Part shown: positions 1 through 8,328 of the stretch, one piece after another | Numbering within the stretch: the first letter of the stretch is position 1 | Layout: the number at the start of each line of letters is the position of its first letter | Assembly: GCF_056712565.1 (NCBI RefSeq) | Contig: NZ_JBWXXM010000005.1 | Direction: 5' to 3' (one strand) | Length of the DNA stretch: 8,328 nucleotides | Origin: a plasmid | Notes under the pieces: model-generated | What the model was told of the DNA's origin: nothing | Database searches by the model: none | Seen by the model: only the letters and a program-made list of their open reading frames with translations | Position numbers and translations under genes: made by a program

Positions 1-486
1 ACCAAGAGGCACACCAACAATAAAACTAAACATTAATGCCACAATTTTTGCCACACCTACATCGACCGCACTTTTCTCCAGCGTGATAAACAAAGGTCGC
101 CAGTTACCAGTTTCTATTGCATTTTTAAAATCAGAACCAACATCATATAGAAAAGATACTCGACTGGTGATTTTAAGCGACTTTGATATCTTCGTTAAAT
201 TCTTAGATAACTCATCATAATTAACAGACTCTAACGCATTAAAAATAGCATCCCGATCAACCTTACTGAATTTCTTATCCAGTACATTCTTATACTTTTC
301 AAATGCTGCCAGAGCTTCATCAACACCTTGAATTTTCTTTCCTTTAGACTTTTCCGCTAAATCCTGAGCAATTTTTGCGTATTTTTCTCCATATTGTTCG
401 GTTATATATTGATAAAATCCAACCATAGTATCAACAGCATCTTTTATCTGGCTCTTTTCAAGAGCATCCTGAGCTTCTTTTAATTT
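1..486 (-). CDS. cka: Pore-forming (channel) domain segment of the colicin gene, open to the window start but out of frame with the upstream part; partial at window edge
   Basis: Reverse-complement translation in the frame whose codons occupy (3,2,1),(6,5,4)... is stop-free from 498 down to 1: [166 protein letters not shown]. This matches the colicin E1/Ia/K/5/10 channel domain as I recall it (not searched). That frame has a stop at 499..501, so it cannot join the upstream ORF without a 1-nt correction. Confidence 0.85.
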
Positions 487-1556
487 CTGCTCTGCCTCTT
501 AACCTCAGCGGCCTTACCATCCCTGAAACTAACAGCATTCTTAAGTTCATTTTCAACTGCGGAGTACTCAGCCTGCTTAGCTTCAAGCTGACGCTGTAGT
601 TTTTTCTGAACGTCACGCCATCCCGGAAATCCGGTGACCTTCACGTCAACACTCTTCTGAGCGTTTTCAAGCTCTCCTGCAACTCTGGAAACAGTAGCTT
701 GCTTACTCTGTACATCACTTTCAGCCTTCGCCAGTTCAGCTTTCGCCTCAGCTAAACGCTTCTCTGCTTCCGCCACCGCCTGTTTCTCTTCATTAAGAGT
801 TTCATGTTCAGCGACCTCTGCATTTTCACGAGCCTTTTCTTCAGCTTCCTTCTGTTTATTCACATCACCAATTTTACTTTGCAATGTATTTTTATAAGAA
901 TTAAGTTTGCTAATATCTGCATCAAGCTGATTTGATTTTTTTTGCAACTCATCAACATCCCTCTCAAGATCAGTGATACCATGATAAGAATGATGCTTGA
1001 ATACTTTTTTCATCTCCTCGATTTTCTTCTGTTTTTCACTAATCTGTGTAGCAATTTTATTCTTCTGCTTTTGTTTTTCATTAATTACATTACCCACCAC
1101 CTTCGAACTCTTATCCATATCACTGACCTGAGCATTCGTTGGTGCAGTATTAACTGAAGCAGTGTTATTGTTGTTATTTCCTGAGCTTTCTGCAAAAAGT
1201 GATGGCATATCACTAATTAAAGAATTAAGAACTCTGGAGACCCCTCCAAATGGATTATCAACCAGAGTTGAATTATCTTCTGTCATAACAATACCATTCA
1301 TCACCGGAAGGCCATCATTATTAATGACAACATCACCCCACGGAGTCAGATATGACTCACCGGTTTTCATCACAGTTGATGTAGAACCAGATGAATTTGA
1401 ATTTCCCTGACCACCATTATTACCATGCCCAGAGCCACCACCCCAGTGAACCCCACTATTACTATTATTATTTCCACCTTGCTGATTCAGATTCGCCCCT
1501 GTTCCCCCCATAGACTCACCAGCAGTTGGTCCATATCCACTTAGTTCTTTAGCCAT
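480..1556 (-). CDS. cka: Colicin, N-terminal translocation and central coiled-coil/receptor-binding part (358 codons), ending at a premature stop caused by a frameshift
   Basis: ORF track 480..1556 (-). Gly/Asn/Ser-rich N-terminus followed by [36 protein letters not shown]...[13 protein letters not shown], which closely resembles my recollection of the colicin A Tol-dependent translocation domain ([38 protein letters not shown]...RVLNSLV). A long K/E/A-rich coiled-coil follows. SD-like AGAGGA lies 7 nt upstream of the ATG (minus strand, + coords 1563..1568). Assignment to colicin K specifically is circumstantial: total length would be about 548 codons if the frameshift were repaired, and the immunity protein is 96 aa. 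Confidence 0.92.
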
Positions 1557-1600
1557 AAATTCCTCTTTGATAATTAAAACAATAAATTAAAAACAATATA

Positions 1601-1631
1601 CTGTACATATAACCACTGGTTTTATGTACAG
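1601..1631 (-). promoter_or_regulatory. Tandem overlapping LexA boxes (SOS operator) of the colicin promoter
   Basis: Minus-strand sequence CTGTACATAAAACCAGTGGTTATATGTACAG contains two overlapping CTGT-N8-(A/C)CAG motifs, the double SOS box typical of colicin promoters. It lies about 45 bp upstream of the colicin ATG. A candidate -35 TTGACA is at 1659..1664 (minus strand). Confidence 0.85.
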
Positions 1632-1796
1632 TAAAAACCTACTACTCAGCATTGTCCATGTCAAGAGCATGGATTTTCATTTTTGCAATAAGGATCACAC
1701 TATGGGGAGGCAGGCATTGAGAACGTCGAAACAGAACACCGGAGCAAATCAGGATGAGATATAAAACTGTTGGATCATGAAAAAACGGAGAACGAT

Positions 1797-2087
1797 GTGA
1801 GCAAATCACCCCGCCATAAACTGAACAAAACAGACAAACGACTTCTCGACACCCTTGTTGCTGCCGGATATGAGCATGACAAAGCCCGTGACCTCATCCA
1901 GAAACAGGTTTACACGCTGACACTGGCTGATCAGCGTCATGTGGTCAGTGAAATCAGTAATGGTGTGAATCCCACCCAGGCTTACTCGGCGGTATACCAG
2001 GCAAGACGCATTCGCCTCGCCCGTAAATATCTGAACGGTAAAAAGGTTATGGAAGAAACCGGGGAAAATACGCCCCCATCAGCGTAA
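1797..2087 (+). CDS. Hypothetical small basic protein (96 aa from GTG 1797; 105 aa if TTG 1770 is used)
   Basis: ORF track 1770..2087 (+). There is no in-frame ATG near the 5' end; GTG at 1797 is preceded by GGAG (1788..1791) at good spacing. The product is hydrophilic and basic (VSKSPRHKLNKTDKRLLDTLVAAGYEHDKARDLI...). I do not recognise a family and it could be non-coding. Confidence 0.25.
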   Translation: MSKSPRHKLNKTDKRLLDTLVAAGYEHDKARDLIQKQVYTLTLADQRHVVSEISNGVNPTQAYSAVYQARRIRLARKYLNGKKVMEETGENTPPSA

Positions 2088-2357
2088 GGATTTCTTTTGC
2101 CGCTCCAGAGACTCCAGTTTTTTACGCAAATCCTCTCTTTTTTGGGCATCTCTGGTGCCAGCCAGCTCTGCTCTCAACTCATCGATCTGAAGTTGTATCT
2201 TCAGTCTGTTACTGAACATTTTCTGTCTGGCATTAACATCCGCAACAATGCCGTTTTTTGTCTTCTCGGCCTTTTGTTGAAAAACATTGCTGTCCGCATG
2301 ACTGGCAACCGAAGCAGAAAGAACACTAAAAAGCAGGACTGGCACACATTTTTTCAC
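2079..2357 (-). CDS. Small secreted/periplasmic protein with Sec signal peptide (92 aa, GTG start); candidate entry-exclusion or envelope protein
   Basis: ORF track 2079..2357 (-). N-terminus MKKCVPVLLFSVLSASVASHA/DSNVF has the n-, h- and c-regions of a signal peptide with an A-x-A-type cleavage site. The ~71-aa mature part is highly charged and helical. GTG start with AGGA about 9 nt upstream. The opposite-strand ORF 2097..2402 looks like antisense noise. Confidence 0.45.
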   Translation of the reverse strand: MKKCVPVLLFSVLSASVASHADSNVFQQKAEKTKNGIVADVNARQKMFSNRLKIQLQIDELRAELAGTRDAQKREDLRKKLESLERQKKSLR

Positions 2358-2478
2358 GGGATTATTCCTGACTCATTGACCATCAAATCACATTGGGAGT
2401 AAACCGACGTATGATAAGAGATACTCTTCGGAGATATAACTCCCTGAGTATCAAGATTAAAAACGCAAGGAGATGTTT

Positions 2479-2901
2479 ATGAGATCTGCCGCTGCCAGGC
2501 TGCTTCTGATACCTCTGATAACAGCAACAATAGCTCTTACAGGATGCACACCAAAGACCAGCCTGGAACGACATACCCGGCATTATGTTTATGCTTCAGA
2601 TGATGGATTTGATCCTAACTTCTACACCCAGAAAGCAGACACCATACGTATGATGCTCCCGTTCTTTCAGCAGTTCCGGGATATGGGGATGAAAGACAAA
2701 GCAGCCGGAGTATCAGCAGAAACGGCACAGCAACGTGTAAAAGAATTCCACTCAGAAAAATTTTTTCACTCACTCCGGAGCACAACAGCCTTTGCTGGCA
2801 GAAAATACACAAACAGCGATATGCCTTCGCCGAAAAAAATGAAACTAATGGCAGACACCATTTCTGCGGTTTATCTCGATGGATACGAGGGCAGACAGTA
2901 A
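2479..2901 (+). CDS. Lipoprotein (140 aa), possible entry-exclusion-type protein of ColE1-like plasmids
   Basis: ORF track 2473..2901; I prefer ATG 2479 because the SD AAGGA (2467..2471) is 7 nt upstream. N-terminus MRSAAARLLLIPLITATIALTGC is a signal peptide ending in the lipobox L-T-G-C. The position between colicin promoter and mob genes is where ColE1 carries exc genes as I remember it; homology was not verified. Confidence 0.65.
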   Translation: MRSAAARLLLIPLITATIALTGCTPKTSLERHTRHYVYASDDGFDPNFYTQKADTIRMMLPFFQQFRDMGMKDKAAGVSAETAQQRVKEFHSEKFFHSLRSTTAFAGRKYTNSDMPSPKKMKLMADTISAVYLDGYEGRQ

Positions 2902-3274
2902 GGGATTTACCATAATCCCTTAATTGTACGCACCGCTGAAATGCGTTCAGCGCGATCACGGCTGCTGACAGGTAAAAATGGCAACAAACCACCCGAAAAG
3001 CTGCCGCGATCGCACCTGATAAATTTTAACCGTATGCATAGCTATTCAGCCATGTGAATAACGCTGGTTTTGCCTGCGTAAACCTCATGACACTGTTTTT
3101 TTTCCATCTTTTCAGTTGATGACATACGCAGACATCGCGGGATGAGGCTGAGGAATGAGCGCGATCTGGCAAAGAGGCAAAACACAGCAACAAAAACGAC
3201 ACGCCAGAATCGCGCCCGGATGCGTTTTTAACGCGTTCCGGTACCATCTGGCAACCTCCCGGAACAACTCACCG

Positions 3275-4873
3275 TCACATCCCTATTGACGGGCCACGCC
3301 ATACCCGTGCTTCCCGTTCCTGCTCTTCATGCCAGGACCGCGCACGCTCCCGTTCCAGGCGTGCCTGCCTTTCCTGTTCATCCCTTATCTGCTGTTCGTG
3401 ATAAATAACCGACTCAAGTGGTCCACCTGCCCGGCTAATCTCTGCACCTGCTGACTCAAGTCGTCGCACTGTTCCCTCAGTTGCCCGTTCTCCTGTCGTG
3501 TCAGCTCGAACATATGCTGCAAATCCGTGAAGGCGCTCTCCCAGTCTTTCAGCCGCTGCGTATAGTCCTGCTGCAATTGCTCTAAGGCGTTCAGTAAGTG
3601 CATTTCCAGCTCTGTCATACTCACTTACTCCCTGACCAGTCTTACTGCGTTCTTCTTCTCCACCGTCCAGTTGTTTTCCCCCTTCACCCCGGACGGCAAC
3701 ACCAGAAATTTCCCGTTCCTGCCCTCGTGATACGTCACACCCCATGTTTTTTCCCGGAGTTTCGCCAGCGTCTCTTCCTGGTCCCTGATAGCCAGGATGT
3801 TCGCCGCAATCCGGCTTTCCTGCCACTGAATCAGCCCCCATGACGCCAGAAAAATCCCGCCCGTGACGCAAAGCGCCGTCAGCGACGGGTACAGTATCCG
3901 CCCTTTGACCAGCTTCCAGAGCAGCTCTTCCTGCCGCCGGGCCAGTTCGTTCTCTGTGGCGCTGAACTGCGCGTTCACGGCACTGTTCAGCGTCTCCAGT
4001 TGTTCTTTCACCGCTGCTGTGTGTGCGCTGATAGCGTCTCTGATTTTCTGCCCGTTTAAGTTCAGTTCCCTGTCTACAGACGCTTCGAGCTTCCTGAACT
4101 CGCTGTTCAGCATGTTCTCTGTAGAGACGGCACGCTCTTTCAGTTTCTTCTCGAAGTCTGTCCCCATTTGTAAAAGATTGCTCATACAGCGCCCCTTTCA
4201 GCCTGAGATTACGCCCACCCTCCGGGTCGGCGATACTGATACTGCTCCTGGTTGTCCTCACAACCTCAAAACCTGCCGCTGTAAGCGCCTCAGTGACATC
4301 CTGACGCGTTTTTAGCGCTCCGGCATGGTAAAGAGCCTCCAGTCCCCTCGTAATCGCTTCTGCGGCCTCCTGTTTCGCTTTCGGCAGATTATTCGGGGTG
4401 ACAAGTGTCCGCCTGTTCTCCGGTGCGTTCGGGTCGTGCAGCCCGTAATGGTGATTCACCAGTGTCTGCCAGGCATTGATTCGCGGACGGTCCGCTCGGT
4501 CGTAATAGGGCTGGAGCCGTTTTCCGCTCGCCAGCTCCATATTCGGGATGACAAAATTCAGCTCAAGACGCCCCTTGTCCTGGTGCTCCACCCACAGGAT
4601 GCTGTACTGATTTTTTTCAAGACCGGGCATCAGTACCCGCTCAAAGCTCTCCATCACCCTTTCACGCTCTCCCGGTGGCAGGGTCTGCTCTGCAAAAGAC
4701 AGAACCCCCGAGGTGTATTTTTTCGCAAACGGCGTGGCATCGATGAGTTCCCGCACCTCTTCGGGAGCACCCCGCAGAACTCTCGCCCCTTCCCGGTTAC
4801 GCTCCCGGCCCAGCAGGTAATCAACCGGACCACTGCCACCGCCTTTTCCCCTGGCATGAAACTTAACTATCAT
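3275..4873 (-). CDS. mbeA: Mobilization relaxase MbeA (ColE1-type, MOB HEN family)
   Basis: ORF track 3275..4900 (-). From the internal Met it reads MIVKFHARGKGGGSGPVDYLLGRERNREGA...ILWVEHQDKGRLELNFVIPNMEL...QPYYDRADRPRINAWQ, matching ColE1 MbeA as I recall it. The ATG at 4873..4871 overlaps the mbeC stop in the usual coupled arrangement. The compositionally odd C-terminal half fits mbeB and mbeD being encoded in other frames. Confidence 0.92.
   Translation of the reverse strand: MIVKFHARGKGGGSGPVDYLLGRERNREGARVLRGAPEEVRELIDATPFAKKYTSGVLSFAEQTLPPGERERVMESFERVLMPGLEKNQYSILWVEHQDKGRLELNFVIPNMELASGKRLQPYYDRADRPRINAWQTLVNHHYGLHDPNAPENRRTLVTPNNLPKAKQEAAEAITRGLEALYHAGALKTRQDVTEALTAAGFEVVRTTRSSISIADPEGGRNLRLKGALYEQSFTNGDRLREETERACRLYREHAEQRVQEARSVCRQGTELKRAENQRRYQRTHSSGERTTGDAEQCRERAVQRHRERTGPAAGRAALEAGQRADTVPVADGALRHGRDFSGVMGADSVAGKPDCGEHPGYQGPGRDAGETPGKNMGCDVSRGQEREISGVAVRGEGGKQLDGGEEERSKTGQGVSEYDRAGNALTERLRAIAAGLYAAAERLGERLHGFAAYVRADTTGERATEGTVRRLESAGAEISRAGGPLESVIYHEQQIRDEQERQARLERERARSWHEEQEREARVWRGPSIGM
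3385..3618 (-). CDS. mbeD: Mobilization protein MbeD, nested within the 3' part of mbeA in another frame
   Basis: ORF track 3385..3624 (-), product M(S)MTELEMHLLNALEQLQQDYTQRLKDWESAFTDLQHMFELTRQENGQLREQCDDLSQQVQRLAGQVDHLSRLF. ATG at 3618 with GGGAG upstream; an alternative GTG at 3624 abuts the mbeB stop. Confidence 0.75.
   Translation of the reverse strand: MTELEMHLLNALEQLQQDYTQRLKDWESAFTDLQHMFELTRQENGQLREQCDDLSQQVQRLAGQVDHLSRLFITNSR
3625..4185 (-). CDS. mbeB: Mobilization protein MbeB, nested within mbeA in another frame
   Basis: ORF track 3625..4185 (-), product MSNLLQMGTDFEKKLKERAVSTENMLNSEFRKLEASVDREL... with a hydrophobic segment (LYPSLTALCVTGGIFLASWGLI). SD-like AAAGGGG upstream of the ATG. 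The stop abuts the mbeD start. Confidence 0.8.
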   Translation of the reverse strand: MSNLLQMGTDFEKKLKERAVSTENMLNSEFRKLEASVDRELNLNGQKIRDAISAHTAAVKEQLETLNSAVNAQFSATENELARRQEELLWKLVKGRILYPSLTALCVTGGIFLASWGLIQWQESRIAANILAIRDQEETLAKLREKTWGVTYHEGRNGKFLVLPSGVKGENNWTVEKKNAVRLVRE

Positions 4874-5210
4874 CCCGTTCTCCCTGTTTACGGACCTCAT
4901 CCCTCAGCTCACTCAGTTCACGTCCGATGGCCATCAGTGCAGCCACCACATGAACCCGGTCATGCCCCGACCACTGTCCGCTGTTTATCTTCCGGGCTAT
5001 CTGATTCAGGTTATTGCCGACCGAAGCGAACTGGCGCAACAGCGGCGGTGCCAGTGTCGGAAGACCTGACGTTTTCGATGGCGGTGCCCCCAGGCAGACC
5101 TTACGCATCCATGACGCAAGTTGTTTTCCCTCACAACGTGCCAGCAGCCGCGCATGTTCCTCATCCGTGACCCGTATCGTGAGCATCCTTTCGCGTTTCA
5201 CCGGTATCAT
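4863..5210 (-). CDS. mbeC: Mobilization accessory protein MbeC (relaxosome component)
   Basis: ORF track 4863..5363 (-). The conserved part MLTIRVTDEEHARLLARCEGKQLASWMRKVCLG...LAPPLLRQFASVGNNLNQIARKINSG...HVVAALMAIGRELSELR matches ColE1 MbeC/MobC as I recall it. Start chosen at ATG 5210 (GGAGG 7 nt upstream); ATG 5186 is an alternative. The first 52 codons of the track ORF are treated as spurious. Confidence 0.85.
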   Translation of the reverse strand: MIPVKRERMLTIRVTDEEHARLLARCEGKQLASWMRKVCLGAPPSKTSGLPTLAPPLLRQFASVGNNLNQIARKINSGQWSGHDRVHVVAALMAIGRELSELRDEVRKQGERDDS

Positions 5211-5253
5211 TAAAAACCTCCGACAGACTCCCCACACATGGAGAAACAGAACT

Positions 5254-5445
5254 GTGACTAAACAGGAAAAAACCGCCCTTAACATGGCCCGCTTCATCAG
5301 AAGCCAGACGCTGACCCTGCTGGAAAAACTGAATGAACTGGACGCCGACGACCAGGCTGACATCTGCGAAGCGCTTCACGACCACGCTGACGAGCTTTAC
5401 CGCAGCTGCCTCGCACGCTTCGGAGATGACGGTGAAAACCTCTGA
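5254..5445 (+). CDS. rop: Rop/Rom RNA one modulator protein (63 aa, GTG start)
   Basis: VTKQEKTALNMARFIRSQTLTLLEKLNELDADDQADICEALHDHADELYRSCLARFGDDGENL is near-identical to ColE1/pMB1 Rop as I recall it. GTG start at 5254 with GGAG about 10 nt upstream. The ORF-track entry 5014..5445 is an in-frame upstream extension with no support. Confidence 0.93.
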   Translation: MTKQEKTALNMARFIRSQTLTLLEKLNELDADDQADICEALHDHADELYRSCLARFGDDGENL

Positions 5446-5535
5446 CACATGCAGCTCCCGGAGACGGTCACAGCTGGCCTGTGAGCGGATGCCGGGAGCA
5501 GACAAGCCCGTCAGGGCGCGTCAGCGGGTTTTAGC

Positions 5536-5600
5536 GGGTGTCGGGGCGCAGCCATGACCCAGTCACGTAGCGATAGCGGAGTGTATACTGGCTTAATCAT
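5536..5600. other. bom / oriT region (basis of mobility) with relaxase nic region
   Basis: Sequence gggtgtcggggcgcagccatgacccagtcacgtagcgatagcggagtgtatactggcttaa corresponds to the pMB1/ColE1 bom region as I recall it, including the ...TATACTGGCTTAA... nic region. It sits between rop and the origin as in pBR322. Confidence 0.6.
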
Positions 5601-6253
5601 TTGGCATCAGTGAGGATTGTATGAAAAGTGCACCATGCCGGGTGTGAAATGCCGCACAGATGCGTAAGGAGAAAATGCTCGTCCAGGCGCTTTTCCGCTT
5701 CCTCGCTCACTGACTCGCTCCGCTCGGTCGTTCGGCTGCGGCGAGCGGTATCAGCTCACTCAAAGACGGTAATGCGGTTATCCACAGAATCAGGGGATAA
5801 CACCAAAAGAAACATGTGAGCAAAAAACAAGAACCCGGAAAAGGCCACGCAGCTGGCGTTTTTCCATAGGCTCCGCCCCCCTGACGAGCATCACAAAAAC
5901 CGACGCTCAAGTCAGAGGTGGCGAAACCCGACAGGACTTAAAGATACCAGGCGTTTCCCCCTGGTGGCTCCCTCGTGCGCTCTCCTGTTCCGACCCTGCC
6001 GCTTACCGGATACCTGTCCGCCTTTCTCCCTTTGGGAAGCGTGGCGCTTTCTCATAGCTCACGCTGTTGGTATCTCAGTTCGGTGTAGGTCGTTCGCTCC
6101 AAGCTGGGCTGTGTGCACGAACCCCCCGTTCAGCCCGACCGCTGCGCCTTATCCGGTAACTATCGTCTTGAGTCCAACCCGGTAAGACACGACTTAACGC
6201 CACTGGCAGCAGCCATTGGTAACTGGATAGTGGATTTAGATACGCAGAACTCT

Positions 6254-6281
6254 TGAAGTTGAAGCCTTATAGCGGCTACAC
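6254..6281 (+). promoter_or_regulatory. RNAI promoter (-35 TTGAAG, -10 TACACT)
   Basis: TTGAAG at 6254..6259, a 16-nt spacer, TACACT at 6276..6281, then the RNAI start about 6289. Same architecture as pMB1. Confidence 0.65.
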
Positions 6282-6288
6282 TGGAAGG

Positions 6289-6392
6289 ACAGCATTTGGT
6301 ATCTGTGCTCCACTAAAGCCAGTTACCCGGTTAAGCAGTCCCCAACTGACTTAACCTTCGACTAAACCGCCTCCCCAGGCGGTTTTTTCGTT
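6289..6392 (+). ncRNA. RNAI antisense copy-number control RNA
   Basis: Starts at ACAGCATTTGGTATCTG (pMB1 RNAI starts ACAGTATTTGGTATCTG) and ends at the hairpin plus T-run ...ccgcctccccaggcggttttttcgtt. Its promoter has -35 TTGAAG (6254..6259) and -10 TACACT (6276..6281) as in pMB1. Loop sequences differ from pMB1. Confidence 0.8.
6364..6392 (+). terminator. RNAI intrinsic terminator
   Basis: Stem aaaccgcct / aggcggttt with loop cccc, followed by a T-run (ttttttcgtt). Confidence 0.7.
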
Positions 6393-6402
6393 TACAGGCA
6401 GC

Positions 6403-6432
6403 AGATTACGCGCAGAAAAAAAGGATCTCAAG
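6403..6432 (-). promoter_or_regulatory. RNAII promoter (-35 TTGAGA, -10 TAATCT on minus strand)
   Basis: Minus-strand sequence cttcTTGAGAtcctttttttctgcgcgTAATCTgctgcctGTAAAC has a 17-nt spacer and matches the pMB1 RNAII promoter as I recall it. Confidence 0.7.
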
Positions 6433-6454
6433 AAGATCCTTTGATCTTTTCTAC

Positions 6455-6459
6455 TGAAC
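6455..6459. repeat. IS2 target-site duplication (TGAAC), right-end copy
   Basis: TGAAC immediately outside the IS2 end at 6460; an identical TGAAC lies at 7791..7795 outside the other end. IS2 is known to make 5-bp duplications. Confidence 0.85.
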
Positions 6460-6500
6460 TGGATTTGCCCCTATATTTCCAGACACCTGTTATCACTTAA
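6460..6500. repeat. IS2 terminal inverted repeat (IRR)
   Basis: Imperfect inverted repeat partner of 7749..7790; shared core CCAGACA...ATATCACTTA. Confidence 0.8.
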
Positions 6501-7376
6501 CCCATTACTGGCTTGCTGCCGTAGATATTCCCGTGGCGAGCGATAACCCAGTGCACTATGCGGATGCCATTCGTTATAATGCTCGAACGCCTCTGCAAGG
6601 TTCTTTGCTGCCGTTAACCCGTCTGGTTTGGGCATGACACTGATGTAGTCACGCTTTATCGTTTTCACGAAGCTCTCTGCTATGCCGTTACTCTCCGGAC
6701 TCCGCACCGCCGTGCTCTTCGGTTCAAGCCCCAACATCCGGGCAAACTGCCGTGTTTCATTAGCCCGGTAGCATGAACCATTATCCGTCAGCCACTCTAC
6801 TGGAGACGCCGGAAGCTCGTTGCCGAAGCGGCGTTCCACCGCTCCCAGCATGACGTCCTGTACTGTTTCACTGTTGAAGCCGCCCGTAGTGACCGCCCAG
6901 TGCAGTGCCTCACGGTCACAGCAGTCCAGCGCGAACGTGACTCGCAGTTTTTCTCCGTTATCACAGCGGAACTCGAACCCGTCAGAGCACCATCGCTGAT
7001 TACTTTCTTTCACAGCCACTCTGCCTGTATGTGCCCGTTTCGATGGCGGTACAGCAGGTTTTCGCTCAAGCAACAGCGCATTCTGGCGCATGATCCGGTA
7101 AACACGTTTGGCATTGATCGCAGGCATACCATCAAGTTCTGCCTGTCTGCGAAGCAGCGCCCATACCCGACGATAACCATACGTGGGCAGCTCTCCGATA
7201 ACATGGTGTATACGGAGAAGCACATCCGTATCATCAGTGTGACGACTGCGGCGGCCATCCATCCAGTCATCGGTTCGTCTGAGAATGACGTGCAACTGCG
7301 CACGCGACACCCGGAGACAACGGCTGACTAAGCTTACTCCCCATCCCCGGGCAATAAGGGCGCGTGCGCTATCCAC
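6471..7376 (-). CDS. insD: IS2 transposase OrfB (InsD), normally expressed as an OrfAB fusion by -1 frameshifting
   Basis: ORF track 6471..7376 (-) 301 aa, (M/V)[33 protein letters not shown]...[12 protein letters not shown]... with a DDE-type integrase core (...[37 protein letters not shown]...). The first codon is GTG and overlaps the end of insC. Confidence 0.95.
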
Positions 7377-7699
7377 TTTTTTGCCCGTCCATATTCAACG
7401 GCTTCTTTGAGGAGTTCATTTTCCATCGTTTTCTTGCCGAGCAGGCGCTGGAGTTCTTTAATCTGCTTCATGGCGGCAGCAAGTTCAGAGGCAGGAACAA
7501 CCTGTTCTCCGGCGGCGACAGCAGTAAGACTTCCTTCCTGGTATTGCTTACGCCAGAGAAATAACTGGCTGGCTGCTACACCATGTTGCCGGGCAACGAG
7601 GGAGACCGTCATCCCTGGTTCAAAGCTCTGCTGAACAATTGCGATCTTTTCCTGTGTGGTACGCCGTCTGCGTTTCTCCGGTCCTAAGACATCAATCAT
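7334..7699 (-). CDS. insC: IS2 OrfA (InsC), helix-turn-helix regulator / N-terminal part of the transposase
   Basis: From ATG at 7699: [58 protein letters not shown]...[26 protein letters not shown]. The 15 extra N-terminal codons in the track ORF 7334..7744 are rejected. Confidence 0.93.
7377..7383 (-). other. IS2 programmed -1 ribosomal frameshift heptamer (A AAA AAG) at the insC/insD overlap
   Basis: Minus-strand sequence ggcA AAA AAG tgg is in the OrfA zero frame. A -1 slip reads AAA AAA GTG GAT AGC = KKVDS..., continuing into InsD. This is a known IS3-family mechanism. Confidence 0.7.
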
Positions 7700-7748
7700 C
7701 TGCTCTCCAATGACTAGTCTAAAAACTAGTATTAAGACTATCACTTAA

Positions 7749-7790
7749 ATAAGTGATATTGGTTGTCTGGAGATTCAGGGGGCCAGTCTA
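7749..7790. repeat. IS2 terminal inverted repeat (IRL)
   Basis: Reverse complement from 7790 reads TAGACTGGCCCCCTGAATCTCCAGACAACCAATATCACTTA... The lysis-gene reading frame terminates inside this repeat at TGA 7775..7777. Confidence 0.8.
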
Positions 7791-7918
7791 TGAACCGCGA
7801 TCCCCGTCAGTTCAGAAGACGAAGATGGTGCAACGGTTCCTCCTTGTACATCACGAATATAGTTTGCTTGACATCCTGACAAGAATAATATTGTAATTAG
7901 AAAAATTATTATTTTCAT
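7775..7918 (-). CDS. ckl: Colicin lysis (bacteriocin release) lipoprotein, with its 3' end altered by the IS2 insertion (47 codons; ends ...GIAV-HRLAP)
   Basis: Not in the ORF track (short). Reverse complement of 7793..7918 translates [42 protein letters not shown], with signal peptide, lipobox L-S-G-C and the [14 protein letters not shown] motif typical of colicin lysis proteins. Reading continues across the TSD into the IS2 IRL (H R L A P, stop TGA at 7775..7777). The displaced native end (Q codon and TAG) lies at 6451..6456 on the other side of IS2. Confidence 0.8.
7791..7795. repeat. IS2 target-site duplication (TGAAC), left-end copy
   Basis: TGAAC directly abutting the IS2 end at 7790; identical to 6455..6459. 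Confidence 0.85.
7868..7897 (+). promoter_or_regulatory. Candidate immunity-gene promoter located inside the lysis-gene coding region
   Basis: TTGACA at 7868..7873, an 18-nt spacer, TGTAAT at 7892..7897, about 50 bp upstream of the immunity ATG at 7948. Confidence 0.4.
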
Positions 7919-7947
7919 ATTTCTTTCCAACAAAAGTAAAAATACTT

Positions 7948-8238
7948 ATGCATTTAAAATACTACCTACATAATTTACCTGAATCACTTATACCATGGAT
8001 TCTTATTTTAATATTTAACGACAATGATAACACTCCTTTGTTATTTATATTTATATCATCAATACATGTATTGCTATATCCATACTCTAAATTAACCATA
8101 TCTAGATATATCAAAGAAAATACAAAGTTAAAAAAAGAACCCTGGTACTTATGCAAGTTATCTGCATTGTTTTATTTATTAATGGCAATCCCAGTAGGAT
8201 TGCCAAGTTTCATATATTACACTCTAAAGAGAAATTAA
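7948..8238 (+). CDS. cki: Pore-forming colicin immunity protein (96 aa, integral inner-membrane protein)
   Basis: ORF track 7948..8238 (+). Very AT-rich and hydrophobic (…[33 protein letters not shown]…[26 protein letters not shown]), consistent with several membrane spans. It is convergent with the colicin gene and sits between colicin and lysis genes on the opposite strand, the canonical arrangement for pore-former immunity genes. Its stop (8236..8238) overlaps the colicin stop (8235..8237). Confidence 0.8.
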
Positions 8239-8328
8239 ATCCCTAACAACTCATTAAGTTTGCTCAACTCATCATCCCCTATGTAAGAAGAAACAATACC
8301 TGTGACAATTGCAATCCCCCAGAAACCA
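8235..8328 (-). CDS. cka: C-terminal tail of the colicin gene (last 29 codons plus stop), continuing from the window start across the circular junction
   Basis: Reverse complement of 8235..8327 translates [30 protein letters not shown]-stop, the end of the hydrophobic hairpin and C-terminus of a pore-forming colicin. The stop TAA is the reverse complement of 8235..8237. Window 8325..8328 (acca) equals window 1..4 (acca), and joining 8324 to 1 gives a continuous ...[15 protein letters not shown]... reading frame. Confidence 0.75.

Follow-up and report, generated by a model that had tools for sequence, protein, structure and literature searches.

A one-base frameshift in the colicin K gene of an IS2-bearing pColK plasmid record

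The stretch of DNA analyzed here (the window, 8,328 nucleotides in full) is a whole ColE1-type colicin K plasmid of the pColK family, one of a lineage in which IS2 has inserted into the final codons of the lysis gene. Its colicin gene, cka, lacks one A of the AAA run at codons 353/354, which breaks the gene by shifting the frame after K353. As judged from its sequence, cka as written would be classed as a pseudogene or a mis-sequenced gene, not as a functional member of the colicin K group. On our reading that leads by a small margin, and to which we give about an even chance, the base is missing through an error of consensus or base calling, and the real plasmid encodes a normal 548-aa colicin K. 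An earlier note on this DNA had left the choice between a base-calling error and a genuine inactivation open, which is still the right position.

The plasmid and its split colicin gene

A megablast search with window positions 1..1700 returned ~35 near-full-length plasmid matches, the reference plasmid pColK-K235 (NC_006881.1) among them, and most matches show 99.2–99.9% identity to a gene annotated as “cka: pore-forming bacteriocin colicin K.” Taken as a whole, the window amounts to one full pColK-type plasmid: the circle measures 8,324 bp, and four bases are duplicated at the ends, as is apparent from an end-to-end alignment (8,329 columns) with the doubled 8,325-bp circle of ABGHSQ010000092.1. 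The earlier note was right that the channel-domain frame stays open to the edge of the window, but because the plasmid is circular, the gene does not end there: its last 29 codons and stop lie across the junction at 8324..8235. The ACCA redundancy falls within cka, and a naive circular join of all 8,328 bases creates a second, spurious cka frameshift, which in the naive-join translation would hit the hydrophobic hairpin of Cka. The features on which the argument draws are as follows.

1..498, minus strand: cka downstream of the lesion, read in the -1 frame, Cka E354-G519, the larger share of the pore-forming domain with the beginning of its hydrophobic hairpin
480..1556, minus strand: 5' part of cka, an ORF of 358 aa comprising Cka residues 1-353 plus an RQSRN tail, with TAA at 482..480
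499..500, minus strand: lesion site, AA left where every relative has AAA, one base deleted
1616..1631, minus strand: LexA-box consensus CTGTACATAAAACCAG in the cka promoter region (CTG-N10-CAG, a pattern match only)
6291..6391, plus strand: RNAI, antisense regulator of the ColE1-type replicon (Rfam RF00106, 77.4 bits against a gathering score of 47)
6460..7790, minus strand: IS2, 1,331 bp, in codons 42-43 of the lysis gene, with the TGAAC duplication at 6455-6459 and 7791-7795
7775..7918, minus strand: colicin release (lysis) gene, Pfam Lysis_col, signal peptide and lipobox Cys intact
7948..8238, plus strand: cki, gene for immunity to colicin K (96 aa), intact; it converges on cka, whose stop codon it overlaps by 4 nt
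8235..8324, minus strand: last 29 codons of cka and its TAA, continuing from window base 1 over the circular junction
8325..8328: terminal redundancy ACCA, a 4-nt copy of 1..4, a circularization leftover outside the true plasmid

As written, the 5' ORF starts with the ATG at 1556 on the minus strand, and the -1 frame, after a TAA at 501..499, is free of stops down to window base 1; both the ORF from 1556 to 480 and the stop in the other frame are thus present as the earlier note had them. Gapped alignments with four independent plasmids (NC_006881.1, CP088446.1, pVR50C and ABGHSQ010000092.1) each put one gap, a single base long, at an identical position in cka. Where the relatives read GAG GTT AAA GAG GCA GAG CAG, with AAA as the Lys353 codon followed by GAG, the window reads GAG GTT AAG AGG CAG AGC AG; the window (AA) allele in context is GTTAAGAGG and the intact (AAA) allele GTTAAAGAGG. 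The alignment to a colicin K reference proposed in the earlier note has in this way located the indel in the AAA run at codons 353/354. Its proposal of one single-base indel stands, but its placement within 483..498 is off by one to two bases, as the gap lies at 499-500, inside the wider interval 483..501. Apart from this gap both pieces of cka are colinear, base for base, with pColK cka, and the split gene is therefore not a product of chance.

Re-inserting the A gives exactly 548 codons, where the earlier note had summed the pieces to about 548, and a 548-aa Cka of 59.6 kDa that is identical to the Cka of ABGHSQ010000092.1. From the Cka of pColK-K235 the repaired protein differs at 2 of the 548 residues, which bears out the assignment of the gene to colicin K.

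The domain layout explains what the break would cost. The 5' part of cka holds the Tol-dependent translocation region and the central coiled-coil receptor-binding region: Pfam ColA_N matches Cka residues 71-114, and the N-terminus aligns with the structures of colicin A bound to TolB (3IAX, residues 25-120) and to TolA (3QDR, 64-117). The channel domain is recognized by Pfam Colicin PF01024 over Cka 364-545 (model positions 4-185 of 185, E = 2e-31), and the colicin E1 channel structure, PDB 2I88, aligns to Cka 359-548 (E = 4e-72). As the earlier note had it, then, an intact pore-forming domain begins just downstream of the split, yet its coding sequence is out of frame with the start of the gene. 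With the shift lying upstream of the channel domain, the product as written would be a translocation and receptor-binding fragment with no killing domain, and its computed mass of 38.6 kDa for 358 aa agrees with the ~38 kDa expected earlier. Set beside pore-forming colicins of the E1/Ia/A type (PF01024; PDB 2I88, 1CII, 1COL), the -1 frame encodes a complete channel domain, full-length relative to that of colicin E1; unlike in those colicins, this domain is severed from the translocation and receptor-binding regions. A continuous frame linking the translocation, receptor-binding and pore domains is absent from the window as written, which encodes no killing-competent protein.

An internal start at M378 was considered as the source of a possible 171-aa pore fragment; such a fragment would have neither the translocation nor the receptor-binding region, and so could not enter target cells. 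A scan of the NCBIfam models returned no scoring model for colicin K, cki or the lysis protein, the coiled-coil noise (SMC, Rad50) being far under the cut-offs.

Upstream of cka, a second, more degenerate LexA box overlaps the first and extends to about 1600; from colicin promoters generally, we take these boxes to place the operon under SOS control. The immunity gene matches the cki annotated in CP088446.1 with 100% identity, and the copy in ABGHSQ010000092.1 carries Pfam CKI. The IS2 element, a member of the IS3 family with terminal inverted repeats and the ends TGGATTTGCCCC... and TAGACTGGCCCC..., shares 97.7% identity with the IS2 annotated in NC_006881.1, and it alters the end of the lysis protein from ...GIAVQ-stop to ...GIAVHRLAP-stop (47 aa versus 43). 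On look-up, this 47-aa variant turned up in five contigs at NCBI, ABGHSQ010000092.1 among them; they come from E. coli and Salmonella and have the same IS2 insertion, which indicates that the lineage circulates. The element also parts the lysis gene from its downstream sequence. Within IS2, orfA (7334..7744) and orfB (6471..7376) meet at an A6 run (7377-7382, minus strand) at the orfA/orfB overlap. This run is the element's own programmed -1 frameshift site, and contrasts with the break in cka.

The middle of the window holds ColE1-type mob genes, among them an open MbeA-like relaxase ORF of 541 aa (3275-4900). In relatives the RefSeq annotation gives only a short partial pseudogene for the MbeA-like gene, apparently a consequence of the nesting of mbeB and mbeD inside it in another frame.

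Relatives of the plasmid and searches for the deleted allele

The nearest relative is ABGHSQ010000092.1 (E. coli assembly GCA_023519835.1, 8,325 bp), which was assembled independently and matches all 8,328 bases of the window save for the missing A. The match takes in the replicon, the mob genes and cki as well as IS2, together with its place in the lysis gene and the 5-bp duplication there. Unlike the window, this sibling has AAA, a single 548-aa cka ORF and no 4-nt terminal overlap. An otherwise identical plasmid with an intact cka implies that the ancestral state of this plasmid lineage is intact, in keeping with the earlier description of the gene as recently intact.

Other members of the family share the backbone. 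pColK-K235, the reference cka-cki-lysis plasmid, has the backbone and operon layout of the window and likewise carries IS2, but at a different site (868-2198 of NC_006881.1, upstream of cka, equivalent to about 1879-1884 in the window), and its cka and lysis genes are intact. The different site, together with an IS2 identity of only the 97.7% given above, indicates that the two plasmids acquired IS2 independently. The IS-free pColK plasmids of 6,988/6,989 bp (for example pVR50C, NZ_CP011137.1, and pSCU-103-4, CP054461.1) and CP088446.1 have backbones 99.8-100% identical to that of the window; unlike the window, they have no IS2, and both cka and the lysis gene are intact. CP088446.1, the closest IS2-free relative, is set apart from the window backbone by nothing but one substitution and the cka deletion, and carries ISEcp1-blaCTX-M-14 between cki and the lysis gene (5741-9908). 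NZ_CP062872.1 carries ISCro1. The small colicin K plasmid is thus a recurrent landing site for mobile elements, a resistance gene included.

Several records call for comment in their own right. Relative to window positions 1879-6459, NC_006881.1 is short of eight single bases, seven C/G in the mob/replication region and one T at ~5969, and at these places CP088446.1 and pVR50C have no gaps against the window. The old NC_006881.1 record probably contains Sanger compression errors, which may be the reason that mbeA and mbeC are not listed for it. NZ_JBTZOV010000003.1 (1-20971) is a linear RefSeq concatemer of ~3 pColK copies with many single-base indels between them, such that some copies have an intact cka and mbeB while in others these genes appear “frameshifted”; the differences are clearly assembly errors. 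CP057719.1 was considered as a second cka pseudogene and rejected, its cka spanning the record origin and being omitted from the PLSDB table. The records listed with “cka (x2)” are uninformative on the natural decay of cka, one being a dimer with a shortened copy and the other the long-read concatemer NZ_JBTZOV010000003.1, whose copies disagree.

The deleted allele was sought with a 41-nt query centered on the deletion, which cannot seed on the AAA allele; megablast with this query gave 0 matches in 72,556 PLSDB plasmid records and 5,426 complete E. coli genomes. The corresponding AAA control query, run against the same collections, matched 37 of the plasmid records and 37 of the genomes, with an unsplit frame in all 74. 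An exact 37-mer of the AA allele is absent from IMG/VR and the JGI metagenomes, and an index of 153 billion gene positions has no entry for the exact 358-aa product or for the C-terminal partial product of 142 aa. A literature search covering pColK-K235, colicin K frameshift or truncation and non-producers found no natural cka frameshift.

Sequencing error, recent mutation or recoding

That the lesion is an artefact we infer in the first place from its isolation: over the 8,328 aligned bases it is the sole difference from the intact sibling, and the AA allele is private to this record in every collection searched. The same two facts weigh against a genuine deletion, as an event that left no further difference from the sibling would have to be extremely recent, and its allele appears in no other record or index searched. 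The record is also imperfectly circularized, its start and end overlapping by 4 nt. Short-read assemblers leave end overlaps of k-mer size or none, and an overlap of 4 nt is unlike the k-mer-sized kind. In long-read assembly of circular replicons a start-end overlap is a recognized outcome, and the small errors left in such assemblies are mostly single-base indels (PMC6966772). The imperfect circularization hints, to the same effect, at an unpolished or hand-finished record, which tells against a real mutation. Error-made cka frameshifts do exist within the pColK family, the copies in NZ_JBTZOV010000003.1 standing in differing states. Finally, a null cka on a multicopy plasmid would presumably be recessive, and it is the lysis gene, not cka, that would kill producers, so selection for the null allele would be weak; a real null allele must moreover take over all of the copies in the cell.

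Against an error stands the quality of the rest of the record, which is otherwise flawless: 23 of the 23 homopolymers of at least 6 nt, two 8-mers included, agree with the sibling. Systematic long-read error is expected in long runs rather than in one of 3 nt, no GATC or CCWGG methylation motif adjoins the deletion site, and assemblies that are polished or built from short reads seldom carry indel errors in their consensus. Costly toxin genes, for their part, do lose function naturally. The alternative, to which we assign somewhat under an even chance, is a very recent spontaneous -1 frameshift that has made this copy of the plasmid an immune non-producer. Under such a mutation LexA-controlled transcription would persist and translation would stop at 482..480 to yield a harmless 358-aa fragment; the pore domain would go untranslated, cki would still protect the host, and the lysis gene downstream may be expressed less, through translational polarity over the final 585 nt of cka. 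A sequence free of errors elsewhere, down to its long homopolymers, gives no sign of a noisy assembly and so favors this alternative, as does the repeated disruption of the operon in relatives: IS2 sits in the lysis gene both here and in five other contigs, with the ISEcp1-blaCTX-M-14 insertion of CP088446.1 and the IS2 upstream of cka in pColK-K235 as further cases. Immune non-producers are an expected outcome in colicin ecology, and a real deletion would fit that expectation. It is set back by the place of the lesion, since a 3-nt run is a poor mutational hotspot and the same gene has an A8 run at 936-943. The short run being unlikely under both error and mutation models, the position of the indel does not discriminate between them.

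A reading in which neither error nor damage is involved, namely that a programmed -1 ribosomal frameshift or transcriptional slippage yields both a shortened and a full-length colicin, has next to no probability in our estimate. Restoring the frame would indeed take a -1 shift, and the window does hold a true recoding site in the IS2 A6 run (7377-7382), but that site lies elsewhere, and nothing at the cka site itself speaks for recoding. The permissive interval 501..480 (TAAGAGGCAGAGCAGAAATTAA) contains no X XXY YYZ heptamer, and its longest run is A4. Nor is the split conserved: one continuous ORF crosses the site in 74 of the 74 comparison records, and the sibling, identical to the window at every other base, has an unsplit cka. 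With no slippery site and no relative that shares the split, recoding is rejected.

A more elaborate version of the genuine deletion would make it the second step, after the IS2 hit, toward an immunity-only “cheater” plasmid, and would give the 358-aa fragment an SOS-induced function of its own, for example occupying Tsx and the Tol proteins of neighboring kin, which would block colicin K or phage that depend on Tsx. We regard this combination as very improbable.

Implications for the record and for colicin K plasmids

The colicin K operon and this small type of E. coli plasmid are well known, the lineage with IS2 in the lysis gene is already present in public assemblies, and a one-base frameshift in cka, being either an ordinary event or a sequencing error, is not novel. 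The consequence beyond annotation is small. There is a caution in it: where a record agrees with an intact sibling in everything but one frameshifting base of a toxin gene, that difference is to be read as biology only with the sequencing reads in hand. If the missing base is an artefact, as our leading reading has it, the record should be corrected and the plasmid counted among those that produce colicin K. Were the deletion real, the host would make no colicin but stay immune, a condition that colicin ecology has long led one to expect and that the most ordinary kind of mutation would have brought about here.

Follow-up and report, generated by a model that had tools for sequence, protein, structure and literature searches.

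Gene content of the plasmid

The window, by which we mean the whole 8,328-nt stretch of contig NZ_JBWXXM010000005.1 that was analysed, carries a replication region, mobilization genes, a multimer resolution site, a colicin operon and one insertion sequence. In an NCBIfam search the colicin, immunity, lysis, MobC and Rop proteins were assigned to no family, and Pfam was used for them. Outside the colicin operon and the insertion sequence, the following features were recognized:

1797–2087, plus strand: conserved hypothetical ORF of pColK plasmids; the IS2 insertion site in pColK-K235
2079–2357, minus strand: conserved hypothetical 92-aa ORF whose N-terminus resembles a signal peptide (ORF list, reference annotation)
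2479–2901, plus strand: exc2 family lipoprotein (NF033828, 179 bits, cutoff 35)
2905–2934, minus strand: cer-type Xer recombination core GGTGCGTACAA-TTAAGGGA-TTATGGTAAAT, multimer resolution site (all 30 nt matched; 0 such matches expected by chance)
3275–4873, minus strand: mbeA, relaxase, intact 532-aa ORF (NF047848 relax_MbeA_E1, 717 bits, cutoff 500)
3385–3618, minus strand: mbeD, mobilization/entry-exclusion protein (NF033829, 121 bits, cutoff 60)
3625–4185, minus strand: mbeB, lying within the mbeA region in a different frame (PF04837, MbeB_N; annotation in references)
4863–5186, minus strand: mbeC, MobC/NikA-like relaxosome accessory protein, 107 aa (PF05713/PF21983; annotation in references)
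5254–5445, plus strand: rop (rom), 63 aa (PF01815, E 9e-37)
5500–5620: candidate bom/oriT-like region, including GGGTGTCGGGGCGCAGCCATGACCCAGTCACGTAGCGATAGCGGAGTGTATACTGGCTTAA, assigned by eye only
6291–6391, plus strand: RNAI, antisense copy-number regulator of the ColE1-type replicon (Rfam RF00106, 77.4 bits, gathering score 47, positions 1–102 of 102)

As RNAI lies on the plus strand, the RNAII primer and the origin are expected on the minus strand, toward about 5850. The region assigned to bom presumably resembles that of ColE1 and pBR322, and a 30-mer taken to represent the pBR322 bom/nic site had no match in the window within 3 mismatches. The 30-nt pattern that located the multimer resolution site is one which we take to be the ColE1 cer core. 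By these sequence features the plasmid is assigned to the ColE1 type: the RNAI/RNAII replicon, Rop, mbeA/B/C/D, the cer core and circularity (see below) were all found. Compared by features, ColE1 shares the RNAI/RNAII and Rop replicon, the mbeA–D region and the cer core sequence, as well as a pore-forming colicin operon under SOS control that includes an immunity gene on the opposite strand and a lysis gene. It encodes, however, colicin E1 with its own immunity specificity, whereas the plasmid in the window encodes colicin K.

Organization of the colicin K operon

The colicin gene cka lies at both ends of the window, and the immunity and lysis genes lie near its right end:

1599–1633, minus strand: near-perfect palindrome TACTGTACATAAAACCAGTGGTTATATGTACAGTA upstream of cka (inverted-repeat search)
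480–1556, minus strand: 5′ part of cka, translocation and receptor-binding region (358-aa ORF with a premature stop from a frameshift; ColA_N domain)
498–500: site of a 1-nt deletion, plus strand TT vs. TTT in all references (coding AAA to AA), which shifts the cka frame
1–497, minus strand: 3′ part of cka up to the wrap, with the bulk of the pore-forming domain, in the reference frame; out of frame with the 5′ part here
8235–8324, minus strand: tail of cka beyond the wrap, comprising the final 29 codons (FWGIAIV...NELLGI) and the stop
7948–8238, plus strand: cki, colicin K immunity protein, 96 aa (PF17500, positions 1–96 of 96, E 9e-57; annotation in references)
7775–7918, minus strand: ckl, predicted colicin release lysis lipoprotein, 47 aa (PF02402, E 3e-23)

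The palindrome has what we take to be the form of two overlapping LexA (SOS) boxes, as colicin promoters typically carry, and a TTGACA hexamer is located ~25 nt upstream of this putative element. The immunity gene sits on the opposite strand between the cka tail and ckl. It is convergent with the end of cka, as an earlier sequence-only reading of the window had proposed, and overlaps the cka stop by 4 nt. The lipobox LSGC of the lysis protein is present. Together these genes make up a colicin K operon, probably SOS-regulated, of cka, cki on the opposite strand, and ckl.

Joining of the window ends

The outermost bases of the window form a short terminal redundancy:

1–4: first copy of ACCA, identical to 8325–8328; in the reference plasmids both copies fall on a single stretch of 4 bases
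8325–8328: second copy of ACCA, whose removal closes the circle to a unit of 8324 nt

The prefix and the suffix of the window are identical at k = 4 and at no longer k. Two minus-strand frames meet the ends: one ends exactly at base 1, while the other starts at 8327 and ends at 8235. The sequence-only reading had claimed that the frame of the colicin pore domain is continuous only with 8324 joined to 1, and this proved right, the join amounting to a 4-nt collapse. The tail that it had placed at 8235–8327 holds 29 unique codons and a stop after a duplicated Gly codon is collapsed. Its unit length of 8324 is likewise correct for the present sequence and equals 6988 + 1331 + 5 (the intact sibling plasmid has 8325 bp). 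The peptide joined across the ends matched the Pfam colicin pore-forming domain (PF01024) over positions 4–185 of 185, running straight over the join.

Alignment to the circular 6988-bp plasmid CP054461.1 brought both ends onto the same 4 bases (3826–3829), with 3826–6988 corresponding to window 1–3163 and 3287–3829 to window 7787–8328. The collapsed 200-nt junction occurs as one contiguous piece in 59 PLSDB plasmid records (42/59 at ≥99% identity). Apart from one base, the independent contig ABGHSQ010000092.1 (GCA_023519835.1, 8325 bp) matches the collapsed 8324-nt unit after reverse complementation and circular permutation; it ends at window 3103/3104, and the window and the contig each bridge the other's ends. 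The mutual permutation and the contiguity of the joined ends in dozens of circular records both support the claim of a whole circular plasmid. We conclude that the window very probably represents a pColK-family plasmid of the ColE1 type, circular and mobilizable, in one complete unit that was linearised inside cka and carries ACCA at both ends. What counts against this explanation is that a terminal redundancy of 4 nt is unusually short for common assemblers. With the redundancy dropped, an 8324-nt circle would result, on which cka would run on the minus strand from 1556 via base 1 into 8324–8235.

Taken alone, the 4-nt match is weak evidence, because its chance probability is ~1/256. This figure of ~0.4%, not compelling by itself, is what speaks for ends that are not adjacent, with ACCA matched by chance and the window being a fragment of a larger replicon or of a chromosomal insertion with a split colicin gene. 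We regard such an origin as having a negligible probability. Both ends fall on one position in dozens of circular plasmids, and the sibling contig ABGHSQ010000092.1 runs through the join uninterrupted. The full backbone is explained, comparison with the reference plasmids leaving nothing beyond pColK in the window except IS2, and all 48 places that matched the cka stretch in RefSeq E. coli were plasmid-borne, with 0 chromosomal.

The window by itself also fits an excerpt of one unit from a head-to-tail multimer or from a concatemer in a long-read assembly, and sequence alone does not separate the two arrangements. Tandem pColK copies do occur in public "complete" records: NZ_CP082064.1 (17,997 bp) comprises ~2.5 copies, and multiple places per record were seen in two of the matches. 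Yet the repeat is limited to 4 nt, so that the window is exactly one unit; the independent assembly is a single 8325-bp contig with another permutation and without terminal redundancy; and an exact cer core, a site that resolves multimers, is present. A multimeric source is thus improbable, and we infer the monomeric circle as the form in the cell. Since a multimer of a circular plasmid is still circular, the conclusion on circularity would hardly change, and the sequence-only reading had itself allowed for a tandem copy.

When the window was compared with itself, no long direct repeat and no internal duplication were detected, so each gene is present once. The inventory proposed earlier, in which every gene of a ColE1-type colicin plasmid occurs a single time, was essentially right, requiring as additions the frameshift in cka, the presence of IS2 and the alteration of the lysis gene 3′ end by IS2. 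The observation of a circular colicin K plasmid is correct but already known and ordinary, this being a well-known small circular plasmid of E. coli, and its value is mainly practical. The record should be handled as circular after removal of its last 4 bases, and the annotation of cka should span the origin in place of two partial genes.

Relation to other pColK plasmids and insertion of IS2

The computed comparisons establish the identity of the plasmid, its circular permutation, its anatomy and a single indel. ABGHSQ010000092.1 is another copy of this plasmid. It agrees with the window in backbone, in the IS2 copy and its insertion site, and in the chimeric 47-aa lysis protein; identity is 100% over window 3104–8328, and one indel separates the two over window 1–3103. 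Circular pColK plasmids of 6988 bp, among them pSCU-103-4 (CP054461.1) and some 20 more records, come from E. coli, Shigella and Salmonella; they have the same gene order and are 99.8–100% identical over all non-IS2 sequence. They lack IS2, in contrast, so that ckl ends in ...AVQ*. Their cka is uninterrupted, and the Cka protein is identical once the deletion in the window is repaired. Two further differences separate CP054461.1 from the window: a substitution at window 5125 and, in CP054461.1, the loss of 1 nt from the central region of the cer core. The backbone of the window is the widespread 6988-bp pColK one, with RNAI/RNAII replication and Rop, multimer resolution at cer, mobilization by mbeABCD and a putative bom, and exc2.

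The insertion sequence and its flanks were delimited by comparison with the empty site:

6460–7790, minus strand: IS2 of the IS3 family, 1331 bp long, bounded by imperfect terminal inverted repeats
7334–7744, minus strand: IS2 orfA, within IS2
6471–7376, minus strand: IS2 orfB, within IS2
6455–6459: 5-bp target-site duplication TGAAC, left copy flanking IS2
7791–7795: 5-bp target-site duplication TGAAC, right copy flanking IS2

Full-length matches were obtained to NF006928 (IS2 TnpA) and NF006918 (IS2 TnpB). The insertion point is the penultimate codon of ckl, and the 3′ end of the gene is a chimera with IS2, in which ...AVQ* became ...AVHRLAP* (the C-terminal Q replaced by HRLAP). One IS2 (1331 bp plus the 5-bp duplication) has been inserted here, and it lies beside the presumed RNAII promoter. 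A gap at 7790 relative to the references was considered as a second indel and rejected as an alignment artefact at the IS2 boundary, because the end of IS2 (...TCTA) is similar to the target TCTAC.

The reference colicin K plasmid, pColK-K235 (NC_006881.1, 8318 bp), has a ColE1-like pColK backbone, one IS2 and the same operon architecture, and is 99.4% identical overall. Its Cka shows 2 residue differences (D94E, I491V), and several small indels or mismatches occur elsewhere in the plasmid. Its IS2, however, is inserted at a different site (window ~1879–1884), inside the hypothetical ORF upstream of cka, and is only 97.6% identical to the copy in the window. Given the different sites and this divergence of the copies, the two insertions are independent. 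It is of minor biological interest that the 6988-bp backbone gained IS2 independently at two sites, and that the form with IS2 in ckl is found in both E. coli and Salmonella isolates: 5 NCBI contigs whose names point to E. coli and Salmonella enterica encode the chimeric 47-aa lysis protein. Among RefSeq complete E. coli genomes the IS2/ckl junction was covered by 0 of 7411 matching records, and in PLSDB the only full-coverage match was pColK-K235, owing to its IS2 located elsewhere. A 35-mer across this junction likewise had 0 matches in each of three collections of viral, genome and metagenome contigs.

A single-nucleotide deletion in cka

In the window cka is not one continuous ORF: the N-terminal 358 codons are out of frame with the wrapping pore domain. 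The sequence-only reading had mentioned neither this frameshift nor the IS2 in the lysis gene. At 498–500 ABGHSQ010000092.1 has TTT where the window has TT, and it encodes an intact Cka of 548 aa. Repairing the deletion gives the window a Cka of 548 aa as well, identical to that of CP054461.1 and ABGHSQ010000092.1. Compared with every other copy examined, cka in the window lacks one base. The deletion was absent from all 37 PLSDB and 38 RefSeq records that have the stretch, and an exact lookup showed that the truncated 358-aa product is not on record.

We give an even chance to the reading that the frameshift is a consensus or sequencing error and that the plasmid is in reality 8325 bp long, with an intact cka, as opposed to a genuine loss-of-function mutation. 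The deletion falls in a homopolymer (TTT to TT) and is the sole difference from ABGHSQ010000092.1 in 8325 nt, and its absence from the 37 and 38 records, like that of the truncated product, agrees with an error. On the other hand, a run of 3 nt is short for a homopolymer error, the remaining 8324 bases are error-free relative to ABGHSQ010000092.1, and the same plasmid lineage already has IS2 in its lysis gene. Colicin genes are costly, and inactivating mutations in them are plausible.

Somewhat less probable, in our judgment, is that the frameshift is genuine and that the lineage is decaying stepwise from a colicin producer to an immune non-producer ("cheater"). In the first step IS2 would have entered the lysis gene at its 3′ end, a state shared with at least 5 contigs from E. 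coli and Salmonella; in the second, the private 1-nt deletion would have removed the pore domain, with cki, replication and mobilization staying intact. The sequence as written specifies a 358-aa Cka fragment without the pore domain next to an intact immunity gene.

Plasmid identity and gene content

In a comparison with PLSDB, the window matched colicin K plasmids along its entire length. Identity to pColK-K235 (NC_006881.1, 8318 bp) is 99.4%, and about 20 circular plasmids of 6988 bp, found in E. coli, Shigella and Salmonella, share 99.8-100% identity over 84% of the window; the other 16% is IS2. This layout is standard for ColE1-type plasmids with a pore-forming colicin, a family known from textbooks for decades.

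Features of the window
1556..1 and, across the join, 8324..8235, minus strand: cka, colicin K gene
1599..1633: palindrome, by its form a putative pair of LexA boxes, downstream of a TTGACA hexamer
1797..2087, plus strand: hypothetical ORF conserved across pColK plasmids, without Pfam or NCBIfam match
2079..2357, minus strand: hypothetical ORF (92 aa) conserved across pColK plasmids, without Pfam or NCBIfam match
2479..2901: exc2, profile match
2905..2934: cer core, exact match
3275..4873, minus strand: mbeA, intact 532-aa ORF (NCBIfam MbeA, 717 bits)
3385..3618: mbeD, profile match
3625..4185: mbeB, profile match
4863..5186: mbeC, profile match
5254..5445: rop
about 5500-5620: bom-like region, assigned by eye
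6291..6391: RNAI
6455-6459 and 7791-7795: 5-bp target duplication, TGAAC
6460..7790: IS2 (1331 bp), imperfect terminal inverted repeats, full-length IS2 TnpA and TnpB matches
7775..7918, minus strand: ckl, lysis gene (PF02402)
7948..8238, plus strand: cki, immunity gene (PF17500, full length)

All testable defining features of a ColE1-like colicin plasmid were found but one, an intact colicin reading frame. The 92-aa product of 2079-2357 has a signal-peptide-like N-terminus (MKKCVPVLLFSVLSASVASHA). MbeA is missing from the PLSDB gene tables of related records; probably these tables are limited, or the source annotations called the gene a pseudogene.

Joining of the window ends

The window starts with ACCAAGAGGCAC and ends with ...CCCCAGAAACCA. 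Comparison of prefix with suffix confirmed the ACCA repeat described in the sequence-only reading as exactly 4 nt, with no longer terminal redundancy at the window ends; such an identity has a chance of about 1 in 256 and is weak by itself. On the minus strand one frame ends precisely at base 1, and the frame that begins at 8327 stops at 8235. A Gly codon, GGT (ACC on the other strand), is therefore written twice, once at each window end; with it counted once, the tail has 29 codons plus stop, in agreement with the coordinates and codon count of that reading. Joining 8324 to 1 gave an in-frame cka peptide, while joining 8328 to 1 shifted the frame, exactly as had been argued. The 191-aa joined peptide matched the Pfam colicin pore-forming domain at positions 4-185 of 185, unbroken at the join. 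The colicin gene had been proposed to wrap across the ends; the frame and the pore domain do run through the join, but cka is not a continuous ORF, owing to a 1-nt deletion.

Alignment to the circular CP054461.1 (pSCU-103-4, 6988 bp) placed window 1..3163 at 3826..6988, 3164..6459 at 1..3296 and 7787..8328 at 3287..3829; thus both window ends fall on the same four bases, 3826-3829. Looking up the unusual lysis protein by exact match led to an NCBI contig of 8325 bp, ABGHSQ010000092.1 (L004). Its 8325..3101 equals window 3104..8328 with 100% identity, and its 3104..1 equals window 1..3103 apart from one indel, so that each sequence continues unbroken through the other's cut point. With the 4 nt collapsed, the window unit is the rotated reverse complement of L004 but for one base. 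The collapsed 200-nt junction is one contiguous piece in 59 PLSDB records (at least 99% identity in 42), and in all cases listed it lies within the record, not at an end. The end mapping on CP054461.1, the L004 permutation and this contiguity exclude unrelated window ends.

The window is best explained as a circular monomer plasmid, which assembly or the record would have opened at an arbitrary point within cka with 4 nt of overlap left over. Just one alternative is serious, a unit taken from a head-to-tail multimer or concatemer; tandem pColK records do exist, as in NZ_CP082064.1 (17,997 bp, about 2.5 copies). However, self-comparison revealed no long direct repeat in the window, which therefore holds exactly one unit without duplication, the sibling contig L004 consists of one unit and has no redundancy, and the plasmid carries a cer site. 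The sizes of backbone, IS2 and target duplication add up exactly (6988 + 1331 + 5 = 8324). The original wording, "adjacent on a circle or tandem copy", holds under both explanations. The finding is correct and of use for annotation; it is already known, as the plasmid with intact cka is present in public assemblies.

NZ_CP082064.1 (1-17997) is labelled complete, and one of its head-to-tail pColK copies has an internal deletion taking out cka; the record may represent either a true multimer or an artefact of long-read assembly. In CP054461.1 one A is missing at 6747 (window 2922), in the middle part of its cer-type Xer core (TTAAGGGA to TAAGGGA on the cer strand). The canonical 8-nt cer spacer is found in the window, in L004 and in a further pColK record (L003).

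Frameshift in cka

Translation of cka from its ATG (1556) ends at 480, giving 358 aa. One T of the TTT run at 498-500 is missing relative to pColK-K235, CP054461.1, L003 and L004, and the pore domain downstream is thereby shifted to another frame. The missing base is the sole difference from L004 in 8325 nt. Repair of the deletion restored a 548-aa Cka identical to those of CP054461.1 and L004, whereas Cka of pColK-K235 differs at two residues. The 61-nt stretch around the deletion had <99% identity in all records containing it (37/37 in PLSDB, 38/38 among RefSeq complete E. coli), 98.4%, equal to one gap, in every listed match, and hence none of them shares the deletion. Taken at face value, the sequence would yield colicin K reduced to its region for translocation and receptor binding, with immunity kept. 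The deletion could have arisen by mutation or be an error of the consensus; if real, it would mark a lineage losing toxin production while retaining immunity, a modest result.

IS2 insertion in ckl

IS2 lies in the penultimate codon of ckl. The empty site is TCTACTGAACCGC, where the ckl stop codon appears as its complement, CTA. Since IS2 inserted after TGAAC, the ckl coding strand now ends ...GTT CAT AGA CTG GCC CCC TGA, and the product changes from ...AVQ* to ...AVHRLAP*. This chimeric 47-aa lysis protein occurs on five NCBI contigs named E. coli and Salmonella enterica, the longest of 8325 bp; the IS2/ckl junction was not found in PLSDB, RefSeq complete E. coli genomes, or viral, genome and metagenome contig collections.

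The IS2 of pColK-K235 (6118-7451) is a separate copy with 97.6% identity to that of the window (32 mismatches). Unlike the window's ckl site, its site corresponds to window ~1879-1884 and interrupts the conserved hypothetical ORF that lies upstream of cka. The different copy and site indicate that the two IS2-bearing pColK plasmids arose independently; judged from these sequences, the pColK backbone gained IS2 independently at least twice. The RNAII promoter is expected just past the RNAI 3' end (6391), and upstream of that region, at a distance of only some tens of bases, is the outer end of the window IS2 (6460); an effect of this position on primer transcription or copy number is possible.

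Follow-up and report, generated by a model that had tools for sequence, protein, structure and literature searches.

The region between the colicin promoter and the mob genes of the window, by which we mean the whole 8,328-nucleotide stretch of plasmid DNA that was analysed, is very probably a variable accessory slot of a ColE1-type colicin K plasmid, which runs from the cka promoter to cer and holds three small genes, here termed ORF-A, ORF-B and exc2, that are inherited independently of one another. Its borders would be the cka promoter, which is under SOS control, on one side and cer on the other. Window positions 1600-3300 are 100% identical to CP088446.1, and the colicin K plasmid that the window represents is of the pColK type; in CP088446.1, PGAP annotation places three proteins between the cka and mbe genes, one of them an Exc2 family lipoprotein and the other two hypothetical. 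All three genes are genuine and conserved. An initial sequence-only reading of the DNA had proposed that they form an envelope-protein module; the region is instead a patchwork of ordinary accessory genes that are already catalogued, not a new envelope module, and nothing in it indicates a new kind of system. ColE1-type plasmids are the classic model of copy-number control and mobilisation and often carry bacteriocin and resistance genes. In ORF-A and ORF-B they contain two small genes under purifying selection that are unexplained after fifty years of work on such plasmids; this modest gap is within reach of simple genetics.

The mosaic structure of the slot emerges from its comparison with ColE1, to which homology (blastn) is limited to window positions 1555-1697 and 2411-3052. 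The intervening stretch, 1698-2410, which comprises the ORF-A/ORF-B block, stands in place of ColE1 exc1 and has no homology to the exc1 region by blastn. In both plasmids the slot extends from the colicin promoter to exc2, but in ColE1 it contains one gene, whereas here there are two convergent genes. Past exc2, at 2905..2934 (minus strand), lies the core of the multimer-resolution site cer, with its XerC/XerD crossover; the sequence there, ATTTACCATAATCCCTTAATTGTACGCACC, is the ColE1 cer core in reverse complement. The core begins 3 nucleotides past the exc2 stop codon and is a mosaic boundary of the region; positions 2904-3242 are conserved in ColE1, in pPCP1, in an Escherichia coli pesticin plasmid (L004) and in a colicin-Z-like S. 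sonnei plasmid (L005). The three genes assort independently: exc2 is accompanied in ColE1 by exc1, without ORF-A or ORF-B; ORF-A lies beside pst without ORF-B or exc2 in pPCP1 and in the pesticin and colicin-Z-like plasmids, abutting cer directly in the latter two; and a copy of ORF-B that is 63% identical to that of the window stands alone at locus L006. Mosaic assembly probably proceeded by recombination at or near cer.

The gene adjoining cer, exc2 (2479..2901, plus strand), encodes the 140-residue lipoprotein with the lipobox LTGC that the sequence-only reading had described as uncharacterised. The lipoprotein is indeed present, but its family is named and occurs in hundreds of public plasmids: the product matches the Exc2 family of NCBIfam (NF033828) across profile positions 6-131 of 131, with an E-value of 4.5e-53 and a score of 179.3 bits (curated cutoff, 35 bits). 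The open reading frame spans 2473-2901 (plus strand), the likely start being the ATG at 2479, which lies 6 nucleotides beyond the Shine-Dalgarno sequence AAGGAG (2467-2472), and the PGAP call in CP088446.1 is the identical 140-residue lipoprotein. The L-T-G-C motif at 2536-2547 makes Cys23 the predicted lipidation site (context IALTG-C23), and this cysteine is invariant in the 30 family members compared. Upstream of the gene a consensus scan found a promoter-like site, ATCACA-17-TATGAT (2387..2415, plus strand), which matches the consensus at 9/12 positions, although such sites are no more numerous in the region than in shuffled sequence. Exc2 shares 68% amino-acid identity with its ColE1 counterpart (dN/dS 0.25), and the two are alike in length, in the position of the lipobox and in location, both genes stopping at the cer core, across from where the mbe operon has its 3' end. 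They differ in what lies upstream, which in ColE1 is the co-directional exc1 and here is the divergent ORF-B together with a lineage-specific hairpin. The 126 database relatives of Exc2 extend across the Enterobacterales, with E. coli, Salmonella, Klebsiella, Citrobacter, Serratia, Edwardsiella and Limnobaculum as hosts, and the 5' region of exc2 was found in 696 PLSDB records, 570 of which are typed as mobilisable; non-mobilisable plasmids and large IncF plasmids carry the gene too.

The Exc2 product would leave the cytoplasm through Sec, receive its lipid on Cys23 and be carried by Lol sorting to the outer membrane, on its periplasmic face. This destination is predicted because the residue at +2 is Thr, and from the proteomic classification of a family member. 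An Exc2 family protein has been detected in Shigella outer-membrane vesicles (PMC4820968, PMC3368891), and in those of S. sonnei it amounts to 0.42% of the mass and was assigned to the outer-membrane lipoproteins (PMC4820968), observations that agree with the predicted sorting. The AF2 model of Exc2 (mean pLDDT 77) consists of helices and a beta hairpin; a structure search with it returned no matching solved fold, and no Pfam family, TraT included, matched the protein at E-values up to 1. Scans of Exc2 against PHROGs and PADLOC returned no family, and comparison with PDB sequences gave no significant match.

It is tentatively possible that Exc2 exerts a surface or entry-exclusion type of effect on the cell envelope. 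Small plasmid-encoded exclusion lipoproteins that act in the envelope of the recipient cell are known, namely TraT of the F plasmid and TrbK of RP4. Exc2 is likewise a small plasmid-encoded lipoprotein and its name implies a mechanism of this type; however, it has no similarity in sequence or structure to either protein, nor in sequence or fold to other exclusion proteins. It could be argued that Exc2 is nevertheless a true, maybe ancillary, exclusion factor that resides in the outer membrane of the recipient and, like TraT, lowers mating-pair formation or DNA entry. We consider this doubtful. The proposal draws on the exclusion role historically assigned to Exc2 by Chan et al. 1985, a paper that PMC2831885 and PMC11493245 cite, on the fact that family members are outer-membrane lipoproteins, as TraT is, and abundant in vesicles (PMC4820968), and on the conservation of exc2 beside the mob genes and cer of mobilisable plasmids. 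Against it, the same two secondary sources, PMC2831885 and PMC11493245, describe the ColE1 exclusion phenotype as mild and relate that Yamada et al. 1995 assigned it to mbeD, and the presence of Exc2 on non-mobilisable and large IncF plasmids also counts against an exclusion role. For plasmids of this family, these sources give MbeD (MobD) as the exclusion factor with experimental support. Its gene lies outside the region on the same plasmid (3385-3624, minus strand); the protein belongs to family PF04899 and is unrelated to the products of exc2, ORF-A and ORF-B. The earlier suggestion of entry exclusion thus fits the historical name of Exc2 but conflicts with the credit given to mbeD. It should be emphasized that, since the positional assignment of 1985 was not supported by later work, the label ‘entry exclusion protein 2', which has spread to hundreds of plasmids, is to be read with caution.

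ORF-A (1797..2087, plus strand), present in the list of open reading frames and called by PGAP, is the basic 96-residue frame without an ATG that had been noticed from the sequence. It starts at a GTG, 6 nucleotides past GGAG, and its product has a pI of 9.9; pPCP1-type homologs keep both the GTG and the GGAG, and one distant homolog has an ATG at the same position. A seven-codon mini-ORF (ATG AAA AAA CGG AGA ACG ATG TGA; 1777..1800, plus strand) was read from the sequence immediately before it; the stop codon of the mini-ORF overlaps the ORF-A GTG, and the two may therefore be translationally coupled. The mini-ORF is present in L008 and absent in pPCP1-type homologs. No export signal was seen in ORF-A, which is predicted to be a cytoplasmic, basic four-helix protein of an unnamed family restricted to ColE1-type plasmids. 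Its AF2 model (mean pLDDT 84) has helices at residues 11-22, 27-38, 43-54 and 59-82, the last of which is arginine-rich and includes QARRIRLARK, nearly invariant in the family.

Searches with ORF-A returned few relatives. A profile HMM search of 1.84 billion representative proteins retrieved only 19 cluster representatives, none of which linked the family to a known one (a 510-residue repetitive protein among them was dismissed as spurious), and the gene occurs in 200 PLSDB plasmids. No family was assigned by Pfam, NCBIfam or PADLOC, the PHROG that it matches (phrog_36305) is an uninformative one of unknown function, and comparison with PDB sequences, by single sequence and by profile, gave nothing significant. 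A relationship to the CW_7 repeat of Cpl-7 lysozyme (PDB 5i8l; E 0.023 by single sequence, 0.059 by profile) was rejected, each repeat alone having an i-Evalue of ~22, with no match to Pfam CW_7 and no export signal in the protein. Below threshold, 13 of 17 family members matched DUF3173, for which a literature search found no function, and 8 of 17 the N-terminal domain of RadC (UPF0758_N), the best E-value being 0.004 in each case. ColE1 Exc1 (entry exclusion protein 1) resembles ORF-A in being small, basic and cytoplasmic and in giving hints of DNA binding, namely weak matches to phrog_66 (E 1.3e-4), an excisionase/regulator family, and to mad1 of PADLOC (E 4.9e-5). The idea that ORF-A is a diverged Exc1 was discarded, however, as the probability from hhalign, with the ORF-A alignment compared to Exc1, was 0.1%; ORF-B, too, has no detectable homology to ColE1 exc1.

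The relatives of ORF-A are informative in their genomic setting. On pPCP1 of Yersinia pestis, the hypothetical gene that lies between pst and pla (WP_002221218; probably YPPCP1.06, by numbering) encodes a protein with 76% amino-acid identity to ORF-A over residues 2-83. It shares the GTG start and GGAG and the divergent position beside an SOS-controlled bacteriocin gene, but differs in its C-terminal tail and in lacking an adjoining ORF-B or exc2; a literature search found no function for it. Here and in other plasmids ORF-A adjoins a bacteriocin promoter, whereas distant homologs (L010-L014) are translationally coupled to rop; in P0197 and P0201 the start overlaps the rop stop codon (ATGA) and the ori region comes next. 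In pColK-K235 an IS2 element is inserted within ORF-A while ORF-B and exc2 remain, indicating that ORF-A is dispensable. ORF-A behaves as a ColE1-replicon backbone gene, and its coupling to rop in distant relatives, together with its lack of an export signal, speaks against its membership of an envelope module.

Such a gene might encode a nucleic-acid-binding accessory factor in plasmid maintenance or regulation, a role to which the charge of the protein, its genomic position and the sub-threshold matches point. An unlikely but specific form of this proposal is that ORF-A typifies an undescribed accessory family of ColE1-type replicons that binds plasmid RNA or DNA and tunes copy number, multimer resolution or bacteriocin expression. 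RNA I/RNA II, cer and the bacteriocin control region are the candidate targets. If true, the family would include the uncharacterised pst-pla gene of pPCP1 and would be co-translated with Rop in some plasmids. As a gene common to the plague plasmid and coupled to rop elsewhere, ORF-A is a modest lead. It is quite unlikely that ORF-A is more narrowly a plasmid-encoded regulator of the adjacent, divergent bacteriocin promoter. Consistent with that role, ColK, pPCP1 and the pesticin and colicin-Z-like plasmids all have its start ~230-240 nucleotides from the divergent bacteriocin start codon. The DNA between the two starts is conserved, with LexA boxes and a CRP-like site in it, and the protein is basic and helical. 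The distant homologs between rop and ori, however, have no bacteriocin gene nearby, the classical colicin K producer K235 has the IS2-disrupted ORF-A, and ColE1 lacks the gene despite its homologous colicin promoter.

ORF-B (2079..2357, minus strand; also in the list of open reading frames and called by PGAP) corresponds to the 92-residue signal-peptide protein that had been noted on the opposite strand. It starts at a GTG with AGGA 8 nucleotides upstream. By inspection, residues 1-21 (2295-2357, minus strand) constitute a Sec signal peptide, the N-terminus MKKCVPVLLFSVLSASVASHA, followed by DSN after the predicted cleavage site, having a hydrophobic core behind a charged n-region, with S-H-A as the cleavage motif. 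The signal peptide reads MKK-CVPVLLFSVLSASV-ASHA before the Asp at which the mature protein would begin; in the 63%-identical homolog of L006, again judged by inspection, it is MRK-FVTALIIGGFSV-SAHA before a Glu. Mature ORF-B has 71 residues and a pI of 10.2 and is, from its sequence, probably helical. It is a predicted Sec-exported protein of an orphan family and, because of the signal peptide, would be let out into the periplasm as a small, basic, probably helical protein; that it is an envelope or periplasmic accessory protein is our guess. Its 37 close database relatives are all unnamed, it occurs in 118 PLSDB plasmids, and no match was found in Pfam, NCBIfam, PHROGs, PADLOC or PDB sequences. 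Profile searches, which had been suggested for all three products, thus named the Exc2 family and left ORF-A and ORF-B without a curated one. Membership of the Spy/CpxP/ZraP group was rejected (no LTXXQ motif; none of nine family members with a Pfam match at E-values up to 10), as was kinship with DUF1090/YqjC (hhalign probability 0.4%, the signal peptides alone being aligned). Copies of ORF-B in the large plasmids L021 and L022 are decaying fragments of ColK-type plasmids. The single diverged copy at L006 is preceded by part of a sensor kinase gene of the AdeS/BaeS-like kind; this neighbour, in one mosaic instance, gives at most a faint hint of envelope stress.

Between the divergent ORF-B and exc2 lies the inverted repeat GATACTC...GAGTATC, which had been placed at about 2420..2455 and suggested as an operator. 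It occupies 2420-2452, GATACTC (2420-2426) pairing with GAGTATC (2446-2452) and an inner GGAG (2430-2433) with CTCC (2440-2443), in an interrupted hairpin of the form GATACTC-ttc-GGAG-atataa-CTCC-ct-GAGTATC. The bare 7-bp repeat (spacer of at most 30 nucleotides) is in no excess over chance, occurring in 14.5% of shuffles of the 121-nucleotide spacer and at 0.65 per 121 nucleotides in the whole window, whereas the full 11-bp hairpin (-14.2 kcal/mol) is more stable than its shuffles (z -3.8). L008 has the hairpin; in ColE1, and in one Klebsiella and one IncF plasmid, the DNA preceding exc2 lacks it. The inverted repeat is thus real but lineage-specific, and its reading as a conserved operator was rejected, since neither conservation nor covariation was seen.

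This bears on a fuller form of the original proposal, which is that the trio constitutes one envelope or entry-exclusion module in which Exc2 and ORF-B act at the surface, ORF-A is a regulator and the inverted repeat is its operator. The trio does keep its order in ~96 PLSDB plasmids, and in L008 and L009 it retains ~91% nucleotide identity beside a different pore-forming colicin, a co-occurrence that may reflect some functional link; exc2 and ORF-B diverge with a stable hairpin between them; and two of the products, the lipoprotein and ORF-B, carry export signals, as had been stated. The proposal is nonetheless very unlikely. Every gene is found without the others, and most Exc2 plasmids lack ORF-A and ORF-B (696 records for the exc2 5' region versus 200 and 118, respectively). 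In addition, the hairpin is confined to some lineages, ORF-B and exc2 persist in pColK-K235 with a broken ORF-A, and ColE1 exclusion is assigned to mbeD in PMC2831885 and PMC11493245. Independent inheritance within an accessory slot remains the preferred reading.

That the occupants of this slot are genes is evident from their divergence. For all three, the called frame alone is open in diverged homologs and synonymous change is in excess, with Fisher p values of 4e-5, 2.5e-7 and 1e-9 across the three ORFs and of 1e-3 to 1e-9 in the comparisons overall. Values of pN/pS for ORF-A and ORF-B range from 0.33 to 0.47: ORF-A against its pPCP1 homolog gives 0.47 (p 4e-5; sole open frame), and ORF-B gives 0.34 against the L006 homolog (p 2.5e-7) and 0.33 against L008, with stops in the antisense frames. 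It is extremely unlikely that ORF-A, ORF-B or both are chance open frames, for although both start with GTG, match no curated family and have no convincing promoter in the consensus scan, purifying selection is frame-specific at dS ~0.8-1.0 with the other frames closed in homologs, start codons and Shine-Dalgarno sequences are conserved, the AF2 model of ORF-A is confident, and the signal peptide of ORF-B is kept in the 63%-identical homolog.

The window represents a colicin K plasmid of the ColE1 type, and its segment 1600-3300 shows 100% identity with the E. coli plasmid CP088446.1 and >99% identity with dozens of 6.8-7.8 kb plasmids of E. coli, Shigella and Salmonella. In CP088446.1 the region is bounded by cka and cki on one side and on the other by the genes that encode MbeD, MbeB and a relaxosome protein of the MobC family; of the three coding sequences in between, two are annotated as hypothetical proteins and one as an 'Exc2 family lipoprotein'. 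Public records thus already contain this sequence, its gene calls and the Exc2 family. The main difference from the reference plasmid pColK-K235 (NC_006881) is the site of an IS2 copy. In the window this IS3-family element (1331 bp, 6460-7790; minus-strand ORFs at 7334-7744 and 6471-7376) separates the colicin lysis gene from the region of the replication origin; the pColK-K235 copy, to which it is 97.7% identical, is located inside ORF-A, a 96-residue frame, at about window 1879-1884, and thus IS2 was either acquired independently by each plasmid or moved. The RNA I antisense copy-number regulator maps to 6291-6391 (Rfam RF00106, 77 bits) and rop to about 5254-5445. The cka control region contains a double, overlapping LexA box of the kind usual in colicin genes and, between cka and the divergent ORF-A, a CRP-like site (elements at 1600-1634 and 1684-1699) that reads TGCAA-N6-TCACA in the window and TGTGA-N6-TCAC in pPCP1-type plasmids; both box and site are conserved among the aligned ColK, ColE1, pesticin and colicin-Z-like plasmids.

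The three ORFs, lipobox, export signals and inverted repeat described in the sequence-only reading were all found; the observation is thus confirmed, and its interpretation partly supported. ORF-A (1797-2087, plus strand), reported to lack an ATG, starts at a GTG 6 nt after GGAG, an arrangement shared by its pPCP1-type homologs, and a distant homolog has ATG at the equivalent codon. ORF-B (2079-2357, minus strand, 92 residues) also has a GTG start. The lipoprotein frame opens at 2473, and the ATG at 2479, 6 nt after AAGGAG, yields the 140-residue product (2479-2901) called by PGAP. Comparative evidence shows that all three are genes. Against diverged homologs (dS about 0.8-1.0), dN/dS was 0.34 for ORF-A (versus Yersinia pestis pPCP1), 0.25 for the lipoprotein (versus ColE1 Exc2), and 0.22 and 0.29 for ORF-B (versus the 63% identical homolog in L006, which carries ORF-B alone, and that in L008, respectively). 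In a six-frame control the called frame alone was stop-free in both sequences of a pair and displayed the strongest synonymous excess (Fisher p 4e-5, 2.5e-7, 1e-9), with third-codon positions most variable; the long antisense frame over ORF-B is broken in L006. ORF-A and ORF-B are convergent with a 9-nt overlap, and at 2060-2086, within both 3' ends, hairpins that are short and GC-rich precede T-rich runs on either strand and resemble a weak bidirectional terminator.

The proposal that the three genes form one module does not hold; they occur separately and in differing numbers of PLSDB records (ORF-A 200, ORF-B 118, the 5' part of exc2 696), and the region is a mosaic. The trio is found together in about 96 plasmids. 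ORF-A is present without ORF-B or exc2 in pPCP1 (flanked by pst and pla), in a pesticin plasmid of E. coli and in a colicin-Z-like S. sonnei plasmid, while in L006 ORF-B stands alone downstream of an AdeS/BaeS-like sensor kinase fragment, and decaying ORF-B fragments are also present in large plasmids. Homology to ColE1 is limited to the colicin promoter (1555-1697) and the exc2-cer segment (2411-3052), and the 713 bp containing ORF-A and ORF-B occupy the place of exc1; ORF-A itself is unrelated to Exc1, and was rejected as its relative. In L008 and L009 the trio lies beside a different pore-forming colicin, and the L008 trio is about 91% identical to that of the window at the nucleotide level. 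The L008 colicin (1423-2793; 456 residues, ColA_N and Colicin domains), which no NCBIfam model matched, is accompanied by a 174-residue immunity protein (2821-3345). Exc2 ends 3 nt ahead of a cer-type multimer-resolution site (2902-3260; core 2905-2934, minus strand, which we take to be the XerC/XerD core of cer), and sequence conservation with ColE1, pPCP1 and other ColE1-like plasmids extends over 2904-3242. Because ORF-A runs straight into cer in the pesticin and colicin-Z-like plasmids, this site is suggested to be a recombination joint at which these accessory genes are shuffled.

The lipoprotein is assigned by profile to Exc2 (NCBIfam NF033828, 179 bits against a cutoff of 35), a family common in Enterobacterales plasmids; the predicted lipobox is present as L-T-G-C23, and ColE1 Exc2 is 68% identical. 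A family member encoded by the S. sonnei colicin plasmid and classified among the outer-membrane lipoproteins made up 0.42% of the protein mass of outer-membrane vesicles (PMC4820968; also PMC3368891), which is consistent with the Thr at position +2 of Exc2. The suggestion of entry exclusion agrees with the family name but disagrees with the current experimental view. ColE1 Exc1 (4443-4880 of that plasmid), still named an entry exclusion protein, weakly matches a PHROG of the excisionase/transcriptional-regulator type (E 1.3e-4) as well as PADLOC mad1 (E 4.9e-5), and these matches suggest that it is a DNA-binding rather than an envelope protein. ORF-B carries a canonical Sec signal peptide whose end reads ASHA|D and which is retained in the 63% identical homolog. 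It is an orphan for which searches of Pfam, NCBIfam, PHROG, PADLOC and PDB found no relative; the LTXXQ motif is absent, and a relationship to DUF1090 was rejected. A periplasmic accessory or stress-related role would be a guess.

The inverted repeat between ORF-B and exc2 (2420-2426/2446-2452) encloses a further GGAG/CTCC pair. Repeats of 7 bp like this one arise in 14.5% of spacer shuffles and are common across the window; the full hairpin (-14.2 kcal/mol) is more stable than shuffled sequence (z -3.8). It is present in the window and L008, and a weak promoter-like site (2387-2415) immediately precedes it. In ColE1, a Klebsiella plasmid and an IncF plasmid the corresponding sequence ahead of exc2 does not fold into the hairpin, and no covariation was found, so the proposed operator is not a conserved one. 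Nothing supports a conserved regulatory role; the hairpin could be a lineage-specific operator or 5' untranslated-region structure.

Of the three products of the supposed envelope module only the lipoprotein and ORF-B carry export signals; ORF-A is basic (pI 9.9) and has none, and thus the envelope label does not apply to it. Its AlphaFold2 model comprises four confidently predicted helices (mean pLDDT 84), the last bearing the nearly invariant YQARRIRLARK. The family has very few members (19 representatives in 1.84 billion proteins), and its two most distant ones directly follow rop, their start overlapping the rop stop (ATGA), and precede the ori region. This 4-nt overlap ahead of ori was seen in L010 (457-744) and L011-L014 (for example L011, 4822-5246), plasmids or contigs that encode type VI secretion effectors and immunity proteins as cargo; a PLSDB search at the DNA level did not find the order rop, ORF-A, ori. 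We infer a nucleic-acid-binding role for ORF-A, as an accessory factor of ColE1-type backbones. Fold comparisons with PDB and BFVD returned generic helical matches only, and the sub-threshold sequence matches (DUF3173, the RadC N-terminal domain and the Cpl-7 CW_7 repeat) are leads, not evidence. It could be argued that ORF-A instead regulates the neighbouring bacteriocin promoter, which its position in four plasmid types would fit. The relatives coupled to rop do not fit such a role, however, and neither does the disruption of ORF-A by IS2 in the classical colicin K producer, which also shows that pColK-K235 is maintained without an intact copy of the gene. As a conserved backbone gene tied to rop or a bacteriocin promoter, and shared with pPCP1, ORF-A is the only lead that merits a small experiment. 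Immediately upstream, a seven-codon mini-ORF (1777-1800, MKKRRTM), is absent from pPCP1-type homologs and kept in L008 as MKNRRTM; its terminal ATGTGA overlaps the GTG start of ORF-A, and it may couple translation into that gene.

Follow-up and report, generated by a model that had tools for sequence, protein, structure and literature searches.

The perfect 9-bp palindrome at 2899..2922 of the window, the 8,328-nucleotide stretch of plasmid DNA analysed here (NZ_JBWXXM010000005.1), is very probably part of the multimer-resolution site of pColK-K235, a cer-type site of which it is the XerD half, and not an element in its own right, as judged from sequence. The minus strand from 2934 to 2905 reads GGTGCGTACAA-TTAAGGGA-TTATGGTAAAT, which is identical at 30 of 30 positions to the ColE1 cer core as published (table in PMC2410131) and as found in ColE1 itself (NC_001371). 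The ColE1 cer core is made up of a XerC arm, an 8-bp central region and a XerD arm (PMC2410131, citing Lesterlin 2004). More generally, plasmid Xer cores have an 11-bp XerC arm, a central region of 6-8 bp and an 11-bp XerD arm (PMC2699498, PMC11724359), and this layout was found at 2934..2905 on the minus strand. The whole window is 99.4% identical to pColK-K235 (NC_006881.1), with the 80 bp around the core being identical, which makes the site the cer homologue of ColK. We take this homologue to be the site named ckr in the early literature, and the ColK ckr site is said to have featured in the early crossover-mapping work of Summers et al. 1985.

The orientation of the site is also that of cer. 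An invariant orientation has been described in which rcd and RNAII are transcribed the same way and the ArgR side is met first (PMC2831885). RNAI was located at 6291-6391 on the plus strand, which places RNAII on the minus strand, and the window follows the rule in that its cer site reads ArgR, XerC, XerD on the minus strand, like RNAII. Sequence identity and the cer literature together indicate that this is a cer-type XerCD/ArgR/PepA dimer-resolution site, and its dependence on these proteins would be that of cer. The feature is the already described ColK cer/ckr site; it is ordinary, and nothing about it challenges current understanding. The cer-type site is missing from the RefSeq and PLSDB gene tables and from Rfam. 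The result matters chiefly as correct annotation, since what seemed to be a terminator-less hairpin is the crossover core of Xer/cer, a textbook plasmid-stability system that includes the Rcd checkpoint. The features of the region are listed in Table 1.

Table 1. Features of the cer-type site and its surroundings, in window coordinates.
Feature	Position	Strand	Basis or remarks
exc2, Exc2 family entry-exclusion lipoprotein	2473..2901	+	NCBIfam NF033828, E=4.5e-53
Palindrome	2899..2922	.	exc2 stop, spacer, XerD arm and 7/8 central-region bases
Palindrome part: exc2 stop TAA	2899-2901		
Palindrome part: spacer GGG	2902-2904		
Palindrome part: whole XerD arm	2905-2915		middle six bases form the loop
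Palindrome part: 7/8 central-region bases	2916-2922		
cer-type Xer core recombination site, 30 bp	2905..2934	-	identity to ColE1 cer core
XerD-binding arm TTATGGTAAAT, 11 bp	2905..2915	-	published core; arm-conservation rules (PMC5935869, PMC11724359)
Central (crossover) region TTAAGGGA, 8 bp	2916..2923	-	published ColE1 cer core
XerC-binding arm GGTGCGTACAA, 11 bp	2924..2934	-	published ColE1 cer core
Accessory sequences, ~180 bp, XerC side	2935..3115	-	ColE1 cer alignment; outer limit approximate
ARG box-like ArgR site CTGAATAGCTATGCATAC	3032..3049	-	~98 bp upstream of XerC arm; sequence-based
Pcer promoter, inferred	3023..3049	-	-35 CTGAAT 3049-3044, 15-bp spacer, -10 TAAAAT 3028-3023; promoter scan
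Rcd RNA, predicted, ~70 nt	2947..3016	-	covariation, folding, conserved 15-mer; coordinates inferred

Structure and composition of the palindrome

The left arm of the palindrome (2899-2907, TAAGGGATT) and its right arm (2914-2922, AATCCCTTA) are 100% complementary and enclose a 6-nt loop, TACCAT, as seen on reading the sequence and with a repeat finder. This bears out the original prediction of a perfect 9-bp stem-loop whose left arm begins with the stop codon TAA (2899-2901) of the lipoprotein ORF at 2473..2901 on the plus strand. The same prediction was correct in holding that the structure is not a classic intrinsic terminator: the stem is followed by no T-run on the plus or the minus strand, and the site is absent from the list returned by a terminator scan. 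Its likeness to a Rho-independent terminator lies in the position of a stem-loop right at a gene end. In contrast to such a terminator, it has only three G-C pairs in an A/T-rich stem, and the reading was dropped for want of a U-tract.

The lipoprotein gene is exc2, and plasmids with 100% identity have it annotated as Exc2 too. The gene runs toward the core from the XerD side, and 3 bp separate its stop codon from the XerD arm. Upstream of exc2 there are two ORFs, at 1770-2087 on the plus strand (105 aa) and at 2079-2357 on the minus strand (92 aa); neither had an NCBIfam match, and the 92-aa product has a signal-peptide-like N-terminus. ColE1 carries exc1 at the corresponding position.

Eighteen of the 24 palindrome bases are dictated by the Xer site, with the XerD arm supplying the loop and five stem bases, and the other six are the spacer and the stop codon. 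On the minus strand these six read CCCTTA, which complements TAAGGG of the central region, most likely by chance, and the ends of the XerD arm (TT/AA) together with an adjacent A/T give three more stem pairs. The inverted repeat exists because the six outer-flank bases complement the central region in the allele that lacks an extra T. The hairpin is most likely a by-product without a separate function, a minor role at the 3' end of the exc2 mRNA being improbable. The suggestion that the palindrome is a protein-binding site was right in substance, inasmuch as it covers the XerD arm and the crossover region, but the palindrome itself is not what XerD recognises. In the cer literature the arm is recognised by XerD as duplex DNA (PMC2699498, PMC5357621, PMC11724359).

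Perfect 9-bp inverted repeats with loops of 3-8 nt are expected 0.23 times per dinucleotide-shuffled window, and at least one occurs in 18% of shuffles; the window has four. The 9-bp palindrome alone is weak statistically and not remarkable. Folded as plus-strand RNA, the stem extends to ~13 pairs beginning 4 nt before the exc2 stop codon (-13.9 kcal/mol, z = -4.4), compared to -11.0 kcal/mol (z = -2.6) for the minus-strand RNA and -6.7 kcal/mol (z = -3.6) for single-stranded DNA. A search of Rfam gave no family match over the palindrome, and only RNAI reached the gathering score in the window.

Three further features of the plasmid were observed outside this region. The gene for colicin K, cka (1-1556 and 8235-8328, minus strand), is broken when set against pColK-K235 as the reference: over 1,650 nt there are five gap positions and two mismatches, the frame changes from 0 to 2 after approximately codon 352 with a stop at 480-482, and frame 0 is regained near the C-terminus. 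The break is either a pair of compensating frameshifts, which would make cka a pseudogene, or the result of sequencing errors in the deposit. Just upstream of the cka start (1556, minus strand), positions 1599-1633 hold a 17-bp near-perfect inverted repeat, TACTGTACATATAACCA/TGGTTTTATGTACAGTA, presumably resembling the overlapping LexA (SOS) boxes typical of colicin promoters. A copy of IS2 with InsC/InsD-like ORFs occupies 6471-7744, between the replication region and the lysis gene, and otherwise identical 6,988-bp ColK plasmids are without it.

Conservation of the pairing and of the DNA flanking the core

Cer-like cores were gathered from one genome per species with a pattern that fixes just the two arms. 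This gave 111 sites with 91 distinct cores with flanks, and the pairing test was performed on 85 distinct 27-mers. The six pairs between the central region and the outer flank (G-T allowed) were complementary in 38.8% of cases, compared to 39.0% when flanks were reassigned among the sites, with 55% of shuffles reaching or exceeding the observed value, and to 38-45% in slid registers. One site paired at 6/6 positions and three at 5/6, against binomial expectations of 0.3 and 2.7, respectively. The distribution matches the binomial expectation, the pairing is at chance, and no selection on it was seen among the 85 distinct cer-like sites. The DNA immediately beyond the XerD arm differs almost everywhere among these sites; the same TTAAGGGA central region is found with six flanks, namely CCCTTACT (the window and L049), CCACTTAC (ColE1 type), AGGGCGGT, ATATGAGC, CACCCTTC and ACAATTGG.

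ColE1 has GTGG in place of GGG (CCACTTA on the minus strand), which introduces a 1-nt bulge into the stem. In PLSDB, the perfect form was found in 74 plasmids and the bulged form in 193, and nearly all of these lie under an exc2 annotation. These alleles were counted using 33-34-nt queries centred on the indel, each of which matches its own allele only; 65-nt queries were dropped, as partial matches to the core alone confounded the counts. Further exc2-linked records held only the two known alleles, GGG and GTGG, and with two alleles the exc2-linked lineage is too uniform for a covariation test. Among relatives with conserved flanks, the ColE1-type plasmids have lost the perfect 9-bp form through the 1-nt insertion, although a weaker, bulged hairpin remains: the plus-strand RNA of the ColE1 allele still folds at -10.1 kcal/mol (z = -3.2), the bulge costing ~3.8 kcal/mol. 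The idea that the palindrome serves as an RNA stability element finds no support in these data: cer-like sites do not keep the pairing, ColE1 and 193 PLSDB plasmids have a bulge in it, and the palindrome lies outside Rcd.

Conservation around the core is one-sided. The 150 bp upstream of the XerC arm are 60-89% identical to the window in many loci, and the 80 bp downstream of the XerD arm are ~50% identical, which is background, unless exc2 is present. Several sites are hybrids. Two (L026 and L091) have a window-type accessory region and XerC arm and then switch at the central region (TGCGACG), in another (L053) homology switches right after the XerD arm, and two more (L056 and L107) have a core and exc2 flank of the ColE1 type next to an accessory region that diverges. 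These hybrids provide direct sequence evidence for module exchange at the Xer core, which looks like a natural crossover point. Their switch positions agree with the exchange of strands by XerC at the junction of arm and central region, which yields a Holliday junction (PMC2699498), and would lend indirect support to Xer-dependent dimer resolution. In natural sequences, then, homology between ColE1-family plasmids breaks exactly at the Xer core, which fits earlier reports of varied segments beside multimer-resolution sites. Because homology breaks there, the DNA beyond the XerD arm, and hence the palindrome, is not conserved.

Rcd, the resolution mechanism and alternative roles of the hairpin

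Alignment of the window with the cer site of ColE1 (NC_001371) spans the core plus ~180 bp on its XerC side, and this accessory region is kept in ~50 cer-like sites while the XerD side is not. The architecture of accessory sequences plus core has been described for the family (PMC2699498, PMC11724359), with the accessory sequences adjoining the XerC arm and the central regions not conserved (PMC11724359), a rule with which the hybrid sites are also in line. Cer-type sites have some 180-200 bp of such sequences and an ArgR box whose position is fixed; the window agrees with this, and the TGCAT..ATGCA columns are nearly invariant across 50 sites. We take CTGAATAGCTATGCATAC to be a likeness of the ARG box consensus. 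The putative Pcer, whose boxes have the ColE1 counterpart TTGCAT-15-TAAAAT, overlaps the ARG box, and the Rcd hairpin begins 7 nt after TAAAAT. A spacer of 15 bp is that of Pcer (PMC5935869), and the direction of Pcer/rcd transcription is taken from PMC2831885.

Rcd is a 70-nt RNA that forms a single stem-loop and is encoded within cer (PMC5357621, PMC5935869). Its homologues in ColE1, CloDF13, ColA and pRK2 share a conserved 15-nt block, which is 86.7% identical between CloDF13 and ColE1 (PMC5935869). The window has a long hairpin of 68 nt at 3016..2949 on the minus strand (-37.4 kcal/mol, z = -5.4), inside which lies the conserved 15-mer GGGTGGTTTGTTGCC (2994..2980, minus strand). The ungapped CloDF13/ColE1 15-mers that match at 13/15 positions (86.7%), GGGTGGTTTGTTGCC among them, are all upstream of the core, compared to a best match of 10/15 downstream of it. 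RNAalifold on the full 286-column alignment returned three trivial pairs only, and a trimmed alignment of 25 sites was used instead. In the trimmed alignment 16 of 21 hairpin pairs are compensatory, both partners having changed, and the paired fraction of cells is 90%, compared to 34-55% with the partner slid; none of 500 shuffles reached the observed value. These 15-mers and the covarying hairpin suggest that Rcd lies at approximately 3016-2947 on the minus strand and that the palindrome, which begins 27 nt beyond the hairpin and past the XerC arm, is outside it. The window is thus predicted to hold a Pcer with a 15-bp spacer and an Rcd of ~70 nt with a single hairpin and the 15-nt block. A small hairpin beside the XerC arm (2951..2935) was paired at 73%, compared to 71% in shuffles, in an alignment confounded there by indels.

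Despite very strong covariation across ColE1-family plasmids, the Rcd-type hairpin has no family in Rfam 15. Over the Rcd stem, a search of 2780-3120 at E<=1 returned only a chance match to a miRNA precursor hairpin (E = 0.48). The hairpin is a straightforward candidate for a new RNA family. A second promoter-like match with a 15-bp spacing, TGAACG-15-TACAAT (2949-2923, minus strand), scored equal to the one at the ARG box in a simple scan. This match overlaps the XerC arm, and transcription from it would cross the core antisense to exc2, inside which there is a terminator-like hairpin (2867..2851, minus strand).

The mechanism has been established for cer (PMC5357621, PMC2831885, PMC2699498, PMC11724359) and would carry over to the ColK site by virtue of sequence identity. 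Host ArgR and PepA would bind the ~180 bp of accessory sequences (2935 to ~3115) and interwrap the two sites that a plasmid dimer carries as direct repeats. XerC and XerD would bind their 11-bp arms (2934-2924 and 2915-2905, respectively) as duplex DNA, and XerC would swap one pair of strands at the junction of arm and central region. The resulting Holliday junction would be resolved by the cell, converting dimers to monomers. Meanwhile, Pcer in the accessory region would make the ~70-nt Rcd hairpin RNA, which would delay the division of dimer-containing cells.

Roles for the hairpin itself must be weighed against this reading. On the plus strand it could act at the end of the exc2 mRNA, either as a 3' stabiliser against exonucleases or as a weak, U-less pause or termination signal that limits transcription into cer. 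The extended plus-strand stem and its z-score favour such a role, as do the persisting fold of the ColE1 allele and the position of both alleles directly at the exc2 stop in 267 PLSDB plasmids. However, most of the stem and loop is fixed by Xer function whatever the RNA does, the majority allele is the bulged one, the U-tract is absent, no compensatory changes are seen between the two exc2-linked alleles, and other cer-like sites have unrelated flanks with chance-level complementarity. Moreover, 27 nt further downstream the same strand holds a much stronger structure, complementary to the Rcd hairpin, which would be the likelier 3' structure for a read-through exc2 mRNA. We therefore regard a role at the exc2 mRNA end as improbable. 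A narrower version, for which we see very little likelihood, holds that the six bases separating the exc2 coding end from the XerD arm were recruited, in the lineage of cer/ckr sites linked to exc2, to pair with the central region. If it were so, the exc2 mRNA would end or pause at a hairpin built partly from a recombination site, and the GGG/GTGG indel (74 compared to 193 plasmids, ~3.8 kcal/mol) would tune Exc2 expression or read-through into cer. As such read-through would be antisense to Rcd, entry exclusion would be coupled to the dimer checkpoint.

On the minus strand, the palindrome could be the 5' stem-loop of Rcd, or of a read-through or second transcript from TGAACG-15-TACAAT, and would then stabilise an RNA antisense to the exc2 3' end. 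In keeping with this, that promoter match scores as well as the one at the ARG box, an RNA starting ~7 nt after TACAAT would have GGGAUU...AAUCCC at its 5' end, the terminator-like hairpin at 2867..2851 lies ~70 nt downstream, and in relatives of pMB1 transcription from a promoter within cer passes through the core and enters ecoRIR (PMC7315355). Yet cer-like plasmids show no conservation downstream of the XerD arm, even though Rcd homologues share a conserved 15-nt block; the 13/15 matches and the covariation-supported 68-nt single hairpin are upstream of the core; the literature places rcd "within" cer (PMC5357621); and TACAAT is limited to the ColE1-type XerC arm, being absent from most cer-like sites. 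An Rcd of 70 nt with TACAAT as the Pcer -10, the palindrome as its 5' hairpin and an end at 2867..2851 was rejected because of the unconserved XerD flank, the covarying hairpin upstream and the restriction of the 86.7% 15-mers to the upstream side, and a 5' stem-loop of any of these transcripts is highly unlikely. It is also conceivable that the repeat extrudes as a DNA cruciform under negative supercoiling, modulating XerD binding or the handling of the Holliday junction at the core. The perfect 9-bp inverted repeat is centred on the XerD arm and folds as single-stranded DNA with a z-score of -3.6, but 9-bp arms with a 6-nt loop are short for cruciform extrusion, and extrusion would destroy the duplex XerD site. 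Furthermore, ColE1, with the fully functional reference cer, has a bulge in the repeat, and the repeat is missing from other functional cer-like sites, leaving the cruciform a close to negligible prospect.

Comparison with known Xer sites

Chromosomal dif is acted on by the same recombinases as the ColK site and has the same layout of arm, central region and arm. Its XerD arm is one base off (TTATGTTAAAT compared to TTATGGTAAAT; PMC2410131), and, in contrast to the ColK site, its central region is 6 bp long, it lacks accessory sequences and it depends on FtsK (PMC11724359).

The cer-like site of CloDF13, mwr of pJHCMW1 and psi of pSC101 share the architecture of the ColK site, with accessory sequences on the XerC side, and CloDF13 also has an Rcd-type hairpin and the 15-mer. 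Their XerC arm and central region differ (GGTACCGATAA-GGGATG in CloDF13). Beyond the XerD arm, these sites continue into unrelated DNA, with no equivalent palindrome except by chance. CloDF13 (L116, minus strand) has a second perfect match to the XerD arm (…TGCGACG-TTATGGTAAAT) 390 bp from its cer-like site, the two matches being at offsets 5174 and 5564 on the minus strand; no recognisable XerC arm or cer-like accessory region accompanies the second.

Exact ColE1-family cer cores were also found in assemblies labelled Streptomyces, Rhizobium, Bradyrhizobium, Collinsella, Streptococcus, Paceibacterota and others. These off-lineage cores (among loci L002-L110) are mostly on very short contigs and are probably contaminating enterobacterial plasmid or vector DNA.

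A close counterpart is cer of ColE1, which has the identical 30-bp core and a homologous accessory region with an ARG box. It shares the TAAAAT -10 with its 15-bp spacing, the Rcd hairpin and the conserved 15-mer, it has the same orientation relative to RNAII, and in both plasmids the 3' end of exc2 abuts the XerD arm. The two differ by one base between the exc2 stop and the XerD arm (GTGG in ColE1 compared to GGG in the window), leaving the ColE1 palindrome bulged, and by substitutions dispersed over the accessory region, where identity is ~82% across 150 bp. ColK ckr is the same locus as the site described here, with no difference at the site.

Follow-up and report, generated by a model that had tools for sequence, protein, structure and literature searches.

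The window analyzed here is an 8,328-nt stretch of plasmid DNA (contig NZ_JBWXXM010000005.1 of assembly GCF_056712565.1) and represents a variant of pColK-K235, with which it shares 99.6% identity. The two plasmids differ in the position of IS2 and in a frameshift in cka; the mob region is the same. All of the mob genes lie on the minus strand. The relaxase gene mbeA occupies positions 3275..4873 and encodes a MOB-HEN relaxase of 532 aa. Wholly within mbeA, in the +1 frame, lie mbeB (3625..4185, 186 aa) and, 3' of it, mbeD (3385..3618, 77 aa). The gene mbeC (4863..5186, 107 aa) encodes a MobC/NikA-like relaxosome accessory protein, and its last 11 nt overlap the start of mbeA (4863-4873). These assignments were made from the open reading frame (ORF) list, the translations and Pfam matches, together with the RefSeq annotation of an identical plasmid, where mbeA is named 'plasmid mobilization relaxase MbeA' and the nested genes are assigned to the MbeB family and, as a mobilization/exclusion protein, to the MbeD family. 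The ORF list and translations confirmed the coordinates given in an initial annotation of this DNA and placed mbeA, mbeB and mbeD on the minus strand. A terminator-like hairpin followed by a T-run, identified by consensus match only, is located on the minus strand at 3198..3216, approximately 60 nt past the end of mbeA, and possibly marks the end of the mob operon. At the stringency of the tool used, a promoter scan identified no sigma-70-like promoter inside 3100-5700, including the regions ahead of mbeB and mbeD.

The mbeA reading frame is open from 3275 to 4900, with a canonical ATG at 4873 (protein start MIVKFH...). MbeA matched the Pfam Relaxase family PF03432 (E 7e-6, 26.8 bits versus a cut-off of 24.6), and comparison of 13 homologues revealed that residues Y19, H97, E104 and N106 are invariant. 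Y19 is the catalytic tyrosine of motif I, within VDYLLG, while H97, E104 and N106, in WVEHQDKGRLELNF, form an H-E-N motif III and not the usual three-histidine motif. The name 'HEN' for this type of motif III presumably goes back to Varsaki 2003 and Francia 2004. That motif III is atypical in MbeA has been stated previously (PMC3447787), and the same paper cites published activity for ColE1 MbeA as a verified relaxase (Varsaki 2003). Related plasmids were typed as MOBP (PLSDB/MOB-suite).

The overlap of mbeA with its nested genes comprises 801 nt (nt 689-1489 of 1599). It thus takes up 50% of the gene, less than the two-thirds given in the initial annotation. We compared 17 related plasmids with nucleotide identities down to about 50%, and for 13 of them the full mbeA gene was available; relatives in the plasmid collection span six bacterial orders. 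In 17/17 plasmids the mbeA frame contained no stops and the nested frame contained exactly its two genuine stops. All indels were multiples of 3, and none of the 17 plasmids had the disruptive stops or out-of-frame indels in the nested frame that the initial annotation had named as evidence against overlapping genes. The +1 frame contained 7-13 stops in the 687 nt of mbeA outside the overlap versus exactly 2 in the 705-804 nt of overlap (13 lineages), and the +2 frame contained 17-27 stops in the overlap (13 plasmids with the full gene). The last result led to the rejection of triple coding. Three proteins read from the same DNA, as first proposed, is an overstatement: mbeB and mbeD do not use different frames but lie in series in a single frame, +1 relative to mbeA, and each base serves at most two frames. 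Two plus-strand ORFs opposite mbeA (3863-4315, 150 aa; 4325-5170, 281 aa) were taken as spurious because a relative with 83% identity retains only 93 aa of the 281-aa ORF.

MbeB matched the Pfam family MbeB_N (PF04837) over the full length of the model (1-52 of 52, E 7e-24). Its start site (4183..4198, minus strand) consists of a Shine-Dalgarno-like AAAGGGG, a 6-nt spacer and the ATG, and lies within the MbeA motif NLRLKGALYEQSF, whose K-G and Y-E codons supply the Shine-Dalgarno element and the ATG, respectively. This embedding was retained in 17/17 close and 5/5 distant homologues, in which the motif takes the general form N(I/L)RLKGxxYE(Q/R)xF. The start codons of mbeA and mbeB were offset by 688 nt in our plasmid, in 13/13 close relatives for which both could be located, and in three of five distant plasmids (Klebsiella ColKP3-type, Pseudoalteromonas and Glaesserella). 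Nested MbeB_N ORFs in the +1 frame were also identified in Neisseria, 713 nt past the annotated start of a split relaxase, and in Psychrobacter, at an offset of 712.

MbeD matched the Pfam family MbeD_MobD (PF04899) with an E value of 1.5e-34 (1-70 of 70), and entry exclusion has been reported for mbeD of ColE1 (Yamada 1995, as cited in PMC2831885). The junction between the nested genes (3616..3633, minus strand) reads AGGGAG (Shine-Dalgarno-like), the mbeB stop TAA (3625-3627), GTGAGT, and the mbeD start ATG (3616-3618). The initial annotation described the mbeB stop as abutting the mbeD start; this is true of a GTG at 3624, which directly adjoins the stop, but not of the ATG, which is separated from it by the 6 nt of GTGAGT. 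In 14/14 homologues in which the junction was read, a purine-rich Shine-Dalgarno-like element was present just 5' of the mbeB stop and the gap after it was 3 or 6 nt long, and the mbeB-mbeD gap was a multiple of 3 in all 17 plasmids. The ribosome-binding site of mbeD overlies the mbeB stop, which suggests that translation of the two genes is coupled. The same arrangement could also mean that mbeB and mbeD amount to a single gene, with read-through of the stop yielding an MbeB-MbeD fusion beside the separate proteins, as the two share a frame and are parted at each locus examined by one stop and 1-2 codons (23 codons in L016). We consider this extremely improbable: the mbeB stop varies freely between TAA, TGA and TAG and lacks a conserved context for read-through, relatives conserve a Shine-Dalgarno element and an ATG or GTG at which initiation, independent or coupled, could take place, and mbeB occurs without mbeD in some relatives (Glaesserella, Neisseria). 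Furthermore, keeping mbeA open forces mbeB and mbeD into the same frame, and their shared frame therefore needs no separate explanation.

Selection on the two frames was examined by codon position, a check proposed in the initial annotation. Diversity at the three codon positions was concentrated at the third position in non-overlapped mbeA (0.14/0.09/0.41) and was flattened across the overlap, both in mbeB (0.37/0.36/0.41) and in mbeD (0.23/0.28/0.30). Wei-Zhang-type estimates (NN/SN and NN/NS) for the entire overlap gave an omega of about 1 for MbeA and were set aside, since setting different codon positions against each other makes them confounded. They were replaced by rates for each class of change, calculated by region and scaled to an external benchmark, for which the N-terminal part of mbeA provided synonymous sites from the same pairs of plasmids. 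In the first region (R1, 4018..4185, minus strand; MbeB 1-56 / MbeA 230-285), changes affecting only MbeA occurred at 0.30 of the neutral rate, those affecting only MbeB at 0.41 and those affecting both at 0.20, values which, like those for the other two regions, are based on uncorrected p-distances and presume no recombination between segments, although ColE1-type plasmids are mosaic. Both frames are constrained in R1, and mean pairwise identity was 0.56-0.75 in the mbeA frame and 0.47-0.63 in the mbeB frame. In the second region (R2, 3628..4017, minus strand; MbeB 57-186 / MbeA 286-415), MbeB was moderately constrained and MbeA nearly unconstrained (MbeA-only 0.85, MbeB-only 0.50, both 0.62), with pairwise identity in the mbeA frame of 0.07-0.39. 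In the third region (R3, 3433..3618, minus strand; MbeD 1-62 / MbeA 419-480), both proteins were constrained, MbeD more so (MbeA-only 0.55, MbeD-only 0.32, both 0.28). One pair of plasmids (L009/L014) gave values of about 1.0 for all change classes. The overlap is thus a dual-coding region with purifying selection in both frames, except at MbeA 286-415, where amino-acid constraint was not detectable in the mbeA frame (0.85 of neutral) and all that is preserved is that the frame stays open.

These rates bear on whether mbeB and mbeD could be accidental open frames generated by the Arg/Glu/Gly/Ala-rich composition of MbeA. When the MbeA protein was held fixed and its synonymous codons were shuffled, 4-60% of shuffles left the +1 frame with two or fewer stops (P 0.04-0.6). 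Openness of the +1 frame is therefore not particularly improbable given the MbeA sequence, and by itself is no proof of nested genes. An accidental origin is nevertheless barely conceivable in view of the matches of both products to curated families, the conservation of the ATG and Shine-Dalgarno element, with their offset unchanged, between bacterial orders, the numerous +1 stops in the non-overlapped part of mbeA, the entry exclusion attributed to mbeD in the literature cited above, and the rate of mbeA-silent changes that alter only the nested protein, which was 0.32-0.50 of neutral over the three regions. The nested arrangement is real, ancient and under selection.

The converse analysis, in which the synonymous codons of mbeB and mbeD were shuffled, gave an average of 4-8 stops in the mbeA frame, and a stop-free mbeA frame was improbable in each of 8 lineages (P <= 0.0075, mostly approximately 0.001). 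The mbeA frame is actively kept open across the overlap. The protein that it encodes there is skewed in composition, as initially annotated, with an R+E+G+A content of 51-55% versus 38% in the N-terminal 229 residues and a hydrophobic content of 14-24% versus 28%. The accompanying claim, that this skew reflects selection on the other frames, is supported for the central MbeA 286-415 only and fails at the two ends of the overlap, where MbeA is itself constrained (0.30 and 0.55). In the AlphaFold model of MbeA, which was of low confidence overall (mean pLDDT 50; alignment of 13 sequences), residues 323-417 were modelled as coil with a pLDDT of 26-30, hinting at a disordered linker, and a helix at residues 490-525 had the highest pLDDT (73-87). 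Between positions 420 and 476 of MbeA, 17 residues are invariant. Past mbeD, mbeA continues as an Arg/Glu-rich 3' tail of 36 codons and a stop (3275..3384, minus strand) that ends in ...GPSIGM, and a GPS(L/M)G-like C-terminal end was found in most homologues.

These data also allowed us to weigh the view that only mbeB and mbeD matter in the overlap, such that the C-terminal half of MbeA would be a functionless passenger and the active relaxase would consist of the N-terminal ~285 residues. The near-neutral rate and low pairwise identity of MbeA 286-415, the skewed composition with few hydrophobic residues and the low-pLDDT coil are all as this view would have it. However, a passenger would not account for a frame that is stop-free in 17/17 lineages when shuffled sequences acquire several stops, for indels that are all multiples of 3, for the invariant residues of MbeA 419-480 and an MbeA-only rate there of 0.55 versus 0.85 next door in the same plasmid pairs, or for the recurrent C-terminal end, and we regard it as very unlikely.

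Judged from sequence, the locus is very probably the standard mob operon of a ColE1-superfamily (colicin K) plasmid, with mbeB and mbeD translated from within mbeA. One minus-strand transcript, presumably shared, would carry mbeC and then mbeA, and ribosomes would start at two internal +1 sites in mbeA, at mbeB first and at mbeD directly after the MbeB stop. The start of mbeB is hard-wired into the relaxase, its ATG being supplied by Tyr-Glu and its ribosome-binding site by Lys-Gly codons. MbeB, which has a hydrophobic segment in addition to its conserved N-terminal domain, would act as an accessory protein of the relaxosome, and MbeD as a short coiled-coil protein with the reported entry-exclusion function. 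For MbeA, we infer that residues ~420-525 have a role for which the frame must remain open through a linker that is poorly constrained and probably disordered, and the sequence of which is probably set largely by MbeB. Tentatively, and with a probability just short of even, MbeA may be a three-part protein, in which the relaxase domain extends ~55 codons into the overlap and is followed by a linker of ~130 residues and a C-terminal helical module (~420-525). The linker may be an evolutionary by-product of MbeB and itself nearly neutral, and the C-terminal module may be conserved and co-encoded with MbeD. If so, the linker would be kept stop-free only to join the two ends, the coupling protein or secretion system of a helper plasmid would recognise the C-terminal module, and the MbeB_N 'domain' would be conserved partly through overprinting on a conserved relaxase segment.

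The nested arrangement of mbeB and mbeD is already known; nested mob genes of ColE1-type plasmids have been described since the 1980s. The initial annotation had recognised these as ColE1-family mob genes of known out-of-frame nesting, in agreement with RefSeq and the literature (PMC5935869). Their presence carries little weight as a discovery, because they are classic in ColE1-type mob regions and are annotated automatically. As far as could be found, the region-by-region view of the overlap has no published account, and it elaborates a known system; it provides a clean small example of constraint shared by two frames and points to the MbeA C-terminus as a candidate functional module. There is also a practical consequence. 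The overlaps often cause mbeA to be left out of gene tables or labelled as a pseudogene, as documented for 487 plasmids (bioRxiv 10.1101/2023.11.08.566193), and it was absent from the PLSDB gene tables examined for related plasmids; this loss can cause mobilisable plasmids to be misjudged.

A layout identical to ours, with two mob ORFs entirely within mobA, has been described previously, and mbeE, which is absent here, is also absent in the ColK/ColA subgroup (PMC5935869). The mob region of ColE1/ColK/ColA (ColE1-superfamily MOB-HEN, equivalent to MOBP5) has the same gene set and order as our plasmid, with mbeB and mbeD wholly inside mbeA and a slight overlap of mbeC with the mbeA start. Its Pfam families (MbeB_N, MbeD_MobD, MobC and Relaxase) and HEN motif are likewise all present. 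In mobA-mobB of RSF1010/R1162 (MOBQ), a small relaxosome accessory gene also lies in another frame inside the relaxase gene; there, the relaxase family is not known to be related in sequence, one gene is nested versus two here, and the MobA C-terminus is a primase. Overprinted pairs in small phage and viral genomes resemble our locus in that two frames are coding, codon-position variability is flattened, and one product is skewed and less constrained. In contrast to such pairs generally, the overlap described here belongs to a plasmid operon, and relative constraint switches along its length, with no frame dominant throughout.

The window encodes four mob genes on the minus strand: mbeC (4863-5186; 107 aa, MobC/NikA Pfam match), mbeA (3275-4873; 532 aa, Relaxase Pfam match), mbeB (3625-4185; 186 aa, MbeB_N Pfam match, E 7e-24) and mbeD (3385-3618; 77 aa, MbeD_MobD Pfam match, E 1.5e-34). 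The mbeA coordinates were counted from the canonical ATG (MIVKFH...); the open frame extends to 4900. On a plasmid 100% identical here, RefSeq names the products 'plasmid mobilization relaxase MbeA', 'MbeB family mobilization protein' and 'MbeD family mobilization/exclusion protein'. The ORF list and translation reproduced exactly the coordinates of the nested genes in the initial annotation. Its description of three proteins in alternate frames held for the nesting but not for the number of frames, as mbeB and mbeD lie in series in one frame, +1 relative to mbeA. Each base of the overlap is thus read in two coding frames, never three, and the third same-strand frame contains 24 stops. The overlap spans 801 nt (mbeA nt 689-1489 of 1599) and so covers half of mbeA, not the two-thirds first proposed. 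The mbeB/mbeD junction reads AGGGAG-TAA-GTGAGT-ATG; a GTG directly abuts the mbeB stop, in line with the abutting stop and start described previously, but the annotated mbeD ATG is 6 nt away. The odd composition noted for MbeA was borne out, with R+E+G+A making up 51-55% of residues over the overlap compared with 38% in residues 1-229, and hydrophobic residues 14% over the mbeB part compared with 28% in residues 1-229. MbeA H97/E104/N106 were invariant among homologues.

A third, short overlap in the operon was absent from the initial annotation: the mbeA ATG sits within the last codons of mbeC (GATGATAGTTAA), giving an 11-nt overlap (4863-4873). Two plus-strand ORFs antisense to mbeA/mbeC (3863-4315, 150 aa; 4325-5170, 281 aa) are probably by-products of composition; the 281-aa ORF was not conserved, being 93 aa in an 83%-identical relative.

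Conservation was analyzed in 17 related plasmid loci from Escherichia, Salmonella, Klebsiella, Enterobacter, Citrobacter, Edwardsiella, Erwinia and Aeromonas, with overlap nucleotide identity to the window ranging from 100% down to about 50%. Both frames were intact in all 17 loci, and mbeB and mbeD consistently occupied the +1 frame; none of the nested frames was interrupted by a stop or a frame-breaking indel, which would have been the counter-evidence named beforehand. The mbeB-mbeD gap was divisible by three throughout (3, 6 or 69 nt), and the mbeB ATG lay 688 nt after the mbeA ATG in 13/13 loci with both starts located. MbeB length varied from 139 to 186 aa through many indels, every one of which preserved both frames.

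The 687 nt of mbeA outside the overlap provided an internal control. Across 13 lineages, the +1 frame contained 7-13 stops in this control region, whereas in the 705-804 nt overlap its only stops were the two that genuinely end mbeB and mbeD. No stop was detected in the mbeA frame across the overlap in any of the 13 lineages. When codons were shuffled synonymously with the MbeB and MbeD proteins fixed, the mbeA frame acquired a mean of 4-8 stops and was rarely stop-free (P from <0.0005 to 0.0075 in eight diverged lineages, each taken separately), so openness of the mbeA frame is actively maintained. The opposite shuffle, with the MbeA protein fixed, was a weak test: 4-60% of trials left the +1 frame with no more than two stops. 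That the nested genes are real has to be judged from other evidence.

The codon-position analysis proposed in the initial annotation gave the result expected for dual coding. Mean pairwise diversity at positions 1/2/3 was 0.14/0.09/0.41 in non-overlapped mbeA, the usual single-frame signature, and essentially flat in the overlap (nested-frame positions; 0.37/0.36/0.41 over mbeB and 0.23/0.28/0.30 over mbeD). Six phylogenetically separate close pairs were also used to sort substitutions by what they change in either frame, with codon alignments guided by the nested proteins and uncorrected p-distances. The synonymous rate of the mbeA N-terminus (0.35, from the five pairs having it; dN/dS about 0.12) served as the neutral benchmark for scaling; this benchmark assumes a common history of both mbeA parts within each pair and may fail in mosaic plasmids, and for one pair all classes came out at about 1.0. 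Over MbeB 1-56 (MbeA 230-285), MbeA-only, nested-only and both-changing substitutions occurred at 0.30, 0.41 and 0.20 of the synonymous rate; the corresponding values were 0.85, 0.50 and 0.62 over MbeB 57-186 (MbeA 286-415) and 0.55, 0.32 and 0.28 over MbeD 1-62 (MbeA 419-480). Constraint acts on both frames at either end of the overlap; in the middle, the MbeA amino-acid sequence is nearly free and constraint acts on MbeB only. In the MbeA alignment, conservation was high to about residue 283 and almost nil at 286-415, and 17 residues were invariant within 420-476. A low-confidence AlphaFold model (mean pLDDT 50) placed residues 323-417 in coil (pLDDT 26-30) flanked by helices.

The mbeB start is built from conserved MbeA codons. 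Within the MbeA motif N(I/L)RLKGxxYE(Q/R)xF, the ATG is formed from TAT-GAG (Tyr-Glu) and a Shine-Dalgarno-like AAAGGRG from AAR-GGN (Lys-Gly), an arrangement identical in all 17 close relatives. A Shine-Dalgarno-like AGGGAG/AGGAG for mbeD lay directly 5' of the mbeB stop in all junctions read (14 of the 17 relatives), which suggests translational coupling from mbeB to mbeD. A promoter scan identified no sigma-70-like promoter in 3100-5700, and a terminator-like hairpin follows mbeA; this layout fits translation of all mob genes from one operon transcript.

The same mbeB start arrangement occurs in more distant plasmids, from Klebsiella (ColKP3 type), Pseudoalteromonas, Psychrobacter, Neisseria gonorrhoeae and Glaesserella parasuis. 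Their relaxases share just 41-59% identity with MbeA of the window, and their nested ORFs match MbeB_N by Pfam (E 1e-7 to 2e-22). The overlap is thus ancient, at least for mbeB. An MbeD-like ORF with a Pfam match lay downstream in Klebsiella, and MTELE- or coiled-coil MbeD-like ORFs without a Pfam match were present in Pseudoalteromonas, Psychrobacter and Hydrogenophilus; among the distant relatives examined, none followed mbeB in Glaesserella and Neisseria. In the N. gonorrhoeae cryptic plasmid, the relaxase homologue (1789-3139) is split over two frames (1789-2418, then an ORF at 2273-3139) with the MbeB_N gene (2502-3089) in the third, so that long ORFs occupy all three strand frames around 2500-2420. 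Hydrogenophilus thermoluteolus pTH1, with a relaxase only 36% identical to MbeA, carries a 66-aa coiled-coil ORF (3912-4112) in the +1 frame near the relaxase 3' end; it starts with MTELERLL, an MbeD-like N-terminus, and has no Pfam MbeD match, and no recognisable MbeB ORF was found in this plasmid.

The window comprises all or nearly all of a colicin K plasmid of the ColE1 family and is 99.6% identical end to end to pColK-K235 (NC_006881.1) except for the IS2 copy. Beyond the mob region it encodes RNAI, rop, colicin K immunity and lysis genes and an Exc2 lipoprotein gene. The cka gene for colicin K (480-1556, minus strand) continues across the window ends, as it would if the window were a whole circular plasmid. 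Compared with pColK-K235, cka has a 1-nt deletion (AAA to AA) at about 501, and the frameshifted product ends at 358 aa instead of 548, without the C-terminal pore-forming domain. Either cka is a genuine pseudogene here or the short homopolymer was misread in sequencing. IS2 (6460-7790) is flanked by the replication region and the lysis gene, whereas the pColK-K235 copy adjoins the cka promoter side. The different site, and an identity between the IS2 copies (97.7%) lower than that of the backbone (99.6%), suggest an independent insertion.

MbeA is described as an experimentally verified relaxase with an atypical motif III in PMC3447787, citing Varsaki 2003, and PMC2831885 cites Yamada 1995 for entry exclusion by mbeD. 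A preprint (bioRxiv 10.1101/2023.11.08.566193) describes mis-calling of the MbeA relaxase as a pseudogene in 487 ColE1-like plasmids. In PLSDB, mbeA was missing from the gene tables of every related plasmid (L001-L015), leaving locus-tag gaps; RefSeq lists it. The present data correct the geometry (two frames, 50% of mbeA, 6-nt spacer), show quantitatively that both frames are maintained, and reveal a switch of constraint between frames along the overlap. This switch leaves room for a modestly new idea, in which MbeB dictates the sequence of a linker in MbeA and this linker tethers a C-terminus that may act as a functional module. The nested mbeB/mbeD arrangement itself is real, already known and was correctly identified as ColE1-type in the initial annotation; the original characterisation of this type of mob region is reportedly that of Boyd et al. 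in 1989. The mob region of the window belongs to the ColK/ColA subgroup of the ColE1 superfamily, which lacks mbeE. RSF1010 mobA/mobB provides an analogous case of an accessory gene nested in a relaxase gene.

Follow-up and report, generated by a model that had tools for sequence, protein, structure and literature searches.

A native ColK-type RNAI with a loop set probably compatible with pMB1/ColE1 and a probable origin by module exchange

The stretch of DNA analyzed here (8,328 nucleotides from plasmid contig NZ_JBWXXM010000005.1, hereafter the window) is a complete ColK-type colicin plasmid with an IS2 insertion, as found by megablast against 72,556 plasmid records. Positions 6289-6392 encode the RNAI of this natural ColK-type replicon of the ColE1 family; its loop set very probably makes it compatible with pMB1/ColE1, and its divergence is best explained by exchange of a module. 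About 25 natural plasmids of 6988 bp from E. coli, Salmonella, and Shigella matched 84% of the window at 99.8-100% identity (megablast). Their annotations list cka, cki, a gene for colicin lysis, mbe/mobC genes, exc2, and rop. The remaining 16% of the window is a copy of IS2 at 6460-7790. The plasmid pColK-K235 (NC_006881) aligned to the entire window at 99.4% identity, in five rearranged pieces. Both elements that define a ColK plasmid, a pColK-K235-type replicon and the colicin K operon (cka, cki, ckl), were found in the window, and the gene set cka-cki-ckl, mbe, exc2, and rop is common to the window, pColK-K235, and the 6988-bp ColK plasmids.

In pColK-K235 and the 6988-bp ColK plasmids (e.g., CP054461 pSCU-103-4 and NZ_CP120553 pB1172_6988) the RNAI agrees with that of the window at 104 of 104 positions, and the origin is 99.5-100% identical. 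The window differs from known ColK plasmids in its IS2 site and in a frameshift within cka, neither of which touches RNAI. At least 45 plasmids from complete E. coli genomes, in records of 5119 to 23411 bp, contained the exact 196-nt block that has diverged from pMB1/ColE1 (100% identity). Its carriers include E. coli from humans, pigs, cattle, birds, and dogs, as well as Salmonella and Shigella plasmids. Judged by these matches, the RNAI of the window is the one native to the ColK replicon, a catalogued and already known variant that is nothing new in kind. In one record of 17,997 bp (NZ_CP082064) the ColK origin unit is present three times in tandem, once with a deleted cka. This record was considered as a cointegrate of different RNAI types and rejected, as it looks like a ColK multimer or a long-read assembly of multimers.

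RNAI is an antisense copy-control RNA of about 104 nt, and its gene lies on the plus strand at 6289-6392. A 9-nt 5' tail (6289-6297) is followed by three stem-loops; the position of the 5' end, A6289, was set by homology. The Rfam RNAI family (RF00106) matched 6291-6391 of the plus strand across the full model (1-102) with 77.4 bits against a gathering score of 47 (E = 2.3e-13), the sole Rfam match within the window. The minimum free energy fold of 6289-6392 consists of the 9-nt tail and three hairpins at -39.6 kcal/mol, compared with -18.5 ± 2.9 kcal/mol for shuffled sequences (z -7.4). In the consensus RNAI structure of 10 replicons, 9 of the 28 pairs stay paired through changes on both sides. 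Stem-loop 1 (SL1, 6298-6327) presents the loop CCACUAA (6310-6316) in this fold, SL2 (6329-6356) the loop (U)CCCCA(A), with CCCCA at 6340-6344, and SL3 (6359-6390) the loop (U)CCCC(A) at 6373-6376. SL3 is probably also the intrinsic terminator of RNAI, with a T-run at 6383-6388; a signal scan of the window detected a terminator-like site, a hairpin with a T-run, at 6364-6385 on the plus strand. Folding RNAI and aligning its loops with known types, as the preliminary description had proposed, gave three stem-loops, and all three loops were unlike those of pMB1/ColE1.

The putative sigma-70 promoter of RNAI (6253-6282, plus strand) consists of a -35 hexamer TTGAAG (6253-6258), an 18-nt spacer, and a -10 hexamer TACACT (6277-6282) ahead of the start at A6289. 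We take these hexamers to be the promoter from established knowledge of ColE1. They are conserved across 12 aligned replicons, and the spacer has diverged. The RNAII promoter (6403-6431, minus strand) has a -35 hexamer TTGAGA (complement of 6426-6431), a 17-nt spacer, and a -10 hexamer TAATCT (complement of 6403-6408). It is invariant in the alignment of the window, pMB1-type, and ColE1 origins, where the segment 6394-6433 is 95% identical. A consensus promoter scan of the window picked up neither the RNAI nor the RNAII promoter (each 8/12, below threshold), and both calls therefore rest on homology.

The RNAII primer precursor occupies 5850-6395 on the minus strand. Homology puts its +1 near 6395 and its RNA-to-DNA switch (ori) near 5850, each only approximately. 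The strand antisense to RNAI aligns to pMB1-type and ColE1 RNAII, the body (5853-6209) being 97-98% identical down to ori. Within the RNAII body of ColK, ColE1, and relatives, RefSeq/PGAP annotates an ORF of 47-52 aa as a "replication initiation protein" (about 6060-6210 in the window, 80-223 in L005, and 784-942 in L002). ColE1-type replication needs no plasmid-encoded initiator, which makes the name doubtful, and the label is probably a spurious annotation. The rop (rom) gene is present at 5254-5445 on the plus strand; its 63-aa translation is that of the CDS "Rop family plasmid primer RNA-binding protein" in CP054461. The product of rop is an accessory protein that stabilizes the RNAI-RNAII kissing complex.

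It has been shown for the ColE1 family that RNAI loops kiss the loops of nascent RNAII, that Rop stabilizes the complex, and that primer formation is blocked (PMC8683028; PMC9458437). By analogy, the RNAI of the window would be transcribed from its own promoter in the direction opposite to the 5' end of the RNAII primer precursor, and its three hairpins would engage nascent RNAII by kissing between complementary loops. A full duplex would then be nucleated by the 9-nt 5' tail, with Rop stabilizing the complex, and the RNase H-cleavable hybrid at ori would be prevented in RNAII, so that no primer is made. RNAI is expected to work in trans on any loop-matched RNAII, and therefore plasmids with matching RNAI/RNAII would be co-regulated and incompatible; the loop set would thus define the incompatibility specificity. 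The ColK loop set (CCACUAA/UCCCCA/UCCCCA) is predicted to give control independent of pMB1/ColE1 and hence compatibility.

The pMB1 reference used for comparison was a cloning-vector origin (pCAPs, NC_025010), which stands in for natural pMB1; it agrees at 589 of 589 positions with what we take to be the pBR322-type (pMB1-type) origin. Authentic ColE1 (NC_001371) served as a second reference and gave the same numbers, the two RNAIs being 99.1% identical. The mechanism of replication, the architecture, the SL1 stem, the RNAI promoter hexamers, and rop are shared by the window and pMB1/ColE1; all three loops, the SL2 and SL3 hairpins, and a 15-nt deletion in RNAII nt ~108-197 of the window set them apart. 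Most of the RNAII body had been described as matching pMB1, and 5853-6209 is indeed 98% identical to the pMB1-type vector origin. The RNAI gene is only 66% identical (65-66% across pMB1-type and ColE1 origins). The loop-region strings quoted in the preliminary description, GGUAUCUGUGCUCCACUAAAGCC for the window and GGUAUCUGCGCUCUGCUGAAGCC for the pMB1-type origin, are exact. Its statement that all three stem-loops differ substantially holds for SL2 and SL3, in stems as well as loops, and has to be amended for SL1, which keeps its stem and has a changed loop. SL1 is 85% identical to that of pMB1, the differences being three of the seven loop positions and one unpaired stem position. The three changes from the pMB1 loop CUGCUGA to CCACUAA are all transitions. 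SL2 of the window is unrelated to the UUGGUAG hairpin of pMB1.

The promoters and the terminator had been listed with the conserved parts. For the promoters this is correct as far as the hexamers and the RNAII promoter (95%) are concerned, but not for the diverged spacer of the RNAI promoter. The presumed terminator is SL3 itself, which has diverged (56-59% identity in the multiple alignment); only its T-run agrees with pMB1. Nor is the divergence confined to RNAI, as had been assumed: it extends for about 90 nt beyond it, to 6199. This second part of the diverged block (6199-6288) covers RNAII nt ~108-197 and the spacer of the RNAI promoter, and includes the 15-nt deletion relative to pMB1/ColE1. 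Its identity to pMB1/ColE1 is 60-72%; the segment 6210-6288 is 60% identical to the pMB1-type origin and contains the deletion. After pairwise realignment, SL2 and SL3 are 57% identical to pMB1, against 91% for the rest of the origin (Fisher p = 6.6e-12).

Sliding-window and segment comparisons were used to look for mosaic structure among 12 replicons. The comparison set consisted of CloDF13, a p15A-type plasmid, pPCP1, and seven other natural ColE1-like origins with 75-92% RNAI identity. The RNAI of all these origins scored above the Rfam threshold. CloDF13, ColEST258, Pantoea pDSJ02, and one plasmid each from E. coli, Klebsiella, and Shigella make up a CloDF13-type group. The MAFFT alignment gave 70% identity between SL2 of the window and of CloDF13, a value understated by a 1-nt shift, and pairwise realignment was used instead. 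From ori through SL1 the window is 92-97% identical, by segment, to pPCP1 of Yersinia pestis (NZ_HM807367). In the RNAII body pPCP1 is 97% identical to the window, pMB1/ColE1 97-98%, and the CloDF13-type group 78-90%. In 6199-6288 the values are 96% for pPCP1, 71-72% for pMB1/ColE1, and 74-84% for the CloDF13-type group; for the 5' tail and SL1 they are 92%, 85%, and 65-88%, respectively. The order is reversed in SL2 and SL3 (6329-6392), where the CloDF13-type group is 91-95% identical to the window, pPCP1 62%, and pMB1/ColE1 57%. The contrast between 5853-6328 (96%) and SL2-SL3 (62%) in pPCP1 has p = 3.7e-15. In the CloDF13-type group the rest of the origin (5853-6328) is 78-87% identical, and the opposite contrast, SL2-SL3 higher than the rest, gave p = 0.001-0.044.

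Individual features follow the same division. pPCP1 shares with the window the region in which ColE1/pMB1 diverge, including the state of the 15-nt deletion, and its loop 1, CCACUUA, is one nucleotide off the window's CCACUAA, the nearest match to SL1. Its SL2 and SL3 belong to a third, unrelated type with loops containing CCUGAGAA. In CloDF13 (NC_002119), ColEST258, and related plasmids with UCCCCA loops, loop 3 is that of the window; SL2 and SL3 are 91% identical in CloDF13 and ColEST258. The CloDF13-type SL2 has the stem and loop of the window except for the deletion of one U from the window loop, and the CloDF13-type SL3 differs from that of the window by one compensatory G-C/A-U pair. Loop 1 of CloDF13 is CUGCGAA vs. 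CCACUAA in the window, its SL4 region is 74% identical, and the CloDF13-type RNAII body is 78% identical to that of the window, with a maximum of 90% for the elppa5 type of E. coli. The origin is best explained as a mosaic, with ori through SL1 from the pPCP1/ColE1 lineage and SL2-SL3 from the CloDF13 lineage; we infer the recombination from the comparison of the 12 replicons.

The loop set would place the ColK replicon outside the pMB1/ColE1 specificity and, because of loop 1, not fully within that of CloDF13. The loops of pMB1 are CUGCUGA, UUGGUAG, and CUGGUAG, those of CloDF13 CUGCGAA, UUCCCCA, and UCCCCA, and those of the p15A type CCUCCA, UUGGUAG, and CUGCAA, compared with CCACUAA, UCCCCA(A), and UCCCCA in ColK. 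Relative to pMB1/ColE1, none of the ColK loops is identical or nearly identical, and loops 2 and 3 are unrelated. Relative to CloDF13, loop 3 is identical, loop 2 lacks one U, and loop 1 differs at three of seven positions. A crude loop-duplex calculation of RNAI on RNAII gave -7.4, -10.3, and -9.3 kcal/mol for the cognate ColK loops 1, 2, and 3. ColK RNAI on CloDF13 RNAII gave +1.2, -11.1, and -9.3 kcal/mol, and ColK RNAI on pMB1 RNAII +0.6, +3.3, and +2.3 kcal/mol, i.e., no stable heterologous pairing with pMB1 at any of the three loops by this crude measure. In the reverse combination, pMB1 RNAI on ColK RNAII, the values were -4.1 (with three G-U wobbles), +2.3, and -0.1 kcal/mol.

ColK could on this basis have no specificity of its own and belong functionally to the CloDF13 (pCDF) group, cross-reacting with small plasmids that carry UCCCCA loops. 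The 91-95% identity of SL2-SL3 to CloDF13-type RNAIs is in line with this, as is heterologous pairing about as strong as the cognate one (-11.1 vs. -10.3 kcal/mol at loop 2 and -9.3 vs. -9.3 kcal/mol at loop 3). Loop 1, however, differs at three of its seven positions (CCACUAA vs. CUGCGAA) and forms no stable pairing (+1.2 and -1.6 kcal/mol), loop 2 of ColK is one nucleotide shorter, and the 5' tail differs in length. Discrimination at loop 1 is also suggested by the seven UCCCCA-loop replicons, which have six different loop 1 sequences. Moreover, p15A and pMB1 have loop 2 in common and are nevertheless compatible (PMC9458437). We regard functional identity with the CloDF13 group as rather unlikely, though it is the strongest competitor of a separate ColK specificity. 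No strain name was common to ColK and the CloDF13-like type among the 60 matches listed, which is uninformative. From its sequence, the ColK specificity is not a new one but the one that belongs to a known replicon, ColK, and CloDF13-type replicons share two of the three loops.

The divergence might instead have arisen in place, by accelerated point mutation selected for escape from incompatibility, with no RNAI module passing between replicons. It is plausible that RNAI loops are under diversifying selection, loop 1 departs from that of pMB1 by three single transitions, and directed evolution of the loops alone has yielded compatible origins (PMC9458437). Against such a course stand stems that are altered as blocks, along with indels. 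The bodies of ColK, ColE1, pMB1, and pPCP1 differ by 2-3%, but their SL2-SL3 regions are only 57-62% identical; conversely, SL2-SL3 of ColK reaches 91-95% identity with replicons that match it at only 78-90% in their bodies. ColK, ColE1, pMB1, and pPCP1, with bodies 97-98% identical, have three unrelated versions of SL2-SL3, and that of ColK turns up again on distant backbones. Exchange of a module of about 65 nt is therefore more parsimonious than mutation in place, which we consider unlikely.

A different incompatibility specificity from pMB1/ColE1 had been predicted in the preliminary description, and the prediction is supported, as an inference, by the loops, by natural co-residence, and by the analogy with CloDF13. 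Independent control of the ColK replicon from pMB1/ColE1 is expected, because heterologous loop pairing with pMB1 is unfavorable in the model calculation. With CloDF13-type replicons, cross-talk at two of the three loops is possible. It has been pointed out that loop differences alone are insufficient to predict compatibility (Chaillou et al., PMC9458437). CloDF13, p15A, and ColE1/pMB1 are known as mutually compatible ColE1-type origins (PMC9458437; PMC12307069). Our search of the literature turned up no usable published test of incompatibility between ColK and ColE1 or between ColK and CloDF13. Work from the Sherratt laboratory reportedly treated ColK and ColE1 as compatible.

Co-residence in nature was observed in E. 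coli B1172 (GCF_029536615.1). This strain carries pB1172_6988, a 6988-bp ColK plasmid with the RNAI of the window, together with pB1172_11599, a colicin E1 plasmid with an RNAI region 100% identical to that of ColE1. It is a single case of ColK and ColE1-type RNAI in one strain. Chance alone would give about 1.2 co-occurrences, given 51 ColK-type and 132 ColE1-type records among 5426 genomes. No exclusion of ColK and ColE1-type plasmids was seen in a comparison limited to the best 60 of the 132 ColE1-type records, with little power either way. In E. coli VR50 a ColK-type plasmid is accompanied by pVR50D, which is likewise ColE1-like and carries rop and mbeA; in the RNAI of pVR50D the SL2 stem is as in ColK and all three loops are different. 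Two further candidates were rejected. The plasmid pB1172_5164 was considered as an additional RNAI plasmid of B1172 and turned out to be a Rep-protein plasmid that lacks RNAI. NZ_CP117306 (3727 bp) and NZ_CP117308 (ColK) were considered as co-residents of the same type; they have the same origin and come from different strains.

It is very unlikely that the replicon still belongs to the pMB1/ColE1 incompatibility group, with cross-inhibition through the SL1 stem that they share, the 5' tail, and the RNAII downstream, which is identical. The tail and SL1 are 85% identical to pMB1, loop 1 of pMB1 RNAI can wobble-pair with loop 1 of ColK RNAII (-4.1 kcal/mol), and MOB-suite assigns ColK, ColE1, the pMB1 vector, and pPCP1 to one cluster (rep_cluster_2350). 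Loops 2 and 3 are nevertheless devoid of complementarity to those of pMB1, ColK and ColE1-RNAI plasmids reside together in B1172, and CloDF13, which has SL2/SL3 in common with ColK and whose loop 1 is more like that of pMB1, is compatible with pMB1 (PMC9458437; PMC12307069). Weak one-way cross-inhibition by pMB1 RNAI on ColK RNAII is possible in the model because of the wobble pairing at loop 1, a 5' tail that differs by one nucleotide, and the shared SL1 stem. Nothing beyond two single-base indels elsewhere in the window speaks for an engineered origin or for an artefact of sequencing or assembly, and both are effectively excluded by the identity of the 196-nt block in at least 45 independently assembled E. 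coli plasmids.

Loops 2 and 3 carry the same sequence of 6-9 nt in 11 of the 12 replicons examined. The shared sequence is UCCCCA in seven replicons (window and CloDF13 included), UUGGUAG in ColE1, UGGUAG in pMB1, GCCUGAGAA in pPCP1, and CUGCAAG in pVR50D. The p15A type, with UUGGUAG in loop 2 and CUGCAA in loop 3, is the only hybrid. Loop 1 differs between almost all RNAI types examined. No discussion of the sameness of loops 2 and 3 was found in the literature searched; cross-kissing with a higher on-rate, gene conversion between the hairpins, or duplication are possible causes, and the rule that loop 2 equals loop 3 would, if true, point to a constraint. Tentatively, the specificities of the ColE1 family may be combinatorial, built from one module that spans ori through SL1 with a freely varying loop 1 and a second module that consists of SL2 and SL3. 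ColK would then combine a body and SL1 of the pPCP1 type with SL2/SL3 of the CloDF13 type; it would be compatible with pMB1 and might cross-react with pCDF-type plasmids.

The significance of these observations is small and practical. The mosaic would be a tidy example of how new RNAI specificities arise by module exchange. The ColK origin could serve as an additional small ColE1-type vector origin compatible with pMB1 vectors, two of its loops being CloDF13-like. The MOB-suite cluster rep_cluster_2350, based on overall origin similarity, joins ColK, ColE1, pMB1 vectors, and pPCP1 despite their different loop sets; because the loop sets differ and a ColK plasmid coexists in B1172 with one whose RNAI region is that of ColE1, such typing does not report incompatibility within the ColE1 family.

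Several features of the window lie outside the origin. IS2 (1331 bp, 6460-7790) is flanked by a 5-bp TGAAC duplication (6455-6459 and 7791-7795), and its transposase ORFs are on the minus strand. The element separates ckl from the RNAII promoter and lies 27 bp upstream of the -35 hexamer of RNAII, so that any transcript leaving IS2 heads towards RNAII. The window arrangement was found in no PLSDB plasmid, and no record from 5426 complete E. coli genomes covered the left (ori-side) IS2 junction to 80%. The IS2 of pColK-K235 is at a different site and the two copies are only 97.6% identical, which points to an insertion in the window independent of that in pColK-K235. In the colicin K lysis gene (7775-7918, minus strand) IS2 enters with two codons left to the stop. 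This replaces the C-terminal end of the protein (...TGIAVQ*), and the new stop lies within the IS2 end. The cka gene (8235-8328 and 1-1556, minus strand) runs across the circular junction and has a 1-nt deletion at 499 (TT vs. TTT in CP054461). The resulting frameshift leads to a stop after 358 aa instead of 548, with loss of the C-terminal pore-forming part; the gene is either a genuine pseudogene or affected by a sequencing error in the homopolymer. A second single-base difference from CP054461, an extra A at 2922, was found just after exc2.

Follow-up and report, generated by a model that had tools for sequence, protein, structure and literature searches.

The stretch of DNA considered here, 8,328 nucleotides long and called the window throughout, is a complete ColK-type, ColE1-like plasmid. 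Its backbone is 99.9-100% identical to those of the 6988-bp colicin K plasmids that are free of insertion sequences (e.g., CP054461.1) and to that of CP088446.1, and it shares 99.4-99.9% identity with the backbone of pColK-K235 (NC_006881.1), the reference ColK plasmid, which carries an IS2. The replicon (window 5364-6459) is 100% identical to that of CP088446.1, a relative with no IS2 at this site, and shows no compensatory change. The colicin gene cka (window 480-1556) has a 1-bp deletion near 499-501 with respect to every relative, including an IS2-bearing contig that is otherwise identical; the truncated ORF is 358 aa long, as against 548 aa for colicin K, and has lost the pore-forming domain. 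Either the mutation is a genuine one, inactivating and private to this plasmid, or a short A/T run was misread in sequencing. In CP088446.1 (1220-5385), ISEcp1-blaCTX-M-14 lies between ckl and cki, and in NZ_CP062872.1 (2350-5050) ISCro1 adjoins exc2; mobile elements have landed on this small colicin plasmid time and again.

The IS2 of the window is complete (6460..7790, minus strand; 1331 bp), as defined by its ends, its ORFs and its profile matches. The imperfect terminal repeats of the element (TGGATTTGCC... / TAGACTGGCC...) are both present, with the lengths of 41 and 42 bp described for IS2 (PMC3299598). The right inverted repeat, IRR, occupies 6460..6500 on the minus strand and turns its outer tip (6460) toward the promoter of the replication primer RNAII, while the left inverted repeat, IRL (7749..7790, minus strand), abuts the truncated end of the lysis gene ckl. 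Both ends are canonical (IRR TGGATTTGCCCC..., IRL TAGACTGGCCCCC...). On the same strand, orfA, or insC (7334..7699, 121 aa), overlaps orfB, or insD (6471..7376, 301 aa), with an A6G -1 frameshift window recognizable in the sequence at 7382..7376; the stop codon of orfB is 11 bp inside the IRR tip. The two products score above the NCBIfam cut-offs for IS2 TnpA (276 bits vs. 229) and TnpB (713 bits vs. 597), and many copies in E. coli, on chromosomes as well as on plasmids, match the entire element at 100% identity. The reference plasmid pColK-K235 shares the backbone and also has one IS2, but it is a different isoform (97.6% identity, 32 mismatches over 1334 bp) at a different site, equivalent to window 1879-1884 and some 320 bp ahead of the point where cka begins. 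Because both site and isoform differ, the two insertions are independent, and IS2 has entered ColK plasmids on at least two occasions.

Comparison with the IS2-free plasmid places the insertion precisely. The pentanucleotide TGAAC, present there as a single copy, is duplicated on either side of the element in the window (promoter-side copy 6455..6459; ckl-side copy 7791..7795), and the insertion point falls in the last sense codon of ckl. As a result, the reading frame of the lysis gene now runs into the IS2 IRL, from which its tail is read: the chimeric ckl (7775..7918, minus strand) encodes 47 aa instead of the native 43, with the C-terminus ..GIAVHRLAP* replacing ..GIAVQ*. The gene is also separated by 1.3 kb (1331 bp of IS2 plus the 5-bp duplication) from the hairpin that immediately follows it in the ancestral plasmid. 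In ColE7, the 3′ hairpin of the lysis gene has been suggested to stabilize the lysis mRNA (PMC2896534). The window plasmid may differ in lysis and in the release of colicin, and the consequences of IS2 are likelier to fall on the lysis gene and the colicin operon than on copy control.

On the other side of the element lies the replicon. RNAI, the antisense regulator of copy number, is found at 6291..6391 on the plus strand as a full-length match to Rfam RF00106 (77.4 bits, E 2.3e-13; gathering score 47). The RNAII promoter is on the minus strand, with a -35 hexamer TTGAGA at 6426..6431 and, after a 17-bp spacer, a -10 hexamer TAATCT at 6403..6408, both recognized in the sequence and by identity to ColE1. 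An RNAI match with its three stem-loops and an RNAII promoter opposite the RNAI 3′ end are thus both present, as in plasmids of the ColE1 type. We take RNAII +1 to be near 6395, a position assumed from homology to ColE1, from established knowledge of that replicon and from the RNAI 3′ end. With RNAI on the plus strand, RNAII is on the minus strand, the direction in which insC and insD also run; the earlier note had said as much, and the two ORFs, both on the minus strand, bear it out. It had also put the IS2 end 27 bp from the -35. The IS2 end at 6460 is right, but the hexamer had been placed one base off (6427..6432), and the gap is 28 bp (6432-6459). Its third measurement, a lysis stop codon some 20 bp from the promoter before the insertion, agrees with the 19 bp that separate the TAG from TTGAGA in both the IS2-free ColK plasmids and ColE1. 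Thanks to the target-site duplication, the native sequence of the promoter region is kept up to -64 relative to RNAII +1, the IRR tip being located at -65. Since only one insertion event is involved, no statistical claim can be attached to the proximity of the element to the promoter.

Would the IS2 end itself supply a promoter? The right end of IS2 carries an outward -35 (PMC3219604), and fusion promoters made in this way have been created at ampC, acrEF and neoR (PMC9330008). The earlier note had proposed an outward hybrid promoter at the IS2 end; such a promoter would join the -35 of the IRR to a -10 in the flank and fire toward RNAII, as in the IS2-ampC case. In those fusions as in the window, the same element turns its right end outward beside a host promoter region (PMC9330008). 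The minicircle-junction promoter of IS2, formed with a 1-bp junction spacer, has however a mandatory 17-bp spacing (PMC3299598; PMC3219604). By this geometry the outward -35 would be TGGAAA at 6476..6481 (minus strand), 16 bp from the IRR tip, and the hexamer that it faces at 17 bp is TTCAGT, with 3/6 matches to a -10 and without the key A at position 2. Those at 16 and 18 bp (GTTCAG and TCAGTA) are no better, none of the three having a TAnnnT core. A standard promoter scan gave no match at the IS2-flank junction. Under relaxed criteria (at least 7/12 matches, A2 and T6 in the -10, spacer of 15-19 bp), minus-strand positions 6560 to 6380 yielded the RNAII promoter as the sole match, with no TAnnnT hexamer anywhere ahead of the RNAII -10 in this range. 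At ampC, acrEF and neoR, the IS2 -35 stands 17 bp from a usable -10; the window offers no such hexamer, and the host promoter keeps its own -35. A hybrid outward promoter is for these reasons rejected, and that one nevertheless drives transcription toward RNAII seems exceedingly improbable.

Between the IS2 tip and the RNAII start lies a feature that, like the insertion into the ckl codon, was absent from the earlier note: a terminator-like hairpin, AAAGGATCTTCTTGAGATCCTTT, followed by a U-run of 7 T at 6422..6416 (6416..6442 in all, minus strand), identified by terminator scan and by folding. According to the scan, it consists of a 10-pair stem and a 3-nt loop, directly followed by the 7 U. 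When the A-tract before it is included, the folding energy is -18.2 kcal/mol (z -3.7), a value that none of 200 shuffled sequences equals; the core stem alone reaches -10.1 kcal/mol, vs. -12.5 for the RNAI terminator of the same window. In its native setting the hairpin closes the colicin operon on the 3′ side, being located immediately 3′ of the lysis gene in the ancestral plasmid, and a corresponding “T2” terminator hairpin is described at the 3′ end of the lysis gene in ColE7 (PMC2896534). It is conserved across ColE1-like plasmids. When 8 divergent plasmids are aligned, one double change, from G-C to U-G, and some wobble changes keep the pairs, while three of the sequences have a pair broken, a variation too sparse to show covariation. 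Hairpin and U-run physically overlap the -35 and the spacer of the RNAII promoter, and conservation is confounded with that of the -35. Transcripts stopping in the U-run are predicted to end about 21 nt before RNAII +1. Leakage is conceivable, the stem being rich in A/U and having 3 G-C pairs. On the plus strand, the same palindrome (window 6420-6442) also scores as terminator-like, with the tail GATCTTTTCT; the A- and T-tracts on its flanks may make it bidirectional.

This hairpin bears directly on the read-through proposed in the earlier note, in which transposase transcripts yield a 5′-extended RNAII and shift copy number. In full, the model has transcription that starts in IS2, or in a colicin operon induced by SOS and now read through the element, leak past the hairpin; the extended RNAII would then prime replication and raise or deregulate copy number. 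Transcription of IS2 and RNAII is indeed co-directional, and the rate of RNAII synthesis sets copy number (PMC9263177). Two sources can be named. The promoter of IS2 itself is weak and repressed by OrfA (PMC3299598). The second is the colicin operon: although the exact LexA-box pattern had no match, a pair of LexA-box-like sequences, each 1-2 bases off the consensus, is found upstream of cka, and the operon is probably SOS-inducible. The cka promoter that bears these boxes (window ~1600-1655, minus strand) now drives sense transcription into IS2 from the 7699-7790 side, and SOS induction could in this way raise transposase mRNA. On the minus strand from cka to RNAII, cka-ckl interval included, the hairpin was the only terminator-like site that scanning brought up, so that SOS-induced transcription could reach it in quantity. 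Rho-dependent termination within IS2 was considered as an additional barrier and dropped, the sense RNA being G-rich rather than C-rich and hence not rut-like. In the absence of another terminator-like site and of a Rho argument, the hairpin and its U-run are the only predicted barrier.

They nevertheless stand squarely in the path of read-through, a hairpin and U7 at 6442..6416 that every such transcript has to cross. Moreover, all ColK and ColE1 plasmids without IS2 have this barrier and are already open to read-through from the operon in the same way; being ancestral, this exposure leaves IS2 little to add. The replicon is without compensatory change, and pBR322 and pUC tolerate a closer transposon end together with a co-directional gene. 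As for the suggestion that extended transcripts would escape RNAI, the predicted folds give no indication of it: in minimum-free-energy structures, the RNAII stem-loops I-III, which are the predicted targets of RNAI, are left unchanged by 5′ extensions of 36-205 nt, and the long-range pairing with RNAII nt ~100-108 that appears with the 125- and 205-nt extensions is regarded as unreliable. A literature search for read-through into RNAII, or for a ColE1 kil terminator overlapping the primer promoter, found nothing direct in the papers covered. The earlier note was right about the geometry (but for the base mentioned above), about co-direction and about the layout before the insertion, while its mechanism is possible only through leakage of the terminator and is not favoured; on balance, we consider read-through that alters copy number unlikely. 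A bolder version would make IS2 the last cistron of an SOS-inducible colicin operon, so that DNA damage would have the transposase genes transcribed in the sense direction; a leaky hairpin would then couple SOS to transposition and to a burst of replication, and IS2 would re-tune the way in which colicin induction is ancestrally tied to copy number. This we regard as quite unlikely.

Two further ways in which IS2 might act on RNAII call for no extended primer. The first is transcriptional interference: polymerases coming from the element or the operon would terminate inside the RNAII promoter, whose spacer holds the U-run, and would transiently occlude it and lower RNAII initiation, IS2 changing the number of arrivals. 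The physical overlap of hairpin and U-run with the -35 and spacer lends itself to such an effect, as does an upstream operon that is probably SOS-inducible. The overlap is however ancestral and unaltered by IS2, and the frameshift in the window's own cka would make any effect specific to this strain, so that interference is rather improbable here. The second concerns the upstream context, in which an IRR lying beyond -64, a transposase-binding end with a bend of its own, would modulate the RNAII promoter without any new transcript. IS2 ends are bound by OrfAB and have a predicted curvature (PMC3299598), and the IRR tip is as near as -65. Yet the duplication preserves the native sequence to -64, while other ColE1-like plasmids already have unrelated DNA from about -50 to -56, and pUC from -60, which makes a contribution of this kind very unlikely.

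How the same boundary is built in relatives is instructive. The arrangement of a lysis stop codon, 19 bp and TTGAGA is found in ColE1 and in 1286 PLSDB records. In ColE1-like plasmids without a lysis gene, homology starts at the foot of the hairpin, where unrelated DNA abuts, and in some ColE1-like plasmids co-directional genes end a few tens of base pairs upstream of it. Hairpin and promoter therefore behave as the left edge of the replicon module, and a co-directional neighbor is the rule in the family. Native ColE1 and ColK have the same hairpin, U-run, promoter and RNAI as the window, with the lysis stop 19 bp from TTGAGA; in the window, the lysis gene and the hairpin are set apart by IS2 and the 5 duplicated bp, and the lysis C-terminus is altered.

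The closest analogy is with the cloning vectors pBR322 and pUC, in which the terminal repeat of a transposable element also sits at this module boundary, with an identical hairpin, U-run and promoter in between, and in which bla is co-directional with RNAII just as insC and insD are here. The vector junction (...GACCCC|GTAGAAAAGATC...) falls on the pentanucleotide next to the IS2 target, and 56 PLSDB records contain it at 100% identity in the form ...GACCCC|GTAGAAAAGATCAAAGGATC... The flank at this junction is presumably the 38-bp terminal repeat of Tn3. It ends 23 bp from the -35, 5 bp closer than the 28 bp of IS2 in the window. The two cases differ in that 147 bp lie between the Tn3 tip and the end of bla, a gene with a terminator of its own, but 11 bp between the IS2 tip and the end of insD. 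The homology breakpoints of many ColE1-like plasmids lie within ~15 bp of the pentanucleotide at the vector junction (window 6450-6459; vector record 1343-1355); it may be that modules meet just upstream of the hairpin, or that insertions are tolerated there.

The principle behind the earlier note has been illustrated by engineered replicons. In work by Panayotatos in 1984, the priming promoter was reportedly replaced, and the amount of RNAII set the copy number. The same holds for pUC-pTet, where the RNAII made from an engineered upstream promoter determines copy number (PMC9263177). In such constructs, however, the native promoter is removed and no terminator stands in the path, while the window keeps both its native promoter and the hairpin.

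The insertion allele is rare. The junction of IS2 with this flank was absent at a coverage of at least 80% from the 72,556 plasmids of PLSDB and from 5,426 complete E. coli genomes, and the allele was found only through its chimeric lysis protein. This 47-aa Ckl, a marker of the insertion, occurs in 5 NCBI contigs of up to 8325 bp, which are named E. coli and Salmonella enterica, and one of these contigs is 100% identical to window 4775-8328. By comparison, the native 43-aa Ckl is found in at least 993 contigs. The allele is thus rare but maintained under more than one host species name, which fits a functional replicon.

Taken together, the data are best explained by an ordinary transposition of IS2 into a ColK plasmid, at the boundary between colicin operon and replicon, with copy control remaining essentially that of the IS2-free plasmid, a reading to which we give a probability of roughly 70%. 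All of the components are of known kinds; it is the insertion allele that is new. IS2 inserted with a 5-bp duplication into the last sense codon of ckl, upstream of the operon hairpin and its U-run. The lysis protein thereby gains its new C-terminal tail, the ckl mRNA would lose its adjacent 3′ hairpin, now 1.3 kb away, and operon transcription would enter IS2 in the sense direction. Either of two promoters would feed the transcripts that leave the element: its own, which is weak and under repression by OrfA, or that of cka further upstream, which is probably inducible by SOS. The 3′ hairpin and U-run are physically merged with the RNAII primer promoter, and most of these transcripts would be expected to stop in the U-run, ~21 nt before RNAII +1, leaving RNAI/RNAII copy control to work essentially as it does in the IS2-free plasmid. 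IS2 would then be a passenger at the operon/replicon boundary, and an intact promoter, shielded by a predicted terminator hairpin, has probably kept replication control unaffected.

The significance of the allele itself is small: it is a second, independent IS2 insertion in ColK, and a small number of E. coli and Salmonella isolates carry it. Should the hairpin prove leaky, the plasmid would offer a natural test case for upstream transcription feeding RNAII, a principle already set by the engineered priming promoters. What the locus illustrates more broadly is how the ColE1 replicon appears to be shielded, in that foreign DNA, including the Tn3 end of pBR322 and pUC, can be joined at the foot of the hairpin without touching replication control.

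Follow-up and report, generated by a model that had tools for sequence, protein, structure and literature searches.

The hairpin at 6420..6442 on the minus strand of the window (the whole stretch of DNA that was analysed, 8,328 nucleotides in length) is a known element, the inverted repeat that encloses the -35 box of the ColE1-type promoter for the replication primer, and it belongs to the plasmid backbone and not to the colicin operon. In the ColE1/pMB1/ColK-type lineage, this hairpin probably also acts as a Rho-independent terminator for polymerases arriving from upstream, a reading to which we give, judging from the sequence, a probability of roughly 60%. Termination would be at most an added role of the dyad, found in the ColE1/pMB1/ColK promoter type.

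Identity of the plasmid and the IS2 insertion

By BLAST comparison with two colicin K plasmid records, the window consists of an entire colicin K plasmid, circularly permuted, and one extra segment of 1.3 kb. The 862 bases of 5600..6461, on the left side of the hairpin, are 100% identical to colicin K plasmids of 6988-6995 bp and 99.5% identical to pColK-K235 (NC_006881.1). In the uninterrupted plasmid NZ_CP018987.1, the gene order along the RNAII strand is cka, cki (on the opposite strand), the lysis gene and the replication region. The antisense RNA, RNAI, was recognized by Rfam on the plus strand at 6291..6391 (RF00106, 77.4 bits, E 2.3e-13), a match that includes the RNAI terminator hairpin at 6364..6385. 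Transcription of the replication primer, RNAII, is, therefore, from the minus strand.

An IS2 element of 1331 bp (6460..7790, minus strand) lies in the same orientation as the lysis gene, and its two ORFs contain transposase and integrase domains (HTH_Tnp_1 and rve). It is bordered by the target-site duplication GTTCA, with the right copy at 6455..6459 and the left copy at 7791..7795, and GTTCA occurs as a single copy in the uninterrupted plasmid (L001). IS2 entered two codons ahead of the old lysis stop, and the lysis gene (ckl, 7775..7918, minus strand; Pfam Lysis_col, 81.8 bits) now ends within the IS2 end, with a C-terminus of ...GIAVHRLAP* here against ...GIAVQ* in the uninterrupted form. 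The orphaned original stop, TAG, was located at 6451..6453 (minus strand) by mapping the annotated CDS of NZ_CP018987.1 onto the window, and 8 nt separate it from the 5' arm of the hairpin, in good agreement with the original prediction of about 10 nt. That the hairpin stands directly downstream of the lysis gene, as had also been proposed, is true of the uninterrupted ancestor but not of the present plasmid, in which IS2 intervenes and the lysis ORF ends inside it.

A co-directional gene end precedes the hairpin in both arrangements, 8 nt past the ckl stop in the ancestor and 29 nt past the stop of IS2 orfB (6473..6471) here. The consensus terminator scan found no terminator-like site on the minus strand within IS2, so that the hairpin is the first such structure for polymerases exiting IS2, and the same scan found no other terminator-like site on the minus strand from the lysis gene to the RNAII promoter. 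The IS2 of pColK-K235 (L002 6118..6706) is 95.6% identical to the present one (6460..7790) and occupies a different insertion site, which indicates that the two plasmids gained IS2 independently. No copy of the IS2 junction of the window turned up in searches of PLSDB and of the complete E. coli genomes in RefSeq.

Several further observations were made on these regions. A perfect 9-bp hairpin (TATCACTTA-TT-TAAGTGATA, 7739..7758) lies just inside the lysis-facing end of IS2, immediately 5' of orfA. The IS2 target GTTCA (window 6455..6460) adjoins the position of the junction between the Tn3 end and pMB1 in pBR322-type vectors (...GACCCC followed by GTAGAAAAGATC, L010), and two independent transposon insertions have thus occurred at most 5 bp apart, between the lysis-gene end and the primer promoter. 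Compared with pColK-K235 and NZ_CP018987.1, the colicin K gene (480..1556, minus strand) lacks one nucleotide at about 498, where the plus strand has TT instead of TTT; as a result, its frame stops at 480, after 358 codons against 548, and the product would lose its C-terminal third (35%). This deletion could be a genuine inactivation or a homopolymer sequencing error. Moreover, a perfect 9-bp hairpin (TGGCAATCC-CAGTA-GGATTGCCA, 8183..8205) is situated about 31 nt past the cka stop, within the 3' end of cki, the immunity gene, which has the opposite orientation. Its plus-strand form was flagged as terminator-like, and it is a candidate for a proximal or bidirectional terminator in the interval between cka and the lysis gene.

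Anatomy of the hairpin in the RNAII promoter

The minus strand across the hairpin region reads GTTCAGTAGAAAAGATCAAAGGATCTTCTTGAGATCCTTTTTTTCTGCGCGTAATCTG. A repeat search recovered a perfect inverted repeat at 6420..6442, whose 9-nt arms, AAAGGATCT (6442..6434) and AGATCCTTT (6428..6420), are 100% complementary and stand 5 nt apart, separated by TCTTG. The stem consists of 9 Watson-Crick pairs, and an extra U-G pair forms on RNA folding, giving 10 pairs and a CUU loop. The original prediction, which placed a terminator-like hairpin at 6414-6441, was correct within one base; the hairpin that it described is present, with a stem of 9 bp and a loop of 5 nt instead of 8 bp and 7 nt. Written with 8-nt arms, the 5' arm is AAAGGATC(T) at 6442..6435(6434) and the 3' arm is (A)GATCCTTT at (6428)6427..6420. 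A run of seven T's (6416..6422, minus strand), identified from the sequence and the terminator scan, lies in the upstream part of the 17-nt promoter spacer. The 3' arm ends with the first three of these T's, and the other four, together with CT, make up the tail; the T run that had been described is, therefore, real, but what directly follows the stem is four T's, then C and T, and not five T's.

The -35 hexamer of the RNAII promoter, TTGAGA (6426..6431, minus strand), was recognized by identity to the pMB1-type promoter of L010, and the -10 hexamer, TAATCT (6403..6408, minus strand), by -10-anchored alignment and homology to pMB1. We take these to be the RNAII hexamers on the strength of established ColE1/pMB1 knowledge. 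The -35 hexamer spans the loop and reaches two bases into the 3' arm, and its placement at the loop, as originally described, is confirmed. Homology and the position of RNAI place the likely RNAII start at a G, 6395 on the minus strand, 7 nt past the -10 and just beyond the RNAI match. The view that the hairpin is embedded in the RNAII promoter is borne out, and the arrangement TTGAGA-17-TAATCT, identical to pMB1 and with RNAI encoded antisense immediately downstream, is that of a ColE1-type primer promoter.

Two other readings were considered. The first two GATC sites (6435..6450, minus strand) allow an alternative small hairpin, AAGAUC-AAAG-GAUCUU, which rivals the main hairpin for the 5' arm. 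An attenuator working through this structure was rejected; the small hairpin shows up in a single equilibrium fold of the ancestral transcript but is minor in the ensemble, where the terminator hairpin prevails. The idea of an Frpo-type promoter of single-strand DNA was also rejected because the hairpin excludes the -10.

Folding energy and terminator scores

Calculation of the RNA folding energy, the check that had been proposed along with the hairpin, gave -10.1 to -10.7 kcal/mol, which is moderate. The 33-nt segment folds at -10.7 kcal/mol (z = -1.6), and 14 of 200 shuffles fold as well; the 51-nt segment, with the A tract upstream of the stem paired to the T run, reaches -18.2 kcal/mol (z = -3.7). 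When the RNA ends at the 3' arm, the pair probability is 0.82-0.95 for any upstream length, with or without IS2. The consensus scan marked the hairpin as terminator-like on both strands, and it found five terminator-like sites in 5500..8328 against 2.3 +/- 1.5 in shuffles. Perfect 9-nt short-loop hairpins are only three in the whole 8.3 kb. By itself, the hairpin hardly exceeds chance expectation, and it is its recurrence across the ColE1 family that makes it non-random.

Terminator scores of the d'Aubenton-Carafa type were computed with modern ViennaRNA energies, and on this scale the minus-strand hairpin received +23 (core stem, U7 tail) or +5 (10-pair stem), against +22/+12 for the RNAI terminator of the same plasmid and +4.5 for the Tn3 bla-distal hairpin with identical arms. 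The plus-strand version, which the scan flags as well, has the tail GAUCUUUUCU and yet scores negative, with -9 or -36, and all T-less lineages are also negative. The stem, with 9 Watson-Crick pairs plus U-G, falls within the range of intrinsic terminators (about 5-14 bp with a loop of 3-8 nt), and the U-rich tract is present as U7 if the stem is taken as the GGAUC core, and as U4-C-U behind the full stem. No mapped termination at this hairpin was found in the accessible literature. The stem, the loop, the U7 tail, the position past a stop codon and the comparable scores make it plausible that the hairpin ended the colicin-lysis transcript in the ancestor and that it now ends IS2 and read-through transcripts.

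Comparison of primer promoters across the family

Primer promoters were collected from one-genome-per-species contigs and metagenome contigs, which were scanned with an RNAII-internal anchor about 220 nt downstream of the hairpin, chosen at that distance to avoid selecting on the hairpin itself. Anchoring on the -10 then gave 138 distinct promoter regions of 63 nt in gapless register. About 90 of the 138, regardless of the upstream content, share a GATC-N7-GATC core whose second GATC is fused to the -35. The 41 nt around the -35 fold with a mean z of -1.74 relative to their own shuffles, and 47% lie below -2, as against a mean z of -0.16 and 4% below -2 in control windows 100 nt upstream.

Outside the GATC cores, the flanks vary among lineages and are complementary within each, extending the stems up to 13 bp. 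Examples are AAAAAA/TTTTTT, GGAG/CTCC, CATGAA/TTCATG and CGAGGAA/TTCCTCG, as well as GGAGGATC/GATCCTCC, CATGAAGGATC/GATCCTTCATG and CGAGGAAGGATC/GATCCTTCCTCG. When one representative per RNAII cluster was taken and the 3' flanks were swapped between lineages, the permuted sets gave a summed arm extension of 139.5 +/- 5.8, below the 165 of the real pairings (P<0.0002). Formal pair counting on an 80-sequence gapless alignment (A1) gave a percentage paired of 67.4 vs 64.3 and a covariation score of 0.183 vs 0.154, both above nearly all shuffles, and in the same alignment double-change pairs (8 vs 8.5) and further pair types (39 vs 37.1) were not significant. As the double-change measures, which are least affected by relatedness, gave no signal, the case rests on the flank permutation instead, and covariation of the dyad arms is supported but not overwhelming. 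A site for a sequence-specific protein was rejected as the explanation, since the arm sequences beyond GGATC differ among lineages while remaining complementary.

The T run has a narrower distribution. The ColE1/pMB1/ColK promoter type has at least five T's in a row after GATCC, as do various scattered RNAII clusters outside it; when RNAII clusters are cut at 20% distance, the run is present in all members of 9 of the 31, absent from 12 and mixed in the remaining 10. Very strong dyads with no T run on either strand are found in L108, L150 and L008, and the first two of these have stems of 12-13 bp, energies of -22.3 and -17.4 kcal/mol, respectively, and negative terminator scores. In L102/L188, L099/L124, L140, L089/L185 and L125, a lysis-gene stop abuts or overlaps the 5' arm, and the T run is short or absent; L102, L099 and L140 are among those that lack it. 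Adjacency to a lysis gene is common, yet a T run is not required for it. In addition, a crude test revealed no association between the T run and a co-directional upstream open frame, both classes standing at 52% against a null of 42%.

The dyad is thus general whatever lies upstream, whereas the T run is lineage-specific, which indicates that the dyad belongs to the replicon and its primer promoter. Strong dyads that lack T's, together with lysis-gene lineages that lack them, further imply that termination cannot be the general reason for the dyad. As a separate observation, a lipobox-containing lysis-type ORF in the metagenome loci L102 and L188 appears to cross the 5' arm and to stop at the TGA within the -35, with the apparent reading CCC ATA GGA TCT TCT TGA and no T run after it; if this reading is true, the gene end overlaps the primer promoter there.

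Dam sites and possible alternative roles of the dyad

Three Dam sites are clustered at 6424..6446 (GATC at 6424-6427, 6435-6438 and 6443-6446), with spacings of 11 and 8 bp, and the first two lie in the hairpin arms. The cluster has the form of a Dam/SeqA-controlled one, with at least two GATC copies within one to three helical turns at a point of replication control. GATC is otherwise scarce in the plasmid, with 18 copies against 30.7 +/- 5.1 expected, and it is absent from 3167..6423, the 3.2 kb that form the rest of the replication region, so that the three copies in the primer promoter are the sole GATC sites near the origin. According to a 2025 preprint, ColE1-like plasmids share a conserved pair of GATC sites close to the origin, and its experimental loss alters replication dynamics, point mutations abolishing the post-replication eclipse (bioRxiv 10.1101/2025.02.19.639193). 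The GATC sites of the ColE1 primer promoter were the subject of Patnaik, Merlin & Polisky 1990, as cited in that work.

These sites raise the possibility that the dyad is a promoter and methylation module only, with an incidental terminator look and little termination, which we consider unlikely, though it is the main rival of the terminator reading. Two GATC sites 11 bp apart, one of them fused to the -35 (TTGAGATC), with A/T tracts on both sides, would set the strength of the primer promoter and permit SeqA/Dam control after replication. The clustering of GATC, its scarcity elsewhere, the recurrence of the core in about 90 of the 138 distinct promoters, the altered replication of plasmids whose GATC pair was ablated and the many lineages without a T run all accord with this. 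However, two GATC sites do not account for the complementarity of the flanks within lineages that the permutation detected, and the present lineage has a full U7 tail and a score equal to that of a bona fide terminator. The known function of GATC overlaps the hairpin and explains the two GATC cores, not the complementary flanks.

A further and rather doubtful alternative is that ColE1-type primer promoters throughout the family share the dyad as a structural element, which compensatory change would maintain even in the absence of a U tract, with a main function other than termination. Such an element might form a hairpin or cruciform layer in the control of the primer promoter, or a 3' protective cap for the upstream gene, and some lineages, including that of the present plasmid, might secondarily have made the dyad into a terminator by lengthening the T run. 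Either specific form of a conserved structure without a terminating role seems improbable to us. In one form, a 3' hairpin would keep exonucleases off the upstream mRNA once this has been processed or terminated by Rho; in the other, a DNA cruciform at the -35 would make primer-promoter activity dependent on supercoiling. A stem of 9 bp with a loop of 5 nt is short for cruciform extrusion in vivo. Palindromes can also be perfected by template-switch mutation without selection, and the pair counts least affected by relatedness, such as the double changes, were not significant. Speaking for a conserved structure are the family-wide folding signal, which the control windows lack, and the strong T-less hairpins of L108 and L150, and for the T2 hairpin of ColE7 a role in blocking 3' exonucleases has been proposed (PMC2896534).

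It is similarly improbable that the hairpin is a bidirectional terminator, which on the plus strand would also backstop read-through from RNAI and spare the lysis gene antisense transcription. The scan does flag a plus-strand version (6420..6442, tail GATCTTTTCT), the hairpin lies 29 nt beyond the RNAI 3' end, and in many lineages an A run ahead of the 5' arm is a T run on the RNAI strand; nevertheless, the plus-strand tail is interrupted, its score is negative, and the own terminator of RNAI is strong. Finally, a chance palindrome without a function of its own, compatible with the 33-nt z of only -1.6 and with terminator-like sites that are not rare in shuffles, is in practice refuted by conservation, as the dyad stands at the same place relative to the -35 in most of the 138 promoters and in dozens of divergent RNAII clusters.

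Proposed role and implications

In the reading that we prefer, that of a Rho-independent terminator added to the dyad in the ColE1/pMB1/ColK-type lineage, a polymerase arriving from upstream on the RNAII strand would produce a hairpin of 9-10 bp followed by a U run in its RNA, and intrinsic termination would ensue. In the uninterrupted ancestor, the SOS-induced cka-ckl transcript would most likely end at this hairpin, its distal ('T2') terminator. The hairpin would also act as an insulator by keeping heavy colicin transcription off the primer promoter, so that no 5'-extended RNAII would be made. In the present plasmid, where IS2 lies between the lysis ORF and the hairpin, the hairpin would instead stop IS2 and read-through transcripts. 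As well, the GATC sites in the same 23 bp (two of the three) would, in line with the literature, tie the primer promoter to Dam methylation after replication. The anatomy, the conservation and the terminator-like scores are shown; for this plasmid, we infer termination, insulation and methylation control.

The element itself is already known as the classical ColE1/pMB1 primer-promoter dyad and is ordinary backbone biology, present in every pBR322- or pUC-type vector. Its interest is practical in that the hairpin marks a likely stop for transcription of the colicin operon, IS2 or a cloned insert ahead of the replication primer. Moreover, mutations can be placed in the 5' arm that leave the promoter hexamers intact, and termination and promoter function are, therefore, separable. 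The combination of a general dyad with a lineage-specific T run is a small lead, which the older literature may well contain, and offers a modest handle on how ColE1-like replicons shield their primer promoters.

Comparison with known systems

A close counterpart is the primer-promoter dyad of ColE1/pMB1 (pBR322, pUC), which also has three GATC sites. From the lysis stop through the -10, the pMB1-type sequence of L010 is identical to that of the window (GTAGAAAAGATCAAAGGATCTTCTTGAGATCCTTTTTTTCTGCGCGTAATCTG), which agrees with the original description of the hairpin as backbone-derived and shared with pMB1; the ColE1-type L116 is one base off, with GATT for GATC. The 45-nt stretch of promoter plus hairpin is thus identical between ColK and pMB1, and the RNAII bodies of pMB1/ColE1 are 61-64% identical to that of the window. 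Such near identity over 45 nt despite diverged RNAII points to strong constraint on the module or to its exchange. Relative to ColE1/pMB1, the element is unchanged and its context differs, with IS2 18 nt upstream and an RNAII body of the ColK type.

Colicin operons (ColA caa-cal, ColE2/E7) are described as having a T2 terminator after the lysis gene (PMC4353708, PMC2896534). The present hairpin resembles T2 in its place, since in the ancestor it closes an SOS-induced operon and begins 8 nt past the stop of the lysis gene, ckl. This position is found in uninterrupted relatives but not in the window, where the lysis ORF ends at 7775 and the hairpin follows 1.3 kb further on, beyond IS2. Unlike T2, moreover, the candidate terminator overlaps the promoter of the replication primer.

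The Tn3 bla-distal hairpin of pBR322/pUC has 9-nt arms identical to those at 6420..6442, with A's before and T's after them, and is located 100 nt upstream of the RNAII dyad in the vector locus L010. It differs in its loop (AGGTGA), its shorter T5 run, its score of +4.5 against +23 and its lack of any promoter part; it is presumably the bla terminator of pBR322/pUC vectors. This Tn3 hairpin (AAAAGGATCT-AGGTGA-AGATCCTTTT, L010) was also observed to precede ...TAATCT, in resemblance to the ColE1 promoter. Lastly, the RNAI terminator of the same plasmid shares the architecture of an intrinsic terminator and a comparable score (+22 vs +23) with the present hairpin; it differs in being G+C-rich, in its folding energy of -12.5 kcal/mol (z -5.5), and in lying on the opposite strand, within an RNA recognized by Rfam.

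Follow-up and report, generated by a model that had tools for sequence, protein, structure and literature searches.

The colicin K plasmid pColK-K235 (NC_006881.1, 8318 bp) has a ColE1-like backbone, a cka-cki-ckl operon and mob genes, and its lysis gene ckl is intact (a 132-nt CDS encoding 43 amino acids). It also carries one copy of the insertion sequence IS2, at L001 868-2198. Another colicin K plasmid, pSCU-103-4 (CP054461.1, about 6988 bp), is free of IS2 and shows the empty site ...CTACTGAACCGCGATCC...; its ckl ends in GIAVQ-TAG and is followed after 8 nt by a terminator hairpin, and its cka is intact. A further described system is the bacteriocin release protein (BRP) of CloDF13, whose mature sequence is identical to that of native Ckl, whereas its signal peptide is different and longer (21 residues versus 15 in Ckl). 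Because the two mature proteins are the same, mutational data obtained on BRP carry over directly to Ckl. Luirink and colleagues reportedly described in 1989 a CloDF13 BRP derivative of 20 mature residues that is still lipid-modified and processed and releases cloacin, the last 8 residues of the mature protein being, by the same report, dispensable.

The window, meaning the whole stretch of 8,328 nucleotides that was analysed, is an entire circular ColE1-like colicin K plasmid. The letters ACCA at 1-4 and 8325-8328 overlap, leaving 8324 unique bases, and collinearity with circular plasmids continues through the start/end point. It is 99.9% identical to plasmids annotated with cka, cki, Rop, MobC, MbeB, MbeD and Exc2, and the Pfam families Colicin, CKI, Rop and MobC were matched on L003 (ABGHSQ010000092.1 of GCA_023519835.1, 8325 bp), a public contig that differs from the window by one base overall, an extra T at window position 498. 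The plasmid has the defining gene content of colicin K plasmids, being ColE1-like and MOBP mobilisable with cka, cki, rop and mob genes. When the whole window was searched against PLSDB, full coverage was reached only by pColK-K235, with 99.4-99.9% identity outside IS2, while 26 IS2-free relatives, mostly of 6988 bp, were covered at 84% or below. The possibility that the window is pColK-K235 itself was ruled out by three differences: IS2 of the latter lies elsewhere (between the positions corresponding to 1879 and 1884 of the window, about 325 bp upstream of cka), it differs from the window IS2 at 31 of 1331 positions (97.7% identity), and it leaves ckl intact. Mobile elements of other kinds were seen in two further ColK relatives, both with an intact ckl 3' end: ISEcp1 with blaCTX-M-14 in CP088446.1 (11126 bp) and the IS66-family ISCro1 in NZ_CP062872.1 (9695 bp). 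The former is notable as a small colicin K plasmid with an extended-spectrum beta-lactamase gene.

Sequence inspection showed that the 1331 bp at 6460-7790 are a complete IS2 with a copy of TGAAC on each side (6455-6459 and 7791-7795), that is, with the 5-bp direct target duplication of this element. IS2 lies on the minus strand, its left inverted repeat ending at 7790 and its right one at 6460, so its transposase genes are co-directional with ckl. The terminal inverted repeats (about 41 bp in IS2) are imperfect, as gapped alignment of the two ends matches about 30 of 45 positions, including the blocks CCAGACA and TATCACTT. Both transposase genes are present on the minus strand. The first, orfA (7334-7699, ATG at 7699), encodes the 121-aa repressor TnpA/InsA and covers profile positions 1-121 of the 121 of NCBIfam NF006928 with 275.8 bits, against a curated cut-off of 229. 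The second, orfB (6471-7376), encodes the 301-aa catalytic part of the transposase and covers positions 1-301 of the 301 of NF006918 (IS2 transposase TnpB) with 713 bits, against a cut-off of 597. An A6G slippery motif for -1 frameshifting occurs at 7376-7382, and orfA and orfB overlap in the -1 frame, as they do in IS2. Every testable defining feature of IS2 is therefore found at 6460-7790. Chromosomal IS2 copies, that of NZ_CP030111.1 among them, match the element at 100% identity along all 1331 bp, and an IS2 copy (at least 80% of the 1331 bp covered) is present in 4059 of 5426 complete Escherichia coli genomes.

Within ckl, the joint with IS2 falls between bases 2 and 3 of codon 43 (native CAG, Gln). 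The TGAAC copy at the left end of IS2 (7791-7795) reads GTTCA on the coding strand and supplies Val42 and bases 1 and 2 of codon 43; the copy at the right end (6455-6459), together with 6451-6454, reads GTTCAGTAG on the minus strand and is the displaced native Val-Gln-stop. In silico removal of IS2 and of one TGAAC restores ...GCG GTT CAG TAG, that is, ...GIAVQ* and a protein of 43 aa. The initial annotation had placed IS2, with its TGAAC duplication, in the last sense codon of the lysis gene and had proposed a native product of 43 aa ending in Gln-TAG; sequence and reconstruction agree with the former, and the excision with the latter. The empty site that it expected in related plasmids was found in the 26 PLSDB relatives. 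The window without IS2 and one TGAAC has 6992 bases, still counting the 4 at its end that stem from the circular overlap. It differs from CP054461.1 at three places, none of them near the joint: one nucleotide is deleted at 498, one is inserted at 2922 and one is substituted at 5125. Agreement of this order lies far beyond chance. We regard this structural description of ckl::IS2 as close to certain.

The chimeric lysis gene occupies 7775-7918 on the minus strand and consists of 47 codons and a TGA stop. Up to codon 42 it is native; codon 43 reads CAT (His) where the native gene has CAG (Gln), and the left inverted repeat of IS2 supplies codons 44-47 (RLAP) as well as the stop. The product has 47 aa and ends in ...GIAV-HRLAP, compared with the native 43 aa ending in ...GIAVQ. 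Comparison with native Ckl confirmed that residues 1-42, comprising the signal peptide, the lipobox and the core, are untouched. The new end had been described as a novel tail of five residues; more exactly, it is one substitution (Q43H) followed by four additions (RLAP). The chimeric protein matches Pfam PF02402 (Lysis_col) with E=3.4e-23, its residues 4-42 aligning to model positions 10-48 of 49; the model stops at the position of Gln43, and the tail extends beyond the conserved core. The lipobox LFLSG-C16 (L-S-G-C) is present, with a weak match to LPAM_1 over residues 2-17, and a profile search against NCBIfam gave no matching model for the chimeric protein.

An unusual property of the chimeric protein is its length after processing. 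The mature lipoprotein has 32 residues versus 28 in native Ckl, and it keeps 27 of the 28 native ones. Among 148 relatives collected by protein similarity, 134 with a recognisable lipobox were used for mature lengths; exactly 28 residues were found in 107 of these, and longer forms are rare. The allele departs in this respect from the 28 residues typical of its close subfamily, but this is a consequence of the mutation and gives no ground to exclude ckl::IS2 from the Lysis_col family. The conserved mature length and the rarity of extensions could mean that the C-terminal end of the lysis protein is constrained. The final residue itself varies among relatives (Gln, Arg, Lys, or His as in ...GIEDH or ...GIADH), and in L005 (4297-4425) codon 43 is changed from CAG to TAG (GTT TAG TAG), giving a natural variant of 42 aa without Gln43 that occurs on plasmids with a 490-aa colicin. 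Two relatives (P0041 and P0114) are read-through variants that continue 15 aa past the stop codon.

Judging from these comparisons, we consider it somewhat probable that the HRLAP-tailed Ckl still works, as the initial annotation had suggested it may: its residues 1-42 are unchanged, its tail falls outside the conserved core, its native mature part matches CloDF13 BRP, of which a derivative with 20 mature residues reportedly still releases cloacin, and variants that lack Gln43 or end in His exist in nature.

Shorter 'partial' Ckl proteins (P0020 to P0029) were considered as candidate truncation alleles; the two that were examined, P0025 and P0029, are mostly contig-end artefacts. Among the contigs of these two, a real change was present in L005 only, and P0030 (L004) is a real allele caused by IS1. 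In short-read assemblies of ColK-type plasmids, contigs frequently stop right at the 3' end of ckl (L006, L007, L008, L009 and L010), the point at which sequence common to other ColE1-type origins starts, and these breaks generate many artefactual 'partial' lysis proteins in databases.

The remainder of the operon surrounds the insertion as follows. The immunity gene cki (7948-8238, plus strand, 96 aa) is oriented against cka and ckl and is untouched by IS2; it is annotated as such in the 99.9% identical plasmids, and Pfam CKI (PF17500) was matched in L003. The promoter region of cka (1598-1664, minus strand) has stayed intact; it contains the -35 box TTGACA and a pair of LexA (SOS) boxes that overlap each other, elements whose promoter and SOS function is established for colicin operons. 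With the order cka, cki (opposite strand) and ckl, and with LexA boxes upstream of cka, ckl is the last gene of an SOS operon. By analogy, we infer that the promoter at 1598-1664 is the source of transcripts reading through ckl into IS2.

Downstream of ckl, a terminator scan located the native terminator-like hairpin with its T-run at 6416-6442 (minus strand). This hairpin starts 8 nt past the ckl TAG in IS2-free plasmids and is displaced here to 1336 bp downstream of ckl. Analogy with ColE1-type origins leads us to take TTGAGA at 6426-6431 and TAATCT at 6403-6408 to be the -35 and -10 boxes of the promoter of the replication primer RNA II. The descending arm of the hairpin overlaps this presumed -35 box, so that some sequence belongs both to the colicin operon, at its end, and to the replication primer, at its start. 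The terminator of RNA I was found on the plus strand at 6364-6385 by the same scan. IS2 is now 28 bp away from the presumed RNA II -35 box, on its upstream side, and below position 6459 the window is identical to IS2-free plasmids, the hairpin and the promoter motifs being retained. A promoter scan listed no outward hybrid promoter from the right end of IS2 into the RNA II region.

What had first been proposed for the fate of the operon transcripts finds no support in the sequence. The initial annotation stated that the transcript now ends inside IS2, but the terminator scan predicted no intrinsic terminator on the ckl strand within the element, the next one being the native hairpin (6442..6420). 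Operon transcripts may read through to this old terminator, or they may undergo Rho-dependent termination. The hairpin, which formerly adjoined ckl and is now displaced from it, may stabilise the 3' end of the mRNA. A 47-aa open reading frame on the plus strand (window positions 7753-7896) leaves the left end of IS2 antisense to ckl and is probably meaningless. In L013, the IS2-derived peptide that starts this frame is fused to a lysis gene and annotated as the N-terminus of a lysis protein, an example of how IS2 ends create spurious chimeric annotations.

A second change affects the colicin gene. The gene cka runs on the minus strand from 1 to 1556 and continues at 8324-8235 across the circular junction, with a -1 frameshift at about 498: one T that L003 and every IS2-free relative possess is missing there, and AAA has become AA on the coding strand. 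The frameshift leads to a stop at 480 and to a product of 358 aa instead of 548, cut before the pore-forming domain, whereas cka is intact in L003 and encodes the full 548-aa colicin K. An exact-protein look-up returned no record of the truncated colicin of 358 aa, possibly because frameshifted genes are annotated as pseudogenes. Either cka has truly been inactivated by mutation or the missing base is an error of assembly; in the former case, the copy of the plasmid in the window yields no active colicin, and whether it can release any ceases to matter.

The chimeric lysis protein is already public, under the generic name 'colicin release lysis protein'. An exact-protein look-up in NCBI nr traced the 47-aa protein to five contigs, which carry the names E. 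coli and Salmonella enterica (accessions EIB3029249.1, EJF8488591.1, ELR6627973.1 and HHU9404005.1). One of the five, L003, is 100% identical to the window over IS2 and both junctions, which is an independent sighting of the IS2/ckl junction proposed in the initial annotation. Recovery of the allele was solely through this look-up: the ckl/IS2 junction had no place covering at least 80% of the query in PLSDB or in the 5426 complete E. coli genomes, and the exact 37-mer of the junction had 0 matches in a collection of species-representative genomes. Native Ckl of 43 aa, on the other hand, is found on at least 993 contigs, which makes ckl::IS2 a rare derivative. A single outbreak or clone could be the source of all five contigs, in which case any argument from the persistence of the allele would lose weight. 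Full-text literature searches found no paper describing IS2 in ckl.

Taken as a whole, these data make it very likely that ckl::IS2 is a natural allele of a ColE1-like mobilisable colicin K plasmid (with a backbone of about 6988 bp) that arose by transposition of IS2. An IS2 of chromosomal type transposed into the 3' end of ckl, duplicating GTTCA and splitting codon 43, and Ckl is altered solely at its extreme C-terminus. A sense-oriented IS2 of 1.3 kb now separates ckl from the terminator hairpin and the RNA II promoter, both still intact. The modified Ckl would still be lipid-modified and largely functional, and the allele near-neutral or mildly attenuating. Its survival might be explained by the last codon of ckl being among the few spots that tolerate 1.3 kb of additional DNA without harm to replication, immunity or the cores of genes; the slot for such an insertion would be very narrow, because downstream of it lie the terminator and the replication promoter, and upstream of it Ckl is truncated.

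Other mobile elements have entered colicin lysis genes, members of the same small family on plasmids of the same type, and they bear on whether the allele is as innocuous as this. In L004 (GCA_013481005.1; P0030), an IS1 of 768 bp at 3616-4383 with a 9-bp duplication interrupts codon 36 and yields ...SSSG*. An IS3-family element lies at about codon 32 of the lysis gene in L015 (GCA_037167665.1; 7549-7658 and 1-109), a Tn3-family transposon at about codon 32-33 in L016 (GCA_015528845.1; about 1442-5227), and in L013 (GCA_044698735.1; 1-316) the left end of IS2 abuts the signal-peptide codons of a ColE1-type lysis gene. About nine more relatives with foreign N-termini resemble further cases (P0108, P0115, P0117, P0118, P0120, P0125, P0130, P0135 and P0140). 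The survey was made by protein similarity and is biased towards insertions at the 3' end. On its evidence, mobile elements may repeatedly land in lysis genes or be retained there; this recurrence agrees with the lethality known for the expression of such genes, and it makes ckl::IS2 an ordinary allele.

From the same recurrence of IS1, IS3-family, Tn3-family and IS2 insertions one may also argue that ckl::IS2 attenuates or inactivates lysis and has been kept since it lowers the lethal cost of expressing the lysis gene, either because the extended protein is unstable or mis-sorted or because the loss of the adjacent terminator reduces the stability of ckl mRNA or causes polarity. We hold this 'anti-suicide' role to be possible, but the less probable account. 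The strongly conserved mature length of 28 residues and the frameshift in the window copy of cka would be in keeping with it, as would a synthetic circuit in which lysis-escape cheaters arose with IS1 next to a colicin lysis gene (bioRxiv 10.1101/086900). However, through the insertions in L004, L015, L016 and L013 the protein loses either 8 to 11 native residues at its C-terminus or its signal peptide, whereas that of the window leaves all 42 upstream residues of Ckl intact and costs the last residue only. Natural loss of Gln43 exists, L003 retains a cka for 548 aa and so indicates that the plasmid lineage is not generally decaying, and the bias of similarity searches favours the recovery of precisely such 3'-end insertions.

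The orientation of IS2 raises a different possibility. Since ckl and orfA/orfB are on the same strand, the ckl::IS2 stop codon lying 76 nt upstream of the orfA ATG at 7699, since no intrinsic terminator is predicted on that strand from ckl to orfA or within IS2, and since SOS boxes are present at the operon promoter, LexA-controlled cka-ckl transcripts might enter IS2 in the sense direction and make its transposase, and hence transposition, inducible by DNA damage. We find such a regulatory fusion improbable, as IS elements commonly resist being activated by outside transcription, TnpA of IS2 represses at the left end, and the transposase requires a rare -1 frameshift. The broader proposal that ckl::IS2 is non-neutral, through an IS2 transposase made SOS-inducible by fusion to an operon of very high transcription on a multicopy mobilisable plasmid and/or through lysis tuned down by the extended tail and the displaced terminator, is doubtful to the same degree; if true, either effect could account for the presence of the variant in several isolates of two genera. 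Finally, a misjoining of a chromosomal IS2 into the plasmid contig is conceivable for an element that is multicopy in most E. coli genomes, at a site where short-read contigs often break, but it is hardly credible given the perfect 5-bp target duplication with both junctions inside one contig, the same chimeric protein in five assemblies from two named genera, and the closure of the sequence as a circle with a 4-nt overlap.

As a natural allele produced by transposition, ckl::IS2 taken alone matters little, being one more IS insertion in a well-studied plasmid family, and its wider meaning comes from the systems with which it can be compared. Next to the lysis genes interrupted by other elements, it belongs to a series of recurrent insertions that bear on the evolution of a costly, suicidal form of toxin release. 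Next to pColK-K235, whose IS2 is a diverged copy at another site, it shows that ColK plasmids have gained IS2 at least twice, independently. Next to CloDF13, where the published BRP variants are said to be truncations (by Luirink and colleagues in 1989) or point mutants (by van der Wal and colleagues in 1998), with no C-terminal extensions among them, it stands as a natural mutant, extended at the C-terminus, of a protein whose native mature part has the same sequence as that of the CloDF13 BRP used in biotechnology.

Follow-up and report, generated by a model that had tools for sequence, protein, structure and literature searches.

A colicin K plasmid with an IS2-marked lysis gene, an intact immunity gene and a one-base toxin gene deletion private to one record

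Identity of the plasmid and layout of the record

The window, by which we mean the whole stretch of DNA that was analyzed (8,328 nt), carries the toxin gene cka, the immunity gene cki and the lysis gene ckl of colicin K, together with a copy of IS2 that abuts the lysis gene (Table 1). The record represents a whole circular plasmid of the pColK type (ColE1-like), and an ordinary one. In a megablast search of the whole record against the PLSDB plasmids, pColK-K235 (NC_006881.1, 8318 nt) showed 99.4 % identity over 100 % of the record, and many plasmids of ~6988 nt, whose annotations include cka, cki and a colicin release lysis protein, showed 99.8-100 % identity over 84 % of it. The remaining 16 %, absent from the ~6988-nt plasmids, is one block of 1331 nt (6460-7790).

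Table 1. Features of the colicin K module and the adjoining IS2 element in the window
Feature	Coordinates	Strand	Basis
cka, 5' part; truncated colicin K ORF, 358 aa (353 native + RQSRN + stop)	480-1556	-	Translation; PF22348 present, PF01024 absent
cka, 3' part, out of frame; pore-forming domain coding sequence, continues at 8235-8324	1-479	-	Alignment
Last cka codons and 4-nt terminal redundancy (8325-8328 = 1-4, ACCA)	8235-8328	-	Alignment
Site of 1-nt deletion, TT versus TTT in relatives; coding AAA to AA, codon 353	499-501	-	Comparison with relatives
cka promoter (TTGACA) and two overlapping LexA (SOS) boxes, unchanged	1601-1664	-	Read from sequence; one box found by pattern search; identical to sibling
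ckl::IS2 fusion ORF, colicin K lysis lipoprotein, 47 aa	7918-7775	-	Translation; PF02402; partly encoded by IS2 left end
cki, colicin K immunity gene, intact, 96 aa	7948-8238	+	PF17500 match; DNA identity to reference
Candidate cki promoter TTGACA-N18-TGTAAT, inside ckl coding region	7868-7897	+	Read by eye from sequence
IS2, 1331 nt; transposase orfA/orfB on minus strand; left inverted repeat abuts ckl	6460-7790	-	97.7 % identity, domains, repeats
Target-site duplication TGAAC, copy 1	6455-6459	.	Single copy in IS2-free L002
Target-site duplication TGAAC, copy 2, within last ckl codons	7791-7795	.	Sequence
Terminator-like hairpin, directly 3' of ckl in IS2-free plasmids	6420-6442	-	Hairpin computed from sequence

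The sequence ACCA at the start of the record is repeated at its end, and occurs as a single copy at this place in three relatives, L002, L003 (CP088446.1) and L004 (the closest sibling, see below). Given the excess of 4 nt at the record junction and the single ACCA in the relatives, the true circle is 8324 nt, written with a terminal redundancy of 4 nt. The toxin gene itself crosses the record ends (start at 1556 on the minus strand, past position 1, end at 8235), and its alignment across them is free of gaps only after removal of 4 nt. An apparent second frameshift in cka at the junction was therefore discarded as an artefact of the redundancy. The repeated ACCA hints at an imprecise circularization of the assembly.

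The plasmid pColK-K235 has the same backbone, the same cka-cki-ckl order, an identical cki and likewise one IS2, with 99.4-99.9 % identity outside that element. Nevertheless, the record is not pColK-K235 itself: the IS2 of the latter lies upstream of cka (868-2198 in NC_006881.1, which corresponds to ~1879-1884 in the window) and the two IS2 copies are only 97.7 % identical, while in pColK-K235 the ckl end is normal and cka is intact. Considering the different site and the limited identity, the two insertions are independent. The IS2-free plasmids of 6988/6989 nt (e.g. CP054461.1 and the backbone of CP088446.1) are 99.9-100 % identical to the record over the non-IS2 backbone, and differ from it in that they lack IS2, have a normal ckl stop followed by the hairpin and the RNA II promoter, and possess an intact cka.

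The immunity gene and its putative promoter

The small protein Cki resides in the inner membrane and blocks incoming colicin K at its pore-forming domain. Its gene is situated between the toxin and the lysis gene, on the opposite strand and convergent with cka (cka ends at 8235 and ckl starts at 7918, both on the minus strand), and the 3' ends of cki and cka overlap by 4 nt. The product matches Pfam family PF17500 over its full length (positions 1-96 of 96, E 9e-57, 190.1 bits at a cut-off of 27), the DNA is identical to that of cki in pColK-K235, L002 and L004, and the gene is annotated 'colicin K immunity protein' in NC_006881.1 and CP054461.1. An earlier note on this DNA, which had put forward the plasmid as that of an immune non-producer, took the immunity ORF and a candidate promoter to be intact, and on both points the comparison bears it out.

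With regard to the promoter, a strict consensus promoter scan reported none for cki, and the candidate that was read by eye is located 51 nt upstream of the cki ATG, with its -35 element 78 nt from the end of IS2. Its position would place the cki promoter inside the ckl coding region, with a predicted transcript start at ~7904-7906. The exact position matters little here, since the region 7796-8328 is identical in every base to the IS2-free pColK plasmids, so that cki with its 150 nt of upstream DNA is the same as in the wild type and a native promoter anywhere within ~150 nt of the start must be unchanged. In this arrangement cki would be transcribed from a promoter of its own, against the direction of the cka-ckl operon, which is under SOS control. 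Being on the opposite strand, it should not depend on the toxin operon, and the predicted immunity would thus be independent of the state of both cka and ckl. For colicin K it has been reported that cki is expressed in most cells and cka in few (PMC2994835).

The IS2 element and the lysis gene

The IS2 copy in the window resembles the element annotated in NC_006881.1 as 'IS3-like element IS2 family transposase' and has no counterpart in the 6988-nt siblings. It shows the characteristics of the IS3 family, i.e. orfA with an HTH_Tnp_1 domain and orfB with an rve domain (the DDE integrase core), imperfect terminal inverted repeats (6468-6499 and 7750-7781), a 5-nt target duplication and a length of ~1.33 kb. 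The insertion point lies 2 nt before the stop codon of ckl, and because of this position residue Q43 of the lysis protein is changed into HRLAP (one residue swapped, four added). The junction between IS2 and ckl reads TTCAGGGGGCCAGTCTATGAACCGCGATCCCCGTC. On its transposition into the last codons of ckl, IS2 duplicated TGAAC and put His-Arg-Leu-Ala-Pro in place of the terminal Gln. It also separated the gene from its usual 3' hairpin, which now lies at a distance of 1.3 kb.

The surroundings of the insertion are crowded. The right end of IS2 is found 28 nt upstream of the -35 element (TTGAGA) of a putative promoter of the replication primer RNA II (6405-6460, minus strand), which we assign as such from general ColE1 knowledge. 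In the IS2-free plasmids the ckl stop codon is only ~20 nt away from this putative -35 element, and the terminator-like hairpin of the operon presumably overlaps it.

The effect on the lysis protein itself is limited. Residues 1-42 are native, and the product matches PF02402 at profile positions 10-48 of 49 (39 of the 49 positions; E 3e-23, 81.8 bits at a cut-off of 27); only the last profile position is unmatched at the carboxy-terminal side, where the native ending ...TGIAVQ is missing. The signal peptide ends in the lipobox LSGC, which conforms to L-x-G-C as read from the translation; signal peptide and lipobox are native, and so is the mature part except for one of its 28 residues. The earlier note, in which the ORF was started at a TTG (7933) upstream of the annotated ATG at 7918, had described the C-terminus as replaced and the gene as modified. 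The replacement is indeed present, and the ORF ends in HRLAP, but with 42 of 43 residues as well as the signal peptide and lipobox native, the term 'modified lysis gene' is too strong.

The allele is not confined to the record. Five NCBI contigs, assigned to E. coli or Salmonella enterica in their annotation, encode exactly the same 47-aa fused protein, which shows that IS2::ckl is real and a marker of a circulating lineage; the IS2-fused lysis protein is thus already in public databases. A record that spans the IS2-ckl junction was not found among the PLSDB plasmids, the complete E. coli genomes or the GTDB representative genomes.

One could argue that the IS2 insertion, rather than the change in cka, is the key lesion. 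The altered C-terminus, or the loss of the 3' hairpin with a lower stability of the mRNA, would then weaken or abolish ckl, and the IS2::ckl lineage would make colicin but show poor release and reduced lysis, so that the insertion would have lowered the cost of production before cka was lost in this record. The wild-type ending ...TGIAVQ, and with it the terminal Gln, does not vary among the 13 full-length sequences listed from the 90 % cluster of Ckl (a fourteenth listed member, P0005, is a 27-aa partial sequence and was left out of the count), ckl is severed from the terminator-like hairpin, and the allele persists in at least five assemblies annotated to two species. The invariance of the Gln was seen within a single 90 % cluster, though, and as such is a weak sign of constraint; moreover, only one of 43 residues is changed and the Pfam match is largely retained. 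In mutational work on the lysis proteins of colicin A and cloacin DF13, C-terminal truncations were reportedly largely tolerated. We therefore regard a decisive role of the IS2 insertion as improbable and the HRLAP variant as probably made and active.

The toxin gene and the missing base

As the earlier note stated, the colicin gene is frameshifted in the record: one base is missing from a short run, where it may be placed anywhere within 499-501, and the reading frame ends at a premature stop at 480 after 358 instead of the 548 amino acids of the reference. Lys353 is still encoded, after which RQSRN and the stop follow. The N-terminal colicin domain (PF22348, aa 71-114) and the central domain are retained in the 358-aa product, and the pore domain (PF01024), which spans aa 364-545 in the 548-aa protein of sibling L004, is missing. 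The loss of one A in codon 353 would thus give a fragment devoid of the pore domain and no active toxin. Since this domain is encoded entirely after the premature stop, the plasmid as written should be unable to make active colicin K.

Two ways in which the lesion could have had a smaller or a larger effect were considered. Slippage during translation or transcription as a means to restore the frame was rejected on inspection, since the site has just AA and no slippery heptamer is present. Strong polarity of the premature stop on the downstream ckl is unlikely as well: the stretch of mRNA that has become untranslated is rich in G and poor in C (C/G 0.48), a poor entry site for Rho, and strong Rho-dependent polarity would accordingly not be predicted.

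Distribution of the deletion among relatives

The closest relative that we recovered is a contig of assembly GCA_023519835.1 (ABGHSQ010000092.1, 8325 nt; L004). Across the circle it differs from the record in a single base, and it shares IS2, the position of the element, the TGAAC duplication and the HRLAP variant. The one difference is the A of cka codon 353, which is present in L004; its colicin K is accordingly complete, with 548 aa and the pore domain. The L004 contig is carried by two samples. Most of the neighboring genes are shared by the four other contigs that encode this fused lysis protein; the full base comparison covered L004.

The wild-type base at 499-501 is likewise present in pColK-K235, L002 and L003, in all of the ~36 near-identical (at least 99 %) cka records from complete E. 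coli genomes, and in the same number from PLSDB. All 33 full-length cka matches in the complete E. coli genomes keep the frame, with lengths of 1647, 1650 or 1653 nt. The 358-aa product was not found among ~15 billion proteins, and a 31-mer that spans the deletion had no match in the metagenome or GTDB collections; the corresponding wild-type 32-mer, used as a control, matched 20 metagenome stretches. With 0 matches versus 20 for the control, the allele was recovered from no second independent sample. The deletion is therefore a singleton among the copies examined, private to this record, and considering that the otherwise base-perfect sibling is intact, the immune non-producer genotype is not a property of the lineage. 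The survey of sibling isolates that the earlier note had suggested thus gave a divided answer: the IS2::ckl allele is shared by the five contigs, but the cka deletion is absent from L004 and from all collections searched.

Some annotations could be mistaken for signs of a more widespread decay. In the NCBI isolate contigs L007, L010, L011 and L013 a 'colicin' of 171 aa is annotated, which starts at the internal Met378, and the DNA encodes an intact 548-aa cka; this quirk of annotation could easily pass for gene decay. The 171-aa entries were consequently rejected as a sign of a generally split cka, the gene being either intact in the DNA or cut by a contig end. The same applies to the PLSDB rows without a feature under cka, which might be taken for pseudogenes: in both rows that were checked the gene runs across the record start, and a third such row (NZ_CP129262.1, with a match at record positions 2-303) probably has the same cause.

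Disrupted toxin genes in gut metagenomes

Other lesions of cka were recovered from gut metagenomes. The clearest case is L021 (ERZ772893 NODE_4667, 8380 nt, 19.7x coverage), in which IS2 resides inside cka, flanked by a 5-nt duplication at nt 752-756, with ckl intact and cki 100 % identical. An IS2 insertion cannot be a base-calling error, and L021 represents an unambiguous natural pColK genotype of the 'immunity without toxin' kind. It is thus like the record in being a pColK plasmid with an inactivated cka and an intact cki, and unlike it in that its lesion is the IS2 inside cka and its ckl is untouched.

The remaining lesions are smaller. In L020 and L022 a common frameshift (A8 to A7) is found at cka nt 621, with cki and ckl kept; in L030 and L018 the G6 run at nt 53 has gained or lost one base; and L034, L035 and L015 have deletions in cka of 2, 19 and 128 nt, respectively. 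In this set of eight contigs, L021 included, cki is intact in six, the exceptions being L035 with an in-frame deletion of 30 nt and L015, which ends inside cki. The lysis gene is intact in seven, as L015 ends before it. Several of these contigs are at ~2x coverage and may contain errors. About a third of the pColK contigs from gut metagenomes (7 of ~20), three of them robust, combine a disrupted cka with an intact cki and ckl, versus a disrupted cka in none of the 33 full-length genes from complete isolate genomes. This difference, if genuine, would mean that culture collections under-sample immune non-producers.

Counting pColK-K235 and the record, at least two independent IS2 insertions have occurred in the pColK backbone, and L021 adds a third.

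A recent mutation or an error in the sequence

The earlier note recognized that its reading hinged on the frameshift being real, and it was right to do so: the genotype rests on one base, which no sibling or database copy lacks. The deletion would be either a very recent loss-of-function mutation in the isolate or an error of sequencing or assembly, two options between which the balance tips slightly to the side of error.

We give an even chance to the reading in which the base was lost in sequencing or assembly, and the plasmid belongs to the IS2::ckl lineage and makes colicin K normally. A single base separates the record from a sibling with an intact cka, the deletion is situated in a short homopolymer, and none of the 33 cka genes from complete genomes has a net frameshift. 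In addition, the 4-nt overlap of the ends is a sign of imprecise circularization and possibly of an unpolished long-read assembly. On the other hand, the record is otherwise free of errors when compared to L004. All 61 homopolymer runs of at least 5 nt, including two of 8 nt, agree between the two, and the only indel in 8.3 kb is the one in the 3-nt run at 499-501, with none in the A8, A7 and G6 runs where long-read errors concentrate. An indel that is restricted to a 3-nt run is not the usual pattern of long-read error.

To the reading in which the frameshift is real we assign a probability that falls just short of even. The host would then be an immune non-producer, which profits from, or is at least protected against, the colicin K of its neighbors without making the toxin. 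The genotype as written lacks the pore domain and retains cki, the agreement with the sibling extends over the long homopolymers mentioned above, and there are natural precedents in L021, L020 and L022, all of which keep cki and ckl. The existence of such loss-of-function alleles, with cki and ckl intact, makes a real mutation plausible here. Against this stand the singleton nature of the deletion, absent from the sibling contig and every database searched, and the condition of the out-of-frame part, which shows no further decay, so that the mutation, if real, must be very recent. Moreover, ckl is essentially intact and the untranslated stretch offers little for Rho, so that the lysis of induced cells would probably not be abolished and the main cost of production would remain.

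Immunity without production

Based on the above, we are fairly confident that the record represents a colicin K plasmid of a circulating sub-lineage, marked by an IS2 at the end of ckl, with an autonomous cki and a private deletion in cka. The further step to an immune non-producer was only partly sustained. As written, the pore domain is gone and cki is intact, but this is not the state of the lineage, given the intact sibling, and the lysis gene is close to native. The term 'cheater' is overstated for the same two reasons, as SOS-induced cells may still lyse and thereby pay the main cost of production.

If the deletion is real, the isolate would be a natural immune non-producer that is one mutation away from a producer, and together with the sibling it would form a clean isogenic pair in which to measure what colicin K production costs and what immunity by itself brings. 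More generally, a frameshift of one base that is seen in one assembly calls for a look at the reads before it is taken for biology. A broader possibility is that pColK plasmids in the gut decay stepwise to an immunity-only state, in which case IS2 would have hit ckl first, in a lineage common to E. coli and Salmonella, after which the frameshift eliminated cka. The share of disrupted cka genes in gut metagenomes, against none in complete isolate genomes, speaks for such a decay, which we nevertheless consider doubtful.

The case is not new in kind: its genes and plasmid family are known already, as are IS2 and the concept of an immune non-producer. For the pneumococcal blp locus (PMC3171984) the loss of production with retention of immunity is discussed as cheating, and the concept is established for other bacteriocins. 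The two cases are alike in this loss and retention, and differ in organism, toxin class and route of export; besides, the blp lesions described there are conserved across many strains, whereas the lesion in the record is a singleton.

Other variation in the module

Besides the lesions, in-frame expansions of an AATAGT repeat occur at cka nt 103 (~1454 in the window), with 6 additional nt in L019, L022 and L031 and 12 in L020 and L033. The repeat is part of the Asn/Ser-rich N-terminal region, and the expansions amount to a length polymorphism of the translocation domain of colicin K. Finally, in the blood isolate plasmid L003 an ISEcp1-blaCTX-M-14 unit (5741-9873 in CP088446.1) is inserted at the first codons of cki, with a 5-nt duplication of TGCAT (7949-7953 in the window). 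The unit parts cki from its native upstream DNA and ckl from cka, and thus constitutes another strike of a mobile element on the same 500-nt module.

Follow-up and report, generated by a model that had tools for sequence, protein, structure and literature searches.

Gene content of the colicin K plasmid

The window, i.e., the whole stretch of 8328 nucleotides that was analysed, represents a complete circular colicin K plasmid. This is a small ColE1-type plasmid of Escherichia coli, which carries the colicin and lysis genes (cka-ckl) on one strand and the immunity gene cki on the opposite strand. The window shares 99.4% identity with pColK-K235 (NC_006881.1) across its full length, and 99.8-100% identity with the backbone of approximately 25 IS-free ColK plasmids of 6988 nt, while a record identical to it was found neither in PLSDB nor among the RefSeq complete E. 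coli genomes. The features that are relevant for the colicin locus are the following.

5 to 1556, minus strand: cka from its ATG at 1556, with the pore domain from about 490 down to 5 (Pfam, references)
480 to 482, minus strand: premature stop of the frame that starts at ATG 1556, giving a 358-aa product without the pore domain
About 498 to 501, minus strand: 1-nt deletion in cka, TTT/AAA in the reference and TT/AA in the window (alignment with references)
1616 to 1664, minus strand: cka promoter region, with TTGACA at 1664-1659, TAGGTT at 1641-1636 and the LexA-box-like CTGTACATAAAACCAG at 1631-1616
6420 to 6442, minus strand: T2, a strong intrinsic terminator hairpin, directly 3' of ckl in intact plasmids
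6460 to 7790, minus strand: IS2, 1331 bp long, flanked by a 5-bp target duplication (TGAAC, 6455-6459 and 7791-7795)
7775 to 7918, minus strand: ckl, lysis lipoprotein gene (PF02402, Lysis_col, E 3e-23)
7868 to 7897, plus strand: candidate cki promoter inside ckl, TTGACA (7868-7873)-N18-TGTAAT (7892-7897), read from the sequence
7948 to 8238, plus strand: cki, colicin K immunity gene, 96 aa, intact (PF17500)
8183 to 8205, either strand: perfect inverted repeat TGGCAATCC-CAGTA-GGATTGCCA, 9 bp with a 5-nt loop, inside cki and 30 nt from the TTAA
8235 to 8238, either strand: TTAA tetramer with both stop codons (reading of the sequence; annotated identically in reference plasmids)
8235 to 8328, minus strand: 3'-terminal part of cka, its last 31 codons and one additional base (sequence, reference alignment)

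The immunity open reading frame matches the CKI family (PF17500) at all of its 96 positions (1-96/96; E 9e-57) and is 100% identical to the reference cki, by which the gene between the colicin and lysis genes, on the opposite strand, is recognised as a member of the Cki family. The DNA of the colicin gene is 99.8% identical to annotated cka, and its reference-frame protein contains a C-terminal pore-forming domain, with PF01024 matching residues 364-545 of 548 (E 2e-31). The lysis lipoprotein gene follows downstream on the colicin strand, the last residue of its product being replaced by HRLAP.

The tetranucleotide ACCA at positions 1-4 is repeated at 8325-8328, which implies that the true circle measures 8324 nt. 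Relative to three reference cka genes, this end redundancy amounts to a 4-nt insertion at the circle junction; the duplication, left by linearising the circle, falls inside cka. Rebuilding cka by directly joining the ends of the window was tried and rejected, as it yielded 1650 nt with many in-frame stops, which are caused by the ACCA duplication at the junction together with the 1-nt deletion. The redundancy therefore must be collapsed, upon which the pore-domain frame runs into 8327..8235; for curation of the record, its removal is needed before genes are called across the junction.

The 1-nt deletion at approximately 498-501 places the pore domain out of frame with the cka ATG, and the frame from ATG 1556 consequently ends at 480-482 and never meets the TTAA. 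Among the PLSDB records, 37 match this part of cka and all 37 lack the deletion; the frameshift could be either a real inactivating mutation or an error of assembly or sequencing. Outside IS2, the backbone differs from that of CP054461.1 only by this deletion, a single-base insertion (2922) and one substitution (5125). The insertion (A to AA compared with CP054461.1) lies at the margin of a 9-bp inverted repeat (2899-2922), both lying just downstream of an exc2-like ORF, and relative to the nearest backbone the indels (2922 and the cka deletion) thus outnumber the substitutions.

The final sense codon of ckl is interrupted by IS2, which has the orientation of the operon; as a result, the C-terminus of the lysis protein changes from ...AVQ* to ...AVHRLAP* (Q43-stop to HRLAP-stop) and ckl becomes separated from the T2 terminator. 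This IS2/ckl junction is absent from PLSDB and from the RefSeq complete E. coli genomes. Plasmid pColK-K235 also contains an IS2, located upstream of cka and 97.7% identical to the element in the window; the different sites and this level of identity indicate that the two insertions were independent.

Upstream of cka, the promoter hexamers were picked by eye. The LexA-box-like motif CTGT-N8-CCAG at 1631-1616 has one mismatch to the LexA core, and such motifs occur in the window no more often than expected by chance. Its position is one that we take to fit the published cka promoter. A terminator-like hairpin on the plus strand (GTCCATGTCAAGAGCATGGAT then TTTCATTTTT, 1654-1674) overlaps the cka -35 TTGACA, and could serve to stop transcripts crossing all of cka, whether cki-sense or other antisense ones.

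The stop codons shared by cka and cki

The preliminary description placed the stop codon of the immunity gene at 8236..8238 and that of the colicin gene on the complement of 8235..8237, and concluded that the convergent genes overlap by 2 bp without a spacer. The TTAA read at 8235-8238 agrees with this in full: the cki stop TAA occupies 8236-8238 on the plus strand, and the native cka stop TAA, which follows ...ELLGI, is the complement of 8235-8237. The two stops have 2 nt (8236-8237) in common, and the coding sequences, stops counted, overlap by 4 nt (8235-8238). Tail-to-tail genes without a spacer are also what RefSeq annotates, with an identical 4-nt overlap. The use of a different colicin stop, raised earlier as a reason for doubt, is ruled out, since the alignment with reference cka and the PF01024 match end at this TAA; the extension of the latter to residue 545 of 548 identifies the TAA at 8237-8235 as the native end of the colicin. 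Both genes are thus genuine coding sequences on opposite strands that end within a single tetramer of the form (C/T)TA(A/G), and both ends are backed by full-length Pfam matches and by the annotation in 9 loci.

The middle two bases of the TTAA belong to both stop codons. The outer two are free third positions, at which the alternatives are synonymous (Asn AAT/AAC and Ile ATT/ATC). To account for the persistence of the junction, purifying selection on both proteins is sufficient.

All nine loci sampled from the colicin K/5/10/E1 group have the 4-nt overlap, including those listed here.

pColK-K235, NC_006881.1: cka 2527 to 4173, cki complement of 4170 to 4460 (RefSeq annotation)
ColK plasmid CP054461.1: cki 3449 to 3739, cka complement of 3736 to 5382 (RefSeq annotation)
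Colicin 10 locus: cti 2201 to 2491, cta complement of 2488 to 3960, 4-nt overlap annotated
Cki-family locus, immunity 61.5% identical: 4-nt overlap annotated
K-like locus: 4-nt overlap annotated, tetramer CTAA
Colicin 5-like locus: 4-nt overlap annotated
Classical ColE1 (L008): imm 1414 to 1755, cea complement of 1752 to 3320, 4-nt overlap annotated
E1-like locus: 4-nt overlap annotated

Only the K-like locus departs from TTAA among these; its CTAA turns the colicin stop into TAG and the last immunity codon into AAC, which still encodes Asn. The immunity proteins of ColK and ColE1 share 28% identity, yet their C-termini align (ColE1 ...AIPFGLLG-LFISIKNN), indicating that the junction is older than the split of the families. 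Other loci for pore-forming colicins are convergent as well, but contain spacers of 13-27 nt between the two genes (FY, 13 nt; Ia, Ib and B, 17 nt each; R and Y, 27 nt each; Serratia, 16 nt; Mixta, 17 nt). Read from the sequence, the overlap is an inherited, compact junction rather than a chance event, and the shared stops have no demonstrated function of their own.

Transcription across the junction and the hairpin in cki

For colicin operons, the possibility that the immunity gene is transcribed in antisense and that convergent promoters interfere has been under discussion since the 1980s. To reach ckl, which is situated past cki on the colicin strand, the cka-ckl transcript has to cross all 291 nt of cki in antisense. 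The antisense overlap that had been deduced from the shared stops is therefore certain, but its cause is the layout of the operon and not the 2 nt that the stops have in common. For ionophoric colicins, the immunity gene is described as located on the opposite strand with its own promoter (review, PMC9517006). For colicin A, LexA repression of the colicin genes relieves interference on the convergent immunity gene, according to the account of Lloubes 1986 that is cited in PMC5001618. Interference between convergent promoters is thus established for this sister system and may occur in ColK too, in which the convergent promoter sequences are plausible and the order of the genes makes it inevitable that the transcripts cross.

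The ATG codons of the divergent ckl (7918) and cki (7948) are 29 nt apart, and consequently the cki promoter must overlap ckl. The geometry fits the earlier proposal that the immunity promoter lies inside the lysis gene, and we infer the TTGACA/TGTAAT pair within ckl to be a candidate for this promoter. The K, 5, 10 and Cki-family loci all retain the pair, and ColE1 has CTGACA. Its -35 hexamer is opposite the Cys-Gln codons of the ckl lipobox; the conservation provides no independent evidence for a promoter, since it overlaps conserved lipobox codons that are under coding constraint. A scan for consensus promoters did not return the pair, due to the G at position 2 of the second hexamer.

On the plus strand, no canonical terminator follows the cki stop before the hairpin at 1654-1674, which is past the whole of cka. 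The plus-strand RNA beyond the cki stop is C-rich and G-poor (C/G ratio of 2-3). The combination of C-rich RNA and the lack of a canonical terminator makes a Rho-dependent end of the cki transcript inside the cka antisense region plausible. No bidirectional intrinsic terminator was found between the two stops, where there is no spacer, and the only stable local hairpin near the junction on either strand is the one at 8183-8205 inside cki.

This hairpin has no U-tract on the colicin strand, where such a tract is also absent in colicin 10 and E1, but it has a T-rich tail on the plus strand. A transcript stopping in this tail would end approximately 25 nt before the cki stop and would lose the last 5-8 codons and the stop. 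The window contains four perfect repeats of 9 bp with a 5-nt loop, versus 0.08 expected from shuffled sequences. The stem is conserved across K, 5, 10 and the 61%-identity relative, in contrast to the loop; in the latter locus the stem is the same as at 8183-8205, while the loop (CTATC) and the flanks vary. The homologous site in ColE1 is GTCCTAGCAATCC-AAATG-GGATTGCTAGGAC, whose combination of a 13-bp stem and a 5-nt loop is unique in that plasmid. This ColE1 repeat agrees with how the canonical 31-bp ColE1 cruciform has been described (PMC3105387). The repeat is located over the conserved AIPxGL motif of the immunity protein, its ColE1 counterpart being found in the region 1682-1712 of L008 (4919-4949 in a further record, L011). 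A compensatory difference is seen at one stem pair, with G-C in K versus A-T in E1. When the same peptides were recoded with synonymous codons, 0.1-0.8% of the trials attained the observed stem length for K, and no more than 0.004% did so for E1. Taken together, the conservation of the stem, the ColE1 homologue, the compensatory pair and the recoding result suggest maintenance of the repeat at the level of nucleic-acid structure.

In the Ia, R, Y, B and FY loci, an inverted repeat covers the short spacer together with the 3' end of the immunity gene (1785-1808 in locus L012; 1804-1830 in L013 and L015; 1822-1838 in L014; approximately 1310-1350 in L010), from which a hairpin at the convergent junction seems general to operons of pore-forming colicins. 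Moreover, the immunity gene of a colicin 10 plasmid (L007, NZ_CP021102.1; approximately 1681-1972) is unannotated. Compared with locus L003, the 3' part of this gene carries C in place of A in the right hairpin arm and contains an additional T (GGATTGCCCAGTTTTCAT), and these differences suggest a frameshifted cti beside an intact cta.

The hairpin at 8183-8205 is the best candidate for a 3'-end signal near the junction, as judged from its sequence. Our best guess is that it would attenuate transcription or stabilise the 3' end of colicin-only RNA; as a second possibility, it might terminate only untranslated RNA in the cki direction. In the proposed sequence of events, which is built on gene order and candidate signals, a LexA-repressed promoter upstream of 1556 would drive minus-strand transcription through cka, the TTAA, cki in antisense and ckl, while a promoter in the 5' part of ckl would give a low, constitutive level of cki transcription. 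With no spacer present, the cki transcript would have to end inside the cka antisense region, likely by Rho acting on C-rich untranslated RNA, and colicin-only transcripts would probably end, or be stabilised, at the 8183-8205 hairpin. The convergent transcription units could then interfere mutually, as has been published for colicin A.

Interpretation and comparison with known systems

The reading that we consider very probable is that the TTAA is an inherited, compact tail-to-tail junction of the E1/K/5/10 group, and that any regulatory consequences come from the layout of the operon. That the overlap would be artefactual, through an incorrectly assumed circular junction or through miscalled stops, is highly improbable. 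Such an error could be suspected because plain end-to-end joining of the window puts four extra nucleotides (ACCA) into cka, but the TTAA is located 90 nt from the window end and the junction leaves both frames that surround it unaffected. Moreover, independent assemblies in which the region is unsplit give the same sequence and annotation, and full-length Pfam matches terminate at both stops, on which ground an annotation artefact was rejected. Another alternative, which we regard as possible but somewhat below even, is that the overlap is a relic in this particular plasmid: the colicin operon would be decaying, by the frameshift in cka and the IS2 in ckl, and the plasmid would supply immunity only. 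The stop at 480-482, created by the 1-nt deletion, precedes the pore domain, and IS2 is flanked by a true 5-bp target duplication, alters the C-terminus of the lysis protein and removes the terminator behind ckl, while cki is 100% identical to the reference. Neither the deletion nor the IS2 junction was found in any other record searched. However, the deletion concerns a single base lost from a 3-base run in a record that also has the 4-nt end redundancy and another single-base indel, a pattern that fits assembly error, and IS2 changes just the last residue of a lysis protein that may still work. If the cka deletion is real, only the immunity function is intact and the plasmid is predicted to confer immunity without producing colicin.

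A further alternative holds that the junction without a spacer and the inverted repeat in the immunity gene together form a selected regulatory module, the hairpin being a 3'-end determinant shared by both transcripts. On the colicin strand, the hairpin would attenuate or stabilise the RNA and thereby set the colicin-to-lysis ratio, whereas in the immunity direction it would act as a terminator masked by the translating ribosome. The repeat is improbable from the protein sequence alone, its stem but not its loop is conserved in K, 5, 10 and the 61%-identity relative, and a stem pair is compensatory (G-C in K, A-T in E1); perfect inverted repeats at or adjoining the junction are present in the Ia, R, B and Y loci too, and a T-rich tail comes after the hairpin on the plus strand. 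Against this, the U-tract is missing from the colicin strand in ColK as it is in colicin 10 and E1, termination on the cki strand would cost the gene its last 5-8 codons and stop, and the covarying pairs amount to one only. In addition, the ColE1 version of the repeat is a known DNA cruciform, so that selection could act on DNA instead of RNA. On balance we regard a selected module as unlikely. The narrower proposal, that the inverted repeat, 23-30 nt from the junction, is under selection as a 3'-end element of both transcripts and on the immunity strand terminates only when no ribosomes follow, appears more doubtful still; if true, it would give the ColE1 cruciform sequence a physiological role.

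The inherited, compact junction thus remains the preferred reading, and by itself it matters little: it is a textbook-style convergent overlap that is ordinary and already known, as it is annotated in public records and common to colicin K, 5, 10 and E1 plasmids. The value of the present record is rather in its curation, since the colicin gene is frameshifted and the lysis gene carries an IS2, by which the plasmid may be an immunity-only derivative.

Among prokaryotic genes in general, overlaps of 4 bp (CTAA, TTAA, CTAG or TTAG) form the commonest type of convergent overlap (Lillo and Krakauer 2007, PMC2174442), and the terminators of such gene pairs must be situated within a coding sequence (PMC2174442). 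The TTAA of ColK is an ordinary member of this class, from which it does not differ. Plasmid pColK-K235 and approximately 35 other ColK plasmids in PLSDB have the same junction, cki sequence, gene order, strands and 4-nt annotation as the window; pColK-K235 differs in lacking the 1-nt deletion in cka and in having its IS2 upstream of cka, whereas the IS2 in the window is in the last ckl codon. The cea-imm-kil locus of ColE1 resembles that of ColK in having a convergent immunity gene between the colicin and lysis genes and in the shared TTAA, but its divergent start codons are 47 nt apart versus 29 nt in ColK, and the homologous repeat, which in both plasmids lies over the immunity AIPxGL motif, measures 13 bp versus 9 bp. 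The caa-cai-cal locus of colicin A has an SOS-controlled colicin-lysis operon running antisense through a constitutive immunity gene, as is predicted for ColK from its layout. Its immunity protein belongs to the A-type family, unlike that of ColK, and the other pore-forming colicin loci that were sampled (B, R, Y, Ia, Ib and FY) possess spacers of 13-27 nt in place of an overlap.

Follow-up and report, generated by a model that had tools for sequence, protein, structure and literature searches.

The window, a stretch of 8328 nt, is a complete circular, mobilizable colicin K plasmid of the ColE1 type whose base composition is far from uniform. We consider it likely that this GC heterogeneity reflects the known modular (mosaic) structure of ColE1-type colicin plasmids. 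In the arrangement that we propose, an AT-rich pore-former cassette (SOS promoter, cka, cki and the signal-peptide region of the lysis gene) would be set into a backbone (ori with RNAI/RNAII, rop, mbe and ckr) with a GC content of ~0.55-0.57, similar to that of enterobacterial hosts, and would be flanked on one side by a block of intermediate GC containing orf105, orf92 and exc2. The differences in composition, the breakpoints and the discordant identities between plasmids were observed directly. A first-pass annotation of the same DNA had described modules of different histories joined by recombination; judged by our sequence comparisons, this interpretation appears right in spirit and is partly supported.

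The window is a colicin K plasmid

Across 100% of its length, the window is 99.4% identical to pColK-K235 (NC_006881.1), the reference colicin K plasmid, and like it contains the cka-cki-ckl operon, the exc2 block, the ckr site, the mbe genes, rop, ori and one IS2. IS-free ColK plasmids of 6988 bp (e.g. pSCU-103-4, CP054461.1), which are common in E. coli, Shigella and Salmonella, match the 84% of the window outside IS2 at 99.8-100% identity. They differ from it in lacking IS2, in having intact cka and lysis genes and in a ckr core whose central region is 1 nt shorter. The ends of the window carry a 4-nt redundancy (ACCA at 8325-8328, followed by ACCA at 1-4) that is missing from the IS-free ColK plasmids. 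It is most likely an untrimmed overlap from a circularising assembly, and the true plasmid size is probably 8324 bp.

The intermediate-GC block, the backbone and the insertion sequence comprise the following features.

1698..2904: orf105/96 (plus strand), orf92 (minus strand) and exc2 (plus strand), the intermediate-GC block, GC 0.46
2479-2901, plus strand: exc2 lipoprotein gene (NCBIfam NF033828 Exc2, E 4e-53)
2905..2934, minus strand: cer-like XerCD core, the ckr site of ColK
3275..5186, minus strand: mobilization genes, GC 0.566
3275-4873, minus strand: mbeA relaxase gene (NCBIfam relax_MbeA_E1, E 1e-215, 717 bits, cut-off 500), GC 0.563
3385-3618, minus strand: mbeD, nested in mbeA (NCBIfam MbeD, E 2e-35, 121 bits, cut-off 60)
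3625-4185, minus strand: mbeB, nested in mbeA, named from the annotation of homologues
4863-5186, minus strand: mbeC, upstream of mbeA (Pfam MobC domain), GC 0.579
5254..5445, plus strand: rop (Pfam PF01815 Rop, E 9e-37), GC 0.557-0.561
~5841-6393 (inferred position), minus strand: RNAII/ori region, GC 0.553
6291..6391, plus strand: RNAI, antisense copy-number regulator (Rfam RF00106, 77.4 bits, gathering score 47, E 2e-13)
6460..7790, minus strand: IS2 (IS3 family), 1331 bp, with rve, rve_3 and HTH_21 domains, GC 0.530

The full set of an MbeA-type (MOBP5/HEN) relaxase with accessory MbeB, MbeC and MbeD is present in the window. A search of the window for a pBR322-type bom/nic sequence, as a marker of oriT, gave no match at up to 3 mismatches. 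None of Cki, the lysis protein, MbeB, orf105 and orf92 was assigned to an NCBIfam family; SMC-like NCBIfam matches to colicin K scored far under the cut-off and were rejected as coiled-coil noise.

The colicin, immunity and lysis genes occupy the remainder of the window and run across its origin.

7775..7918, minus strand: lysis gene ckl (Pfam PF02402 Lysis_col, E 3e-23)
7948..8238, plus strand: cki, colicin K immunity gene, a 96-aa ORF (Pfam PF17500 CKI, E 9e-57)
8235..8328, minus strand: final ~30 codons of cka, which overlap the stop codon of cki, placed from the annotation of pSCU-103-4 and pColK-K235 and an alignment across the origin
1..499, minus strand: 3' part of cka, out of frame, encoding the pore-forming domain and continuing across the window origin to 8235-8328, GC 0.355
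480..1556, minus strand: 5' two-thirds of cka, from the ORF list, ending early at 358 aa, GC 0.41, GC3 0.32
1557..1697, minus strand: cka promoter region, forming a conserved flank on the 5' side of the cassette, GC 0.284

Judged by the Colicin pore domain, CKI, Lysis_col and the palindromes upstream, these genes form an SOS-regulated colicin/immunity/lysis operon, in which cka is here frameshifted and the C-terminus of the lysis protein altered. The palindromes, two overlapping CTG-N10-CAG/CAC elements (ACTGTACATATAACCACTGGTTTTATGTACAGTA) at 1600-1636 upstream of cka, resemble LexA boxes; as a pair they correspond to the double LexA operator that colicin promoters typically carry.

Base composition falls into four tiers

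Whole-window GC is 0.485, and values by feature range from 0.26 in cki, through ~0.39 in cka and 0.44-0.51 in orf105, orf92 and exc2, to 0.52-0.58 in mob, rop and ori. The intergenic region between ckl and cki has a GC content of 0.207. The lowest sliding interval of 291 nt (start 7884) reaches 0.227, compared with a lowest value of 0.337 among 1000 shuffles, and the standard deviation of interval GC is three times the binomial value (0.088 versus 0.029). By BIC, a two-segment model was preferred over one segment in none of 200 shuffles. The sliding profile is thus far from flat, which bears out the by-eye contrast in the first-pass annotation between AT-rich colicin, immunity and lysis genes and a GC-rich mob-rep backbone; the shuffles and the BIC segmentation agree with it. 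Both the base composition and the codon usage of the AT-rich module differ from those of its flanks beyond chance.

The same annotation had pictured a join of two parts. The BIC-optimal segmentation, carried out with IS2 removed and with the circle rotated in two ways, instead gave four composition tiers (~0.55, 0.21, 0.38 and 0.46).

~3128 through mob, rop and ori to ~60-80 nt into the lysis gene: GC ~0.55-0.56
~7856/7879-8138: 5' part of the lysis gene, intergenic region and most of cki, GC ~0.21
8139-1697: 3' end of cki, cka and promoter, GC ~0.38
1698-3127: orf105, orf92, exc2 and ckr, GC ~0.46

One change point, at ~1690-1697, coincides with the edge of the cka promoter; another, at ~3127, does not fall exactly at the homology breakpoints at 2905-3052. 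The coordinates 7948..8238 under which the mosaic had been noted are exactly those of the cki ORF, and cki is the AT-rich core (GC 0.261-0.264, GC3 0.258). The colicin gene, which had been called strongly AT-rich as well, is AT-rich only to a moderate degree (whole cka, GC ~0.39, GC3 0.31). Within cka, positions 488-787 form a sub-block of higher GC (~0.48-0.50), for which BIC does not prefer extra segments; its upper edge lies near 807, where the colicin 5/10-like homology of plasmid pACN001-E ends, a hint that the gene itself is compositionally mosaic at the level of its domains.

The sharpest GC step lies within the lysis gene

The sharpest GC step (~7856-7878) does not separate genes but falls inside ckl. 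Overall, the lysis gene has a GC content of 0.38-0.40, split between a signal-peptide part (7879-7918) at 0.125 and a mature part (7796-7878) at 0.494. The description of this gene as strongly AT-rich therefore applies to its 5' third only.

The homology of ColE1, Col10 and Klebsiella klebicin plasmids to the window stops at the same step. Matches of the lysis gene to ColE1 and Klebsiella are limited to 7787-7876/7888, and the Klebsiella plasmids share ~85% identity over 5910-6456 and 7791-7874/7888. In the multiple alignment, a block of ~130 nt is kept in all aligned plasmids; it starts at the terminator hairpin beside the RNAII promoter, takes in the codons of the mature peptide and ends with the lipobox Cys codon. 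Beyond this codon similarity collapses, at the place where GC also changes. The 3' half of the lysis gene together with the terminator travels with ori and is backbone-like in both GC and homology, so that of the lysis gene only the 5' part belongs to the AT-rich module in which the whole gene had been placed.

Discordant identities between plasmids mark exchanged modules

Whole-plasmid BLAST maps were made for six plasmids, and further plasmids were compared by DNA alignment or search. Plasmid pACN001-E is 98.9% identical to the window over 1547-6459 and 99.3% over 7787-8328, which covers the backbone, cki and the lysis gene. Its colicin gene is 86.6% identical over 1-807 (colicin 5/10-like) and has no similarity over 808-1546; the N-terminal two-thirds of its colicin are different, and the N-terminal domains have been swapped. 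A Col10-like plasmid (NZ_CP077648.1) shows the reverse distribution, with 99.2% identity over 1547-2956 (cka promoter, orf105, orf92 and exc2), only 76.5% in ori/rop, 75% in the cki/ckl region and no similarity to the mbe genes. This pattern points to a recent exchange of the block 1547-2956. A ColS4 plasmid is 96% identical over 1410-3052, from the cka N-terminus and promoter to exc2, and carries unrelated immunity and lysis genes. Across these colicin 5/10 and S4 plasmids (pACN001-E, p2_ST866, pRHB23-C18_3), single modules are 96-99% identical to ColK while others are unrelated or 75-87% identical, and the family is therefore mosaic.

ColE1 itself (e.g. pYLPI7d, NZ_CP074037.1) has the same architecture and compositional pattern as ColK. 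Its identity to the window is 83.5% over 4031-6459 (ori and mob), extends across 7787-7876 in the lysis gene and goes no further. The ColE1 pore domain is ~70% identical to that of ColK, the two immunity genes cannot be aligned as DNA, and an exc1-like gene stands in place of ColK orf105/orf92.

The module is also found on other backbones. Large conjugative plasmids of 108-130 kb carry cki with ~95-98% amino-acid identity, and an orphan occurs in pLAO42 (NZ_OP242235.1). In the latter, positions 6838-7669 hold a remnant comprising cki, ckl and the 3' end of cka that is 99.5% identical to the window; this remnant adjoins a transposase gene, and an E1-like colicin lies elsewhere on the same plasmid.

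Comparison with other ColE1-family colicin plasmids, which the first-pass annotation had suggested as a check, places the module boundaries at the conserved SOS promoter, within the lysis gene at its conserved 3' end and terminator, and at the cer-like core. The proposal of separate origins joined by recombination holds to the extent that modules have moved independently, as the discordant identities reveal; this follows from comparison between plasmids and not from GC. For the first two boundaries, we infer that exchange would have proceeded by homologous recombination between short sequences that colicin plasmids have in common, namely the ~140-bp LexA-regulated promoter and the ~130 bp of the lysis 3' half plus terminator by the RNAII promoter. 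Over the cka promoter (~140 nt), ColE1 and numerous colicin, klebicin and pesticin plasmids share 72-82% identity with the window.

A cer-like core borders cargo and mobilization backbone

The third boundary begins three bases past the exc2 stop codon. Here the window contains an exact 30/30 match, with 0 expected by chance, to GGTGCGTACAATTAAGGGATTATGGTAAAT, a 30-nt sequence that we take to be the ColE1 cer XerC/XerD core. The core is identical in ColE1 and 11 other loci, and in a backbone search the homology of many cryptic, otherwise unrelated small ColE1-like plasmids begins at window position 2904/2905. In an alignment of nine plasmids, the flanks change exactly at the edges of the core, which is itself identical save for a 1-nt deletion in two of them. 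Its central region measures 8 nt in the window, pColK-K235 and ColE1, and 7 nt in pSCU-103-4 and a ColS4 plasmid. To the left lies either exc2 or unrelated cargo and to the right one of two types of accessory sequence, with all four combinations found.

From its sequence, the core is a predicted multimer-resolution site, and it marks the border between cargo and mob backbone. A second route of exchange may accordingly be open here, in which XerCD site-specific recombination at the core would act through the formation and resolution of cointegrates. ColE1-like plasmids have been proposed to evolve through cointegrates, with recombination at oriT and cer postulated (PMC8683028), and Xer sites have been tied to plasmid evolution via cointegrates (PMC6764390). 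The flank pattern fits this published proposal of cointegrate formation and resolution. Homologous recombination confined to the 30-40 bp that are conserved here could equally account for the switching of flanks.

AT-richness is an old trait of the cassette family

Cki is a small membrane protein with many I, L, F, Y, N and K residues, which have AT-rich codons. When the same protein is encoded with the synonymous preferences of mbeA-D and rop, the expected GC is 0.415, compared with 0.264 observed and ~0.56 in the backbone; for colicin K, the corresponding values are 0.480 expected and 0.394 observed. About half of the cki deficit is therefore due to amino-acid composition, and the rest is synonymous AT bias. 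The GC3 of 0.26 contradicts an explanation by amino-acid composition alone, and the codon choices are of the same kind (ATA for 7 of 11 Ile, TTA for 10 of 19 Leu and AGA for both Arg). Low GC, which had been read as a sign of separate origin, does not by itself show foreign descent: composition alone overstates the case, as about half of the cki deficit lies in the amino acids and the boundary runs through the lysis gene.

The cassette is nevertheless an outlier. In Enterobacterales, GC averages 53.0% genome-wide, 52.8% at ori and 57.7% in the relaxase (PMC8683028), and the backbone of the window is host-like. Immunity genes of other members of the family have GC contents of 0.285 (ColE1), 0.302 (colicin 10-like) and 0.337 (S4). 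The colicin genes of E1, 10-like and S4 plasmids are at 0.42-0.44 (cea of ColE1, 0.424) with GC3 ~0.31-0.33, and mob and rop at 0.52-0.61; in a Klebsiella klebicin plasmid, GC dips to 0.39-0.44 at the bacteriocin genes versus 0.50-0.66 elsewhere. Since the immunity genes of E1, 10 and S4 are equally AT-rich, low GC is an old property of the family. No low-GC donor lineage for Cki is visible in a tblastn search of 72,556 plasmids, because its relatives occur only in plasmids of Escherichia (63 matches), Salmonella (5) and Shigella (4). Pore-former colicin operons have this old AT-richness in common, and it is made up of amino-acid composition and a strong synonymous AT bias towards codons rare in E. 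coli.

A possible, if less favoured, explanation is that AT-richness is functional, kept by selection, and says nothing about origin. The causes proposed are membrane and signal-peptide residues, an AT-rich promoter and operator, rare ATA, TTA and AGA codons that would throttle or condition translation of the colicin and immunity genes, and candidate H-NS silencing. Several of our observations are of the kind this would predict: the amino acids of Cki take the expected GC from the backbone value about half of the way down before any codon bias is considered (~0.56 to 0.415), GC is lowest (0.125) where the lysis gene encodes its signal peptide and reaches only 0.284 in the promoter, codons rare in E. 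coli are enriched in cki, and the E1, 10, S4 and K cassettes all stay low in GC in hosts of ~51-53% GC. The codon bias could be read functionally in the light of the codon-usage-based, ppGpp-dependent regulation of colicin K synthesis reportedly described by Kuhar et al. 2001. Selection on function leaves unexplained the discordant identities and shared breakpoints, that is, the real exchange of modules, and cka itself is not markedly enriched in the rarest codons. It is compatible with the mosaic structure that we favour rather than exclusive of it. In a more specific and tentative form, the AT-richness of the lysis 5' part and cki (GC 0.12-0.26; ATA, TTA, AGA) might be an actively maintained regulatory device and not a foreign fossil, with rare-codon/ppGpp control of translation or H-NS-type silencing as candidates; the GC step between the lysis signal peptide and mature part might then be a recombination hot spot for swapping tuned cassettes between replicons.

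We regard it as improbable that accessory or mobile DNA, its cargo genes under weaker or episodic selection, has simply drifted towards AT by mutational bias, without separate origin, while RNA structure and overlapping genes held the backbone GC-rich. Constraints on the backbone are indeed strong (RNAI/RNAII, and mbeB and mbeD overlapping mbeA with GC3 0.72-0.74), and the tiers are graded rather than of two classes. However, the Cki protein is 100% conserved across dozens of plasmids and is essential to producers, which argues that cki is not under relaxed selection; moreover, the sharp GC steps fall at homology breakpoints, and IS2, also mobile DNA, has a GC content of 0.53. That the GC step beside cki was created by the insertion of IS2, or by the way the window was cut and rotated, is scarcely credible: although IS2 (GC 0.53) abuts the lysis gene at 7790/7791, so that the local step looks sharper than it was ancestrally, the segmentation with IS2 removed and the circle rotated gives the same change point (7856-7878) and tiers, which rules IS2 out as the cause, and the 6988-bp plasmids without the element agree with the window in gene content and, at 99.8-100% identity, in sequence.

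An IS2 in the lysis gene and a 1-nt deletion in cka

What shows as an abrupt step at 7790, unnoticed in the first-pass annotation, is the junction of IS2 and not the ancestral step. The element is identified by its length of ~1.33 kb, two overlapping transposase ORFs with rve, terminal inverted repeats at its ends and a 5-bp target duplication (TGAAC at 6455-6459 and 7791-7795). It lies in the last codon of the lysis gene, changing the C-terminus from ...GIAVQ to ...GIAVHRLAP (each followed by a stop codon), and splits the colicin operon from its terminator hairpin (~6418-6452). The IS2 of pColK-K235 occupies a different position, upstream of cka (window-equivalent ~1880), and is 97.6% identical to the copy in the window. 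No PLSDB record contains the junction of IS2 with the lysis gene, and a search of 5,426 complete E. coli genomes gave no match covering at least 80% of the query. IS2 is not part of the ancestral mosaic, because the 6988-bp ColK plasmids do not contain it.

In cka, a 1-nt deletion at ~497-500 on the minus strand changes CTCTTTAAC to CTCTTAAC (TTT to TT) relative to pColK-K235 and pSCU-103-4. The ORF consequently stops at 480, and the whole pore-forming domain is missing; in pSCU-103-4, where the gene is intact, Pfam places the Colicin pore domain at aa 364-545 and also identifies ColA_N. Either a genuine inactivating mutation or an error in sequencing could account for the missing base.

Implications for colicin plasmids

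Modular mosaics in the ColE1 family, with low-GC colicin cassettes set against the backbone, have been described repeatedly (PMC5864857, PMC8683028, PMC6668396). In the colicin Z plasmid pColZ, the colicin and immunity genes have 39% GC versus 45% in the rest, which was read as horizontal acquisition and recombination (PMC6668396); this is a different colicin with a smaller contrast than that of ColK (0.26-0.39 versus 0.55). As mosaic plasmids of the ColE1 type, the ColK type included, have been published, the GC mosaic of ColK is already known for the plasmid family. The sequencing of pColK-K235 by Rijavec et al. 2007 (AEM 73:1029) is said to have described it as a mosaic with IS2.

Our analysis therefore carries little weight as a discovery, and its use lies in a precise map of four GC tiers and three breakpoints. 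The IS2 insertion and the cka frameshift may be of interest to those tracking colicin plasmids: if both are real, this plasmid would give immunity without colicin production or normal lysis.
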